DNA from: Fimbriosthenelais zetlandica
Taxonomy: Eukaryota
NCBI GenBank assembly: GCA_977030845.1
Contig: OZ365115.1
Coordinates: forward strand, 32,550,001-32,614,000
DNA length: 64,000 nucleotides
Direction of reading: 5' to 3'
Shown here: piece after piece, positions 1 through 64,000 of the stretch
How the letters are laid out: each line of letters begins with the position of its first letter
Position numbering within the stretch: the stretch's first letter is position 1
Program-made: the position numbers and the translations under genes
Notes under the pieces: generated by a model
Seen by the model: only the letters and a program-made list of their open reading frames with translations
What the model was told of the DNA's origin: nothing
Databases searched by the model: none

Positions 1-809
1 TCCAATATCCTTCACATAACACAAATTCCTATCATCTCAAGGCATATATCATGTTAATTGCACTTTTTTGCTTTTGGGGTTAGTCCATTGCCTGGATGTT
101 TTGTCCTGCTGGGGGCTTCTCCTTTGTTTCTGCTGTAAAAGTAAGCACCCAACACATCTGCTAGTGTCTGTGATAATTTGTCACCCACTTACTCATTAAC
201 TCACCAATTGCTCACATTTGCTCATCGCCTTTCTGAGGTCTTACTCACAAACCCAGTACCTTCTTTTTTTACATGAGCATTGCTCGCTCCAAATATGGCC
301 ATATATTGTACCCAATCATGCCGACAAGATGAAAAATGACTGGTGTTTAACGAAGAAAATTACAATGAAGTTCCCCTCCACCCCCTTTCTCTTCAAACAA
401 AAAACTCAACTTTTTCTCTTCGACATTAGTGATAAGATCATTACTTCATTCCATTTCCCGGTGCACAGTCGACGAGTGTCCCGTTTAGGTGTCTAAAGTT
501 TTTACATGACGTTGAAAGATGACTTTAAATAAAGCCTTACTTGTTTATCTAAACAATTGGCCTTCAAGATACGTCCTATATTACCAATGAACTGTTCGAG
601 TATAATATTCCGAAATGAATGTTTATACCACTTGATGTATCAAATTCATTTGATGTGGTATAATGTGGATATATATCATAGGTTATCACTATTCACCCTG
701 TGTCCTCCATCTGATCCAAGTTGATCCTGTTCACTGAGGCCTCTACTATATACACCATAGAGATGATGGATGGAAACGTACCCGTAATTCAATTACACCC
801 ATGTGTCTG

Positions 810-827
810 TATATATATATATATATA
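810..827. repeat. (TA)9 microsatellite
   Basis: Directly visible tatatatatatatatata tract. Confidence 0.9.
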
Positions 828-1610
828 CTGGTCTCTATGATATATATGGGGTGGCTTCTCAGAATGATACTTAGTCATTGGAATGACTGTGGAGGGGTAG
901 CAGCATTATCAGCTGTGAATCAGCATCTGATGTATTACATATGTATCCAAGGAATGAATCATGGATGTATTCACAAAGATCCTCCTGCCCTATCCCTCAC
1001 CCCGGCGCTATCCATTCATAGTGAAACTAGCCCATCTCTTACTCATACGACTACCCGGGTTTCTTTGTCCAAACTCTCGGACGTCGGGTCATCTCAGCGG
1101 GTGACGTTGCTACGTCCAGGACGTCATAATCAGACGATGATGCCCCTCAGGGCGAAACTCATCACATTATAGACCAGTGTTTACCTCTACCCTTATTGTA
1201 CAGTGGACGGAGAAGAAGGGGGTGCCTTCCCGGCCCTGTTCAAGCACAAAAGAATATCAAAACCCTTCCATAGAAAAAGGGTTTGAGGGTGGAATGGGAG
1301 GGATGGAGTATCCTATAGCCTATAGCAGGTGGGAGGAGGCATGGAGGTGTATGGAGGCTGCTTTTGGGGGAAGATTTGATCATGTTTTTTGTGTGTTGGA
1401 GGTGGGTGAAGTGTCAGAGGAACGTTGTGGGGGATATAATATGGGTTGGAGGTGGTAAGGGGCAATAATAAAAGCTGGAGGGGATGGGTGTTTGGGCCGG
1501 GGTGGGGAAGGGGGTGGTGGCACTGCCTTATTGTTTGAGTCTATGACACATACCTACTAGGGTTCCTTTGTTTGGTCATCCGCTGAGTGTGCACTGGCCG
1601 TGCATTACAA

Positions 1611-1636
1611 ATGCATGCATGCGTACATGCATGCAT
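1611..1636. repeat. (TGCA)n-based inverted repeat, 11-bp arms with 4-nt loop
   Basis: ATGCATGCATG-cgta-CATGCATGCAT; the arms are exact reverse complements. Confidence 0.7.
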
Positions 1637-2115
1637 ACACTGGCAGTGCGGGGTGCTTGCTCTATTGGGGGGCCAGACGTCGTAGAGTCTGCGAGGGAAA
1701 AGATGAGGATGGTGAGGAGGAAGGGGAAAAGGTGGGAGGGGGTAGTGGTAAAGGTGGGGGGGGGGGGGGTAGCAATAGTAGTAGTAGATTGTATGGGGGT
1801 AGTTGGGCAGACGGAGGAGGGTAGAGGGTGGTGTTGCTAAGAGGGTGGTGAGTCAGGGGTGCTGTGAACGCGCACGCGCGCGCGTCTGCCCTCTTCTCAG
1901 CATGCATCACAGCTGTATTGAGTCCATATTATACACCCCCAATCTATGCCCCCAACCACCCCGCCCCCCCCCCCCCCCCACCCACCCCAAGCCTACTCAC
2001 CCACCCTCCCACCCATCCCTTACCGCGCCCGTGGGCTGGGGCAGGGAACCGTCTGTATAAAGCATATTATCGCCAATCATTCGCAATCCAGCCTGCGACG
2101 ACGACTACAGTGTGA

Positions 2116-2229
2116 AAGAGAGCGTGTGTGTGTCAGAGGGGGGAGAAAGAGAGAGAGAGAGAGAGGAGCCAGAGAGTTAGGGGGAGTCTAGGAGAGACAG
2201 AGAGAGAAAGGAAGAGTGAGAGAGAGAGT
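2116..2229 (+). repeat. GA-rich / (GA)n tract, possibly part of an upstream promoter or 5' UTR region of the ZF gene
   Basis: (AG)n at 2148-2165 within a purine-rich stretch. The promoter role is inference only. Confidence 0.6.
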
Positions 2230-3662
2230 GGTCATCATACAGACTCCAACAGATTGGCTAGTCCTATCATATATACTGAGCAGCTAGAAATAGCCCCAGC
2301 AATCACAGACATCACTGCCCATTGCTCGTCCGCCACTGGCCAATACTATAAGCACCGACATCAGCCCTCACACACTCACTCACACACCAACTGGACAATA
2401 CACACATCACACGTGAACCCATGGCTTATCAACACCATTAATGAAATGGCGTCCACACTATTTCTCACTGCCAAACCATTGCCTTCTCACTGCAGAAAGA
2501 GTAGGCTCTCATCACCGTAACTGACTCAACTATATATATATACCCCTGCAGCAATCCTTTATCTGATGAGGCTTGCCTATATGACCACTACTCCGCCAGT
2601 GAACACACATGTGGACATAACACCTTTGTTCTTTCATTCACCAACTGACAACTGGACATCTGTGAAGGCGTAGCCTAAATCTTAAGCGCCATTTCTATTG
2701 AAAGTGGAGCCTATTAAAAGCCTTTGATTGTGTAACCCAGATAGACACACCTGGATTCATATCATAAAACCCCCCAATGGAGTTAACACCTGGAAAGAGG
2801 AAGGTTGGCGTCTTCCACCGGAGTACGCTCCCCCTTCATAGCGGTCCCAACGTGGTCCGAGTATCTAACCAAGTAGTACATGGAATCGTAGGTTTGTACC
2901 GGGCTACCTTTCCTATATTTGACAGTTTTCTGGCTTTCAGACTTCACAAGGCATTGTTACTATCCCCTCAATACCCGCTTGTCTGTGGATTTGGGGGAGA
3001 ATTGGTGTAGAGGGTGGTCTGTGGGAGAGTGTGCGTGAGAGGTTTTGGTGACGGGAGGTACTGTAGGAGGGAGTGGGTAGAGAAGGAGAGAATGAGCACT
3101 GCTGTCGGTGGGGGCTGGCTGGGTGATTGGGGAGCAACTCAGTAGGGGTGAGTGACCGTGATATATTATGAAGCCATACGCTCAGTGTTGAGATGGTCGG
3201 GTGGGGAGGTGGGTACGGGGTAGAGGGTTATTGTGTTATGCCTCTTATATGACATGCTATTCATCACTCAGCAATTGGACACACTGAAGCTGAACATAAC
3301 TCACTGTGATGTTATGGGAATGACAGATCGCTGCCTATTACCACAGCCAGTGTCACCATACCAATACATATGGGTGTTCAGGCGATGTCAATGCAAGAGA
3401 TTTTTTTGTTCCATCATATGGTGATGGGACAAATAGCCTTGGTGTATCCTGACTCTATAGTGCCGTCCATATATATATAAGCCATTCTTCTGCTGGATAA
3501 AGCGATAGAACAATAAGAAATCAGAACAACTAGCCATTCCCCATGTGAGCGAGTATAGATAGACACTTTATAGTAGAGCTGTGATAATCACCAACTATTT
3601 GTTTCGGTCACTGTTTTTCTTCCCCACATGTTATCAGCCTGCCTTGGTCTTGTCAGATCCAA

Positions 3663-3670
3663 TGACGTCA
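3663..3670. promoter_or_regulatory. Full CRE palindrome TGACGTCA (CREB/ATF site candidate)
   Basis: Exact match to consensus; further copies at 34033-34040 and 55226-55233. Function untested. Confidence 0.3.
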
Positions 3671-6600
3671 CAGCACCTCAAACTCCCTCCGAGCACTTTA
3701 TTCTTTGTCAACGATCCCTTAGTCACTAGGAGTAGGATATGACGTAGGACAATTAGTCACCCTTGTCATATCTCCACTTGAAATCGCTAGTCTCCCGGGA
3801 CCTGACACATACACACATGCGTCTGACTGCATGCTTAGCAAACACTTGCACGAAATTAAACTTGGATCGGGGCCCCGAATATTCCATCAGATTGCTCACA
3901 GATTGCTTTAGCATTCATTGCCCATAGCTGACCCTGAAACCCATATCCCCTCCCACACCCGCTAGCCTTACTGCTCATTCCGCTCCTTAATAAAAAGTGG
4001 AGCGGTTGGAAGCATGGGGGATATAGATCCGGGTGTATGTTTATAAAATATTACCGCTAGTTTATAAGCCACCCCTGCCAGTTCCTTACAAGGCAGTTAG
4101 ACCTCCCCTTGCCAAGAGGATGGGGGATTTAACTAGGAATCCCTTAGGCGCCAGACCTTAAGCCTAATTAATACGGTATGAGGGGCTTGGCATGTTAGAG
4201 ATTATTTTCATGTTATATTCAGCTATATACCACCTCGTGTAACTCACACATATATACCCACACATCCCGCCCAGGGCTGGCTCCCACCAAGTGTTTCTCA
4301 TTGATCTATTGATTGTCCGATAATCGATCAATATTTGGGGTGGATTATAGAGCTTCTCATAGAGAATAAGTTTGATATTACCCCTCCCAGCACCCTCCTC
4401 CACCATTGACTACACCCCCTTCACATGATGGTAACTATTATATGCTGGCTTGTTTGTCTGTGCCGTTACCAGTATACAATAACCAAGTGATGACAACAGT
4501 CACTACTGCTTCCAGGTATACATTTCAAAACAGGGGCGGAGAAATTATTGACATCACCTCACTCCATCAAAACAACAGAGTTCTGTTTTCTCAGAGGAAT
4601 TACCCCGAGTCATATAGCCATGTGCCTATACTACTCACACCGCATAGTGAGCTATAGGTTTGACTCACGGACAAAAACGCCGCAGTGAGACCTAAAACCC
4701 ATCCCTGACTACCATTCAGTCCCATACAGCATATATATGCTGAATAATCGTATTTATAATAGATGGGAATTTTATTTCTAGTTGAATTGCAGGCCATAAA
4801 GTACACAAACTTTAAACAGCTGATCCACGCATTTTGGGGGAAAGACTGAATAAAAATGTTCAACTTATTTTTATTAATTACGTAAAGGATGGGCCTTTCA
4901 TAAGATGGAATTCAAAATGAATGGTATGGCGTAAAATGTCTGAGGCTGAATGCTTACAAAAGAACACTTCACATGTAAAAAGATATAGGCCTAGTCTGAG
5001 GATGGATATTGGCTTAAAGGTCAGGCGTGCCCTAATCAAATATCACTGCCATCTACTACTGATGGCTGAGTGAATGTGGGTCGTTCCACATGACCAATTT
5101 TCCTCTCTCACTCAGGGAGGCTGGCATTACATCTGGGCTACACTATCCCAATATTCTTATCGGTAGGCAATGGAGTGAACATATCCTAAAGCTGTTATAC
5201 CATCAGCCACATCTATTGATTATCAAATGGTCATTTAAATATAATAGTGAACAGAGAATATTAATGTTGAATAATATTCAGCAGATGTGCCTGGAATCAA
5301 TAGGAGAGTCGGTTTATAACTCGCCTGTGTGGTACCCAGCCTCAGCCTATTGAGACAGACTTATTATAGGGTAAAAATGCTGCCTTTTGGGGAGTGTGTA
5401 CTTGGAATATTGTGGCCGCAAAGTGTTTTGTCACTAAGTAGAATACATTTATTCCAGACAGGTATTTACCTTACATCCGTTACCCTTCCAAGTGCATTTT
5501 TACAGGCGCTTATATCATAGATAATATGCAAGTATGGCAGAGCATTGATGCTTAATTTGCATTAACAAATTATAAAGGCCCACACAAATTGCAAAACTAC
5601 AAGAGGTTCCATCGAAAGTTTGGCATATTTTCTTGATATGCATATAAAAAATAGATCATCATATCATCTTAAAGAAAATATGTTGCTGGGTGGTTGAAAG
5701 ACGACCATGAGTGTATATGAAAGGGCTAACATGTATATCTTCCCTTTATTGACATTCGCCGGGGGCGATCCCATCCCATAATAGTCCAATGAGTTGCTCA
5801 TCTTTTTGTGGATCAAACTGTCGCCGGCCGGAAGGGGGAGTTCTCACCAGCTAGACCTGCCATGGACTGCTATATAGATTTTTCCCGGACCACTGCACTG
5901 CTAAATTAGTCTTACATATCTCTGACTATCGGGAGGCGTGGGGGCCAGGGGGAGATAGGTGTTATTTATTACTTTTTCCCATGGTCCCAGTCAGAGTAAT
6001 GTGTCATCACATTGTTTTTTTTACTCATAATTGTGCTCAGGTGGGACAATGGGGTGGTAACAAACTGATCAAATCTATTCAAATTGCTGCATAAATTACA
6101 ACAGTCACATTCAATAGCACGAAAGTGACTGGATATTTCTCCGGGAAATCCACAAATATCTCCTATGTCAATGGCTTTCATAATTGTAGCCTAATAGTAG
6201 AGACATTGGTGTATGGGGTAAAATGTCTAGGTCCTTAAAAGTACTGTGGAGGTGGGGCAGGTGTGGGGGATGCAGGTGTTGACTCCAGACACTCTGGCAG
6301 CTGGTAGGTGGCAAGCAGATCTCACCCCTCCATCACATATATTAGGCGGGGTGTTGGCGGGCACGCTTTTGTGTGGGCTATGTCCTCTGTGTGGTAAAAC
6401 CAGCCATGCGTGCATTTGGGTGTACTGCCAGCAGAGATCCAAAGCCCGACCATCTGGCGCTGTTTGCAGACAATTAAGATTTAATTAGGATATGTATTCA
6501 GATGAGCTCTGAAAGGGATCAGGTGAGGGAAATATTAAAATTTTAATATTAAAAGGGCTGCAGAGTTAATGCCCATTCACACAGAATTTTCAAAGGATAT

Positions 6601-8742
6601 TTCTTTTAGATTTAGATCTCTAAATAAAAGATTATTTTCCCATTGGCATCCTTTCAAAGGATCTTGTCTTACATAAAGGGAATAGGTAACATGTTCTATC
6701 TGTATCGATGTCTGTGGTAGAGATGTAATAAACATGTTTATAGTCAGAGGTTCATTTGAGTGTGAATGAAGCATTTCTATGGATTTACTTCCAAGTAGTG
6801 TTTGTCAAAAGTTAAACATCCATTGTAGATGTTATTAAATTACTCTGAGGGAAGCCATTGATCACACGTTGTTATGAGTGAGTACGTGCAGTGAATTAGT
6901 CTATTAAAGGCATATGATTATGAGTATTATTTCAATCCCTTCACAAATAAGGTTTCCCAAAGCACCAATGCTTCATATGAGGGGATCATTGGTACATACA
7001 TAGTGCTTGGTGGTGGGCAAAATGTTTGATGCTCTCACGTACAAACCTGCCTATCTCGAGTGCTAAGTATGGGTCATTTTAAGAAGAAAAGTACCATATA
7101 TTCTAAACCCACCCACCCAGCATATGCTCTTGAAAGCACCTACCTTACTCCACTCATCTCCACCACTCACACACACCATTGTTTATTAGAGCTAACCTTG
7201 TGTTTACTGCCCCATGATAAGATGCAGATCCTGGTCATTGACCTAAAACCAGCTCTCAACTACTCCGAGCGAGTGTAATTTGCTCAACACTCGTATCTCT
7301 AACGACTGGGAGATATAGGCAATTCTATCTTGATAAGAGTGGGCGCATTGATTTATGTGCTTCATTATTATTGCTTTGGAGGCTGGAGCGACCTATTGTA
7401 TGTATATGATAGCATGTGATGAAATAACCCATATGGCCTTTATGGCCTCCATCAGAGGGTTTTTTGTGTCCTGCCAACATTGAAGGAGACATGCTCGATG
7501 TTTTCAATCATGTTTTTGTTAATGATGGTGCAGAGAAAAAAACATTTATACATCAAGATATGATATGACTGCTATCATAGGCCTTTCACCGCGGGGACCA
7601 TTTAGTTAAATTATGTTCATAAAACCAAGGTTTTTTTTTAGCTGGCCATAGCTGCATTAATTCTATCTATGCTATGTTTAATATTATTGTGATATGGTGG
7701 CGGTTCTATCGCCATTCGTATATCTATAGGTCTTTAGAAACGATATCATAATGGAGTTTCTCAATTAGAAGTGAATGCGTAATTGTATACTCAATGAATT
7801 GAATGGTATTGTGGAATTTTTAAAACCATTTCACATGCATTGAGCCAAATTACATGCATGTATGGAGCGTTGGGGGTAATAAATACAATCCCATGGTGGC
7901 TATCTGGGAAGCTTTTGTCTATATATTATTGTGGTATCAGCATCGCGTGCCTACATCCCTAAAAATGCAATTCATAAAAAGATATCATGATAAGCCGAAT
8001 TGGAAATCGATATTGCATGTTTAAATGATGCCACCGCTAACGTAATAGGTATTTACATATATAATTGTTGGCCCCAATCCAAGTTGGGCATTGTAAAAAC
8101 TGAGGAATTAAATTTTAATGTGTAATTAAACCAGAAGACATACCATTATGTATGCAATTATATTGACGATAATACCACCGGAAAAACTCGAAACATTTTG
8201 GGATCGGACATTCAATGTTCACAGTGGTATATACGCCATACACCCACTCCAACTCCCAATCAATGGACCCTAATCACATACAATTATTGCGCGTTTTCCC
8301 CATAGCATATGGGTGGCAGAATTCCAGTATCTGATATTAATTCCCATTAAAAAATTCTTATCAGATTACTGCTTGGTATAGAGTTATTGCTGACAAACAC
8401 GAGATAACATAATCGATAGTATAAACCGAAAAAAATGGTCATTTTTAAGCTACGTATAATGAATATTTCTATAATTTCCCTGTATGATGCCGGGTGGTAT
8501 TCCATTATATATGAGCCACTCATTGATAGTATTGAATCATTTCCAAGGACAATTATCTGTGTATTAGCCATTAAAACGAGCAATCTACTCAAAATATTGA
8601 CTAATGAAACGATTAATGCAATTTCCTTGTACATACCCTGATGACAAAACCCAAATAAAATAGCATCTTGTCCAATTTATATATTTTGGTAACGATTCCA
8701 TGTTTTAGCAATACTGATGTTTCGTATCTTTATATTTTTCAG

Positions 8743-8808
8743 CTGAGGGTAACATATCAACTCGTGGCGACCTCCATGGAGTAACTTCACCTGTGATTTC
8801 TGTAAGAC
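8743..8808 (+). other. 5' UTR portion of the first coding exon of the ZF gene (implies at least one upstream non-coding exon)
   Basis: Strong acceptor tatctttatatttttcag| ending at 8742. An in-frame TAA at 8782-8784 lies upstream of ATG 8809. Confidence 0.6.
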
Positions 8809-10603
8809 ATGAAGCGACAATTTGATGATCAACAACTAGCATCCCTCAGTAATCCTATTCCCTCTAGTTCCCCTTCTGATACAAGTGCCGACACCAACAA
8901 CTCTTCTACCACCTCCATCCAAGCTTCCCCCTGCAAACGCCTTAACCCCATCACTAGTGTCAACAGAAGGTTCTCCAAGAAACCGCGTCTTAGTGGCTAC
9001 GACGAAGGCTACACCGACGACATCTTAGGACACCGAGAGACATTTCCTTTCAACGGTGTCAACCTGTGTGATAGTTTTGCTGAGAGCACTCATCACGCTG
9101 ACGGGTTCTTCTCTGGATCCACCAGTACAGATCTTGAAGGTTGTGACAGTCACAGTGAGCCTGGGGTGTCACCGTCAGTGACAGCTACGTCACTGCGATA
9201 TCCACAGGAACTGAAAGCAGCGACCAAGGTCAGTGAATACCTTCCTTCCTCCCAGCAGTTGGTGCATCAGCATCCTGAGACTGCTAGTGAGGCTCCCCAA
9301 CAACGTGAGGTCGACTCCACAACCACTAACACAAACATGAGGTCTAAACCGGAACCGGAACGGCTCATAGCCGAGAAAATGGACATAGACATGGAGGACG
9401 GCCACCCTCTGGGTGCCGAGTCTCCCGAACCTCCCATAGCCAGGCCTTTCCCCTGTATATGGCTGGACCGTAGCCAGGACCCGATGATGTGCAAGGAACC
9501 CCAGACAGAGACAATGAAGGTGCCTAACCTTCACGACGTCATGGTGACCAGCAGTGACATGCGCAATGGCTCTGATGGTGTTGCGCATGAAACCGGAAGT
9601 CAGCCGAGTGATGACGAGGCACGTCATACTCCCCAGCCTGCTCAGGGTATAGACTCTCAGCATAGTGTTGAAGCTCAACAGAGGGCCACGCTCGAACAGA
9701 CCATGCAGCAAATAATGAATGAGCGTTCACAGGTTGAACGGTCACCAGTTGAAAGGTCACACATGGACAGATTACAAATGGAAAGGTCTCCAATGGAGAG
9801 ATCTCAATTGGAGAGAAACCAGTTGGAACGTTCACAAATGGAGAGGTCCCCAATGGAGCGATCGCAGATGGAGCGATCCCAAATGGAACGTTCCCAGATG
9901 GAACGATCTCAGCTTGAACGTTCCCAGATGGAGCGTTCTCAGATGGAGCGCCCATCATTGGAACGATCTCCATTGGAGAGGTCACAGATGGAAAGATCTC
10001 AAATGGAGAGAGACCGCTCTCCTATGGAACGGTCACCACTGGAGAGAGAGCGATCCCAAATGGAAAGATCGCCTCTGGAACGATCCCAAATGGAAAGGTC
10101 GCAAATGGAACGATCCCAATTGGAGAGGTCGATGTTGGAGCGCTCACAAATGGAAAGGTCCCAATTGGAGCGTTCCCAACAATCCCAGCATTCCCCACAG
10201 CATCATTCCCTTTCATCCCTGCCTCCCATGCATCCTTCCCAGCATCCCCAGCGCCCCATGCATCCTGGGGAGCATCCCCATCAACCCCTAAATCCCCATC
10301 AGCCTAACGGCTACCCATCTATGAAAGAAGGCCTTACCCCCTCCCCCTTGAAGAATGGTCTCTCAGCGCACCATCACTTCAATGGTCTTCCACCTGAGGG
10401 TACAACGGTGGTGGGACCTGACGGCGAACCCCTCACCCTGGAGGTATGTCCAGAGTGTAACAAGGTGTTCAAACGCCGGGTCTACCTACAGCGGCACATG
10501 GAAAGAGAACACTGGTCCACGGCCAAAGTGTTCAAGTGCAGCGACTGCTCGTATGAAACCAAACATCAGAGTAACTTGTCAGTCCACCGCCGTATACACA
10601 CAG
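8809..10603 (+). CDS. C2H2 zinc-finger protein, coding exon 1: bipartite NLS-like motif, acidic/S-rich IDR, ERSQM repeat array, fingers 1 and 2
   Basis: Long ORF. ZF1 CPECNKVFKRRVYLQRHMEREH at 10447-10512; ZF2 CSDCSYETKHQSNLSVHRRIH at 10537-10599. Phase-1 donor ACAG|gtgagt at 10604 splits the TGERP linker. KR-x12-KKPR at 8935-8988. Confidence 0.92.
9721..10182 (+). repeat. Coding pentapeptide tandem array, 30 units of E-R-S-(Q/P)-(M/L), two units extended to 7 aa
   Basis: 154 aa translated from the ORF; synonymous codons vary between units. Confidence 0.95.
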
Positions 10604-12884
10604 GTGAGTTAAATCATTCCTCAACTAACTTCCCTATCAATAACAATTAATACTCTCTCATGTCAAAATTAACTCACTAATCTCTTTTGTTCATAATTAA
10701 TGATGTTTTTTGCACTATTACAAGAATGTAAAATCTTTAAGAACATTTTAATTCATTACTTTGTTTAATCCATGCTTACCCGTGACTAAGATATTTCTCA
10801 CAAGTCTATAATGCTATTTCAATTCATCTCATATTGAATCTCCTTTGTATGATGTAAATATTGCATTACACATTTTAAAAGTGTTTACTGGTGATAAGAG
10901 TTGGTATTTCTTACATGGTCTTGAATATATATCATTTTGTGTATTTATTGACCCATGATTTATACTGTCATGTCCTGTGCTGATTGAATAGGCTGATATA
11001 GGGTTTACTTGTCATTACAAATATCTTTTCCATTGAGAAATGTTTCAAAAATAGTGTGCGCTCCTGCCATCCACTTGGTTTGAATTCTTCTAAGGTTTCA
11101 CATATATCATGTTGTTAACGCCTTTGTGAATTAGTTTGGTTTGTTGGGGCGCTGTCGATCGAGTTGCCAGCCTTTCCTCTCTCATCTATGTTCAGTCCCG
11201 CCTTTTCCCCTATATCTTGAATCTTATCAATCGCCCTATACACCTACTCAATCCTATGGTATTCCCTACACGCCCCCTTATCAGTGATAAGGGACGATTT
11301 TGAATTCAATCCATTTGAATGTGAACCTACTGATCAAAAGCGCCAACTTATATGTTAAAAAGAACTCCTGTAATCTGTCTCCATCGCGACGCCCTATAGC
11401 TGGCCCTTTCTTTGATAAGCTCTCTTTGACAGGGCATATCTCATTTATGATTGAAATGACGCATATATTCTAATGTTCCCTACAAAAGAGATGCTATTAC
11501 AAAATGCCAACTAATTTGACAGATCTTTCCCCCAACAAAGGCCGTAATCGGATCCTGGGAGTCTTGCTGACTCTCTGCCACAACCCCCAGAGTGGATTTG
11601 GCATTAATGTTATCTATGGCTTTTCATGTAAAGCATTTTAATCTGTCTTTCGTAAATCCCAAAGTGCTCCGAGCTTTTCTCCTACAGACTATAGGCCAGG
11701 TGCCAGTTGGCCTGCTGTCACTGATTATATATTGTATACCACCTCCATACTCCATCAAAACGAATTGTTTCCATTCTCAATGTCAGCAATTTAATTCATT
11801 TCTCATATTTCAATATTCCTTTTGTCACCCCCTCCCTCCGTTTTTATACTTTTCTAATCCACTCGCATGGGTAATCCAATCGGACTTTTAGCCTCTTTCA
11901 TCACAAAGTGCCAGGCCGCCTATAGGCGCAATGGTTTATCAATGGTGCTAACATAGAAATGCAGGTGCTGCATTCCCCACTCCACATAGCCTTTTCAATG
12001 CTCAGAGGACAAAGGCGAGGAACAATTGTATATGTCGCTATCAATGGCCTGCCTAAAGTTTTTAAAAACTCCACTCTAATTCTTCCCTCATTCCACTGAT
12101 TCCAATCTCCAAAACTGTATATACAATCTCACGCCTGATGCGTCACGCCCTGCGATAGGCCACTTCCTAAATGAATTTAAGGCTTTAAAAAGAGGGAGCA
12201 ATTGTAGAAAATAGGCCCTGAGGAAGGCTGAGTGTTCACGTCTCTGATATCTTAAATGCTTTAAGCTGTATATAACCGGATTAGCTTTAAATATAAATGG
12301 ATTCACAATTCAGAAAAAAATATTTAAACTATTGAAGGAAGGGCCCCTGATACAGTGGGAGAATATGTGCTTGTATTTGATAAGACAAATGGTATGGAAG
12401 AGAGAATTCTTTTAATATCTCTGTCTCTGATTCCCCAAGCCAAGCTAAGACACACCAAAATGAATTTGATTCATCACTGCTAGCTTTTTTTCCCAGGTCA
12501 TATCTCTGTTTCAATTGAGGCGACTAAGGGATTTATTCCCAAGGAACATAACACAAACAATGCCTCATACAATTAAATTAATATGTGCGGAAGAAAAGCT
12601 ATATTAATTATTAAATCAAGAGGAAGAGGACTTGGGACTATATTATTAATTCCAGCCATTGTAATTGCATTCGCCCCACTGTGGCTACATAAGAATCGTC
12701 AAGCTAAGGTTTTTTAACGGCTTTAGTGATGCAAAGACGGGAGTATTTTACTCCTGGCTGCTGCACTATCATTTATAGCCTTGTAAGAATCATACTTAAA
12801 GTAACTCCTTCAGTCCCCTTACTGAATACATCAATGCACATGTATGACTTTTTGCTCCTCCAGATTCCACAGTTTTGCAATTAA

Positions 12885-13531
12885 GGTGGCTCGTACCATT
12901 TGCCACGTGACCCTGGCGTTGCAACGCCTTTCTCTCGGTTTTACGGGTTGCCACTTTCGCCTTTTCCCGCTCCCAGTGTCAACTTCCTGCTGGCTAATAT
13001 GGCAGCACACTACATGCGATTACGGGGGAAATTTGCTTCCCAGAAGAAACTAAACAAGGTTAACCACATTCTGGATGTCCGCCATGATAAAGCTTTATCC
13101 AATATACAAGACTATGTTCATTTGGATCACTGTTACGGCTTTCCAACCTCAGAATTGAACATTGCGGCGGAGGTGACAGTTGAGACTACCGACCCGGTAT
13201 TTTTATAATAAATGTTATTTAGTACAGGTTGCAGTCGGTCAATATTTTGTTGATGTTGATATATGATGGCTAACAATATAAATAACTCCCTGGAAAATTT
13301 TCAGGATTTTTTGTCAAATGGTTTTCCTTGAGGAGCCTTACAGGGGAAAAAACCTGCTATTTTGCACTGAAGTCAATGAGCGGACTGTGAAATTCTTTAA
13401 AAATTGACAAAAAAAAAAACTAGTCGGTCGATCCACTTCATTTTTTTCATTCTACCTCCTACGATACTAGGCTACAACATATAAAAAAATTAGGGATTTC
13501 TGTCAAAAACTTTAAGAAGGTATGAGCCACC
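12885..13531 (+). mobile_element. Non-autonomous (internally deleted) DNA transposon, Kolobok-type, 647 bp, in the ZF intron
   Basis: TTAA at 12881-12884 and 13532-13535. TIR GGTGGCTCGTACC versus GGTATGAGCCACC (12/13 complementary). RR...YY termini with TTAA TSD fit Kolobok rather than piggyBac (CC...GG). Confidence 0.75.
12999..13208 (+). pseudogene. Truncated 5' ORF remnant inside the Kolobok-type element (MAAHYMRLRGKFASQKKL...HLDHCYG...)
   Basis: ATG follows E-box, ETS and YY1-like motifs near the left end. A basic RxRGKF start and a DHxY motif are reminiscent of transposon protein N-termini (recalled, not searched). Confidence 0.4.
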
Positions 13532-16500
13532 TTAAGCGTAGCGTTTGCCTTTCACAGCACCCACCATGTATGTTTGTCTGAACGATGTTCCTCATTAGGA
13601 CTCGGCGTTCGCCTCATTCTTTAAACATGATTAAGAAAAGGTTTTTATTCGCTCGCCAAACAATCCCGATGTAGATTTGCATATTTTTAAGTTTATAACG
13701 TATCACCATGCGGTGGCGCGCTACTGTTGTATGGGGGCTTGGTAGGAGGCGTGTTTTTGATAGATTATCGCGCTGGCGGTGTGGGCGCTTCTAACTACTG
13801 TAGGAGCTTGGTAAAGACCTGGGATCCACCAAGGCGATGATACCATTCACTCATCATCGGTTAACATTAACATTGATACAATGAAACATGTATCAGACAT
13901 TATATAGTATTGATAAAAACATGATGCCTTCTGCAAGATACCATCTTTTTTATAATTAATGTGAGTCAAGGGATTTTCACCCTATCGAGCATCGCCTCAG
14001 TGTAACGGGGCCTTATAAGTTGTAGAAGTGGCTGGACAGAGAGGGAGGAATTATCCCAAGATTGCGCCTCTGTCAAACATAGGACTTCTTTTTATATATT
14101 CCAACGCCATTGTCCCGGACCTGACTATGCCTATGTCATTGAAACAACATAAAACAGTCCAACTGAAAAAAAGAATATGTAATTCCTTTTTCTTTTTTCA
14201 TTTTGAGCGTTTATATGTAAAGGAAGAATGTAATCTACAGAAGAGATTTTCCAAAATTACCGTTCAGCACTGAATTTACCAATAATTATATTGGTATAAA
14301 AGATCCTAAATCTTTGTCACATATTTGGCCACTTGATATATGCAATGGTCTCTAAGAAAAAGAGAACTTCTTTACAAAGAGTTACTTTTGATGTGTCTAT
14401 CCGAGTTCAAACATACACATCTTTCCGACCCATACATGTCAGTGGACTACCTTTCATCTATATCTAGAAAGAAAGCAAAACTTGCCAATGAAACCCAGAG
14501 GGAACATGAAAAGTGTTTTACATATGTCATGTCCCAATGTAAAGGATACATCGAGATATGAGTCAGGGAGAGGGAGGCGCATTCAAAGTCTTGTCGTCTG
14601 CTCCCAACCCCCGCCCACCGGCCCTCCACATGGAAATGGTGGGAAGGGAAGGGCAGAAAATGACTGCAGGATGTGCATGCCTTGTTGTATAGGCAAAGTC
14701 CTGCTCCTCCAGCGGGATTGTTACTTTTTGTATTTGTTGGTGGGGAGAGTATGTATGATATGCTTTGTTGTAGAACAAATTCACTAGGCTGGTCTCTTCT
14801 GTGTGAGGCGGCTTGTAGGGAGGTGGGGAAACATGACGTTATTGGTTGATTGTTGACAGAAGGCCCGCCAGCCAGAGCCTTCCACACATCCACACATTGT
14901 TAATAACCAGGGGGAAGGTCTGGCCTATCATAATGCATCATATACATCAAATTGAACATTTGACAGAATCTTTCACAATGGTCTTCCATTACTGATGAAT
15001 ATCGAACTCCATTGTGATTTATAGAATCTCAATACATGACAATGAGCTCAATTGAGACCCAATAACTCGTTTATAAATCATGCTGGAGTGTCTATACGGC
15101 TCTGTCAAGACCATGTGAGCATGGAATCATATAATAAATGGACTTTGTGGAATCAGCAAGCGCCCCTTTTTCTGCGAGATGGTGAGCAATTCCGACCTGG
15201 CCTTAAGCTGTATTGGATTGTCAGGGGGAGGAGGTAGAGCAGCTCGCTGCTGGGCGTGTGGTGAGCCATTGCGGTAGTGGCTGGAGGCAGGGCGAGGCAA
15301 GATCAAAGCCCATCACCAGCCAGCCGCCGCCAAAGATGGCACAGGGTTTATTGATGTCACTTGACCTGAGCGTGACAGACACCCTGACTGAACATACAGT
15401 GGCAAAACAAGGCTCTACTTATGACAGATGCTCCTCTCTCCGCCTCTCCATCTCCCTCCTACACACGCACAAACTCTCATATAGACACACCTTTACCTGT
15501 GTCTATATTGTTTTCTTCTCAATTGAAACAATACACTCCATGCATGAACATTTATCTTTATAGGTAATAAGATGTCTATGAACTAAAGGGGGTGATCTAC
15601 CAGTTTCGAATTGTCATTAAAAAGGATCACCCCCGCTTAGGATTTCTATATCTTCACTCACGACCATTGCACCAACAGAAGCATTTCTTTCTGACTTCTT
15701 AAATCGTATTGAATTGCCATCAGTCCAGCCAGAGTTCATGTAAAAGGTCTCAAACACTCCTGTATATTCCCTTCAAAGGTCTTTTTGCACGAGTCGGGAA
15801 AAGGGGCCATCAGCCTTACAAAGGCAATGATCACGCCAAAAGCACAAGACTTATCTTAATGGCTGCTTTTTATAAAAGAAAAGAACCACCTTTATAAAGT
15901 GAAGGTAACAGCATTAGCATTGGATGTATGTCTTTTTTGCTTGTTGGGAATTGTGCCGGAGAGAAAAGAGGAGTTTCAGAGACGAATGCATATATTCAAG
16001 TGCATGCATGGCCAAAACAAATAAGTCAGGAAATGTACAAGAATATGGATTAATCAATGTCTTGGATGTCAAGGGCCTCGACTTAGGCTTATTTAAAAAC
16101 TGATTCCCTCCATATTTTGCAGCCTTGGGTTACTCTTTTTAGTGATCCATGTTTGCCTATAGGCAGTTGCGATGATGAGCAACTAAGGCAGTGTTACTTT
16201 TTTCCCCTTTTTTGTCGGATCTCTGCTGTGACTGCTTCCCCTCAGGGAAGTCAACAATGGCACCCAGCCTCCCACTATAGCCTGGTAATACATGTTCCTA
16301 ACAAGCACCACTCACTAAACCACCCTACTCTCCTTCCTTTTATATATCCCACTCTATACCTTTACAAGACTTCACCAAACCCTTAACAAACAGCCACTTT
16401 TCCAACTGCAACTCTTCTTCTTCATTAATAATTGTCCCACTATGTATAGATATCAAAGGTGTTGTTTTTTTAAATCCACAACCCCTTTGTCTTGCTTTGC

Positions 16501-17670
16501 TTTAACACTATGCAATCGTTTGGATCTTTTTTTTTCTCGATGTTTCCATCATTAAAGCCCCGAGAGAAATCTATTGCGAAAGTGGAGACATTATATTACC
16601 CTTGTGTAAGGGTTTTTTTCTCAGCCCTATCCGAGACTATCATTTCTTGTGTGCAAAAAGAATCTAATACCAAACGAAGCTAATTAAATTTGTCATGCGG
16701 TTTTAACACCCTCTTTTTCAATCCCTTTTTAAATGCCTCTTTGCTGTACGTATGCATCTGATACTATTAAACTCGATTGTTCTGCACACATGCTGTATCT
16801 ATTATGCAAAGCACTAACATAGAATAATAATACCTAATCGTGGTTTTCTGATAACTGTGGAAGTCTTATCCATTTCAGGACTGAATTCCCAAGGATTTGC
16901 TTTAGTGATTTCCATAAACCGATGACTATTTTACTGTTTACTAAACTAATTTCACAGAACTCATAGGAGAGGCTGTTGTTGCATAGTATCTTACGTCATC
17001 CAAAATTTGTTCCAAGTGAAATCTAAATTCATACCTAGGAACCTTGAGTAGATGATAGAAAAGAATGATAGTATATGATAGAAAAGAAATCAACCGCCTC
17101 CCCTATTAAATTTGACAATAAAGTTCCATTTTTATCTCTTTCTCTGCCCCTTATGTTTTCATAGGAAATATGCCATTTCACATCTGACCCTACCCTTGGC
17201 CATTAACTTTTAATGTGATGTACTTTATAAAGTGATATGCTTCAAAGATTTTAATAGCTGCAAACATGAGACAAGCATCATGATAATTGACTTGATTCCA
17301 TTGTCTGTTGTACCTCTATGAGGTAATGCAGCCGTGGGATCCCACTGCTGCCATTACTTCATGGTATCTTAGCTTGCTTTGATCATTCTGCCTGAACATG
17401 TCCCTGTCCTCATACAGGATATGCCACATTCAGCAACAGGATATCCAGAAGAGGAGTTGCAACTCTGCAAATCACACATTTTCTTCTTGATCATATTGCC
17501 CATGTACTATACTCCAGTTCTCAGGATGTGCTCTATTTCACACCTTTTGAGCAGCCATCGTTCAGCCCCCAAAACAGGCATATTATTTAATGACCAAGCG
17601 CTTCTGTGCTTCATCCCCCTAACATACCCTCATCTCTGCTAAATCTTGATGGGACTCTTTTGTTTTCCAG

Positions 17671-17793
17671 GAGAAAGACCCTACAACTGCGGGGCGTGTG
17701 GACAAACGTATACCCAGGGGCATCTGCTCAAGTCACACATCCGGTCTCGGCACGGCGGCAACATGGAGTACTACAACCTGGATAAAAGCAACA
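17671..17793 (+). CDS. ZF gene exon A: 123-nt symmetric (phase 1-1) exon encoding finger 3a (ERPYNCGACGQTYTQGHLLKSHIRSRHGGNMEYYNLDKSN)
   Basis: Acceptor cttttgttttccag| at 17670 and donor AACA|gtatgt at 17794. In frame with exon 1, restoring HTGERPY. Confidence 0.85.
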
Positions 17794-17826
17794 GTATGTC
17801 TCTCTCTACCATACCCAAAAACCCTC

Positions 17827-17832
17827 AATAAA
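17827..17832 (+). terminator. Candidate intronic polyadenylation signal AATAAA, overlapping the stop of exon A read-through
   Basis: CAA-TAA-A at 17826-17832; TAA 17829-17831 is the first in-frame stop past the exon A donor. Confidence 0.4.
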
Positions 17833-18215
17833 GTCTTCTCTTTCAGGCAACAATTCAAAAATCACTCCATTACAGTATTCTTACATATACAAGCATTGGT
17901 GAATGTGTTGGACCGTCTCATGGGTTCCTCGGCTTTCAGTGGCCATCTTTTGGGCTTGGCTTAGCGCTATTGATTTCTTGTGTTCATCCACATCATAAAA
18001 CTAACATTATTTTCATCATTACTTTCATTAATAATGATTTGTATTTCATGCTAATATGTCTTCCAACGCTGGATGGACGCCCTTATGTCTCATACTTTCC
18101 CATTCAAATTGACCAAATTCATCCATCCTCTGATTGAACCCATCAGGCATTTTCATTAAAAAGCTTACAAGAATTTGTTTCTTGTTTTAAAAGAATGCTC
18201 TCCTATCTCTTCTAG

Positions 18216-19453
18216 GTGAAAGGCCATATCACTGTGGAGCTTGTGGACAGAGGTACACCCAGGGCCACTTATTGAAGTCCCACATCCGCAGTAGGCACGA
18301 GGGGAACATGGAATTCTATAATCTAGATAAGAAAGGGGAAAGCACAAGAGGCCGCAAGTCTCTTGACCCAAAGCTTGATCCCGCCTCCATGATGCAACAA
18401 AAACAAGAGAAAATCAATTCGTTGGTGGCTCAGATTGAGAGGCAGAAGATGAATCAAATGGTGGGGTCTCCCATGGCCTCATTCCTTGGTGCTAATATTC
18501 CTCCCTATATGAATGCACTTCGACCCTTCATGGCGTCTCCCATGGCAATGGGTAACTCCCTCATGGGAGGCCCACGAGTATTTGCCATAGGCAACATGCA
18601 GACGTTGGGTAACAGCATGATCCCCATCCCTGGAGGTCTACCCATGCTGGGGCCTAACATGGGCATGTCCATGGAAAGTGCTGGTATCAAGGTACCTCTC
18701 AAAGTCCCAGAGGTGCCAAGTCCAATCAGCTTCAACGAGCAAGGTGGTCCCAAGATCACACTCATTGACGATGCCATACCGCAAGACCTTACCACCAAGA
18801 AAAGTCCTCCGCTGAAGATCCCACCATCCGGTAGCCCTTCTCCCAACAGCCTGAAGAGCCCAACACTCATGAGGAGCCCAACCATGAAGAATCCTCCGTC
18901 CGTCCTCCGTGAGGTGAACGGAATGCCAACAAGCAACGGAGTTAACAAGAGAATGATGAACAATGGTGTCCTACACCCCGACGACCTGGACGACATGAGA
19001 CATCAGCCTGCATCCTCCCCCATGGGCAGCATGGACGAGGAAGCGGTAAGAGAGATGAGGGAAGATATTCCACCCAAGAAACTCATGGATGAAAAGAAGG
19101 CAGCGGCCATAGACTTCACATTTCCGGCTTGCAATGGGAGCAACCATAAGAACTGTGACCATGCACTCAAACTGCGTGCACTTCGCAAAAACATTGTTCG
19201 CATGTTGAGTGTGCTGACCCCTGACTTGGGTGTGGAGAACACTTTGGACTATGACAGTGACCAAGTTGATGAGCTACTACATGAAGTCATTTACAGCAAC
19301 ATCGAAGAGGAGGAAAACCAACTTCAGCAGTCTCCATCTGGGGGCCCACAGCACCCTTCCATGTCAGTGTCGATGTCACAACCATCAGTGTCACTGACGC
19401 AGCAGCCGCAGCCTCCACAACCACCACATCCACAGCAGGCCATCACTACCTGA
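18216..19453 (+). CDS. ZF gene terminal coding exon B: finger 3b, M/P/S-rich IDR, SIM-like plus PQDLT motifs, MORC3/4-like C-terminal segment, Q/P tail
   Basis: Acceptor ctctcctatctcttctag| at 18215, phase 1. Open frame to TGA at 19451-19453. Total 1010 aa without exon A, 1051 aa with it. Confidence 0.92.
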
Positions 19454-22400
19454 ACGTGCCAAACATGACTGCGCGACAGTCCAGTTGCCCCCGAATTTAC
19501 TTGTTCTACAGTTGTTTTGCACATTTGGGTGCAGAATCCCTACTGTAAGATGGTGACAGTGTTGATGATCCTGGGGTGAGTGTTGAGAGGTGACAATTTT
19601 GATGAGTCTTCGCTGCAAATGAGCAAGTGAAACTCAATGTATTGATTGAGGAGTGCGGTTCAGTTTTTCAGTCTGAAGGGCATGATTTGAGTTGAACAGT
19701 GTACAATTTGTAAACCTGTATAGTAAGTGAGTAAGGCAATAATGTTGTTTGTAAGGGTGAGACCATTAAGTGGAAAATGTTTGGTGAATACTGATGAAAA
19801 AGATGATGATGGACATTGCCATCATGATGAAGAAGCATTCATTCACGATGATAATCACGATGAACTGATTGGGGCCAGCATTATCTCACACAAGTTGCTT
19901 GAACCAAGAGTGGTGTTTAAAACATAATATTGTTTTAAGAATGAATACTGTTTGTAAACAGAAGTTTGGCAGCATTGATAAGCACTCAAAAACTAATCAT
20001 CCCAAATCTAAAGTTGGAAGAATTCTAAAGGTATCGATGCTGAAGAAGGCATATCATTAAGAGAAGATGGAGTATTTCTCCACCTATTATTTTGGCTGCG
20101 TGGACCAAACCTATTTGTAATAGGGTGACCAAATGGTTCGTCCCACTGGTGGAAGCAACTCGTCCGATGCTTTTTTCCAGGACAAGTGATTTTTGGCCAT
20201 ATTCCAAAAGGTCATTCCATGTAATTAACATGTGAATAGTTTTTCTCCTTTTTGTTTATTTCCTAGTGAGACTGTAATGAATTTCCAACTCATGTCCGAG
20301 AAATGCAATACATTCCCAAATCTGACAATCAAATGTGAGATTGCTAAGTGGTTATTAAAAACAACCACTCTAAACTTCTTCATTGGTAAAATGGATGAAT
20401 GATTTGGTCCTGAGATGCATGGCTCCAAAGATGGATGGTATTTGATATTGTGGGAGATATACGAACAAGAATATATAATATATGAACAAACACGTATATT
20501 ATATATACCCTTATATAATATATATTGATATATTCTTGTGAGCCCATTAACGGTCACAAGAGATGTATAAAATATTTGTTTTGAAAACTGCCATCTGTAG
20601 CTTAGATGATCTTGTTGTGTAAAAGTAGTGCAATATTCTCACTGTCAAAGTAACAGACAGTGACCATGACCAAATAGTCATCCTTTATGTGTTCCTAATA
20701 TTATCTATTATTATCACTATCCCTTATTGGTAATCCTGTACCAAAAAATCAGGAGACTGTTGTCATAGTCCATAGGCCCAGGCCTTTGTATGTGATAGAA
20801 TAATAAGTATTTTGTCATAGAACTTCCATGTAGATTGATACTGATCTATAAACTAATGCTAAACCCGAGTGTTAGAAACCCTACACCCAGTTTGTTGTGC
20901 GAGCCAACATTCTGGTAGCCAGGATGAGGAGTAACGCCCATGGATCTGGGGTTACCTTTCCAACAAAAATGCAAGCATATCCCTATCACATTTAAAAAGA
21001 GAGAGGAGTATTTTTATCCATCTGAAATAAGCTGAGGCATTCCATTGTGTAGGATTTCTTTTTTTTCTACCTGTAGAATAAGGCTGATGTTCTAGTTATA
21101 GTTGGTGTGTATGTAGATAAGTATAATCCGTTTTTAAAGCAAAGCAGTTCAGGAAAAGCGAAGAACCAACAGTTCTCAAGAAGCAACAGTTCATTCTACT
21201 GTTATTCTTATTTGACATGTGGTTACTTCTAGAATGTCTTTTAAGACATTGCCATCTCCAGGATAAGAAAAGGCATTTAGCAGGCGTAATGTCACTCAAG
21301 AAGAGTTTTTTTCTTTGAATCTCAGTTTTTATCGCAAGTACGTAAGCATACATAACTACACTGGGCCTAGGCAGAAAGGATGATTCTTGCTGCAAGCAGG
21401 TAGTGCACTTTACAAGTGTAATATGCATTATACTGGTGGCACTGAAAATAAGTCCCTGGGTCATTTACCAGTTGAGATACAGGTCTGAAAACCAAGACCA
21501 TCTGCTTGAAACAAAGCAAGTTACTTAGAACTGTATATGGCAACCGAAAAAGGAGCAAGATGCCAGGTTAAGATCAGGGATGGAATCAAGGCAATTAAAG
21601 AAATTTAAGCGAAAACATTGAAGCCATATAAAAAAGTCAAAGGCTGGATAATTATCAGATGTCATGAAATTTAAATTATATATCTTAGGAGTGCCATTAT
21701 TGTAAATAAGAATTTGAATGAGAATACGATTGTTTTATTTTTGCAAATGTCAATGTGCTTCCCAAAGGCATGTATTGTGCCAATGACCATGCTCTGTTCT
21801 TTATCCATGGCCATGTCCACTTTTTGAAAACATATTATTGTGGCAGTGCCACGACTACTAAATTCACATGTTTTCTCAAAGCCTAAAAAGCCTATAAAGT
21901 ATTGTTACTATCCTGTCAAAATTTAGCATTGCTTCTCTGCTAGTCAACAGCTTTGTGGTAGGATCTTCAGTTAAGGATAGCCCATTATTTAAAAAATCAG
22001 GAAAGTAGATGGAATAGCAACAGCAGTCAGTCCTCGATCAAGTAAAGACATTTAGAAATGAATGGAAAGGCAACCTTATGGTGTGCCTGGGGATAGCTCT
22101 GTGGTACTATTCTCCTAACATATAGCATTTCCAAAACTTGAAACCTTTTTCCATTGTAGATATGTGTGCTACTGAACGTTATAGTCTAGCCCTATCCAAG
22201 ATAGGCAAAAATGTGCTGTTGGCCTAGTCAGAAGGCCTATGTGTATACACTGTATATCATTGTTATATATACATTATATATCTAAGTCATATTGCCATTG
22301 AGCAATCAATACCATTTTCCGAAGCAAAGGGCATATACATACAATACAGGTTGCCATTTCCCCCTGCGTCTTGAGACTGAACTGTTTCAAGGAAGGTCGG

Positions 22401-25400
22401 GGAGAAAACTAGTTATGAACTAACGTCCAGGATATCACGATGTATCATAATATACACATTTATATCATACTGATTTGTTCCTTTCGCACATACTGTCCTG
22501 TACTGTTGAATGGGGTTCCTTTTCCATGGGACTAGTCGCTGCAACTGTGAGTGTCGTAGAGCCCATATATAGGGAAGTACTTGAATGGTGTACACTGTTG
22601 GCCATTGTTTTTCCAAAAGCTACTAATTTATTACTATCCAGTTTAATCCCTTTCCTGGGTATATATCCATTTTTGGGTTGATTTCCCCCACTGAATTGAT
22701 CCTTCAGTCGCTAACTAGTTAATACAACTATGATCTTGCGTTGATTTAATTGATTCATTGGTTGATTAACTAGCAGAAAAGCATAATTCCTTTGTAAAAA
22801 AAATGATCTTAGTGCATAATAATTATGTTTGCCATCGAGTGGACAAAAGCTAATTGATTAAGAACCTGTTTTAATGATTGTGCTTCTGGTTTAATGATAG
22901 ACCAAGAAGATAAGATTTTGTTCTAACCGTGTATAATATGTGATGATAATGGTAAGCGCTTCCAAATTTACGAAAAAGAATGCTTCCTGACTTTCAAGCT
23001 ATGTATTGTAAGGAGACCATTAACCCCGTTGAACAGAGAGCCTGGCCTGCATTGTAATGTAACCATCTTATTAACGATATAAGTCTCATTATTTAATATG
23101 TCTGTTGCTTCAGTGTACCTGTGTATTACGTCAGCCTTGTATCGTTGCCATGGAAATAACATTATATACATATATAAATTATATATATTCTCTTACGTCG
23201 AAATGAAAAAAACGTGTGGGTGCTTAGTTTTGCCTGTCTGCAAACACAACAAATAAGATTGCTATAGGTTTGTGTCTGTGTCTAGAGGTAGTGTAGTGAT
23301 TCATCAACATATAAATGGTTAATATGCATGTAAAATATATATAAAAGGACGTGGTGGAATCGAAATCAATTACACCAAATCGATAACAGAATGTACTGGT
23401 ACTAAACAAGAAAATGAAGCAGCAGTCACACAGATGTCTGGTTACATATCACCCAAAAATAAGATGTACTTAAAAAGTACTTATGAATCTGGGGAGGACC
23501 TTCGCCTTTTCGAATGGTATAAATCTCATTACACATAATATTATAGATCTGACTCATCTTTACAGATGTAAATGGGAAGAATCGCTCATATTATATTAGA
23601 GGAAAATGGTATAGTTGCTTACCTTGCTAGAGTCAGAAACTGTTATTACTTAACAAAGGTGCTTATGGTTACAAATTTATGCTGAAAACTTTTTACCCAA
23701 AAAGGGACTAGAAGGAAGCCCTGAAGAGTTACAAAATCCTACTTTGAGTGGTATGAACACAAACACCTACTTTGAATGATCTGGATTCATTTAGAGTTGT
23801 AATATTCTGCCGGCATATAACGAATGTTGTTACTGTAACAACATTCTGCAAGTATCAGACAATGCCCCCCTACTTATGTCGAAAATAGTTACCCTGTATA
23901 ATTCCACACTATTGGTATTGTTAAATGATAAATAATATCAATAATAATGATTCAATTCATGCTAGGATATGTGCAATCATGTAGTTGTTGAACCCAGGAT
24001 ATGATAAATGATAACAATCATTATTGTTACCCAAATATCTGTAATATATGTAAACTAATACCGTAGGTGCAATGACAGACAGGTGTTTCCCTTTGTTTTT
24101 GGTTGTGAGCCAGTGACTGTATAGAATCATAAGTACATTATAATATTATATACTGCTGTGTTCCTTTTCCAACCTATATGTGTTAGTTATATTTTAGCAG
24201 ATGCATGCAAACACAAAGGTAAGGGACAACAAAAATGAAGGAATCTGAACATTTTCCCTTGGTACAGAATACTGCCGGGAAGGTCTACATCAGGCGTGTT
24301 GTGTTCAACTCCCCCGTTCTTTTCATTTGCTTGGTGATTTTTCTTTTTTTTGGTTCCATGTGGCGTCCCTTACCAGTGCAAGTTCCATTCAATGCATTAC
24401 AATGGCAATTGCATTATGCTTAATGAAACATATCATGGTATATTACTGATAATAATGGTAAATATGATAAAGAAAAATGGTGACAAAAGCTGTTTTGCAG
24501 AAACTATTTTTACAGTGTGGTTATACCTTAGATGAGGAAAGGTGAAGGAATTTTTTGTCAAAATCGGTATAAATTGTTTTTAAACTCAGAAAAGAATACA
24601 ACAAATACATAACAATGCAGATGCAGCCTTCATGGGGGCTTGGTCATGAAACATTGTTCATTGTACTTGTAAAAACCATGTAAATTGTCGAATTTCGTCC
24701 CTTTTATTTTGTCAGAGCGTCCACATAATTGTTGAGATGGAGTTCATATGGAAACTATTTTGAGAGCTAGACTTCTGAGAAGTCACTTTGCAGTTGGACA
24801 GTTACTGGTTATTTTCTGTGAGAGTTTAGATCCACAGGAATTGTGCACAAAGCCACTGTGTGCCCATGAAGTATAAGGCGATTGGCTGTTTGTACACGAA
24901 TGCCTAGACCCCCCATCCGAGATCGACCAAGAGTTCATACAACCATCCAATATATACATGTTGAAGAATGCAAGTAATCCAAAAATCACTTGAAAACATG
25001 TACGATGTTCTATAATGTAAGCAGGAACGTGCAGCTCGGTCTGCACTTTCCTTTGTTAAAAGTTAAACCCTTCTACCATTCTCCTTGCCCTGCAATCTGC
25101 CTTTGTCCTCTAAACCCTCTCGTCCCACTCTTGTTCCTCTCTTTGAATCTTTTATTAAACGACCAGAGTTGAAGCTAGTGCAACATGCGATGCTAATGCT
25201 TGCTTTCAGGACAAAATTAGGCCTTCCAAGTCATGCAAAATTGGACATTTTGGAATTCAAAATATTGATCTTTGTAGTCTAGACTGTTGATGGTTTGACT
25301 CCAAAATCTGGTCATGAATATTGTAAATGTGTCGTATTTCTCGATGTTTATTATATATGCAATGATCCATCCACTGTGAGACGATGATATAATGGCCTAC

Positions 25401-27379
25401 GGTGATTTGTGACGGTCAGTGTGACTGAGTGAGTGGTCTGTGCTTTAATTGTATGTATCCTGTCTGCAGCTCTTTATACCATACACGATCATCTCTACAC
25501 ATCCTCAATGTATTCTATGCCCATATGCATAAATTACCAAAGGAGTTTGTGTATATTTGCACGTGTGGTGAGCCAACTGTATGCGAGTGAGAGAAAATGT
25601 TCCAGAAAGATGTGTGTGAAAAAATGGCTAAAATATCATTGGAAAGGTTGTATGAACTCTTTGGGAGCAGGGTCCATGTGGCCTACTGGTTCCCCTATTG
25701 GAAATGTGTGTATGATTCCTTGATGGGATTGTACCACGCCTGTTGCGGGGTGGAAGGGCACCGCTATGCATTCATTACTGCAGAACTGTGAGAGTTAAAT
25801 ACCATGTACAGTTACAATAAAATATGTAATAGAAAATCAAGAGAAAATGATACACAGGATAGCATTGTACACCACCGTGACTGTATTCAGGTACTATTGT
25901 ACATTAATAACAAAACAGCAGTATTTAAATCATTGGCATGTAACAGTAGTAATGTACTTTGAAAACACTGGTATTTTGTCTTAATATTTTTTTGTCTTGC
26001 CAGTAGCTGATCGTATGTTTATTTTTTTGTCACATTTTAATGATTGACCATGCTGATTTGACATTTTGACACCCCAACGAAAGGGCAGAATTTAGTTTTA
26101 CTTTCAGTGTCCCTGCATGCAACTGTCCTCTCTACAAATACTTCTGTTCATTAGAATATCAGTCTTATGGGAGAATGCTGAGCATATATCTCTGGTACCA
26201 ACTAAAACATCATACATGAACTTATCAGATAGTCGTTTCCCCATTTCCTTCTGCCAAATTCCTAATTTGATTGCCTCGGCACTCTTTATCGCGACATGTT
26301 AATGGAATCTCAATAGAAATGCCCTATATTCAGTCCCTATTCTACCTTCATACCTTTTGCTCATGTAGGTATACATGATGTGGATGGTGTGGCGTTACAC
26401 AACGAAACTTTACCTGCATTTCTCTTCTTTTCTACTGCTGAATGAATACTGGCAACGATGATTAAAACGTAACCGATATATCCACGGTAACATTCCCGTT
26501 ACTTGGATAGAGAAAAATTATTTTCTTAATAATGTTAAAATTACAGGCACTTTTGTCAGCTTTGATGTGGATGTATGTTGTGTCAGAGAAAGAAAACCCT
26601 TATCAACGACATTGTTTATAGTTAAAAGAAAGTTAGAAGGGAGTTTGTTAAAAGCCAGTTTCACTCTCAATGATTATGCACAACACTACGATATTTCTAC
26701 ACTTGAAACTTATAGGGGCTGAAATAGAGTAGAGGCAGAAAAACGTATCTGAAAACATTTCTGTTAAAAATGGAATAATATTATTCCTTATTTTGATTCT
26801 TATATCCTTTTTGTAAACATTTTTTTAGATCAGAAAATTCAAGAGACATCCCACCTTGGTATCTCCTTCATTTGAAAGTACGTTTCATTGGTATGCCATG
26901 AGTTCAATAACTTTTTGGAGATCTTTTGTCGTTGTATTTCTGAGCCAGAAACCTGAGCATGGTGCTACATGATATGATTTATCTATTATAGTTTGCTATA
27001 TATTTATTTTTGCTACATTAGAATTTCTGTCATTTATTTATGAGTCAATTGAGATACTTAATGCATAAGTCTACAACTGGTCAAATGCATTATTATTAAT
27101 TTTTGGTGCCAAACTTTTTTGAAAATGATGGGAGTTTCAGAAATGTTTTCTCTGAAACAAGGTTGAAAAGAAAGTCAATGTTTACGAGTCATTTATTCAC
27201 GTGCAGAAGTGTGTAATCATTGTCTTGCATTTAATTTATTGCAAAGCTAGTTTAATTTAACTTTATTGAGAACTACCTACAGGATATGTACAAAGGGAAC
27301 CATACTAAACTATTGTATTGATTGGTAATATTATTATCATTATTATTGTATACATTTTTATTTAAAAATTGCTAATAAA
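19454..27379 (+). other. Putative long 3' UTR of the ZF gene
   Basis: No AATAAA found by eye on + between the stop and 25816. AATAAA at 25816-25821 and 27374-27379, the latter followed by T-rich ttatttatttat. Confidence 0.35.
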
Positions 27380-30300
27380 GTTATTTATTTATCAGCTACT
27401 TTTTGTAGTCAGGACATGCATAAACCAAGTTGATACATGTTAGTGATATACATATATATTATTATACATAATGTATTAAAATGAAATACAAAATGACATT
27501 TTTAAAAGCCAGGATTTCATTGGGTTAGCAGCAAGGGTTTGTTTGAAAACCCTGATGAACCCCATTACTGATATAAAGTAACTTAATTTTAGAAAGAAAG
27601 TGTTGTCTTTATGTGGTGCATGCTCACCACCTTGTAAGTAGCGATTCAGATGATCTTGATGTTGAGTCCGTTGTATTGTCCATGAATCTATAGAAGTCCC
27701 TATCTTTGTGTTTCTAAGGTGCAGTATGCATATAACCCGACCCCCAATTCATGTATTAGTCATCATTATATACGTGCACACGTGTCAATAAGGACCATGA
27801 ATAAGTTAAGCATTAAAAAGCAAATAAAGAATTAGATTTCATACTGCAATCATGTTTCTGTTGTTTCTCTCTATTTCTAACCCAGGGCTGCATAATCCAA
27901 AATGGGTCCAAAATAATTATGTTGGACCAAGAAATGTAGGCCTATATATATGGCTGTGACATCATAGAAATGACGTTGGGGATTCTCATATCTTCCTCAT
28001 CAGAGGGACAACCATCATCAAGGGGGAGGGGTGTCGTGAAATAAATATTAATTCTATGGGAAAGTATGAGATATTTCCCAAATATAATTTCTTTACGCTG
28101 TATGGGAGTGAGGAAAGGACACCCATGGTGGACAGTGCCAAAACTTTGGTATTGATAAGGCCCTATATTTTATATATGGTTGCATATACATTTTAGAGTA
28201 GCATTAAATTTTAAGTATCTAACCCTTGAGGTTTCAGGACAGACACCCCATGGACGGACTTTATATTCACAAATATTCAAAAAGGAGATTTATAGAAGAA
28301 TTAGCATTAAAAAGACACTGACACATGATCTCATCAGCGATGAATAATGAGTTTCATGAGCTTCCTTTCATGGGTAGCCAGGCCTATCGAATGTGACTGC
28401 GCATGTGCAAGCCTCTCAACCCAAACACTTCCCTCAAACCACACATCAGAACTTAGTCCTTCATGTATAATATGCCAAGCGAGAACTTTTTTTGTCAGTG
28501 AAAGGGGCGTGGGTGAGTAAGGTTGTCTTTTGACTGACGGCTCTGGGGCTTCTTTGTTTAGTCCCCAGTCAGGATTTTCCCCGTGGGACCCCTGTGAGAT
28601 AACACCCACTCCCTCCCGGGGCCCCATTCTTATGTAAATTAATGTCAGCGTGTAAATTGCTGGTGTATTCCTGATAAAGCGTTTAATTGGCACTGATCTG
28701 GGGCGCCTGTCACTCACACTAAATCTCAAGCTACTCAAATGAGGGGAGAGGGTTATTTGCAATTAATAGAGACGGGACAAAGGGGAGCAGGATCCTTACT
28801 TCTCTAGGTTAGAAAGATATCAAAGAAAATAGGACAGACACCCCATTTATAAACCATAACCCACACACATCAAATACTGCCAAGACAAAACTTCATAAAT
28901 CTATAATTTCTTTAATTTTATGGGAACTTAGCAAGGGGTGGCTTGTTGATTGTATATGGCAGGCTCTTCAAATCCGGCATTTTAATTAACTAATTAATTT
29001 TATTGATTACTTTTCAACCATGTTCTGGTATAAAATATTCACTAAAGGAATACAACTTATTGTTCCCAAAAGGGAGTGGGCTATAATGTGGCGCTTTAAT
29101 TTTGGTTGGAAGACATGTTGGACACAAAGGAAAGTGGAAGGCTGTCAAGGGCCTTGATCCTCAATAGAACCTACACCCCCACCCCTCCCCACCCCCCGAC
29201 TTCCACCCAGTCTGGCTACAAGCATGTGTTACCATGGAGCTATAGCTATTGTCATGGAAACAGGTCAAAAACTACAGGGGCTAACAAGCACTGACACCCC
29301 AAGCATCTCTCCCAGCACCCCATAATCACCCACCCACTCACAACCAACTCACCCACTCACCCACCCTCATCAACCCACTCACTCTCCCTCACCCACCTAC
29401 TCTAAGCCGAGGCCCCCGAAAATAAAACACCCCCGTTGCTCACCCACAGAAAAAAATTACTCTTAATTAAAGTGGAAATGTAATTTGTAGTCATTGGATC
29501 TGTTCTCTGAGACCTATCAAATGAGCATTGTTGTTTGGCGTTCAACTTTTGTGGGGATTCTATTGAACTTGAGGACTTGGCGCAAAACCGGTGGTTGGAT
29601 AGAGTCAATTTACCATGGAGTTTAGACCATTCTCTACCAACTTCCCCCAGCCCCTACATTGTCTTAACACCACCCAATTTGCATTGGTATATAATTGTCT
29701 GACAATGAGATGCATCGACTGGGTTATTACCATATCTCTATTTATAAACGCCCTTTAGTCCTTTGTCATAATGACAGTCGCCAACTGCATTGAGTCCCTT
29801 TCTGTCAGAGTACTGACAATGTATTATAGAGCTCTATTGTGAAACCTGTTTGTTGATGCCATAATACTAGTTTAAAAGTGCAACAGTATAAGTTCTGCTA
29901 ATTGCTACAACAAACTTTTTAACTAAATCAAAATGTCAATTTCTGCCACTTGCCACAAAGGACTTTGTGCCCAAAAAACAACATGAAAGGTTATCCTACT
30001 TCCAGCAAAGTAATGTCTCAAATCCGCTAATACTACTAATGTTCAAAAATAGATCGGTTATGATCCCTAGCTATCATAGTACTTTCTTACTAGCACCCTA
30101 ACCTGAGTAATTTTCGGCTATTGTTGCAAGGGTTTCTCACCAACACAGCAACCTTGGTCTAGGAGGCCTACAGGTTCTCCCTCCTACCAAAGTGCTGACT
30201 AACACAACACCCTATGTAGTACTGTACTTGCTACAACGTACTTTGCCATTGGAACAACAAACTCGTATAGGTCCTGCTACTTGGGACAACGTACTTTGTC

Positions 30301-31593
30301 CAAAACCAAAGGAGACAACCCTCAGTCCTACCCTTGCTATCAAGTTAAGCAACAAGCACAGTAGCTTATGCGACAGAGTAAACCACAATGCACTTACTTT
30401 GTCGTTTTCATGTTGTTTTGATGAATGTACTTTCTGAATATAGATAATCTAACTAGATCATCCATAATCTAACTGAGGCAGCTATTTACAGGTGTTTATG
30501 TGAGAAATGTATAAATTGTTATAAACACCTCCGCCCCCTCTTGTCGGGCATACTGCACGATTCGTGGAAGGCTGCTGGCCTTTTTTGCCCCCATCCGCGA
30601 GCTGCCATGCGCATGAGCCACTGGAACATATCACATGGCACCAAGTCATTAAGGCCTTCGGTAATTTTCTCCTTCCTCATTAAATCTCACAAAACGTGAA
30701 AATGGTAATGATGAGCGTCAATATCAATCTTATGTATGCCTGACAAAACGGGAAATAAGTAGAGAGACAACGTCAGTGTTGCCGCCCTAAATGAGCTTAT
30801 TTTAGCCCCAACCAAAGGGGGTGATTACCATTATGCAAGCTGGGCATGGCAAAGGGCAAATAAAGGTAGGCGACTGAGAGACGTATGTGGGGTGTATCAA
30901 AGAGCAGGGCAGGCAGAGAGAGAAGAAAACATGGTAAAATAGCTTGAATAAGGAGCTGGCTGCGGGGAGAGCATGCCGCATATGCAGATGGCATTCAGGA
31001 GTTAATAGTGTCCCTTGGAGCACGAACGATGTTCAATTTTGGGAAGTATTTTTCAAACAAAAATCTATACATGATCCATCAGGGGGTAAATAGGCTGCAT
31101 GCGCGCATGCAATATAAAGCCGATAATCATGTGATCAAGCATTCATTTTTAAGATAGACTCAGCAACCCTGAGCTTTGATGATTGATAATTTACCACTTT
31201 TATCCAACTCATTTGAATCTTTTGAATCTTTTCAACTTGAATTTGTCTTCAAAAGTAATGCCCACAGGGGAGGACTTACAAGAGAGACAATGCTTGCTGG
31301 CGGTGGTGAATGATAAACATTCATGTCTTTTGTGCTACCTCTAATAATCTAGTTGCCTCCCGCCTCTTCGTCATCACTGCAGCACATACAAAACCTGCTA
31401 CAGCCATCTACAGCCAGGGTAGTCTAAGTCAAAAACTAAATCAATTAAATTCAGTGATTAATGGAGAAACTCTTAAACTTTTGTTACGTCGCTTGTGCGC
31501 ATGCAACTTTTGTGTCGCGTGGCTGTGTGGCGAAAAAATCAGTGGTGATGAATGTTTGGGATCTGTCCAGCGGGCGCCCGGTACGGGCCTCGC

Positions 31594-31607
31594 GCACCAG
31601 GGGGCAC
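31594..31607 (+). promoter_or_regulatory. CTCF core motif candidate GCACCAGGGGGCAC
   Basis: 13/14 match to CCACCAGGGGGCAC; lies between the two convergent genes. Confidence 0.5.
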
Positions 31608-32992
31608 ACTAGTAATCCCATTTGTGTATTAATTATTGCCTTTATACTTGCTCTATAAGTTGGCTCTAATGATGGGGGGACTTCCTAATGTGTCTTGGTG
31701 TTTTCTGTTCTATTGAGTAGGGAGTTGTCACTTAGTGAACGATCAGATGATGTGTTAGGCAGGCTGCACACTTGATAACACTCTTACAATACTTCCCTCC
31801 CACCAGACAATCTATAGTAGTTTGTTAAAGCTCACAAATGAACAAAGGGGAAAGAATTTACCGCCATTAGTATAAGTGAATATTAGTCGATGTTCTTGTC
31901 TGTATATTAGAATTAAAGGTTGTTTAATCATTGTTGGATATTACATCCACAAATCTAGTGAACTAATACTCTTCTGATATTGAGGGTCTGGGCACATCTT
32001 CAATAGTACAATATAACTGATATTATGCTCCAGATTATTCTATACTCTTTAGTTAATATATCAGTACATTTCAGGACCCAATTAATGAATTTTTCCCCAT
32101 GAAACTATTAAAAATTCAACATTTATAGATCATAACCCAAAATACCCTACAGCACAGAGCTTCAAAATTCATCGATTTTAACTGGTCTGAAATAAATTAC
32201 AAGTAATCTCACTTTAATGTAAGGCGAAACTACCTGAGGTACTATACCACTTACCCTTCATCTACAAGTCTAGGCAGGCCTTACACATATTGGATTGGTC
32301 CTGATTGCGGTCCTTTTTCTCAAGATAAGGACAAAGTCCCCGATGGTAAGCACCTGAAGCCATTGATGTAATTATCATAATGGATAGGCAGGAATTACCC
32401 GCAACAAAAGGTACTCACAGATCCACATTAACTTCTCAATGCAAGTAGAAAGAGATTTTTCCCCCTCACATCCACCGGGAGGAAACTACTCTTATGAGTT
32501 GCTCTCTTCTACCAATAAGAGCAACTCAAAGGCCTATTACCAGAAATAAACCTAGACTATATATCCACCATTTATATTATGCCCATCAAAGTTGTTTTTT
32601 TGATCTGGGCTGGGAATAATAAAATAAGTGGTACTCAAAACCGAGGGACTAGTGGTTAAAAATTCGCCATGGTGATCAGTCCAATTTTGCCATCTGTATG
32701 TATAAAAATGTATTTGTATGTTACTTTAAATTTATTTTAAAGTCTACAAGTCCCAGATATTATATAGGTTCATAAGGCTGCTATAAGGAATCAAGAAGAA
32801 ATGTGGATGGAAACTGGAGATTTTCGCCCTATTGAAATGACGTGTATATATACAGCCTACAGAGGGTGCTGTATATATAACACACATTGAGGAGGGGGAG
32901 GGTAAGATACAGTCTGGCCTGTGATTTCATTACACACAGCCTGATATGTTTAGGACGTATTGGTTCACAAATATTGATTTAGTTTACATTAA

Positions 32993-33004
32993 TGCGCATG
33001 CGCA
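32993..33004. promoter_or_regulatory. Perfect NRF1/EWG palindrome TGCGCATGCGCA
   Basis: Exact 12-bp consensus; related sites at 28398, 30606, 31096 and 31494. Confidence 0.5.
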
Positions 33005-36000
33005 ATCGACAGCCGGCACTGCATTAGCATGATAAGTGTGAGTTGCCGGGAAACACAATAATTCCTATGTTTTCTGTACTGCTCCATAGACTGTGTGTTT
33101 GTGGAGTTACCTATAGGAACAATAACCCCCATTCATCCACCATATTTGAGGAAGAGGAGGCTAGGATTGGAACCATGCAGAAGCCATATTTGAAAAGCAA
33201 AACCAGTTCTCTCATCCTCTCTTCTTCCTCTATTCTCTCTATTTCAACTTTCCTTTCTCTTTCCTCTTGCCGCCGCATCCGGCGGTTGTGGAACATTTGT
33301 GTAAAAACTCCCTACTAAAACAAAGCACCATATTAAGCACACAAATGATGAAAAGGGAATCATTTCTGCAGAACATATTATTCAAGGGACCACCTCGAAT
33401 GGCCAGAAGGATGTATAAGCCTTTATTGTGCATCACCAATAGTTTTTCTGTCCTATAGATTCAGGCATATATACTCGGCGCACGTGGACTGCCTGGAGAA
33501 GCACAATAAGTTGTTTGGTAACATCCATATACCGGACATTGGCGAGGCCGACTGGAATACATAATTGTATTAGCGCACGAAGGTCCTATATCTACTGACA
33601 AACAGATGTGTATAGAATATCGCCGGTATTATTGTGGTTATAGCGCACAATGCCTCAGGTTGCCATAGGGTAATAGTAAGAGAATGGGATCCATGCCCGG
33701 CTCGTTTCACTACAGCTTTCTTCTGCCCAATTACTATTCACTCATTTTAGGCACTGCCCCACCTCAAAATCCATTCCCCTTTGGACAGCAGGAAGGTTAC
33801 ACCGAAATATACCAAGGTCTATAGCTGAAATCTTTGACTTTAAGAATGTTACTAAATTTAAGGCTTCTCTTACGTGGAATAATCACCAAAATGGCCATTT
33901 TCAAAATGGGCATGCTTTGTTTACCCAAAATGGCCTTTGTTATTCAACTTGCCTCCTCCCCTGGAAATTGATATCAAGCCGCAATTTCTGAGCCCGAGGG
34001 ATTGTATGACACTGGAAGCCCTGGAATTGTCATGACGTCATCTGCATTATTATTTCTTAACTTTCAGAACTATATTTTTTCTTTTTTATGCACGTGTTCT
34101 TGTCTTTCAAGTTTAAAATTTGCCTTGCCATATGGGATTGCTCCTGGGGATATCCCCCTGGGAATATGTCTGAATACGATATGCAGAAGTGACAGGGATG
34201 CTGTCACACTAACAACCCCATACCCATATACCCTCATTTACTTTACAATATGCACTGTACTTTCGGTTTTAACTATGTCAATCAATTGTACATTACCATA
34301 TGGCTCTATCATTTGCACATAATTTGTGACTTCTCCTATGGTGCTCAATGAACCTAAGCTGCTCTGGTTTAAAGTAAAATGCTCCCCACATTAGAGAATT
34401 TTTGAAATAAAAAGCCATACTAATGACATCTTTTAAGACACATGCCTTAGTAAACTGTTAAAAGATGATAAGCCAATAGTACCAGGACATGTAGTTGCAA
34501 CCCATATTTGCCTTTCAATAGAGCTGCACCCAGTCATTGCCTTACAGCCAGCTTTAATATAGGTACAAAATCAGTAAATGCTATCGGGAGCAACAGAGCA
34601 CATTTCGAACCCCCACCCCCTACTCCCAACCCAACCACTCGCCACCCCATCCCACCCACCCCACGAATCCCATCTCCCATGCCAGCGATACATTCCAGAT
34701 ACCATATACTGTGCCCTGTCTTTCTCCTTTTTTAAAGTGAAATCAAAGGAGCTCTAAGTTGTACTTAACTTGCGACTGTTTGCAATCATTTTCCAACACA
34801 GGAAAAGGCAGATGGGGAATGGGGGAGAGAGTCAAAGTAGGGGCGAAGATGCAAAAGAGGAGTTGGTCACCGGTTATTTAGTACTCGGGCGTTCGTGGAA
34901 AGGCGCCACCAGAGAGTAAAAGGCTGACGATAACGCACTGGGTGTCGTCAGGGACAGTGTGGGGGTCCTTGTGGGCTCTACTGGTGTGGAGATGGGGTGG
35001 GGTGCAGTGGAGAGAGGGGACTCTAACTGCACCAGGTAGCCACGGTGCACCCAAGTCCTACAGGGTCGGTGCTTTGGTGCATCAGTGGTGGGGAATGGTT
35101 TGATAAGTGGGAGGGGAATGTATTAGGGCAGGTTTTGTACCCTGTGGCTTCATCTCGTCCTACAGCTTCACTAGCGGCCTGCCCGCCTCACTGCTGGATG
35201 GGCGTATAGCCTAGTTCACCTGTGGTTAGACATGTTGATTATTATTTGAGAACAAATTAAAGCTCCAGACTTGACCGCCTATTTTAATAAACTTTGGCGT
35301 CTTTCCTATGGTGTCCCAGGGTATTTCTATAATGAGAAAGCTCTGTAAATTTAATAAAACTTTCAAACTTGTCCTTGAAATCCAAGATCCATGATGTCAA
35401 AATTATGTTTATATTGGCATGTATATGTCTTCATGATGAGTGTGTGGGTTGAGAGACGGTGTTGACTTGCGGTATCATTTTGAGGGGGAGATGCAGGAGG
35501 AGGGAGGGGAGGGCTATTAACCGCTCACCGGGGGAGAGGGCCTTGTTGTGCCGTCACTATACACGGACTCGCCCGGGGTCATCGTGGGTCCGGTGCACTA
35601 AAAGTTCACCCTACAACTGTTATCTTACAGAGACAGCGTTTCTACATATCAACGGCACGTGATTGCCACTGTTTGTCCTGTCTGAAGCATATTCTAGCGT
35701 TTTGGTATTGGTTAGTAGTATATGGAAATGGTACTTCCACGCAGGCGACTTTCGTAAGTAGTATAAGGAAACTAGTCATTGAAGGTGGCCACAAATGGAA
35801 GGATACCATTCCATTTGCTAATTTGAAAATACCTTCAAAAGGTATACAACATATGGGTTGCATGATTATGAGAACTTAGTATCGCATAAAAACAATACTT
35901 TTTCCGGTTGGCACATAAAAAGACCAAATCGGTTCAAGACTTGAGGGCGTTAAGCTAACCCTAGAGCAGAGAGGAGCTCAATGCGCTTTGATTTTCTCAG

Positions 36001-38473
36001 CAGCCTTGAATCAGCTGATTGCGGTACAGCTGATGTGCGGTGAGGATGTGTGCGGTTAGTGAGGCGGGCCGTAGATTGGATGAGTGAAGAGGTAAGAGAG
36101 GTAATGAGGGAACTCACGCACACCTGGCCTCTCACAGACCTGCCCTATCATCACCGCCTTAAGGCCTCTCCATATCTACCACCATTCACCATTTATCAAT
36201 GGTTATGAGTCGCCAGGTATGAGTGGTATATAGGTCTACATCACAGTGAGCCGCTCAATGCCTTACACCTAATAATGTGAGAAAATCTTTTGTAGAATTA
36301 CCTCTGAGGTATTAACTGAACAATGGACATTAAGCTCTGTAGGACTTTCATATAAATGGGGAATTAGCTGTAAAGGTGGTCCTGAGAATGGCCCGGGGTC
36401 TGCTACAACAATGTGCATTTATAGGGTATTAACATGTTCAACTAAACTATCTCACTTTATTATGGAGTTTACTTCATTGGCCTCAGAACAGGTCACTAGC
36501 CGAGCATCAATTCACATGTAGAAAAGGCACATGGCGGCAGGGACAATATAGTAGAACCTGTATAGCGCCTTGAGTCCGAGGCTAATAAAAGAATATGGCA
36601 CCATTATGGTGTTTTGCAAATACTTGTGATTACAATTCATCTCTCTGACATGTCCTTTACAACTTTATATACGAGCCTGCCACGGTGATGAGCACTAGAG
36701 AAGAGAGAAAATGTACATTTCAGCACATCAAAGGCTGGGCCTTGTTTAGTTTATTGCTAACACGTGGTAGTTGGCGATGTACATTTCCCTCGATTGCTTT
36801 CTGTTTATGCCTTCAATGACTTTTTATAAAAGAGCTGGGATATTGTTGACACCAGATGTGTGGGAAATCGATAGACATGTAGACGCTCCTTGAAAGTAAT
36901 ATGCAAGCAGAGCTTTGCCCATTACACTGCTGTGGATGGCAATTTAGGGGTGTGAAAATTATTCATAAATGTGCTCTTTGAACTTGCTTTTTCTCTCGCT
37001 CGTCAAATGTTCCATCTACATATGACAGTTACCCATTGGTCGTCAGGAATGTTTGCTTGTATGTATGAATTTACTTTCGTGAAAATAAAAGTCTGCTATT
37101 CAAGGTCTTCAAAGGTCACAAATATGGTGGCCTGGATATGGCAGTTTGGAGGAATCAATGCGATGAAATCCTGATGATTGTAAAGCTAAGAACTCCTGCA
37201 AAGTATTTGATTCCGTGAGCCCATGGCCTTTGTCTGATACATTGATGAAATTCGAAATTTGGGACCATCCGATCTTTGATGGGCGGCAACGGCTAACGAT
37301 GCACAGCAAAATGGTGACAACGGTCTTTATATTATAGCAATATCTTTTATTGTTTTAATTATTTTCCAGATGTTTTCTCGACATTTTCCCAGATCAACAC
37401 TTTTGAAATCCCTTGTATTTTGTGACTTGATAGGCCTATATAGCAGAAAAGGCATGATGACAACCAATTGAGGCGCAGAGAAGCCTGTTGAATGTTTAAT
37501 TGAGGAGACCTTCAAATAGTGGTCTTTGTGAATCCCCCGTCTCCATTCATCCTGCTTCGTCTCGAGCAGTTTTCACTAAATCCAATCTCCTCGACCATTT
37601 TGTATGTAATATAAGCCAGCGTGAGGATTTATCTGGTCGTCTAGAATTATTGAGGATGTTTTTATGATATAGTCCATAATTTATAACCTCAAATGTACAT
37701 TTTACACATGGGAAAGGTCATAAAAACTGCACCGACTTGTCGCCATAGTAAATCACATGTTACCTCCACTGTGCTTTTACGACACTTCGTCTTGTCGGCT
37801 CCCGGGTTGCAGCCTTCCCACTCACATCTTACTTCAACTCTTTCTATTTCAATAGGTATAACAGGTATATATGATTCTTCATCGAGTCTTTATCTTTCTT
37901 TATGTCTCATTTTTGGCCATATTTACTCAGCTTCGGGTGTTTAATGAGGTCTGTGGTGTTAGTAATAACAGTTGCAGGGTGAGTGAGTCAGTTAGTTCAA
38001 GGGCATCTCGTCTTTATCTATGTGGTGGCCATGTAGTTTAGCCAGCCTTTATAGAGGCTCAGATGTTGCTCACAGAGAGGATGCACCTCTCCTCCCACCC
38101 TGACAAGTTTAGATCCACCCTTAACATGGAGAGGAAGAATACTGTAATAGATGGCTGCTAAAATGCCCGGTCAAACTCTCACATCTGTAGGTCACAATAA
38201 GTCGAATGAACGGTTTGCAGGGACGTTTCCAATCCTTAATTCTTCAAATTTTCTGGTTTCTCTAGATTTTGGTGTTCTGATCGCTGGAATTAAGCCTGTG
38301 TGATGAAAGAACCCTAGCTCTTGGGCAGGGCATCATTTTGGGCTTCATATAGAATGGCATTATTTTTGTGTTAATATATCTGTGAATGATGATAGTTATT
38401 TCAAGAAGCCTCCTCCATCTGGGGCCATCTCCTCACCCTCCCAGACATCCACCCACGCTGTGATTAGCAACAT

Positions 38474-38541
38474 GGGGGGTGACGGGGGGTGGGGGTGGGG
38501 GTGGGGGACTGGCCATGGGGGGCGGGGGACTGGCCATGGGG
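38474..38541 (+). repeat. G-quadruplex-prone tract with a 21-nt-period duplication of GGGGGACTGGCCATGGGG
   Basis: (GGGGGT)n at 38484-38507; duplicated 18-mer starting at 38503 and 38524. Confidence 0.7.
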
Positions 38542-39752
38542 AAGCGGGAAGGACCCTGTTGTCAGGCCACAAGAAACAAAACATTTGAGACAGGACTGGG
38601 CAATGGCTTGAGCGTAGACAATATCATGATGTATTATCTCTTCAATATTCACTTGAAGGTGAATTTCCTTGATTAGGGGATAAATGAACTTGGTCTCCGT
38701 CCATATTACATTGCCCTTATTATGACGGTGAACTGCGATATATGTTCTTACGCACACTGCATGGTTTGTGTCAACAGATGAGACATTGGATATCCACGAT
38801 TGCTTTCACAACGAGATATATTCGACGACTACGAGGAATGAATTCATAGAAGAATCTCTAATCAACAACTCTGCCAGACTTGGCGGAGTGAAGCCCGACA
38901 CCAACATAGGAATTAGTGGAGGGAAATAAAAAGTATATTTCAACAAACACCTATCATGTGTTGGCCTAGACTGTAGTGGGGAAGACCGTGGTTGTAGGCA
39001 GAGCCCCAGCCAGCCACCACCCAGTGTGTCAGGCTATAAAAACTGCACGAGTCCGAGCCACTCTTGACCCGTGTGTGAATTGCTCGCGAGCAGTAAACTG
39101 TAGGTCAGGACACTGTGGGCCATAAACGGCAAACCCACAGCAGGCGGGCTTGCTTCACTATAATCGACGGTACGTCCGTCAGGGCATTAAAGGTAGCGAT
39201 CTACGTACATGACTGCCGCACTGCCAGCAGGTAATCTACCAGATGTAACACTCTCAATGCTCCTAGAGAGGTGCTACCAATTTAACTCTAACTACATATT
39301 AATAGAGAGTACAATCCTAATAAGGACAGTACCGTGATTTTAAGCAGAATACATACTACCATTTCTTCAAAAAAGATGAAGATTTCACGAACATTTAATA
39401 ATATCATTAGACTCATTAAACGAACCAAACAGTCAAATTTGACCTCTCCACATTACCTTTTGTTGTATTTGAAATGTCCTTAATAACAATATAGGTCAGG
39501 CCATACACCATTAGGCACTGTGGCACAATTTTTGTTGATTTTAGTTTATCATTCAATAATTCATACTATAGTGATTATAGTGGGTTTTGAGCAGTATTTT
39601 GCCCCATATTGGCGTGATAGCAGCAGAAATGAATCTTTCTAATTAGCTATATCAAATATTACCCCAATCCATTAAGTATTCGCCCGTAAATACCAAGTCA
39701 TTAGAGGGATTCTAATCACAATCCCTGTCATCTTTTAACCAGCTTTGAATAT

Positions 39753-39768
39753 GGTTGCTATAGCAACC
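39753..39768. promoter_or_regulatory. Perfect palindromic RFX X-box GGTTGCTATAGCAACC
   Basis: 16-bp palindrome matching GTTRCYATRGYAAC; a second X-box-like ATTGCTTGGTAAC at 39788-39800. Confidence 0.5.
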
Positions 39769-40194
39769 AACCCTTTTTACAATCACAATTGCTTGGTAAC
39801 CAAGACCCCCAAACTATCACAATAAACCGGCAAGTAAAATGTAGGACTATCCAAGGCAGCGACGCGTATGATAAGGACATTTTTGTATGGAATTGCAAAT
39901 GATATTATTAACCTTCATTTGAATTAGAAAAAAGTTAGAAACTCCCTCATTAATTCAACTCAGTATTCAAAATCTTAATTGTGGACAAAATGCACAGGTT
40001 CACAAAACTATGTAGGTCATATTTTACTCTGATTCCAGTCAATAAGTCCCTTGACGGTAAAGAAAACTTGATATTTTGCGCTACAAGGAATCCCTTCATA
40101 TTAAAGAAGAAACAAGGAATCTAATTTTAGGCTTTGCCTTAAGTCAAACAATTTTAGTTGCTGTAAAATTGTTACTTTGGTGTGTACCTTGTAT

Positions 40195-40200
40195 TTTATT
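40195..40200 (-). terminator. Candidate polyadenylation signal of the SLC17 gene
   Basis: TTTATT on + (AATAAA on -), about 450 nt downstream of the stop. Confidence 0.35.
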
Positions 40201-40653
40201 TCTGTAATAAATATTTACATTTTACGTTAAATTTAATATTGTAGGTGATGATAGGTTATTAGATTTGGAGTGTTCTTTTATACCGATTGCCTTGAGCACA
40301 TAGCCCACTGAATATTAGGCTTTGATATAAAATCAGTGACGGACATGGCAATGAGTTTTCAATATGTAAAAAATCACTATATCTGACTCTGCACGAACTG
40401 ATAGTCTATATGACCAACCGACTTTTAAAGGCTCTCCTGAACATATATTTTGTCAAACCGATTATTCATTCCTAAGGGGAACATCATGATTAAATTTGAC
40501 CTATAAATACAATATCAACATACTTAATACCTAAGCCTGTAATAAATCCTTAACAAAACTTAACATTAAACCTGCAACGGAACTTAAACTTACTGAGGCA
40601 TGCGAGTATGAGAACGTACCTAGGTATAATAAGTGTGATTGCACTTTGTCTGA

Positions 40654-40826
40654 CTAGGAGGAGTTGTTAGAATCATCTATATCAGGAGGGATGTACGTCT
40701 CCCCTGATTGGTTATCTTCCTGACCCGGAAGTGGCAGAGTCCTATACAACTTCCGCTTGAGAGGATCTTGTTTAGAGAGCAGATTGACCTGTGAGGGTGG
40801 CGGGTCGGCCCAGGGCTGTTTCTTTC
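40654..40826 (-). CDS. SLC17-family (VGLUT-like) transporter, last coding exon: (G)KKQPWADPPPSQVNLLSKQDPLKRKLYRTLPLPGQEDNQSGETYIPPDIDDSNNSS*
   Basis: Acceptor tgtgttttctag|, phase 1; completes the SG-x-KQPWA-x-P motif; TAG at 40654-40656. Confidence 0.88.
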
Positions 40827-43800
40827 CTAGAAAACACATTTAAAATAGTTTAGAACAATGTGGGGATATATGAGTTTGTATGTATCATATAATGTCCATT
40901 CAATCTGAATAAATTTGAATAAATTAACTATGAAACATCTTCTCATTGTATATCATATTTCCTGTCAATATTTTGGACAACAAAATGCAATGAAGGGTTT
41001 TATTTACTGTCCATACATGAACCAATGATAAATAAAATCAGGAAGTGAATTTTGAAAAGTTATGCTACTGCTGGACCTGACCAGAGGAGGAGAGTATTAC
41101 AAGGAACCGGAGAAAGTAGAGAATGCAAAACACATAGAAATCAATGAGCATTGAGAGCAATAAAATGAGGTGTTTTATGACTGAGTGATTTTACAAAGTA
41201 GTACTGTGTAATATCTGATGACGACCCCGGGTTTATTTCATGCCTGATACATGGCCCGCTGTCAGGCACCCTCACAAGTGTGGACAAAAGATGACAGATG
41301 AAAGCATGAAAGAATGCATGACTTTTAAGTGCACTCTCAAAGCTAGTCGTAATGAGAGTGCCATAAAATAAGTTTCAAGAGCTAAGACTTCATTTTAGAA
41401 ATACTAACGAGCCTTGATGAAAATAGTTCAGTTATTTTGGTAGGTCAAGCAACAAGTTTGATGAAATAATGCCTGTTAATCAAGAATGGAACTGCAAAAA
41501 GGGGAAACCTTTAAAGTTGAGTGATTAAGGAATGTTATTTTGTATCATTTGGTATCCTTTCATTTAGGGTCACGACTGACACGATTGCGTGCCACAGTAA
41601 AGGCTTTGAAAACCGACCTCAGTTGAATCAAATGGAGAGCACCCACATTAGGTCTTAGATTCCTTCACTCAAGTAGCCATTTTGAATTCTTCAACCCACA
41701 AAAACACTACAATGCAATGATGGCAACTTGTGAGACCCCCTCGTTGTGTGCGTAAAAAGATATTAAAACAGCTTTATTCATTGCAAAGTTTGAAATATCG
41801 GGTCTCCGAAATGAATATGAATGGCAGCGGATTATAATAGCAAATTTATAAAATGACACTAAAGGGTAGCTTAATCTGATATTTTTCTGTATCATTTATA
41901 AAATTGTCATCCTTGTGATTTTATAATAAAGTATGTGCTGTGAGAGTGACCAGTATTAAAGCTTGCATGTAGACGCAGGCCAGCTTTGATCCGGCATGAC
42001 CATTAGAGATTGAGAACAATGACGGGGGACGTGAATCATCAGCCGGCCCAAATAAACATGTCATCGCTGGTTGGAAGATGAAAAAACAGGCGAGGACAAT
42101 TTGAGAAAGGTCAGCCGGCATACCTGTGCAATCACACTCTTGCACTGTGGTATTTAAACTCCTTACCAAAAGGCAAAGCCTGCGGCATTTTCATCTTTCA
42201 ATTGGGGGGCTACAACCACCACACAGGAAACCCATGCCTTCCTAGACTATCTATATCAATATTCATCCAGGCTTTTAATTGCTACATAATTTTTTGGTCC
42301 AATTTTGATTGGAAAAACATTTTGTTAAGCAACAGGATTACATGCCTTTCCTCGTAGCACCGTGGATTTCTGACTTGTGACACAATTTTGGGGTGGATTT
42401 TCCGTGGCCAGGTATCCCCCATATAATGTTGTTGATTGTCTCCAGTGGGAATGGCATGTCTGCTATTAGGACAAGCACTATACTGGCGGACAATATGAAG
42501 TTTACACATCATTCAGTAACTATGGCAATGAGGTAAGACTATATCAGTGTTGTAGTAGTATCTAAATTAGTATTAAAGATCAGTTTCTTTTACATTAAGC
42601 AAGGACAGGTGTGCTGAATTGGTTATCTTATGACGTTTTATGCCACATTATAATATAGTCCTAAATTGCCTAATAGCAATACACCATGCATTCAGTTAGT
42701 ACGAGAATGCTTGGGATCCATGGCACCAAGTTCAGTTGGTAGAATGGTGGAGTATATGGTCACTGGGTGCGATTTATCGGCAGACATCTACAGCCATTGA
42801 TAACAAAGATGGCACCTCTTTCCTAGTTATATCTCGTCAAACAATCAAAGGGGATCACAAATTATCTGAACGTCCTTCTAACATGAGAAAGCATGACGTT
42901 TAGAAAAAGAAAGACAAGAGTAAAAGTTTGATGTTAAATTGCAATTACGTACTAATAAAGCTAGTTAATAAGCTTCTCTTCTGAACGGGTAGGTGTGACA
43001 TTTCATTTGGTGTCAATTCGGGTCTTATTTGCATCGAGGCCTGTGAAATGTCACTGAAAAAGGCCTTTGCCAAGATTTCCCAAGCCTTATTCCTTCCATA
43101 TATACATAGATCATCGCAGCCCGTTCTCCCCTTTGGTTATTTTTGCAGATAAAACCACAAATAGCTTTTTTTCTGCCGAGGTGTTTGGTTGGCGAGGTAC
43201 CAATTAGAGGACCTAATGAATAGACGGAGTGATGGCTTTGAGAACTTTTGTCTTCTGTTTAAATGGTGTACTACCGTGAGGGTTAGTGTATGATCAAAGA
43301 CATGATGAGAGTATTTAACATTCAGCTGAGCACATAAAAGCATAGCACACATTCCTGGTGGACCTGGCACACGGCTAATTAATGCTGGCATCTCCTGCAC
43401 ATACGCTCACCATAACATGTGTCATTTCATGTTAGAGTTGAAGGGAATTTTTCCTAATGAGGCAATTGTCAATTGGTTGGGTTAAGAGGCTGAGGGATCT
43501 TTATCATTCCTTGAACGTGAGTCTATTACCCAAGTTGGATGGCAAGCATTTAATAACGTTAAAAATATGCTCCTATTTTGAATTTTTTTGGTCACCAAAT
43601 CCATGTCGCAGTATACACCATAAGTAAATCATATAATATAATATAATTTCCCAAACTGCTACAAAAGTTTTTAAACCAACAGCACATTATTATTTGAAAG
43701 ATTTTCTTGACGGCGTAACATGCAATCATTTCATCGTCAATGCCAATCAACGTTGTCCAATTTTTTGTCGGTTATATTTTTTGGAAGAATTCTTTTTAAG

Positions 43801-44694
43801 GATTCATTTTATGGAGTGAAAATGCCTGAGGGTGCTACCCTGGAACCGTGTTGACTTAGATAATCACCAGTCTGACACTTCCAAAATAAGTTTTTATCTA
43901 CGTCAAATTTCACTGTTTTTGTCTTAATTTTTCCAAATATCCAATTCTCATTGTGGAACTTTCTTAGAAAGCAATTGGTGCTTAAATTGAACCAGAATAA
44001 GCTCTTATAGAAAACACACCTTTCAGTGGATCCGTGTAAACTTCTATTCGTCAGAATTTTGAACATTTTATAATTACAAAAATAGTTCTTCGTCTTCAAC
44101 CGAAAATAGCGAGTCATAATTATTTGGATAATCAAAAAATGGCTGCCATTTTGGATCACATCCCCGAAATTATGAGACTAGTAAGCAAGAGTAACAGAAA
44201 TCCATGTTACTGAAGCTTCCTCCTTGTGATCTTATCTGAAATTTAAATCAACCTTTCCTTGATACTTGGAACAACCAAAAAACCACCAACTAACCGAGGT
44301 CTCGTATGACTCTGTAAAAATGCGTTTTTCCCCTTTTCAGTGATATTAACCACATGCTTTTGATTTTTGGACATTTAGAACTTTCGACTCCCTTCATTGT
44401 TCTTATGAGATCAGGATCCAGTCGATTTTAAGTACAAATAATTTAAATGGGGTCAAATCTGGGTGTTCGAGTTCATCATAGTCCCTTCGTGAAACGATCC
44501 AAAAAATTCCCTTTCATTTCTTGCATTCCTTTGGTCATTTTTTCACCCATTCATATAATTATAACCAGCCTATGTCCATTTCAAACATGCTGCTCATTCC
44601 AGCCTGTGTTTTAATTACGCCTGGCATTCCTAGGAACATTCCGGCAACTTGGCCGAGGACAATTAAATCAAATGAGCGTGCGCAGACCCCCTAC

Positions 44695-44779
44695 CTGAAC
44701 CAAAGACGGCGTAGAAAAGAACCGCAAATGCCAGAATGCCGGCCGAGAGAAGGAAGACTCCCTGCCATTCTTCTATCAC
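44695..44779 (-). CDS. SLC17 exon: VIEEWQGVFLLSAGILAFAVLFYAVFGS(G), last TM helix
   Basis: gttttaactag| acceptor and CAG|gtaggg donor; 85 nt, phase 0 to 1; EEWQxVF family motif. Confidence 0.92.
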
Positions 44780-45500
44780 CTAGTTAAAACATAAAGAAAA
44801 GAAGGGTTTGTGAGAAAACATGACAAGGCCGCAGGCTCTTTGGCCTAGAAGTTTAGGCTTCACCTCGACCCACAACAGGAATTTCCCCCACCTCACCCAC
44901 CTTGTGAATGAAAGACTTCCGGGGCCGTTTTGGCCTTTTGGTATTTTGTGTTGAAAATGAGACTCACACGATGACAAATTTCATTTGGGGAAAGGAATGC
45001 CGCCTGTTCTTGGCTATCATGCATAAAAACAGTTTCCCCTTCTGAAGGATTGATGCATTTGACTCAAGGAATTTCGAGACGGGAGAGACTTTTGATAGTG
45101 CCCTGTCATACGGGGTGCCCTTGACGATACAAATATCTCACATCATTATAGAAGTTAAGGTGAAAAGCTTTAGAATGTTGCCCACTTTTTCCTGCCCCTT
45201 CATGTTGAATCCACAATAGATAGCTCCACGTGTCTCATTGGGCAATTTTATCGTGATGCTAAATTTTATCGAGGCCTGGTACCGACTCATAAAGTGAATG
45301 ATCTTAACTGGCATTTAATGGTTCTATATAACGAGTCATAATCCATACTACCAGACATTTTATATAAAACAAGCCCAACCATTGACTTTATCATAAGGTT
45401 CAATGAGGAATTTACAGATCTACAATTAGTTTATATGGAGATGAATAAAAAGGCCGGGATTATTATCTAATTGTGTAAGAGTTTACAAAGAGACAATTAC

Positions 45501-45628
45501 CTGCTTCGGAGTCATGTGACCAACTACGATTGGCACCAATATGCCTGCTGTGGTTCCCCATGTTGTAGATATAGCAACTAATATACTAGCATAGCGAGGT
45601 GCAAGGTCTAAATGGTTGATGTTCCAAC
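45501..45628 (-). CDS. SLC17 exon: (G)WNINHLDLAPRYASILVAISTTWGTTAGILVPIVVGHMTPKQ
   Basis: gttttctttcag| acceptor and CAG|gtaatt donor; 128 nt, phase 1 to 0; NHLDxAPRYAS signature. Confidence 0.95.
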
Positions 45629-45804
45629 CTGAAAGAAAACATTGATATTATAGGATATACAAAAGAGTAGGTAATATACCATATGAGAAGGGAATAGGGA
45701 AAACTACCTTGAAAGGGCAGGGTTGAAATTGAATTTTTAAGCGGGATGCTGGTGTTCTAATCAATTAAAGTAGAGCTTCTTATGTGGGCAATCTTTCAAC
45801 TCAC

Positions 45805-45915
45805 CTGATACAGTGAAACCACTGGCACCAACTCCCAGCGTCAGATAGATGAGGGCGGGAGTTCCCATATTCACAAAATACAGGGAGAAAAAGCACACTG
45901 ACTGCATCCCGAAAC
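45805..45915 (-). CDS. SLC17 exon: (G)FGMQSVCFFSLYFVNMGTPALIYLTLGVGASGFTVS(G)
   Basis: cttgttttctccag| acceptor and CAG|gtgagt donor; 111 nt, phase 1 to 1; two TM segments. Confidence 0.93.
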
Positions 45916-48385
45916 CTGGAGAAAACAAGCCAAATTTATATTATCATCATTTGGGTGAGATAGATCATTTCTGCGTTGCAAAAATGATGCAAAAGCTTGA
46001 GGGATTCAATACGTATAACCCCCAAACGACCTGACTTTGAACGTTGGCATGAAAATTAGAATGGCCTTCTTTGATGTCCTGCCTACACTTGGCTCTATGG
46101 TGATATTGACTGATTGGACAGTGGCGTTGGGTATCGCCTAAGCTGCTAAGAAATGACATGATCGCATGCTATACATATGGTGGAGAGAGAGAAAGGCAGG
46201 ATGCCCGAGGCTGGGCCTTTTTCGTAACTCTGTTTTATATACTCCCAGATCTATATCGATGGGCAAGGTTACAATATGAAAAGGAACATAGCTGTGGATG
46301 AGATGCTTCTGAACTTGAAAGACGCAATCGCGTCACCGGCGACTGAATTGCCTTTCAGAGCATTGGTATAAATAGAGACGATTCAGTCGCCTCACATGGA
46401 GTGAGGCGATTGCCTCAATTAAGACATCCCATTATTTGACTTGCATTTGGAAAAAGGTGGGTGGAGACGTCTGCTTAATTGCCTCTGAACTTGTAAGTCA
46501 TCGAAAATGGTTTGTTCGATTTATTAGGGACAGCTTATCTTTTTGGATCAACACCGATTCCTTTTACTCAAGACTTCATTTCAAAATAAGGGATGAATTG
46601 GTCAAGTATGTTTCGTCTTTATTCTGTTGATATATGAAGTCTAAACTGTCCAATGTCCATCTTTTTATGGCAGCATGGCCTATAGCTACACCCACACAAG
46701 CCGACTGCTAAGCCACGTGGCCGAAGTGGCTAACGACTAGCTAGCCGACAGTGAAGTGTCTATATAAATCCACGCTTATATGTAGCATAATTATATAATC
46801 CCATCAAGGAGTACTTTACAATGTGAGATATTATATGGGCCTAATCCCCACTGGCTCCCTCAATTCCTTCCTTCTCCGCTGGCCTCAGCGGGACACACAT
46901 TGGAGCTTATCGTTAATCTGACGTAATGTTTCTACACACTGCCGCCTAGCGCTCCTTTCATGTATTAATTTGGTAGCGGGGGACGGGTCGATCACGGGAG
47001 AGGAGGAGAGGATAAGCTGATCCTACTGGTGCTCCTACTCCGGGCACGGCCTGCAGTAGTAGGTAATGGTATAGCGTGTGGATTAACCTGCCAGGTGTAG
47101 GTAGCGGCTGTGTCTACCAGGTGATAACATATCACCTGGTAACGTATGTATTACAGCCCCGCCATTAACAACGCCCTCTTGCTTACTCCTCCTCCTCCTC
47201 CTCATCCACCGGCCTGTCTCAACAACAAATTTCAGTTTTGGGCGCTTACCAATGAAATTTGTTTTTCTCTCCTATTCCCGGTTAGAATAAAATAATTAAA
47301 TTAAAAGATTTTTTAGGAGGAAGGTGAGATCTAGCACCGTCTCTTTTCTCGCTTACCAATGATTGGTTTGCAAAATGGCATTCTTGAAAATGAAACTAGT
47401 TCAAAAGATTCCTCATACATCGACTTATATATCGGAACATCAATATAATCAATGATCTAAGGACTGGCGTTTTAGATTATACATATTATTTCAAAAGAAA
47501 AGTTTTTAGAAGGGCTGGAGTATTATACAATGTAGTTAGTTTCCATCCTATGTCTTTAGCTATTCCTTCATATGTCTTGATGAAACATGCCCCTGATCTA
47601 GCCAGGCTTTAATACCACGTCTCTCTCGACTTATCGCCGTATTAGATGTATATACCCCTTGTGTGTCCGAGAGAGAGAGAGAAGAGAGACCGTCCTCCCT
47701 GCTTAGTCCAATAAAGCCCTCCCCCAGCACCGCGTCCGGTTGACCTCTCACCCATACCGGACCCCACTGATACACATCGCGTCCAAGTCTGCGTCAAAGC
47801 CTGTGTTTTATCTCTGACAAGAGAGGAAAGGGTTTCCCTCTTTTCAGATATCGATCGTGAGATAGCACTATTTGACCCCGATGCCAAGCAAAGATGGCCA
47901 GTTGAAAGGCACAAAAGGAAAGCTTTGTGATTTAAAGCCGGGTGGTATATCAAACTAGCCGCTGGATCGTGGTCTTGGGCTGGTTTGTTTGCATATACCT
48001 CTCATAACATCCGTGAGGGCAAACACACCAAGGCCTTACATCTCCCAACTACTCGAGCACACACACGATGGTAGAACCACATGTACATGCTGCCTCAGGT
48101 ATATGATCAGCCAAAACATTTTGCAATTATAAAACATAGACAATGATCAAGGTGGGAAATGTATCAACAATATATCAAAGTTTTTCAAAAGCAAATAGGA
48201 AATGATATGACGACATACAAAAGATTCTGTTGAAAGGCAGTTGAAAAGTGACTTGCAGACATTATAGAATAATACATTGGAGATATTTCAATGAGGATAA
48301 TGCAATAATTATATAATAAGTTAGGCAATAAGTTCTTTTACACTGTTCATTTTGGGTTTTATTTTTAGTATATAAGTAGACCTAC

Positions 48386-48518
48386 CCAGACACGTGAAGA
48401 GCTTGCGGATCTGGGTGGCTGTGAGGAGAGGGTTAGCCATCAGATGATCTGCCAGGGGACCGCTGGCCAGGGCTAGGCTAGCTTTCGCCAGATGAGGCAC
48501 AGCCGATAAGGCTCCGTT
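48386..48518 (-). CDS. SLC17 exon: NGALSAVPHLAKASLALASGPLADHLMANPLLTATQIRKLFTCL(G)
   Basis: gttgtgtttgacag| acceptor and TGG|gtaggt donor; 133 nt, phase 0 to 1; PHL, G-x-LAD and RK motifs. Confidence 0.93.
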
Positions 48519-51500
48519 CTGTCAAACACAACACAAGCATAGGCTCATTAATCAAAGCGAAGACAGGTCGACTGCTTTGAAGTGGACCAGCCAGCTTTTG
48601 GAAATCTCTAAGACCAGCTGTATAGGATCGCCCACACTGACTCCTGACATCTTGTAGGGTGGTAGCTTTGTCATGGCATTGCGGGATTTACCCAACCTCC
48701 CGCCCGCTAAACCCTCTTAAGCCAAGTTGCTATAGACCAGATTTCCCCCAATATTACATTTATTTTTTTTCATTTTCTCTTGTTTTTTAAGTATTAAAAT
48801 GAGACCATAAAAATGAGAGAAAACAAATGTCAATGATAGTGTGAGATATGGAGGGGTGGGTGGGAAAGAGCGGGTAAGAAGTCAGGAGAAAGAAACAAGG
48901 ACAATGTGAAGGAGCGATTGGTAAACATATGAGGAAGGAAAGTAATGAAGTGCAAAAAAAAAGACATAAGAAAGTGGTAAAAGATCAGGCGAGAAATTAG
49001 AAATGGACATAAACATATAAAAACATGAACCCGATATTGTTAATGTCTTTATCTGGAGTAATTTTGGAGCTATCTCTTCAATAAATAAGATAAAAACACA
49101 TATTTTAACATTCACACATAAGGCTTCCTTCCTGAAACACTTAATGACAATCAAGCCATTTCTTAGCGGCTTAAAGATTTACATGAAACAATTATCATGA
49201 ACCGAAAGATGGAAAGAAATGTGTGTAAACTCAAAGTGAAGCCTTAAAGTATTTAATTTGCAAATTGCCAACATCGTGGATAAAAATGTAAATTCAAAAT
49301 GGCATCTGAAAGTCAAACGTGTCTTCTTTCCCGCTCTTGCTATTTTTTCCCTGTCCATTGTTTGCGCATAGGAAGAGATAAGATTCGGAGTGGTTTTAAT
49401 CATTTATCAAGGCAGGAGAATGAAGACAGACTTCTCATTGGATTTTATGTTTTATAAAGCGGCGATGTGCCCCTATTTTCATATTACATTGTCATATAGA
49501 TACCTACAATGGATAAGCACACAATTTCAATAATCATTTTACTGAGTATTATGTACTCATCTGATATTGTTAAAGTGAGAGAGATGAAGTAATAAAAGTG
49601 GATTCAATTAACCTTCCCCATAGCCATATTTCCATATACTTCTTATAAAACATTGCTCCTGAAATACTGGAACATTTCCCTATACTACTCATGCGCTCAA
49701 CAGTATGACTGAGGCGGTCCCACACGCTATGGATCAGGCACTATCCTATGGGTGAAAATATGGCTTTTTCATTCCGAAATAATATTTAATTATGCAGTCG
49801 GTAAGCTCAGCTAAATGAAACTAATTGGTAATGTATATATTATATATAGCCATATGTATCACTATAATAAACTGTAGTGACATAGAAAACTTAGGCTAGT
49901 TTTTCCATTATCCACACATTCGTAAGGCACTGCCTTCGGACCACAATTTTGCACATTTCCTATTCACTAGCATTACATACATATAGGTTGTATTAGCCAG
50001 GTTATCCAGGGTAGTGGCATACTTTTTACTTTCTAAGGGGATCCTTATGAAATACGACATCAAAATATGATCGCAATGTGTAAATGGCAAAGGTGTAAAA
50101 ACAATAAAATAAATCGGTAATTAATTCCATGCTCTCAGCATGTACCCAGAATAAATAATGCTTAATGAGTTTGGTATTAATTAATATGGATAACTCTGGC
50201 TTCTAATTAGTATGGGTAATGTATACCTTGGGCGTGGTGACGCATCTCAATGTGACACATCTCTGTACTGTACTTTTAAAAAAAGTTGGTCTTGGCTTAA
50301 ATTATATGCTTCCCGATTGGTGGTGATAAAAGGTGATTCATAAAGATGAAAATAGTAGTTATTATTTCTGACTCAACCTACGAATGCGCTATAGTCAATT
50401 AAGGCACTTTAACCAGCCGAGAACAGTCTCCTCACTTGCTTTTGAAATGCTAAATATGCAGTTTGCAGTTAGGCTGGTAAATACGCATCATTGTGGAAAA
50501 TATTTAGCATATTGTGGTAAACCGTTGCGAATGGATCGACTAAAAGTATGGCTGGACATCATGTCATGGGAAGTTTAACATACATGTACACCATTGACCC
50601 AGCAGTTGCTGATGGAAATTGTCAATTGACAGGACATCATGCACGACATTATGTCAAGAATATGACTGGAGATGATACAGTGAAATCAGCAGTGAGGCAA
50701 AAGGACAAACTATGAAAATAATTTCATAACCTCTGACTTTCCATTGTCGACTTGGACATTATGAAGTAGAGTAACTGGTACATGTATCAATTATATATCA
50801 GTCAGATACAATATTCCACTGATCCAAAAAATGAGATAAAAGGAGATAATTGTCCCTTGCAACATAACTTTGTTGTAAGATGAAAAGGAGAATAATTCCT
50901 GAAAGCCATTTCAAGAACCAATTACACAAATGGTCCAATCAGCAGAAAGAGTATCCCTTTCTGAGCATTTTTAAACGCGGGTGTGGAAAGAATAATCAAA
51001 ACTGCAAATACCATTTCAAATTTCAAATTCAAATCCGGACAAATTTCTTCCTGTCCCACACACAGGGCCTTTGAATGTTTTTTTTCGGGGGCGCAATTGT
51101 CCGTGCATAACTCCTCTCGCCCAAAATGAAATCAATATTCATTTTGCCTCTAGAACCTGATACGCAGCGCTGTACTTATTCCTGCTATTCACATGCGAGT
51201 CATCTAATACTTCCTCATCAAATTTATGCCTTTTGAAAAAAATTGAGTGATTCCAGTATTGATTGAAACCTTAAAACGTGGGTTTGGAGTGTTTTTTTCT
51301 TGCCTTGCATCCTAACGCCTAGTAGAATATAAGTCACGCTAATGGGCGTCATCGACCCTCGATCGAGCAGAGGTTTCACATGGTGAGAGAAAAAACACAC
51401 GAGTTGAGATTCTCAGGAGGAAACCCTGGGAATAATAGGAAACAAATTTAAGTTTAGATGTTCTCATGTTCCAACAAGCTTCCAACCTTGCGATCTTTAT

Positions 51501-52034
51501 CAAGGAATCATTATTTCCGATAGAAACCTTATGCATCATCGGAGATCCGTTTCAGAAGAAACATTTGCCACATCTGTAGATAGTCCTAGCATTTGCACAT
51601 GTAGCGTTTCGTGGTAGTTGTGGCCACGTTATAGCAACTGAGGATGTTCTATAAAAATATTTGACTTCAAAATATGTGAAAATCAACACTTTCTGGGCAA
51701 GATTCTTAAAGCAATGAGAGCTTAACATTATGTAACTGTCCTAGATTTCACATGAATCACACCCGCATGATACTCAAACAAGGGGATCGTTTAAAGTCAG
51801 CATGTTTTTTGATCGACTATTGTTCAGTTACGTCATACAGTTGAAGGATTAGTGTGCGTGAGTTCGCATTACTCAATTGAATCCAGAAAGCAGAACTGAG
51901 CAAACTGAGCTTGGTACTGTGATATTAAATGATATAATCCACCAGATCCCGTATCATGTTTTAAGTCGTAGGTAGTCATTTAGCAAGGAACTCCAAAATC
52001 AAATTGCTAATAAGCACTTGAATAGTCAACTGAT

Positions 52035-52078
52035 GTACGACAGAAGCACGACTGAAGTACGACAGAAGTACGACAGAA
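52035..52078. repeat. Minisatellite, 4 copies of the 11-mer G(T/C)ACGAC(A/T)GAA
   Basis: Units start at 52035, 52046, 52057 and 52068. Confidence 0.85.
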
Positions 52079-52330
52079 GCAATATATATCATTGATCGCA
52101 TGTTGTATGCATATGCGCGAAAAGTTCTACTTTTTGTTAGAATCAATTTGTAGAAAAATTATGCTATGGATGCACAAAATTTCTCTTATAACATTCTACG
52201 ATTCGCAGCTAGAGATATCACATGCAAGGCTATGTTGCATTTTGCGAAACAGATGTTTTGCAAAAATTACTTTCGTCAAGAAAGAAGGCAACCCAAGTGC
52301 TGAAGAGGTATAGTGAAAATGCCTTTGACA

Positions 52331-52392
52331 GTTCGGGGATTGAACCAGAAAACTTTGGATCATAGGACAGCCTCCAAATACATTTCTATACC
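52331..52392 (-). mobile_element. Possible degenerate tRNA-derived SINE head
   Basis: B-box-like GGTTCAATCCC (52346-52336 on -) preceded by gatccaaag. The A box is unconvincing. Confidence 0.2.
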
Positions 52393-52603
52393 TAATGACG
52401 AAGCGAAAAGTGTAGAATAGTCAGTTTTATTTGAAAGTTTGCGTCAAAAAGTAGTTTTTTGACATAGGGGTATTCGCCTATGTCAGCATTTCCCATATGC
52501 AACAGTCGTAGGAGGAGTACATGGATATTATGGATCACCCCATGAGGGCACGAGGCGGTGGGAGGGGGGCGCCATGCCCCCGTCCCTTGTCAGCGCTTAT
52601 GGC

Positions 52604-53175
52604 TCATATTTGTTTTGTGCTTGAAGGAGGATTACGTAACAGGGGGCCTTGAAGTCTGCCGCCTTTCCCTCCGCCTCCTCCTTTTCCTCCTCCACCTCCT
52701 CCTTTTCCACCACCTTTTCCCCGTGCTTGCACGACTGGGACTGTGAGATGCGCGCGCGTTGGTGGTGTCGTGAGAAATAGGTCACCCTTATTTGTCCTTA
52801 AAGCGGGGGGCCTGGATTCCTGGGGTCCTGCTGTTCGCATATTTTTGAAATTTTGTTTATTTTGATCGTCGCTTGGGCGAAAGGCCCTGCTCCGTGGGAT
52901 GCACACGATGCATGTTGCGCATCATATGGGGGAAGAAGTAGAAGAATAAGAAGTCCTGGGGGTCCCCAAATGGGCGCCCCCCGAACATGCACCCCCCGCC
53001 TGAACATACATACAAGACAGCGATTAGAGCATCACAGACTGGCTCCTCTAATTCACCTGGAAGGGAAGCTGACCACTCGGGCTGGTAGGCACCCTACCCA
53101 GCCTTGCAGTGGTCAGCCAGCCAGACCCGCGGGCTGGGAAGCAACACCTGGGAACGTTCCCATCGGTAGGTACCC
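52604..53175 (-). pseudogene. Two-exon relic of an unidentified gene nested in an SLC17 intron, same strand
   Basis: Exon 53175-53057, then a 57-nt GT-AG intron with a ctaat branch-like site, then an exon from 52999. The best-looking frame has an internal TAG (53096-53094). A Gly-Lys tract in a shifted frame shows third-position wobble. Confidence 0.45.
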
Positions 53176-55472
53176 CTGTAATTCAATTATGATATCAGGG
53201 ATTTTAATATGCTGATTTTGCACTTGGTAATTGATATTGATTCGATTTTCCCCCTTTTTCCACAAAAAAGTTAACTTTCTTTGATCAAGCGTAAATATCT
53301 TAGGATTTATTCAAAAGAATGGCGTCATATTTGATTTAAGATGTCATTCCAGGATTAGAAATGAAACCCGGGTGCTCAAATTTGAAGCCATGTTTTTTCT
53401 TCAAAAGATGAGGTATGTTTTGAGTAAAAACACATTCCTTTTAATCATATAATCATATGAAAATGATCTAAAATCATTTTGCTGTTTTCTTGCTAGAAAG
53501 CCAGCACATTTTTGCTGATTTATTTTCCTAATTTCCATTGTCGCTTAAAAGTAAAGGATCTCTCACAACTTTCGCCAACTCATTGTACATGATTCCGGGT
53601 TCCTAAAGTGTATAACTCATGATCAATCATTATCACAAAAGGCATGGAGATGATGATCAATAGATGTAATCACCTTTGAATAAGGGCTTCAGTTTACATC
53701 AATGAATGCCTGTGAATTCACGGCACTGAGACCATAGGTATTCCTATATATGTGATTTACCTGCAATATCAAGTGACAAATCGGCTGCACTTTATTATTT
53801 ATGGTTCATTATGGGAAGATTTGTAGGTTGCGTGTTTGGGTATACCCACCTATAATGGACATATTATCCGGCTTTCCTTGCCTACATTTGGCACTGATAA
53901 CTAGCCATTGCCCACCAATGCCTGCCACGTCATATATTTCCCAGCTTCATCCCCCTTCCTTTGTCTTTCTACTGTCTCTGTCTATTCCTATCTCCAGCCA
54001 AACAATCCACACGCAGAATACAAGAATATTTCATTAATGCATGACTCCCCCCAAAATTATCGGTAGTTATTGAATCACTGAAATGAATGTGAAGAAAAAG
54101 TGAAGTTATTTTCTGGCCATTGATTCGGGATCTTGTTGCTGATCCTTGCGCTGCCTAATGGACACCGTGGACGGGAGTTTTGCAATGTTGATTATTTTAG
54201 GAATGGTTTACAGTTGTGTGAGAATCCAGTGTGAAGGGTGGTGAAGAGGCAATAAATTAGCAAGCATATAGTGAGTTGATCATTGAGAATATGACAGCAT
54301 TATTGCTGGCACTCTACATGCACGTTACTACACTAGGAGAAGTAACACATAATGGCTGTGATGAGGGCGAGCTATATGGGATGAAGAAGTCCGTCTTGGG
54401 GATCGGAATAAGGAAGCCGATACCGAAAGTATGACATTCACAATATCTTTCTTAGTTTAATCAATCTACTTTAAAATCATATAGTCTGCGCGTTGAGGGG
54501 CGGCAGGCAGAGATTGAGGACGGAGAGAAAGACTATGTATGGATATAGAAATGCATTACGTTAATGTAGATCATGAAATACAGAGACTAAGTATCAGGCT
54601 TGACTGAGACGCGCTAAAGTCAAGCTTTTCTTTTCAGACGCAGGTGAGGCGCGGGTATTGGCAAATGTCTTCAGCTCAGCTGTAGTCATGTTAAGAAGGC
54701 TGACATTAGTAACTGTATACTTGTATCTTAAACAGAAGTATTCTCGATCTAATTAGGCTTCCTGAGTGAAAGCTTACTTCCTATTATATGTAAGGGCGCC
54801 CCCTTCTCGGTGAAAGGTTCACAGCGCTAATGGACGGGCACCTATATATGTGTGTATGGTGGGAGGGCGGTCTGTTGTAAGCAGTAGATGGAAAGTAGGA
54901 TTTGTTGTGCAAAGAAAGCATCTTTTAAATGAAAGCCCCCTTCCCCTTCTGCGGGTTACAATAGAAAATCATCAATCGGACTGGGATAGTCTTGTTTATA
55001 ACCGAGCAGGTAAAAGTCTTATTCTAAGGCAGTGCATGGTTTCTTCGGGACATATGTTAGTCGTATATGGACAGGAACAAAACGATTTGGGGTTGGCTTC
55101 AGGAAGGACAGAAACCAACATGGCCACTGTGCGTATTACCCCTCCCTTCTGCTTTCACTCCCCCTCCCTCCGGGACAGTGAAAACGCACTGCAAACACTC
55201 AAAATCAGATGTGAAAATGTATGCGTGACGTCAGGATTCTGATAAAACAAGGAGATTACGTCACATTCTAGTTGGTGGGATGTACTAATACGGAAAAAGT
55301 TGCCTGTTGCTTAGGTGCGCACGACGATCTTGAGTGTCCGATGGGTGGTCACCATGGACTGTTGAGGGAGGGGGTAGAGGAGGGAAAGAACCCGGATGGA
55401 TGGATAAATGTAGTCTGGTAAGTTGTGCTCAAAGTTTGTACATACGGAAAGGAGGAAGAGGGCGGGGCTTAC

Positions 55473-55619
55473 CATTGCTATGCCATATCCAAAAACATCC
55501 AGGTAGACCGGTTCGTTGGTTAAGAGCAGGTAGAAACACCAACTCCGAGCAAAGTGACACACGTTCAATGTATGCACGGGCAGTGACGTCATGATGGCGA
55601 ACCAAGGCACGGGGGCGTC
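55473..55619 (-). CDS. SLC17 exon (most 5' one found): DAPVPWFAIMTSLPVHTLNVCHFARSWCFYLLLTNEPVYLDVFGYGIAM
   Basis: ttattttttttcag| acceptor and ATG|gtaagc donor; 147 nt, phase 0 to 0; PW..I.TS.PV and RSW.FYLLL motifs. Confidence 0.95.
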
Positions 55620-58393
55620 CTGAAAAAAAATAAACAATGTCATTTTCATATAATGCATATAAAGGGAGGGAGGGAGAAATGGACATGGAAGGGAGGGGAG
55701 AAGAGGACCGGGGGGGGGGGGGGCGGTGGGCAGCATCAATTCATCTGCTCCAAGTGATTGGCGATGAAATAGTAAAGTAGGAAAGTCTGTGTCTAGGGCA
55801 CTTGAGGAATTCCGGATCATTTGGGAGAAAGAGAAGGAAAGGGAAGGATCCATCAGCGATGAATAGAGTTGGGGATGGAGTAGATTGTTAATCGGCTGTC
55901 GGCTGTTTCTTCTGGCATCCAGGGGGAGGAAGGGGAATAATTGATGATATAACAGCTTGTTGCATGTGGATGGGGCAGGACAATTGTCGGTTCAGATGCT
56001 TACTGTTACATTACTACACTATAAAGCCAGAGGTGCACTAAACACAGCTTTTTCTTTAGTTTATTGCTTTGTTCTCATAGATTTTATTTCTAAATTAAGT
56101 TCGACTTTCATATGCAGGTTAGGCCTAATTCTGTTGCTTCCTGTACAACAGATAAGTGCATGGATTGTATGCGCTTTTGATGATAGATCTAATACAACGA
56201 AAGGAAGATCGCATTGAAATGGATGGTGAAATGACTGTAATGTACCCGGGTTTCACATAAGATGAATAGTGAGAGTATGAGGATGGGACTTTACTAGGTC
56301 CCTGGAGAGGAGAATGAGGGATGAGAGATTGCTTGTGGGGAGCACATCATCCGGCAGGAAAAAGGCAAAGTTTCTGACACCAATTTTTCACCTGTAACAC
56401 GTGGGATTTCTCAACATTTATATGTATGCCTGGGATATAGGAGGAATCAGTGGACAATCCTTTAAACCAGAAAAAATGTAGTTTTGCTAAAATCGCTTTG
56501 ATGGAAAAGACTTTCCATTTTTGGACAGAAGGTAACAAAGATCGACAAGTATCGTTAGTCTAGGCTATATCATAACAAGCTTAAAATGTCTGGGTTCAGA
56601 TTTATATCAGTTGAAGATATAAGAACATTGTGGAACTGAGACAAATTTCACGAAATGACCCTTACTGTCTCCAAATAAAGCTAGCTTCTCCATCTAAATT
56701 TATACATGAACAACAAACCAACCATGCATACACCATGCCTCCGAGACCAGAGCATAATATTTGTCTTTCCTTTCCAGAGGGGATGAATATAAGGGAAAAA
56801 CAAGTATGACTAAAGTGGGCATTACTCACTAGCTGATCTAATGCTTAGGTAAATATGGAAAAGTCAATAAAGGGATCAATACACAGTTATAGAAACCAGT
56901 CCAAATTTACTAGACATCTCCGTGCAGTCAGCATTTTCATAAATAATCTCTGTGGTCGCACCTGAACAGCACCTTTACAGAGAACATTTAGAAATGTTTG
57001 CCCAAAACCCAAAACAGTTCCAGCAAATCGAAACAATTTTGGTACTCACAGTAACTTATAAAGGGATATAAATGGATTTGTGACGAGATCCCATGATGCT
57101 ATTTAAAACCTGTACTGAACATTCTCGAGAAAAGTATATGATTTTGACACCAGACATCAGTTCTGATGCAACGATTCTCTTCGGATCTCTCACAAGGCCA
57201 TATCCTACACTCTCAGACTAATACAATGACTGTAATTAAAAGTAATTATTCGAAACAAGATTTCGACAATTATTTGATGTTGACAAATCGTCAGCAAGAG
57301 TTCACAGCTGCTCGCCAGCGCACCTGCATTTGCCTATACTACTCATACCTAAGTAAACTACTTCAGTATAATAATCAAACCTTTAGATTAAAGACGTAAA
57401 TGATTATATTAGACGGAGTAAACTTTCTATCTAATCTCGTGAATCTAGTTTGTCATGATAAGGTTTTGAGTCATCAGTTCTCACCCGTTACAGTAATACT
57501 CGGTGATATATAATAATAGGCTATGTCAATCTGGGCGTAATGAATGTGAGATGTGATTAATTATTAACAATTCATCATTATTGAGATATAGTTGAAGGGG
57601 TAGGTTGAGCGGAGGCCCGCTGCATTATGTATGAAGCTGGGAGACTCGGGGGTGCATGCTCAAGTCTGACAGCAGCCTTTCACACAGTCATATGCATAAT
57701 CACAAAAAGTCATCAGACAAAAATCGCGCTTTTCTTCCCCCACTTAAAAAGCAACCTTAGATGAACAAAGCCGAGCTGAAAGTTGGCATATATATAGGTT
57801 TTGGTTCTAATTGTCGGGTTGGTTGGTGGATCGGTCTTGGCCTTTCACAATTCTTTGTCTAGGTTGCATGGGGATCTCCAGAAATAGTTGACCGATGCAT
57901 TGTTTCGGCTGACTGGACAAATGACTCAAGTTGCAGGCATTAGGTCAGAACTCTATATTTAGGGGTTTCTCAGTGAGGTCAGGGGTCGTTTCTATGGTGA
58001 TTCAGAGAGGGTAGGGATTCCTTGATGTCCCCTTTATGAGCAACCCCATCCTCAACCCCCATACAATCCCTACCCCCGCCCTTTTTGTAAGTAACCCCTC
58101 CCACATCCCTACTGCCCAATCCCCACGGATCCCCAACCCCCAGACCTGCCCTAGAAGGAATGAACATTGTATGACAACTCATTCCATCCCTACCCCAGAC
58201 TTTTGTCTGACCCCGACTATATCCGCCCCCTTCACCGATTCCCAGCCTGCCCCCAAATCCCTGACTCATACCCTTCTAACTCTATCCTCCCTTCTTTGGC
58301 CAATACAATATTGGGGTGGGCGGTGGTGAAGGGAGGGCTGCATAAACCCCACCTCAACCCCTGACCCCCACCCCCTTACCCCCTCCCCATAGT

Positions 58394-58414
58394 ACACACA
58401 CACACACACACACA
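58394..58414. repeat. (CA)n microsatellite at the end of a C-rich (G-rich on minus) block spanning about 58030-58390
   Basis: Directly visible. Confidence 0.85.
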
Positions 58415-59804
58415 TCCCACCGCCCTTTGTTCTTCATTCAGACGTGATCCCCAAAATATCGACCCTAATTCGTCCCGTATTAATTCGGCCGATCTTGAGC
58501 GAGCAGTGGGCCGATCATCCAACTGTTTTTCTACGTGTCATACTTTGGCAGGGTGTTTTTGGCCGTGTGTGTGGGTGAGTGTGCGGGGGTGAGGAGAACA
58601 ATGATAACGCATGGAAATGAATGATTAATTTATACACACATCGTTTGATCTGTCCTACTTTGCTAGCCTGCTCAATCGATTGTCAATATATGGATATCAA
58701 TGATACTAAAATACAGGTACTAAATAATGCCCACCAACTTTTTACAGGGCTACATTTAATTCTCCGGCAAATATAATGATCAATCATGAGGTTTTCTTTG
58801 ATGTGTATGTTGTACTAGGTTTCATACATCTCATATTTATTAAATATTGATCCCATGTCTTTGTACCATGGAACTCTTTGTCAGGACATTTCAACTTAAA
58901 CAAAAGAATTGATTTTCTGTACTGGGAATTGGTAGGGGAAAACTACGACAAAAATTACCATTCCTAAATATTCAACACTTTCATATACATGTATAAGAAA
59001 GAAAGGAAATTAAATCTATATGCTATGGTCATGGAATAAGACCAAGAACATTACATTAAAATGTCCATAGATGGGAATATTGAGTATATCATCCTGCATG
59101 ATAATGGTATGCGTATTATATCTCATGTGTTTATAGGTTTCTGCTAATTGTTAGAGAATTATACCTTTCTCCCCTTTTCCATATACTACTCGATGCTTTT
59201 CTAATTTTGACTTTTTAAATCACTAACCAGATGGCGTAAAAGGTCGAAGGGAGCTCGAAAAAACATTGGTTGAGAAAAAGAAAAAAAATCATGTGTTCAT
59301 ATCCGCGAAGTCTTAAGAGCAAAATAAGATCATGGTTGAAACAATAGACCCAGGCGGCTGAAACACCTAAAGTCCGCGGGTATCAAGTTGGTTCCTTGGG
59401 CAAAAAAAATCATTAAGAACGGACGGCCGACCGTGCACCCTTACAGCCTACCCCAGCCCCGCGTCCGATAAAGTATCCCGACTGCGGAGATAAATCTCAA
59501 TTTTATGACGGTGTGTATATCGTCTTTAGTATGTTTACAAAGGAAATCAAACCGGGCATTTCCCAAGCAAAGGGCTAAGTTAAAGAGGACGAGGCTGGGT
59601 CGGGGTGGGCGGCGGGGATTTATAAGTCCTTTGTGTGCGACGACGATAAGAGAATTGCAGAGAAAGAATTGATATAATAATACGTGGGCACAAAGAGACT
59701 GCTTGTTTCCGATACAAAGAAAGCGGTGGAAGTGACCGCATCCCATAACTTATATTGTGACCATTGCCTTTGGGTCTGTCATCAGGAGAGGTGGGCTGAT
59801 AGGG

Positions 59805-59818
59805 CGACTAGAGGGCGG
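59805..59818 (+). promoter_or_regulatory. CTCF core motif candidate CGACTAGAGGGCGG
   Basis: 12/14 match to CCACTAGAGGGCGC. Confidence 0.3.
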
Positions 59819-60494
59819 GTGGTATATTATGGTCATACAACAGTATATGGACTCCTTTACTGACCACTATATCGACTTGCAGGGTCACGGGGGGATGGGG
59901 GGAGACAAGAGCTATGTATAGTGGTGAGGGGGTGAATCTGAGGCGGGGGGGTATATATATGGAGGTGATAGGGAGGCCAGAAAGGGTAGACAGATGGATG
60001 AATAGATCAACACATGTCTGACGATGGTCAAGGGTCGTGGGGGCATATCATCAGAGGTGGAGGAGGGGTGGGGTGGGAGGTAGTCGATAGGTGCATCATG
60101 GTCTCTCTTGCCCGGGGATGGGTACAATGATAAATATTGGATACATCCTTTTCCCAAGATGGTCCATGAATAACAAACTTATAGGGGAATAGAAAAGTTT
60201 AGCTACTGTTAGTATCTCATTCGGAGAAAACAATTATTTTGTAAGTGATTAGATAAAATGAGCTTCTCAAAAATACTTTGGTCCTTGCTTAAATAACGGG
60301 GGTTAAATATTTAACATATCCATCTATGGGAAAATGGAAGACATAATGTAATATTTAAAAGGAAATCACAGGTCACCAGACAGGGAAATAGACAGAGATG
60401 ACCTTACTCTCCTAATCTGGGTCAGGGGTGAATGCCAGAGGCATATATATGCATCGGACAGTGAGGTGAGGTGAGGAGAGGCGAGCGGGGAGTT

Positions 60495-60619
60495 GGGGGA
60501 GGGGGGGGGGGGGGTAAAGCTCGGATGAAATTGATATAAACGATTGTAAATATGGTGACAGCTATAGGAAGCCGGGATAGGAAGTGTGTTAGGGTATAGA
60601 TGGGTGGGGGGGGGGGGGG
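60495..60619 (+). repeat. Two poly-G tracts (G14 at 60501-60514 and 60606-60619)
   Basis: Directly visible; similar tracts at 1766-1779 and near 55709. Confidence 0.85.
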
Positions 60620-63600
60620 TAGGGGGTGACCTTGATTTGACCCCTCCCTGGATAAACAGGAGGGCTATGATAGCAAGCTTGGGACACGAGCAGTTGTGTG
60701 TATTGATTGTTTAATCGATCGTGCTCAGTGGACATAAGGGGAGGAGGGGATGGATAGATGGGAGCAGGGAAGTGAGGTGTATGTAGGCGAGCGGTGGGGG
60801 AAACGGCCGCCAGTCCCACAGGTATCCGGCCTGTACATCCAGTGGCAGGGCTACTTTCACAAAAAATAGTGCAACGATAAAAGAGATCAAAGATTTCTGA
60901 CAGTGAAAAACGTATATGGTTCATGTAAGATTGGCTTGGCAAACTAGTCCAAATTTGTTATCATCAACTACAATATTTGATATGATAAAATCAGATTTTG
61001 TATGTAAGAGGTGTGTATTGCTGGTGTAGGGCCTATATAGGCTATATTTACATTCCTCGCATTGTATTATGAAATGCAGATTTAGGGAATTATGTAGAGA
61101 TAAAACCCAGAGAAATGATGGCTATTATTGTTTCCAGCGCTTTGTCAAACAACATGCTTATTGATCGACCTTGTTTGGACATGACGGGTTAGGGAGCGGA
61201 GAGAGACAGGTTGGAGGGAGGGAGAGGTGAAGGGAGAGGATCAGCGGGATCAGGAGCTGCCATGAGCAGTAGGAACAGTTGAGAAGAGCAGCTCGATCAG
61301 GAGAAAGAGATGACAGAAATTGACAGGACAGAGGCGGGAATGGTAGAAGTGGTCAGATATGGAAGGTGGTACAGGTAGGAAGTAACTAGGAACTAAAACA
61401 ATTATGGCATGGTATGTAACATAACGTCAATGTAAGTAGTATAGAAAATGATTCCATTGGAGCTGGCTTAAATTCAGTTTCATAATTATATTAGGTCGGC
61501 AAAACATTGTCAAGCAGACGGACAAGTTTTACATTGCGATTAAATCAATAGCATGTAGGTCCTACGCTTTGAGGAATGTCAAAGGAGTTCTATAGACCAT
61601 AGTCAATGATCAAGAATCTCCCGACTATATACCCTGAGGTGAAAATATCCATACATGTACTATCATTTGGTAGGCCCCTAACACATAGTCACTATATGAG
61701 GCATTCCTATAGATATAGATAGTATTCGATTGCATCAAAGTCATAAAAACAGGGTGCCAATCGAGGAAAAGCTGGGAGGGGAGTGGGAATTGGGGGGTGG
61801 GTGAGGGAATATATTAGCAGAGAGTTGGGTTCGGATATGTTGCACATATTATGAGTGATAGCCCTAACGCACGAGTAAAGCATTTATGTGCGTGTGGCAT
61901 GCTAGCAGGCCTAGATAAATCTAGACCGATATGCGTTGTCAGAGAAACGATATTAAAGACAAGATATCACATTTCTGGTCTCACAGGAGTCGCATGACAC
62001 ATGCGCCAGTCATAAAGCTGAATGTAAGCAACACACGCGCGATCTATATTATTGCTACTCGCAGGGAGGTCCGGGGAAGGCGGTTAGCGCTTAACGACAG
62101 GAAAAGCGGACACCACAAGGCATTAGATTACTCCCGTCATGCATCAGACAATTGCCATGGTTACCAGAATCTCTTATACACCGCCATGGTAACACCCAAT
62201 GCCCACCCGGCAGAGGGTCCTCTCCCCACCACCCCCACCCTCCATGGGCTAAACCATCACGGGGAAACATACGGGAGCAAATCTCCCATGTCTGTTTTCA
62301 CCTATCATATCACATTTTGTCAGTCACCCAATCTTCCACACACAAATTAGACACCGACACATCCATCTCGTCCTGCTACAGCGAATCGATCACAAAGATT
62401 AAATGCCAATGACTGGTGTTCGCGAGTTAATATGAGTATCTCCAATAGAAATACCCCTATGTATATTTGTATGGGAGACTAAGGCTTACAGCTCTATAAT
62501 GAACTAATTTAGGCCTAAAGGCAGGGCTCCATTGCTGCAATTTTGCTTGCGACACTAAGGTTAATGTGACAAAGGTGAACCTTGTGTGGCAATAAAATTT
62601 ATAAATCGTAGACGAAGTGTCCAAGGCCTTAATATTCGCTGGTACTATTTTTCATAATGATGATAAACAATAGCTATATTCTATACAATTCTTGTAATAG
62701 TTCTAACACAAATGTAATATTATTACTAATATAAGGTATTATTGCAGAATATTGTCCACGGGGCAGCTTTCTTGTATAGGAAAGTAAATTGCTTAAATTA
62801 CAATGCGATGATAATATTTTGACACGATTGTATTGCCAGTATTTATCTAGTGTCCCAAAAAATCCTTGACCTTAAAATCAGATTTATACTCATGTAGGTG
62901 CACTATTTGCCTTGCCCGAAAAAAGCAAAATTTGAACATGTATCATGTTTCTAATGAGGTGCAATTATATCTGTCTTCTTTTTTCAGAGTCATTCTCGGC
63001 ATCCTGAATGCCAACCCACAAATCTTGATTTCATGTAGCAATACTCAAAATGGGTAGGAGGTCTACAAAAACGATGCGGGTTTAAAACTGTAAAATCTCC
63101 TTTCACCCTGCTTTGCTACTACCATAATCCCCTCAACACTATTAGCTTCCAGATGAAATGTTGGCGAGGCCGGTGAATGGGGAAGGTGGGGGAGGAGGAA
63201 GTGGGAGAGTGTACTGTGATGGGGTGTGTAAGTGTGCGTGGTAGGGAAAGGTTTGGGGGAGACATGGGAAGGGGGATCCATTTGCAGGGTGCGAAAACCA
63301 TCAACACCCAATTGTATACCCATCACCCGGCTAAACTCAAGCACAATTACACCCCGGCTTAAAATGATGCTCCATTTTATCTTGCCTGTCAACATCAAAA
63401 ACCCTTCAATGACTTAAAACATTAAAGATAAAAACTTAAGCCTTTCTTTTGTGCTTAGCTCCTTATTATTGTACATGATTGCTCTGATTATAAGATACTG
63501 ACGCAAGGAGCGAGTGTCTTTATGGCTTGACTTTTTTCATAAGGGATTCTTCCATCTGTTCTTTCTCATATTGTAAGTGTCTCCGCTAATAACCTTTAAC

Positions 63601-64000
63601 TGATATAAAATGCCTTTGAAATGAATCACGCAAAAACATGTGAGAGACAGATGGGGAGGGGGAGGGATTTACATCTATGTTAATTGCAAATGCCCAGTCG
63701 ACAGGTCTTTGTTTGAAATGTAAAGGGACTATCTGTAGGCGGGTGTGTCCTGTTGTATCTATAGGGCAGAGACCCACTGTGTCCAACTTAGGGGGCACTC
63801 ATCAATATGTAGACTGTTCATCTATTAATATTGTCCATTTTAGACCATCGTCTCACTTGATTTTTTAAAAAAAGGACATGAATAAGATGCTTCATTCACA
63901 GTCTTCAGTATAATTATTTTCAGTAAGATTCCCAAACACCATAGGTGGACGTAGAGAAAGGCCTTTCTCTCAAATCAACATAGAAAATGAGGGAGTACCC

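Follow-up and report, generated by a model that had tools for sequence, protein, structure and literature searches.

The C-terminal module of a three-finger C2H2 protein encoded in the window (the whole 64,000-nucleotide stretch of DNA that was analysed) is truly homologous to the C-terminal ~50 residues of GHKL ATPases of the MORC3/MORC4 type. We regard this homology as established because a profile search, pairwise BLASTP, hhalign, Foldseek, and control searches all agree. The rest of the protein is unlike a MORC: in place of a GHKL ATPase, an S5, and a CW domain, it has three C2H2 fingers and a disordered linker. The last ~50 residues of MORC3 and MORC4 emerge from these comparisons as a discrete conserved domain, one that is reused by a DNA-binding zinc-finger family and, as a tandem pair predicted to pack on itself, by a third protein family.

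A three-finger C2H2 gene and its orthologues

The gene carries the following features, all of which lie on the forward strand.

8809-10603 joined to 18216-19453, forward strand: spliced three-finger C2H2 gene, product of 1010 aa
8809-10603, forward strand: first coding exon, with its ATG at 8809, found by open-frame and C2H2 pattern scan
9448-9465, forward strand: conserved N-terminal FPC-I-W-L motif, first coding exon
within the first coding exon, forward strand: long array of ERSQM-type pentapeptides
10447-10512, forward strand: zinc finger 1, first coding exon
10537-10599, forward strand: zinc finger 2, first coding exon
directly after 10603, forward strand: phase-1 donor GTGAGT at the end of the first coding exon
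18216-19453, forward strand: last exon B, in the frame of the 18191-19450 open frame, stop codon at 19451-19453
18233-18298, forward strand: finger 3, at the start of last exon B
18341-18367, forward strand: conserved STRGRKSLD motif, last exon B
between finger 3 and the module, forward strand: disordered low-complexity linker of ~270 residues, last exon B
18779-18802, forward strand: P-Q-D-L-T-T-K-K in the linker, a short linear motif of the CtBP type (P-x-D-L-S/T-x-K/R)
19130-19162, forward strand: Cys/His lead-in C-x7-C-x-H, adjoining helix 1 of the module (alignment A1)
19154-19300, forward strand: C-terminal module, last exon B
19301-19450, forward strand: extension of ~50 residues, acidic and then Q/P/S-rich (alignment A6)

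Translation of 19154-19300 on the forward strand yields CDH, the 43 residues that had been quoted in the first-pass annotation, and YSN, with the first codon of the quoted peptide at 19163 on the same strand. The fingers are of the classical C2H2 class, as the pattern scan of the window finds tandem C-x2-C-x12-H-x3-5-H fingers with TGERP-type linkers. Orthologues P0005, P0006, and P0015 have the same fingers as the first coding exon, and Pfam assigns zf-C2H2, zf-H2C2_2, and zf-C2H2_16 to P0005 and P0006. The FPCIWL motif at 9448-9465 also recurs in orthologues (P0005, P0006, P0015), including that of Capitella, where it takes the form F-P-C-I/V-W-L/M.

A word-indexed protein search with exon B found 46 relatives, nearly all of which are last-exon gene models running from the start of finger 3 to the end of the module. 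All named members of the zinc-finger family are lophotrochozoan (molluscs, annelids, and one brachiopod), and include Mytilus, Dreissena, Babylonia, Octopus, Bulinus, Elysia, Lingula, Capitella, and Owenia; many other members are without a name. Orthologue annotations are automatic and mutually inconsistent (‘ZEB2-like’, ‘Ikaros-like’, ‘myoneurin-like’, ‘ZNF777’, ‘ZNF366’, ‘ZNF333’), and the family lacks a curated name. On full-length orthologues, Pfam reports C2H2 families only and leaves the tail without a match, and on exon B it reports no family. That a zinc-finger protein ending in a MORC-type tail had not been described, as the earlier reading held, fits both the lack of a Pfam match for the module and the disagreement among the automatic names. 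No GHKL ATPase, S5-fold domain, or CW zinc finger was found by Pfam in exon B or in full-length orthologues, and because these domains are absent, the window gene is not a MORC. When residues 600-672 of P0006 were used in a word-indexed search, three family members and nothing else were returned.

The module is homologous to MORC3/MORC4 tails

A profile built from 29 modules of the zinc-finger family only (alignment A1) was searched with HMMER against 1,835,955,588 representative proteins, and 132 matches were obtained at E ≤ 0.001. Below the zinc-finger family, these include true MORCs, which are recognizable by the Pfam domains HATPase_c_3, Morc6_S5, and zf-CW, and in each of which the match covers the final ~50 residues. 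Among the matches are a cluster of 1112-aa amphioxus MORC proteins (P0114/P0189, E = 1.1e-6), a Saccoglossus protein (P0127, assembly GCA_000003605.2, E = 5.4e-5), and a 960-aa protein named MORC4 in turtles (P0146, 35.8 bits, E = 5.7e-4). P0127 is a short gene model of 596 aa in which Pfam finds HATPase_c_3 and zf-CW only. This significant similarity to the last ~50 residues of proven MORCs places the window module in the MORC type.

Pairwise BLASTP aligns the window module with turtle MORC4 P0146 at 18 of 44 positions identical (E = 1e-9) and with amphioxus MORC P0189 at 22 of 49 (E = 8e-13). When the zinc-finger profile was compared by hhalign with an independent alignment of MORC tails (A2), the E value was 2e-16. 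The first-pass annotation had proposed that the module resembles the MORC3/MORC4 C terminus, and this is upheld by the A1 search (E from 1e-6 to 6e-4), by hhalign (98.7% probability), and by BLASTP (41-45% identity to MORC tails). The profile search of the segment that it had suggested as a check indeed returns MORC C-termini as significant matches (E down to 1.1e-6).

Structural comparison points in the same direction. Using Foldseek, we compared the AlphaFold model of the window module with 550,129 Swiss-Prot models, and the top three matches are all MORC tails, although with weak E values of 0.6-1.7. Human MORC3 ranks first (residues 879-935 of 939), with 34% identity over 62 aligned residues at E = 0.6, and is followed by mouse MORC4 (869-924 of 928) and mouse MORC3 (879-938 of 942). 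The approximately 19 identities in 42 positions that the first-pass annotation had given for the end of human MORC3 are consistent with this alignment, which corresponds to ~19-21 identities at that weak E value of 0.6.

It might be argued that a short, helical segment resembles MORC tails by chance, or through convergence of amphipathic helices that share no ancestry, and the weak Foldseek E values speak for such an origin. We nevertheless consider this extremely unlikely. The E values of 1e-6 to 6e-4 were obtained against 1.84 billion sequences, and reversed and tail-shuffled controls (1344 sequences) reach at most 8.9 bits, as opposed to 34-45 bits for the MORCs. Agreement furthermore extends to non-helical positions, namely the invariant Pro and a D-x-V-D-E motif, and all matches fall at one place, the C-terminal end. 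Together with the hhalign result, these E values, controls, and matching non-helical positions effectively refute a chance or convergent likeness of coiled-coil-like helices.

The MORCs that were verified to carry the tail are all deuterostome, and a word-indexed search with the MORC4 tail found amniote MORC4 only. Short tail-like fragments for which no taxon is named group with the amphioxus and Saccoglossus MORC in the module tree, and they align by tblastn to the last 100-158 residues of these proteins (E = 1e-9 to 8e-15). Judging from these alignments, the fragments are probably the ends of invertebrate MORCs. The MORC-tail-like last exon P0136 (L001:4049-4606) encodes, ~70 residues before the module, a V-I-I-I-D-D-S-S stretch followed by acidic residues, which looks like a SUMO-interacting motif. 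Two turtle records in the MORC4 cluster, P0155 and P0162, are named ‘RNA-binding protein 41’ and yet have the MORC4 tail module at their end; read-through between the neighbouring RBM41 and MORC4, or a merging of their gene models, is the probable cause.

Anatomy of the module

The module is predicted to form two amphipathic helices separated by a loop that opens with an invariant proline. Its signature is L-x2-L-R-x6-L-x4-P, a loop of ~14 residues, and then D-x2-L-x2-V-x3-N. Across 63 sequences from the three carrier families (alignment A4), one Arg and one Pro are invariant, and at least 90% conservation is seen for the two Leu residues before the Arg, for one Leu after it, and for the Asp, Leu, and Val of helix 2. 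The hydrophobic residues of helix 1 have a heptad-like spacing in the same alignment. AlphaFold models the single module, as a segment of 69 aa, with a helix at residues 13-36, a loop, and a helix at residues 52-68, at moderate confidence (pLDDT 67). By its alignment and its model, the module is a predicted helix-loop-helix with a conserved signature. The tails of vertebrate MORC3 and MORC4, as well as those of the amphioxus and hemichordate MORC, share this ~50-residue helix-loop-helix at or near the C terminus, with Leu, Arg, Pro, Asp, Leu, Val, and Asn invariant at the corresponding positions.

Within the zinc-finger family, identity to the window module ranges from 41 to 95% in A1, with one divergent sequence at 25%. 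What separates these modules from those of the MORCs is the lead-in: a Cys-x-His/Tyr element, preceded by another Cys at a distance of a few residues, is present in the zinc-finger family and lacking in MORCs. The second Cys of the lead-in (C16) is invariant in the family, and the His that follows is sometimes Tyr (A1). It is possible that the lead-in at 19130-19162 forms a metal site or serves a redox role.

In nearly all matches, the module lies 0-5 residues from the C terminus. The window protein, in contrast to most orthologues, continues for ~50 residues after the module, and its closest relative, P0001, also has such an extension between the module and the end. The extension of the window protein ends in A-I-T-T, and some orthologues end in A-I-K-T or R-K-T (alignment A6).

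The module belongs to no Pfam family, and no solved structure is related to it. With isolated modules as queries, Pfam assigned no family and showed nothing beyond weak coiled-coil noise on the MORC4 tail. When all PDB chains were searched with the module sequence, the only matches were chance ones to ribosomal L29 (E = 0.3). Searches of the ESM Atlas provided no lead, with scores of 0.72 for the module and 0.78 for a tandem-module protein that are below the useful range.

A third family carries the module in tandem

Besides the zinc-finger proteins and the MORCs, the module is carried by a family of lophotrochozoan proteins that are long, reaching 2150 aa, and in which no Pfam domains are found. 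This family is undescribed; two members, from a chiton (Liolophura LOC135481237) and from Owenia (A0A8J1TRC2), are named only ‘uncharacterized’. Its modules, which are C-terminal, belong to the same module family (hhalign 98.8%). Unlike the window protein, 31 of the 32 third-family proteins checked have two copies in cis, ~75 residues apart, and the second copy is preceded by an invariant C-x5-C (alignment A5). Representative stretches are as follows, with ~30 other proteins in A5.

P0101, residues 572-702: tandem-module stretch
P0113, residues 610-749: tandem-module stretch

AlphaFold models the 131-residue double module as four helices (mean pLDDT 87.4, pTM 0.80) in which the linker alone is uncertain, with ~27 low-confidence residues. 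The pTM of 0.80 is reached despite these linker residues, and therefore a defined packing of the two units is implied. The two tandem copies are accordingly predicted to pack as one compact four-helix unit. This compact model is the best available hint to what the module binds, and it suggests that the partner of a module is another module. Foldseek against the PDB and a wide VIA-align search with the double-module model gave generic helical matches only, with E values of 1.4 or above and a best Z of 5.3.

A CtBP-type motif in the divergent linker

The linker is highly divergent, with a mean column identity of 27% across 15 orthologues, a few short islands excepted. Within its ~270 residues, the D-L of the motif at 18779-18802 are the sole invariant residues in the 15 orthologues, and the surrounding P, Q/E, S/T, and K/R are largely retained. 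Judged by motif alone, this conserved P-x-D-L-S/T-x-K/R in a disordered region is of the CtBP-recruiting kind, and we take the pattern to be the CtBP-binding motif consensus of short-range repressors. Because the conserved linker motif fits this consensus, the three-finger factor is probably a repressor with a candidate CtBP motif.

Well-known CtBP-dependent short-range repressors with P-x-D-L-S motifs include Knirps, Snail, Kruppel, and ZEB. Like the window protein, they are DNA-binding factors, of the C2H2 or another class, that carry P-x-D-L-S-x-K/R in a disordered region, whereas the window motif has Thr where the canonical CtBP motif has Ser. To our knowledge, no classic CtBP repressor has a MORC-type tail.

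How the module may work

Perhaps these elements act together. In our best explanation, the MORC-homologous tail would pair with a second copy of itself, the zinc-finger protein would form a homodimer, and repression would be of the CtBP type; we give this joint reading about an even chance of being correct. One module would pair with another of its own kind to build a four-helix unit, in trans for proteins that have a single copy, as opposed to in cis for the tandem copies. Homodimerisation of the zinc-finger factor would place two three-finger heads on DNA and would double the DNA footprint, and the CtBP-type linker motif would supply repression. The MORC tail might likewise join two MORC protomers at their C-terminal ends. 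Self-association of MORC3 has been assigned to its C-terminal coiled-coil region, and homodimerisation of the zinc-finger factor would mirror it (PMC8627505). The pairing, the identity of the partner, and the repression are the steps that we infer here.

Several observations count against this explanation. The module is non-terminal in this species, with ~50 residues after it, and the single-module model is of moderate confidence. Moreover, the zinc-finger-family module is kept tighter than a simple dimer interface usually needs, and this tight conservation could reflect a conserved external partner. It is conceivable, then, that the module docks a common third protein, such as a chromatin or SUMO-pathway factor, and that the three carrier families are its parallel clients. 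Such docking would fit the very strong conservation that surface positions show in the zinc-finger family, as well as the placement of the module at the extreme C terminus of three otherwise unrelated architectures. The function of MORC3 relies on the recruitment of partners such as DAXX (PMC8516933). The tandem arrangement, however, with its confident compact model, is more simply read as module-module packing. We know of no candidate for a common partner, and we consider docking of this kind unlikely.

In a maximum-likelihood tree of 67 modules, every family forms its own group, and the zinc-finger and MORC modules are jointly split from both tandem copies with branch support of 97/90. Because the module of each family is its own clade, the choice of partner may be family-specific. 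The tandem family supports module-module pairing but leaves the partner unspecified.

By analogy with the KRAB/KAP1 system, the zinc-finger module could also pair with the MORC3/4-type tail of its own species, so that the zinc-finger protein would direct a compactor that is blind to sequence. In the tree, the zinc-finger module is closest to the MORC module, the two are 41-45% identical over the whole module, and the factor also resembles a repressor, given its CtBP-type motif. Furthermore, the recruitment of MORC3 by transcription factors has been called open, and direct contacts with transcription factors are suspected (PMC13373173). However, the zinc-finger and MORC modules fall into different clades, each with residues of its own, which is the pattern that self-pairing within each family would produce. 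A zinc-finger-MORC heterodimer would also compete with the MORC-MORC pairing at the C terminus that is thought to be needed for the clamp. In addition, every MORC verified to have the tail is from a deuterostome, and the tail-like fragments only resemble MORC ends. On this balance, we see the adaptor role as rather improbable, and homodimerisation of the zinc-finger factor is more likely than the recruitment of a MORC.

A similarly doubtful extension is that the lophotrochozoan three-finger protein uses the shared module to bind a MORC3/4-type ATPase, with the double-module proteins acting as bridges or competitors in the same pairing network. If true, a DNA-reading adaptor would aim the MORC chromatin clamp at chosen sites, and the extreme C-terminal tail that human MORC3 and MORC4 carry, so far uncharacterised, would gain a first function.

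Relation to known zinc-finger and MORC systems

KRAB zinc-finger proteins recruit KAP1/TRIM28 silencing, and SCAN and BTB domains make dimers. As in these proteins, a C2H2 array is combined here with a small interaction domain, which in our case is a predicted one. The window module is unrelated in sequence to KRAB, SCAN, and BTB, is C-terminal rather than N-terminal, and accompanies only three fingers. Thus, the kind of architecture, a C2H2 factor with a small interaction domain, is known, and what is new is apparently the module, an undescribed domain.

Chromatin compaction and the silencing of transposons and viral DNA are functions of MORC ATPases, which nonetheless read no DNA sequence. 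It is acknowledged to be an open question how MORCs find their targets (PMC13373173). Should cross-pairing between zinc-finger and MORC modules occur, it would constitute a KRAB/KAP1-like targeting system for MORCs. Descriptions of the C-terminal half of MORC3 speak of a mostly disordered region that contains a coiled coil and SUMO sites (PMC6614601, PMC8627505, PMC8516933). Neither a discrete terminal domain of MORC3 nor the presence of such a domain elsewhere is described in PMC6614601, PMC8627505, or PMC8516933.

A possible alternative exon for finger 3

The intron between the two coding exons of the gene holds a further candidate exon.

17671-17793, forward strand: candidate alternative exon A, which repeats finger 3 and is flanked by a phase-1 acceptor and, after 17793, a GTATGT donor

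Exon A is a duplicate of the third-finger exon with identical phase. Joining exons 1, A, and B keeps the frame and gives a product of 1051 aa. Left unspliced, exon A runs into a TAA stop codon at 17829-17831, which lies inside an AATAAA (17827-17832), and the product of exon 1 and this exon A read-through is 651 aa long, without the linker, the CtBP-type motif, or the module. Exon A is possibly, therefore, a candidate alternative last exon that would yield the predicted 651-aa isoform. A look-up of sequencing runs for the exon returned none, whether of RNA or of any other kind. The first-pass annotation had also envisaged a switch at exon A that toggles the module, and with this exon geometry such a switch is feasible.
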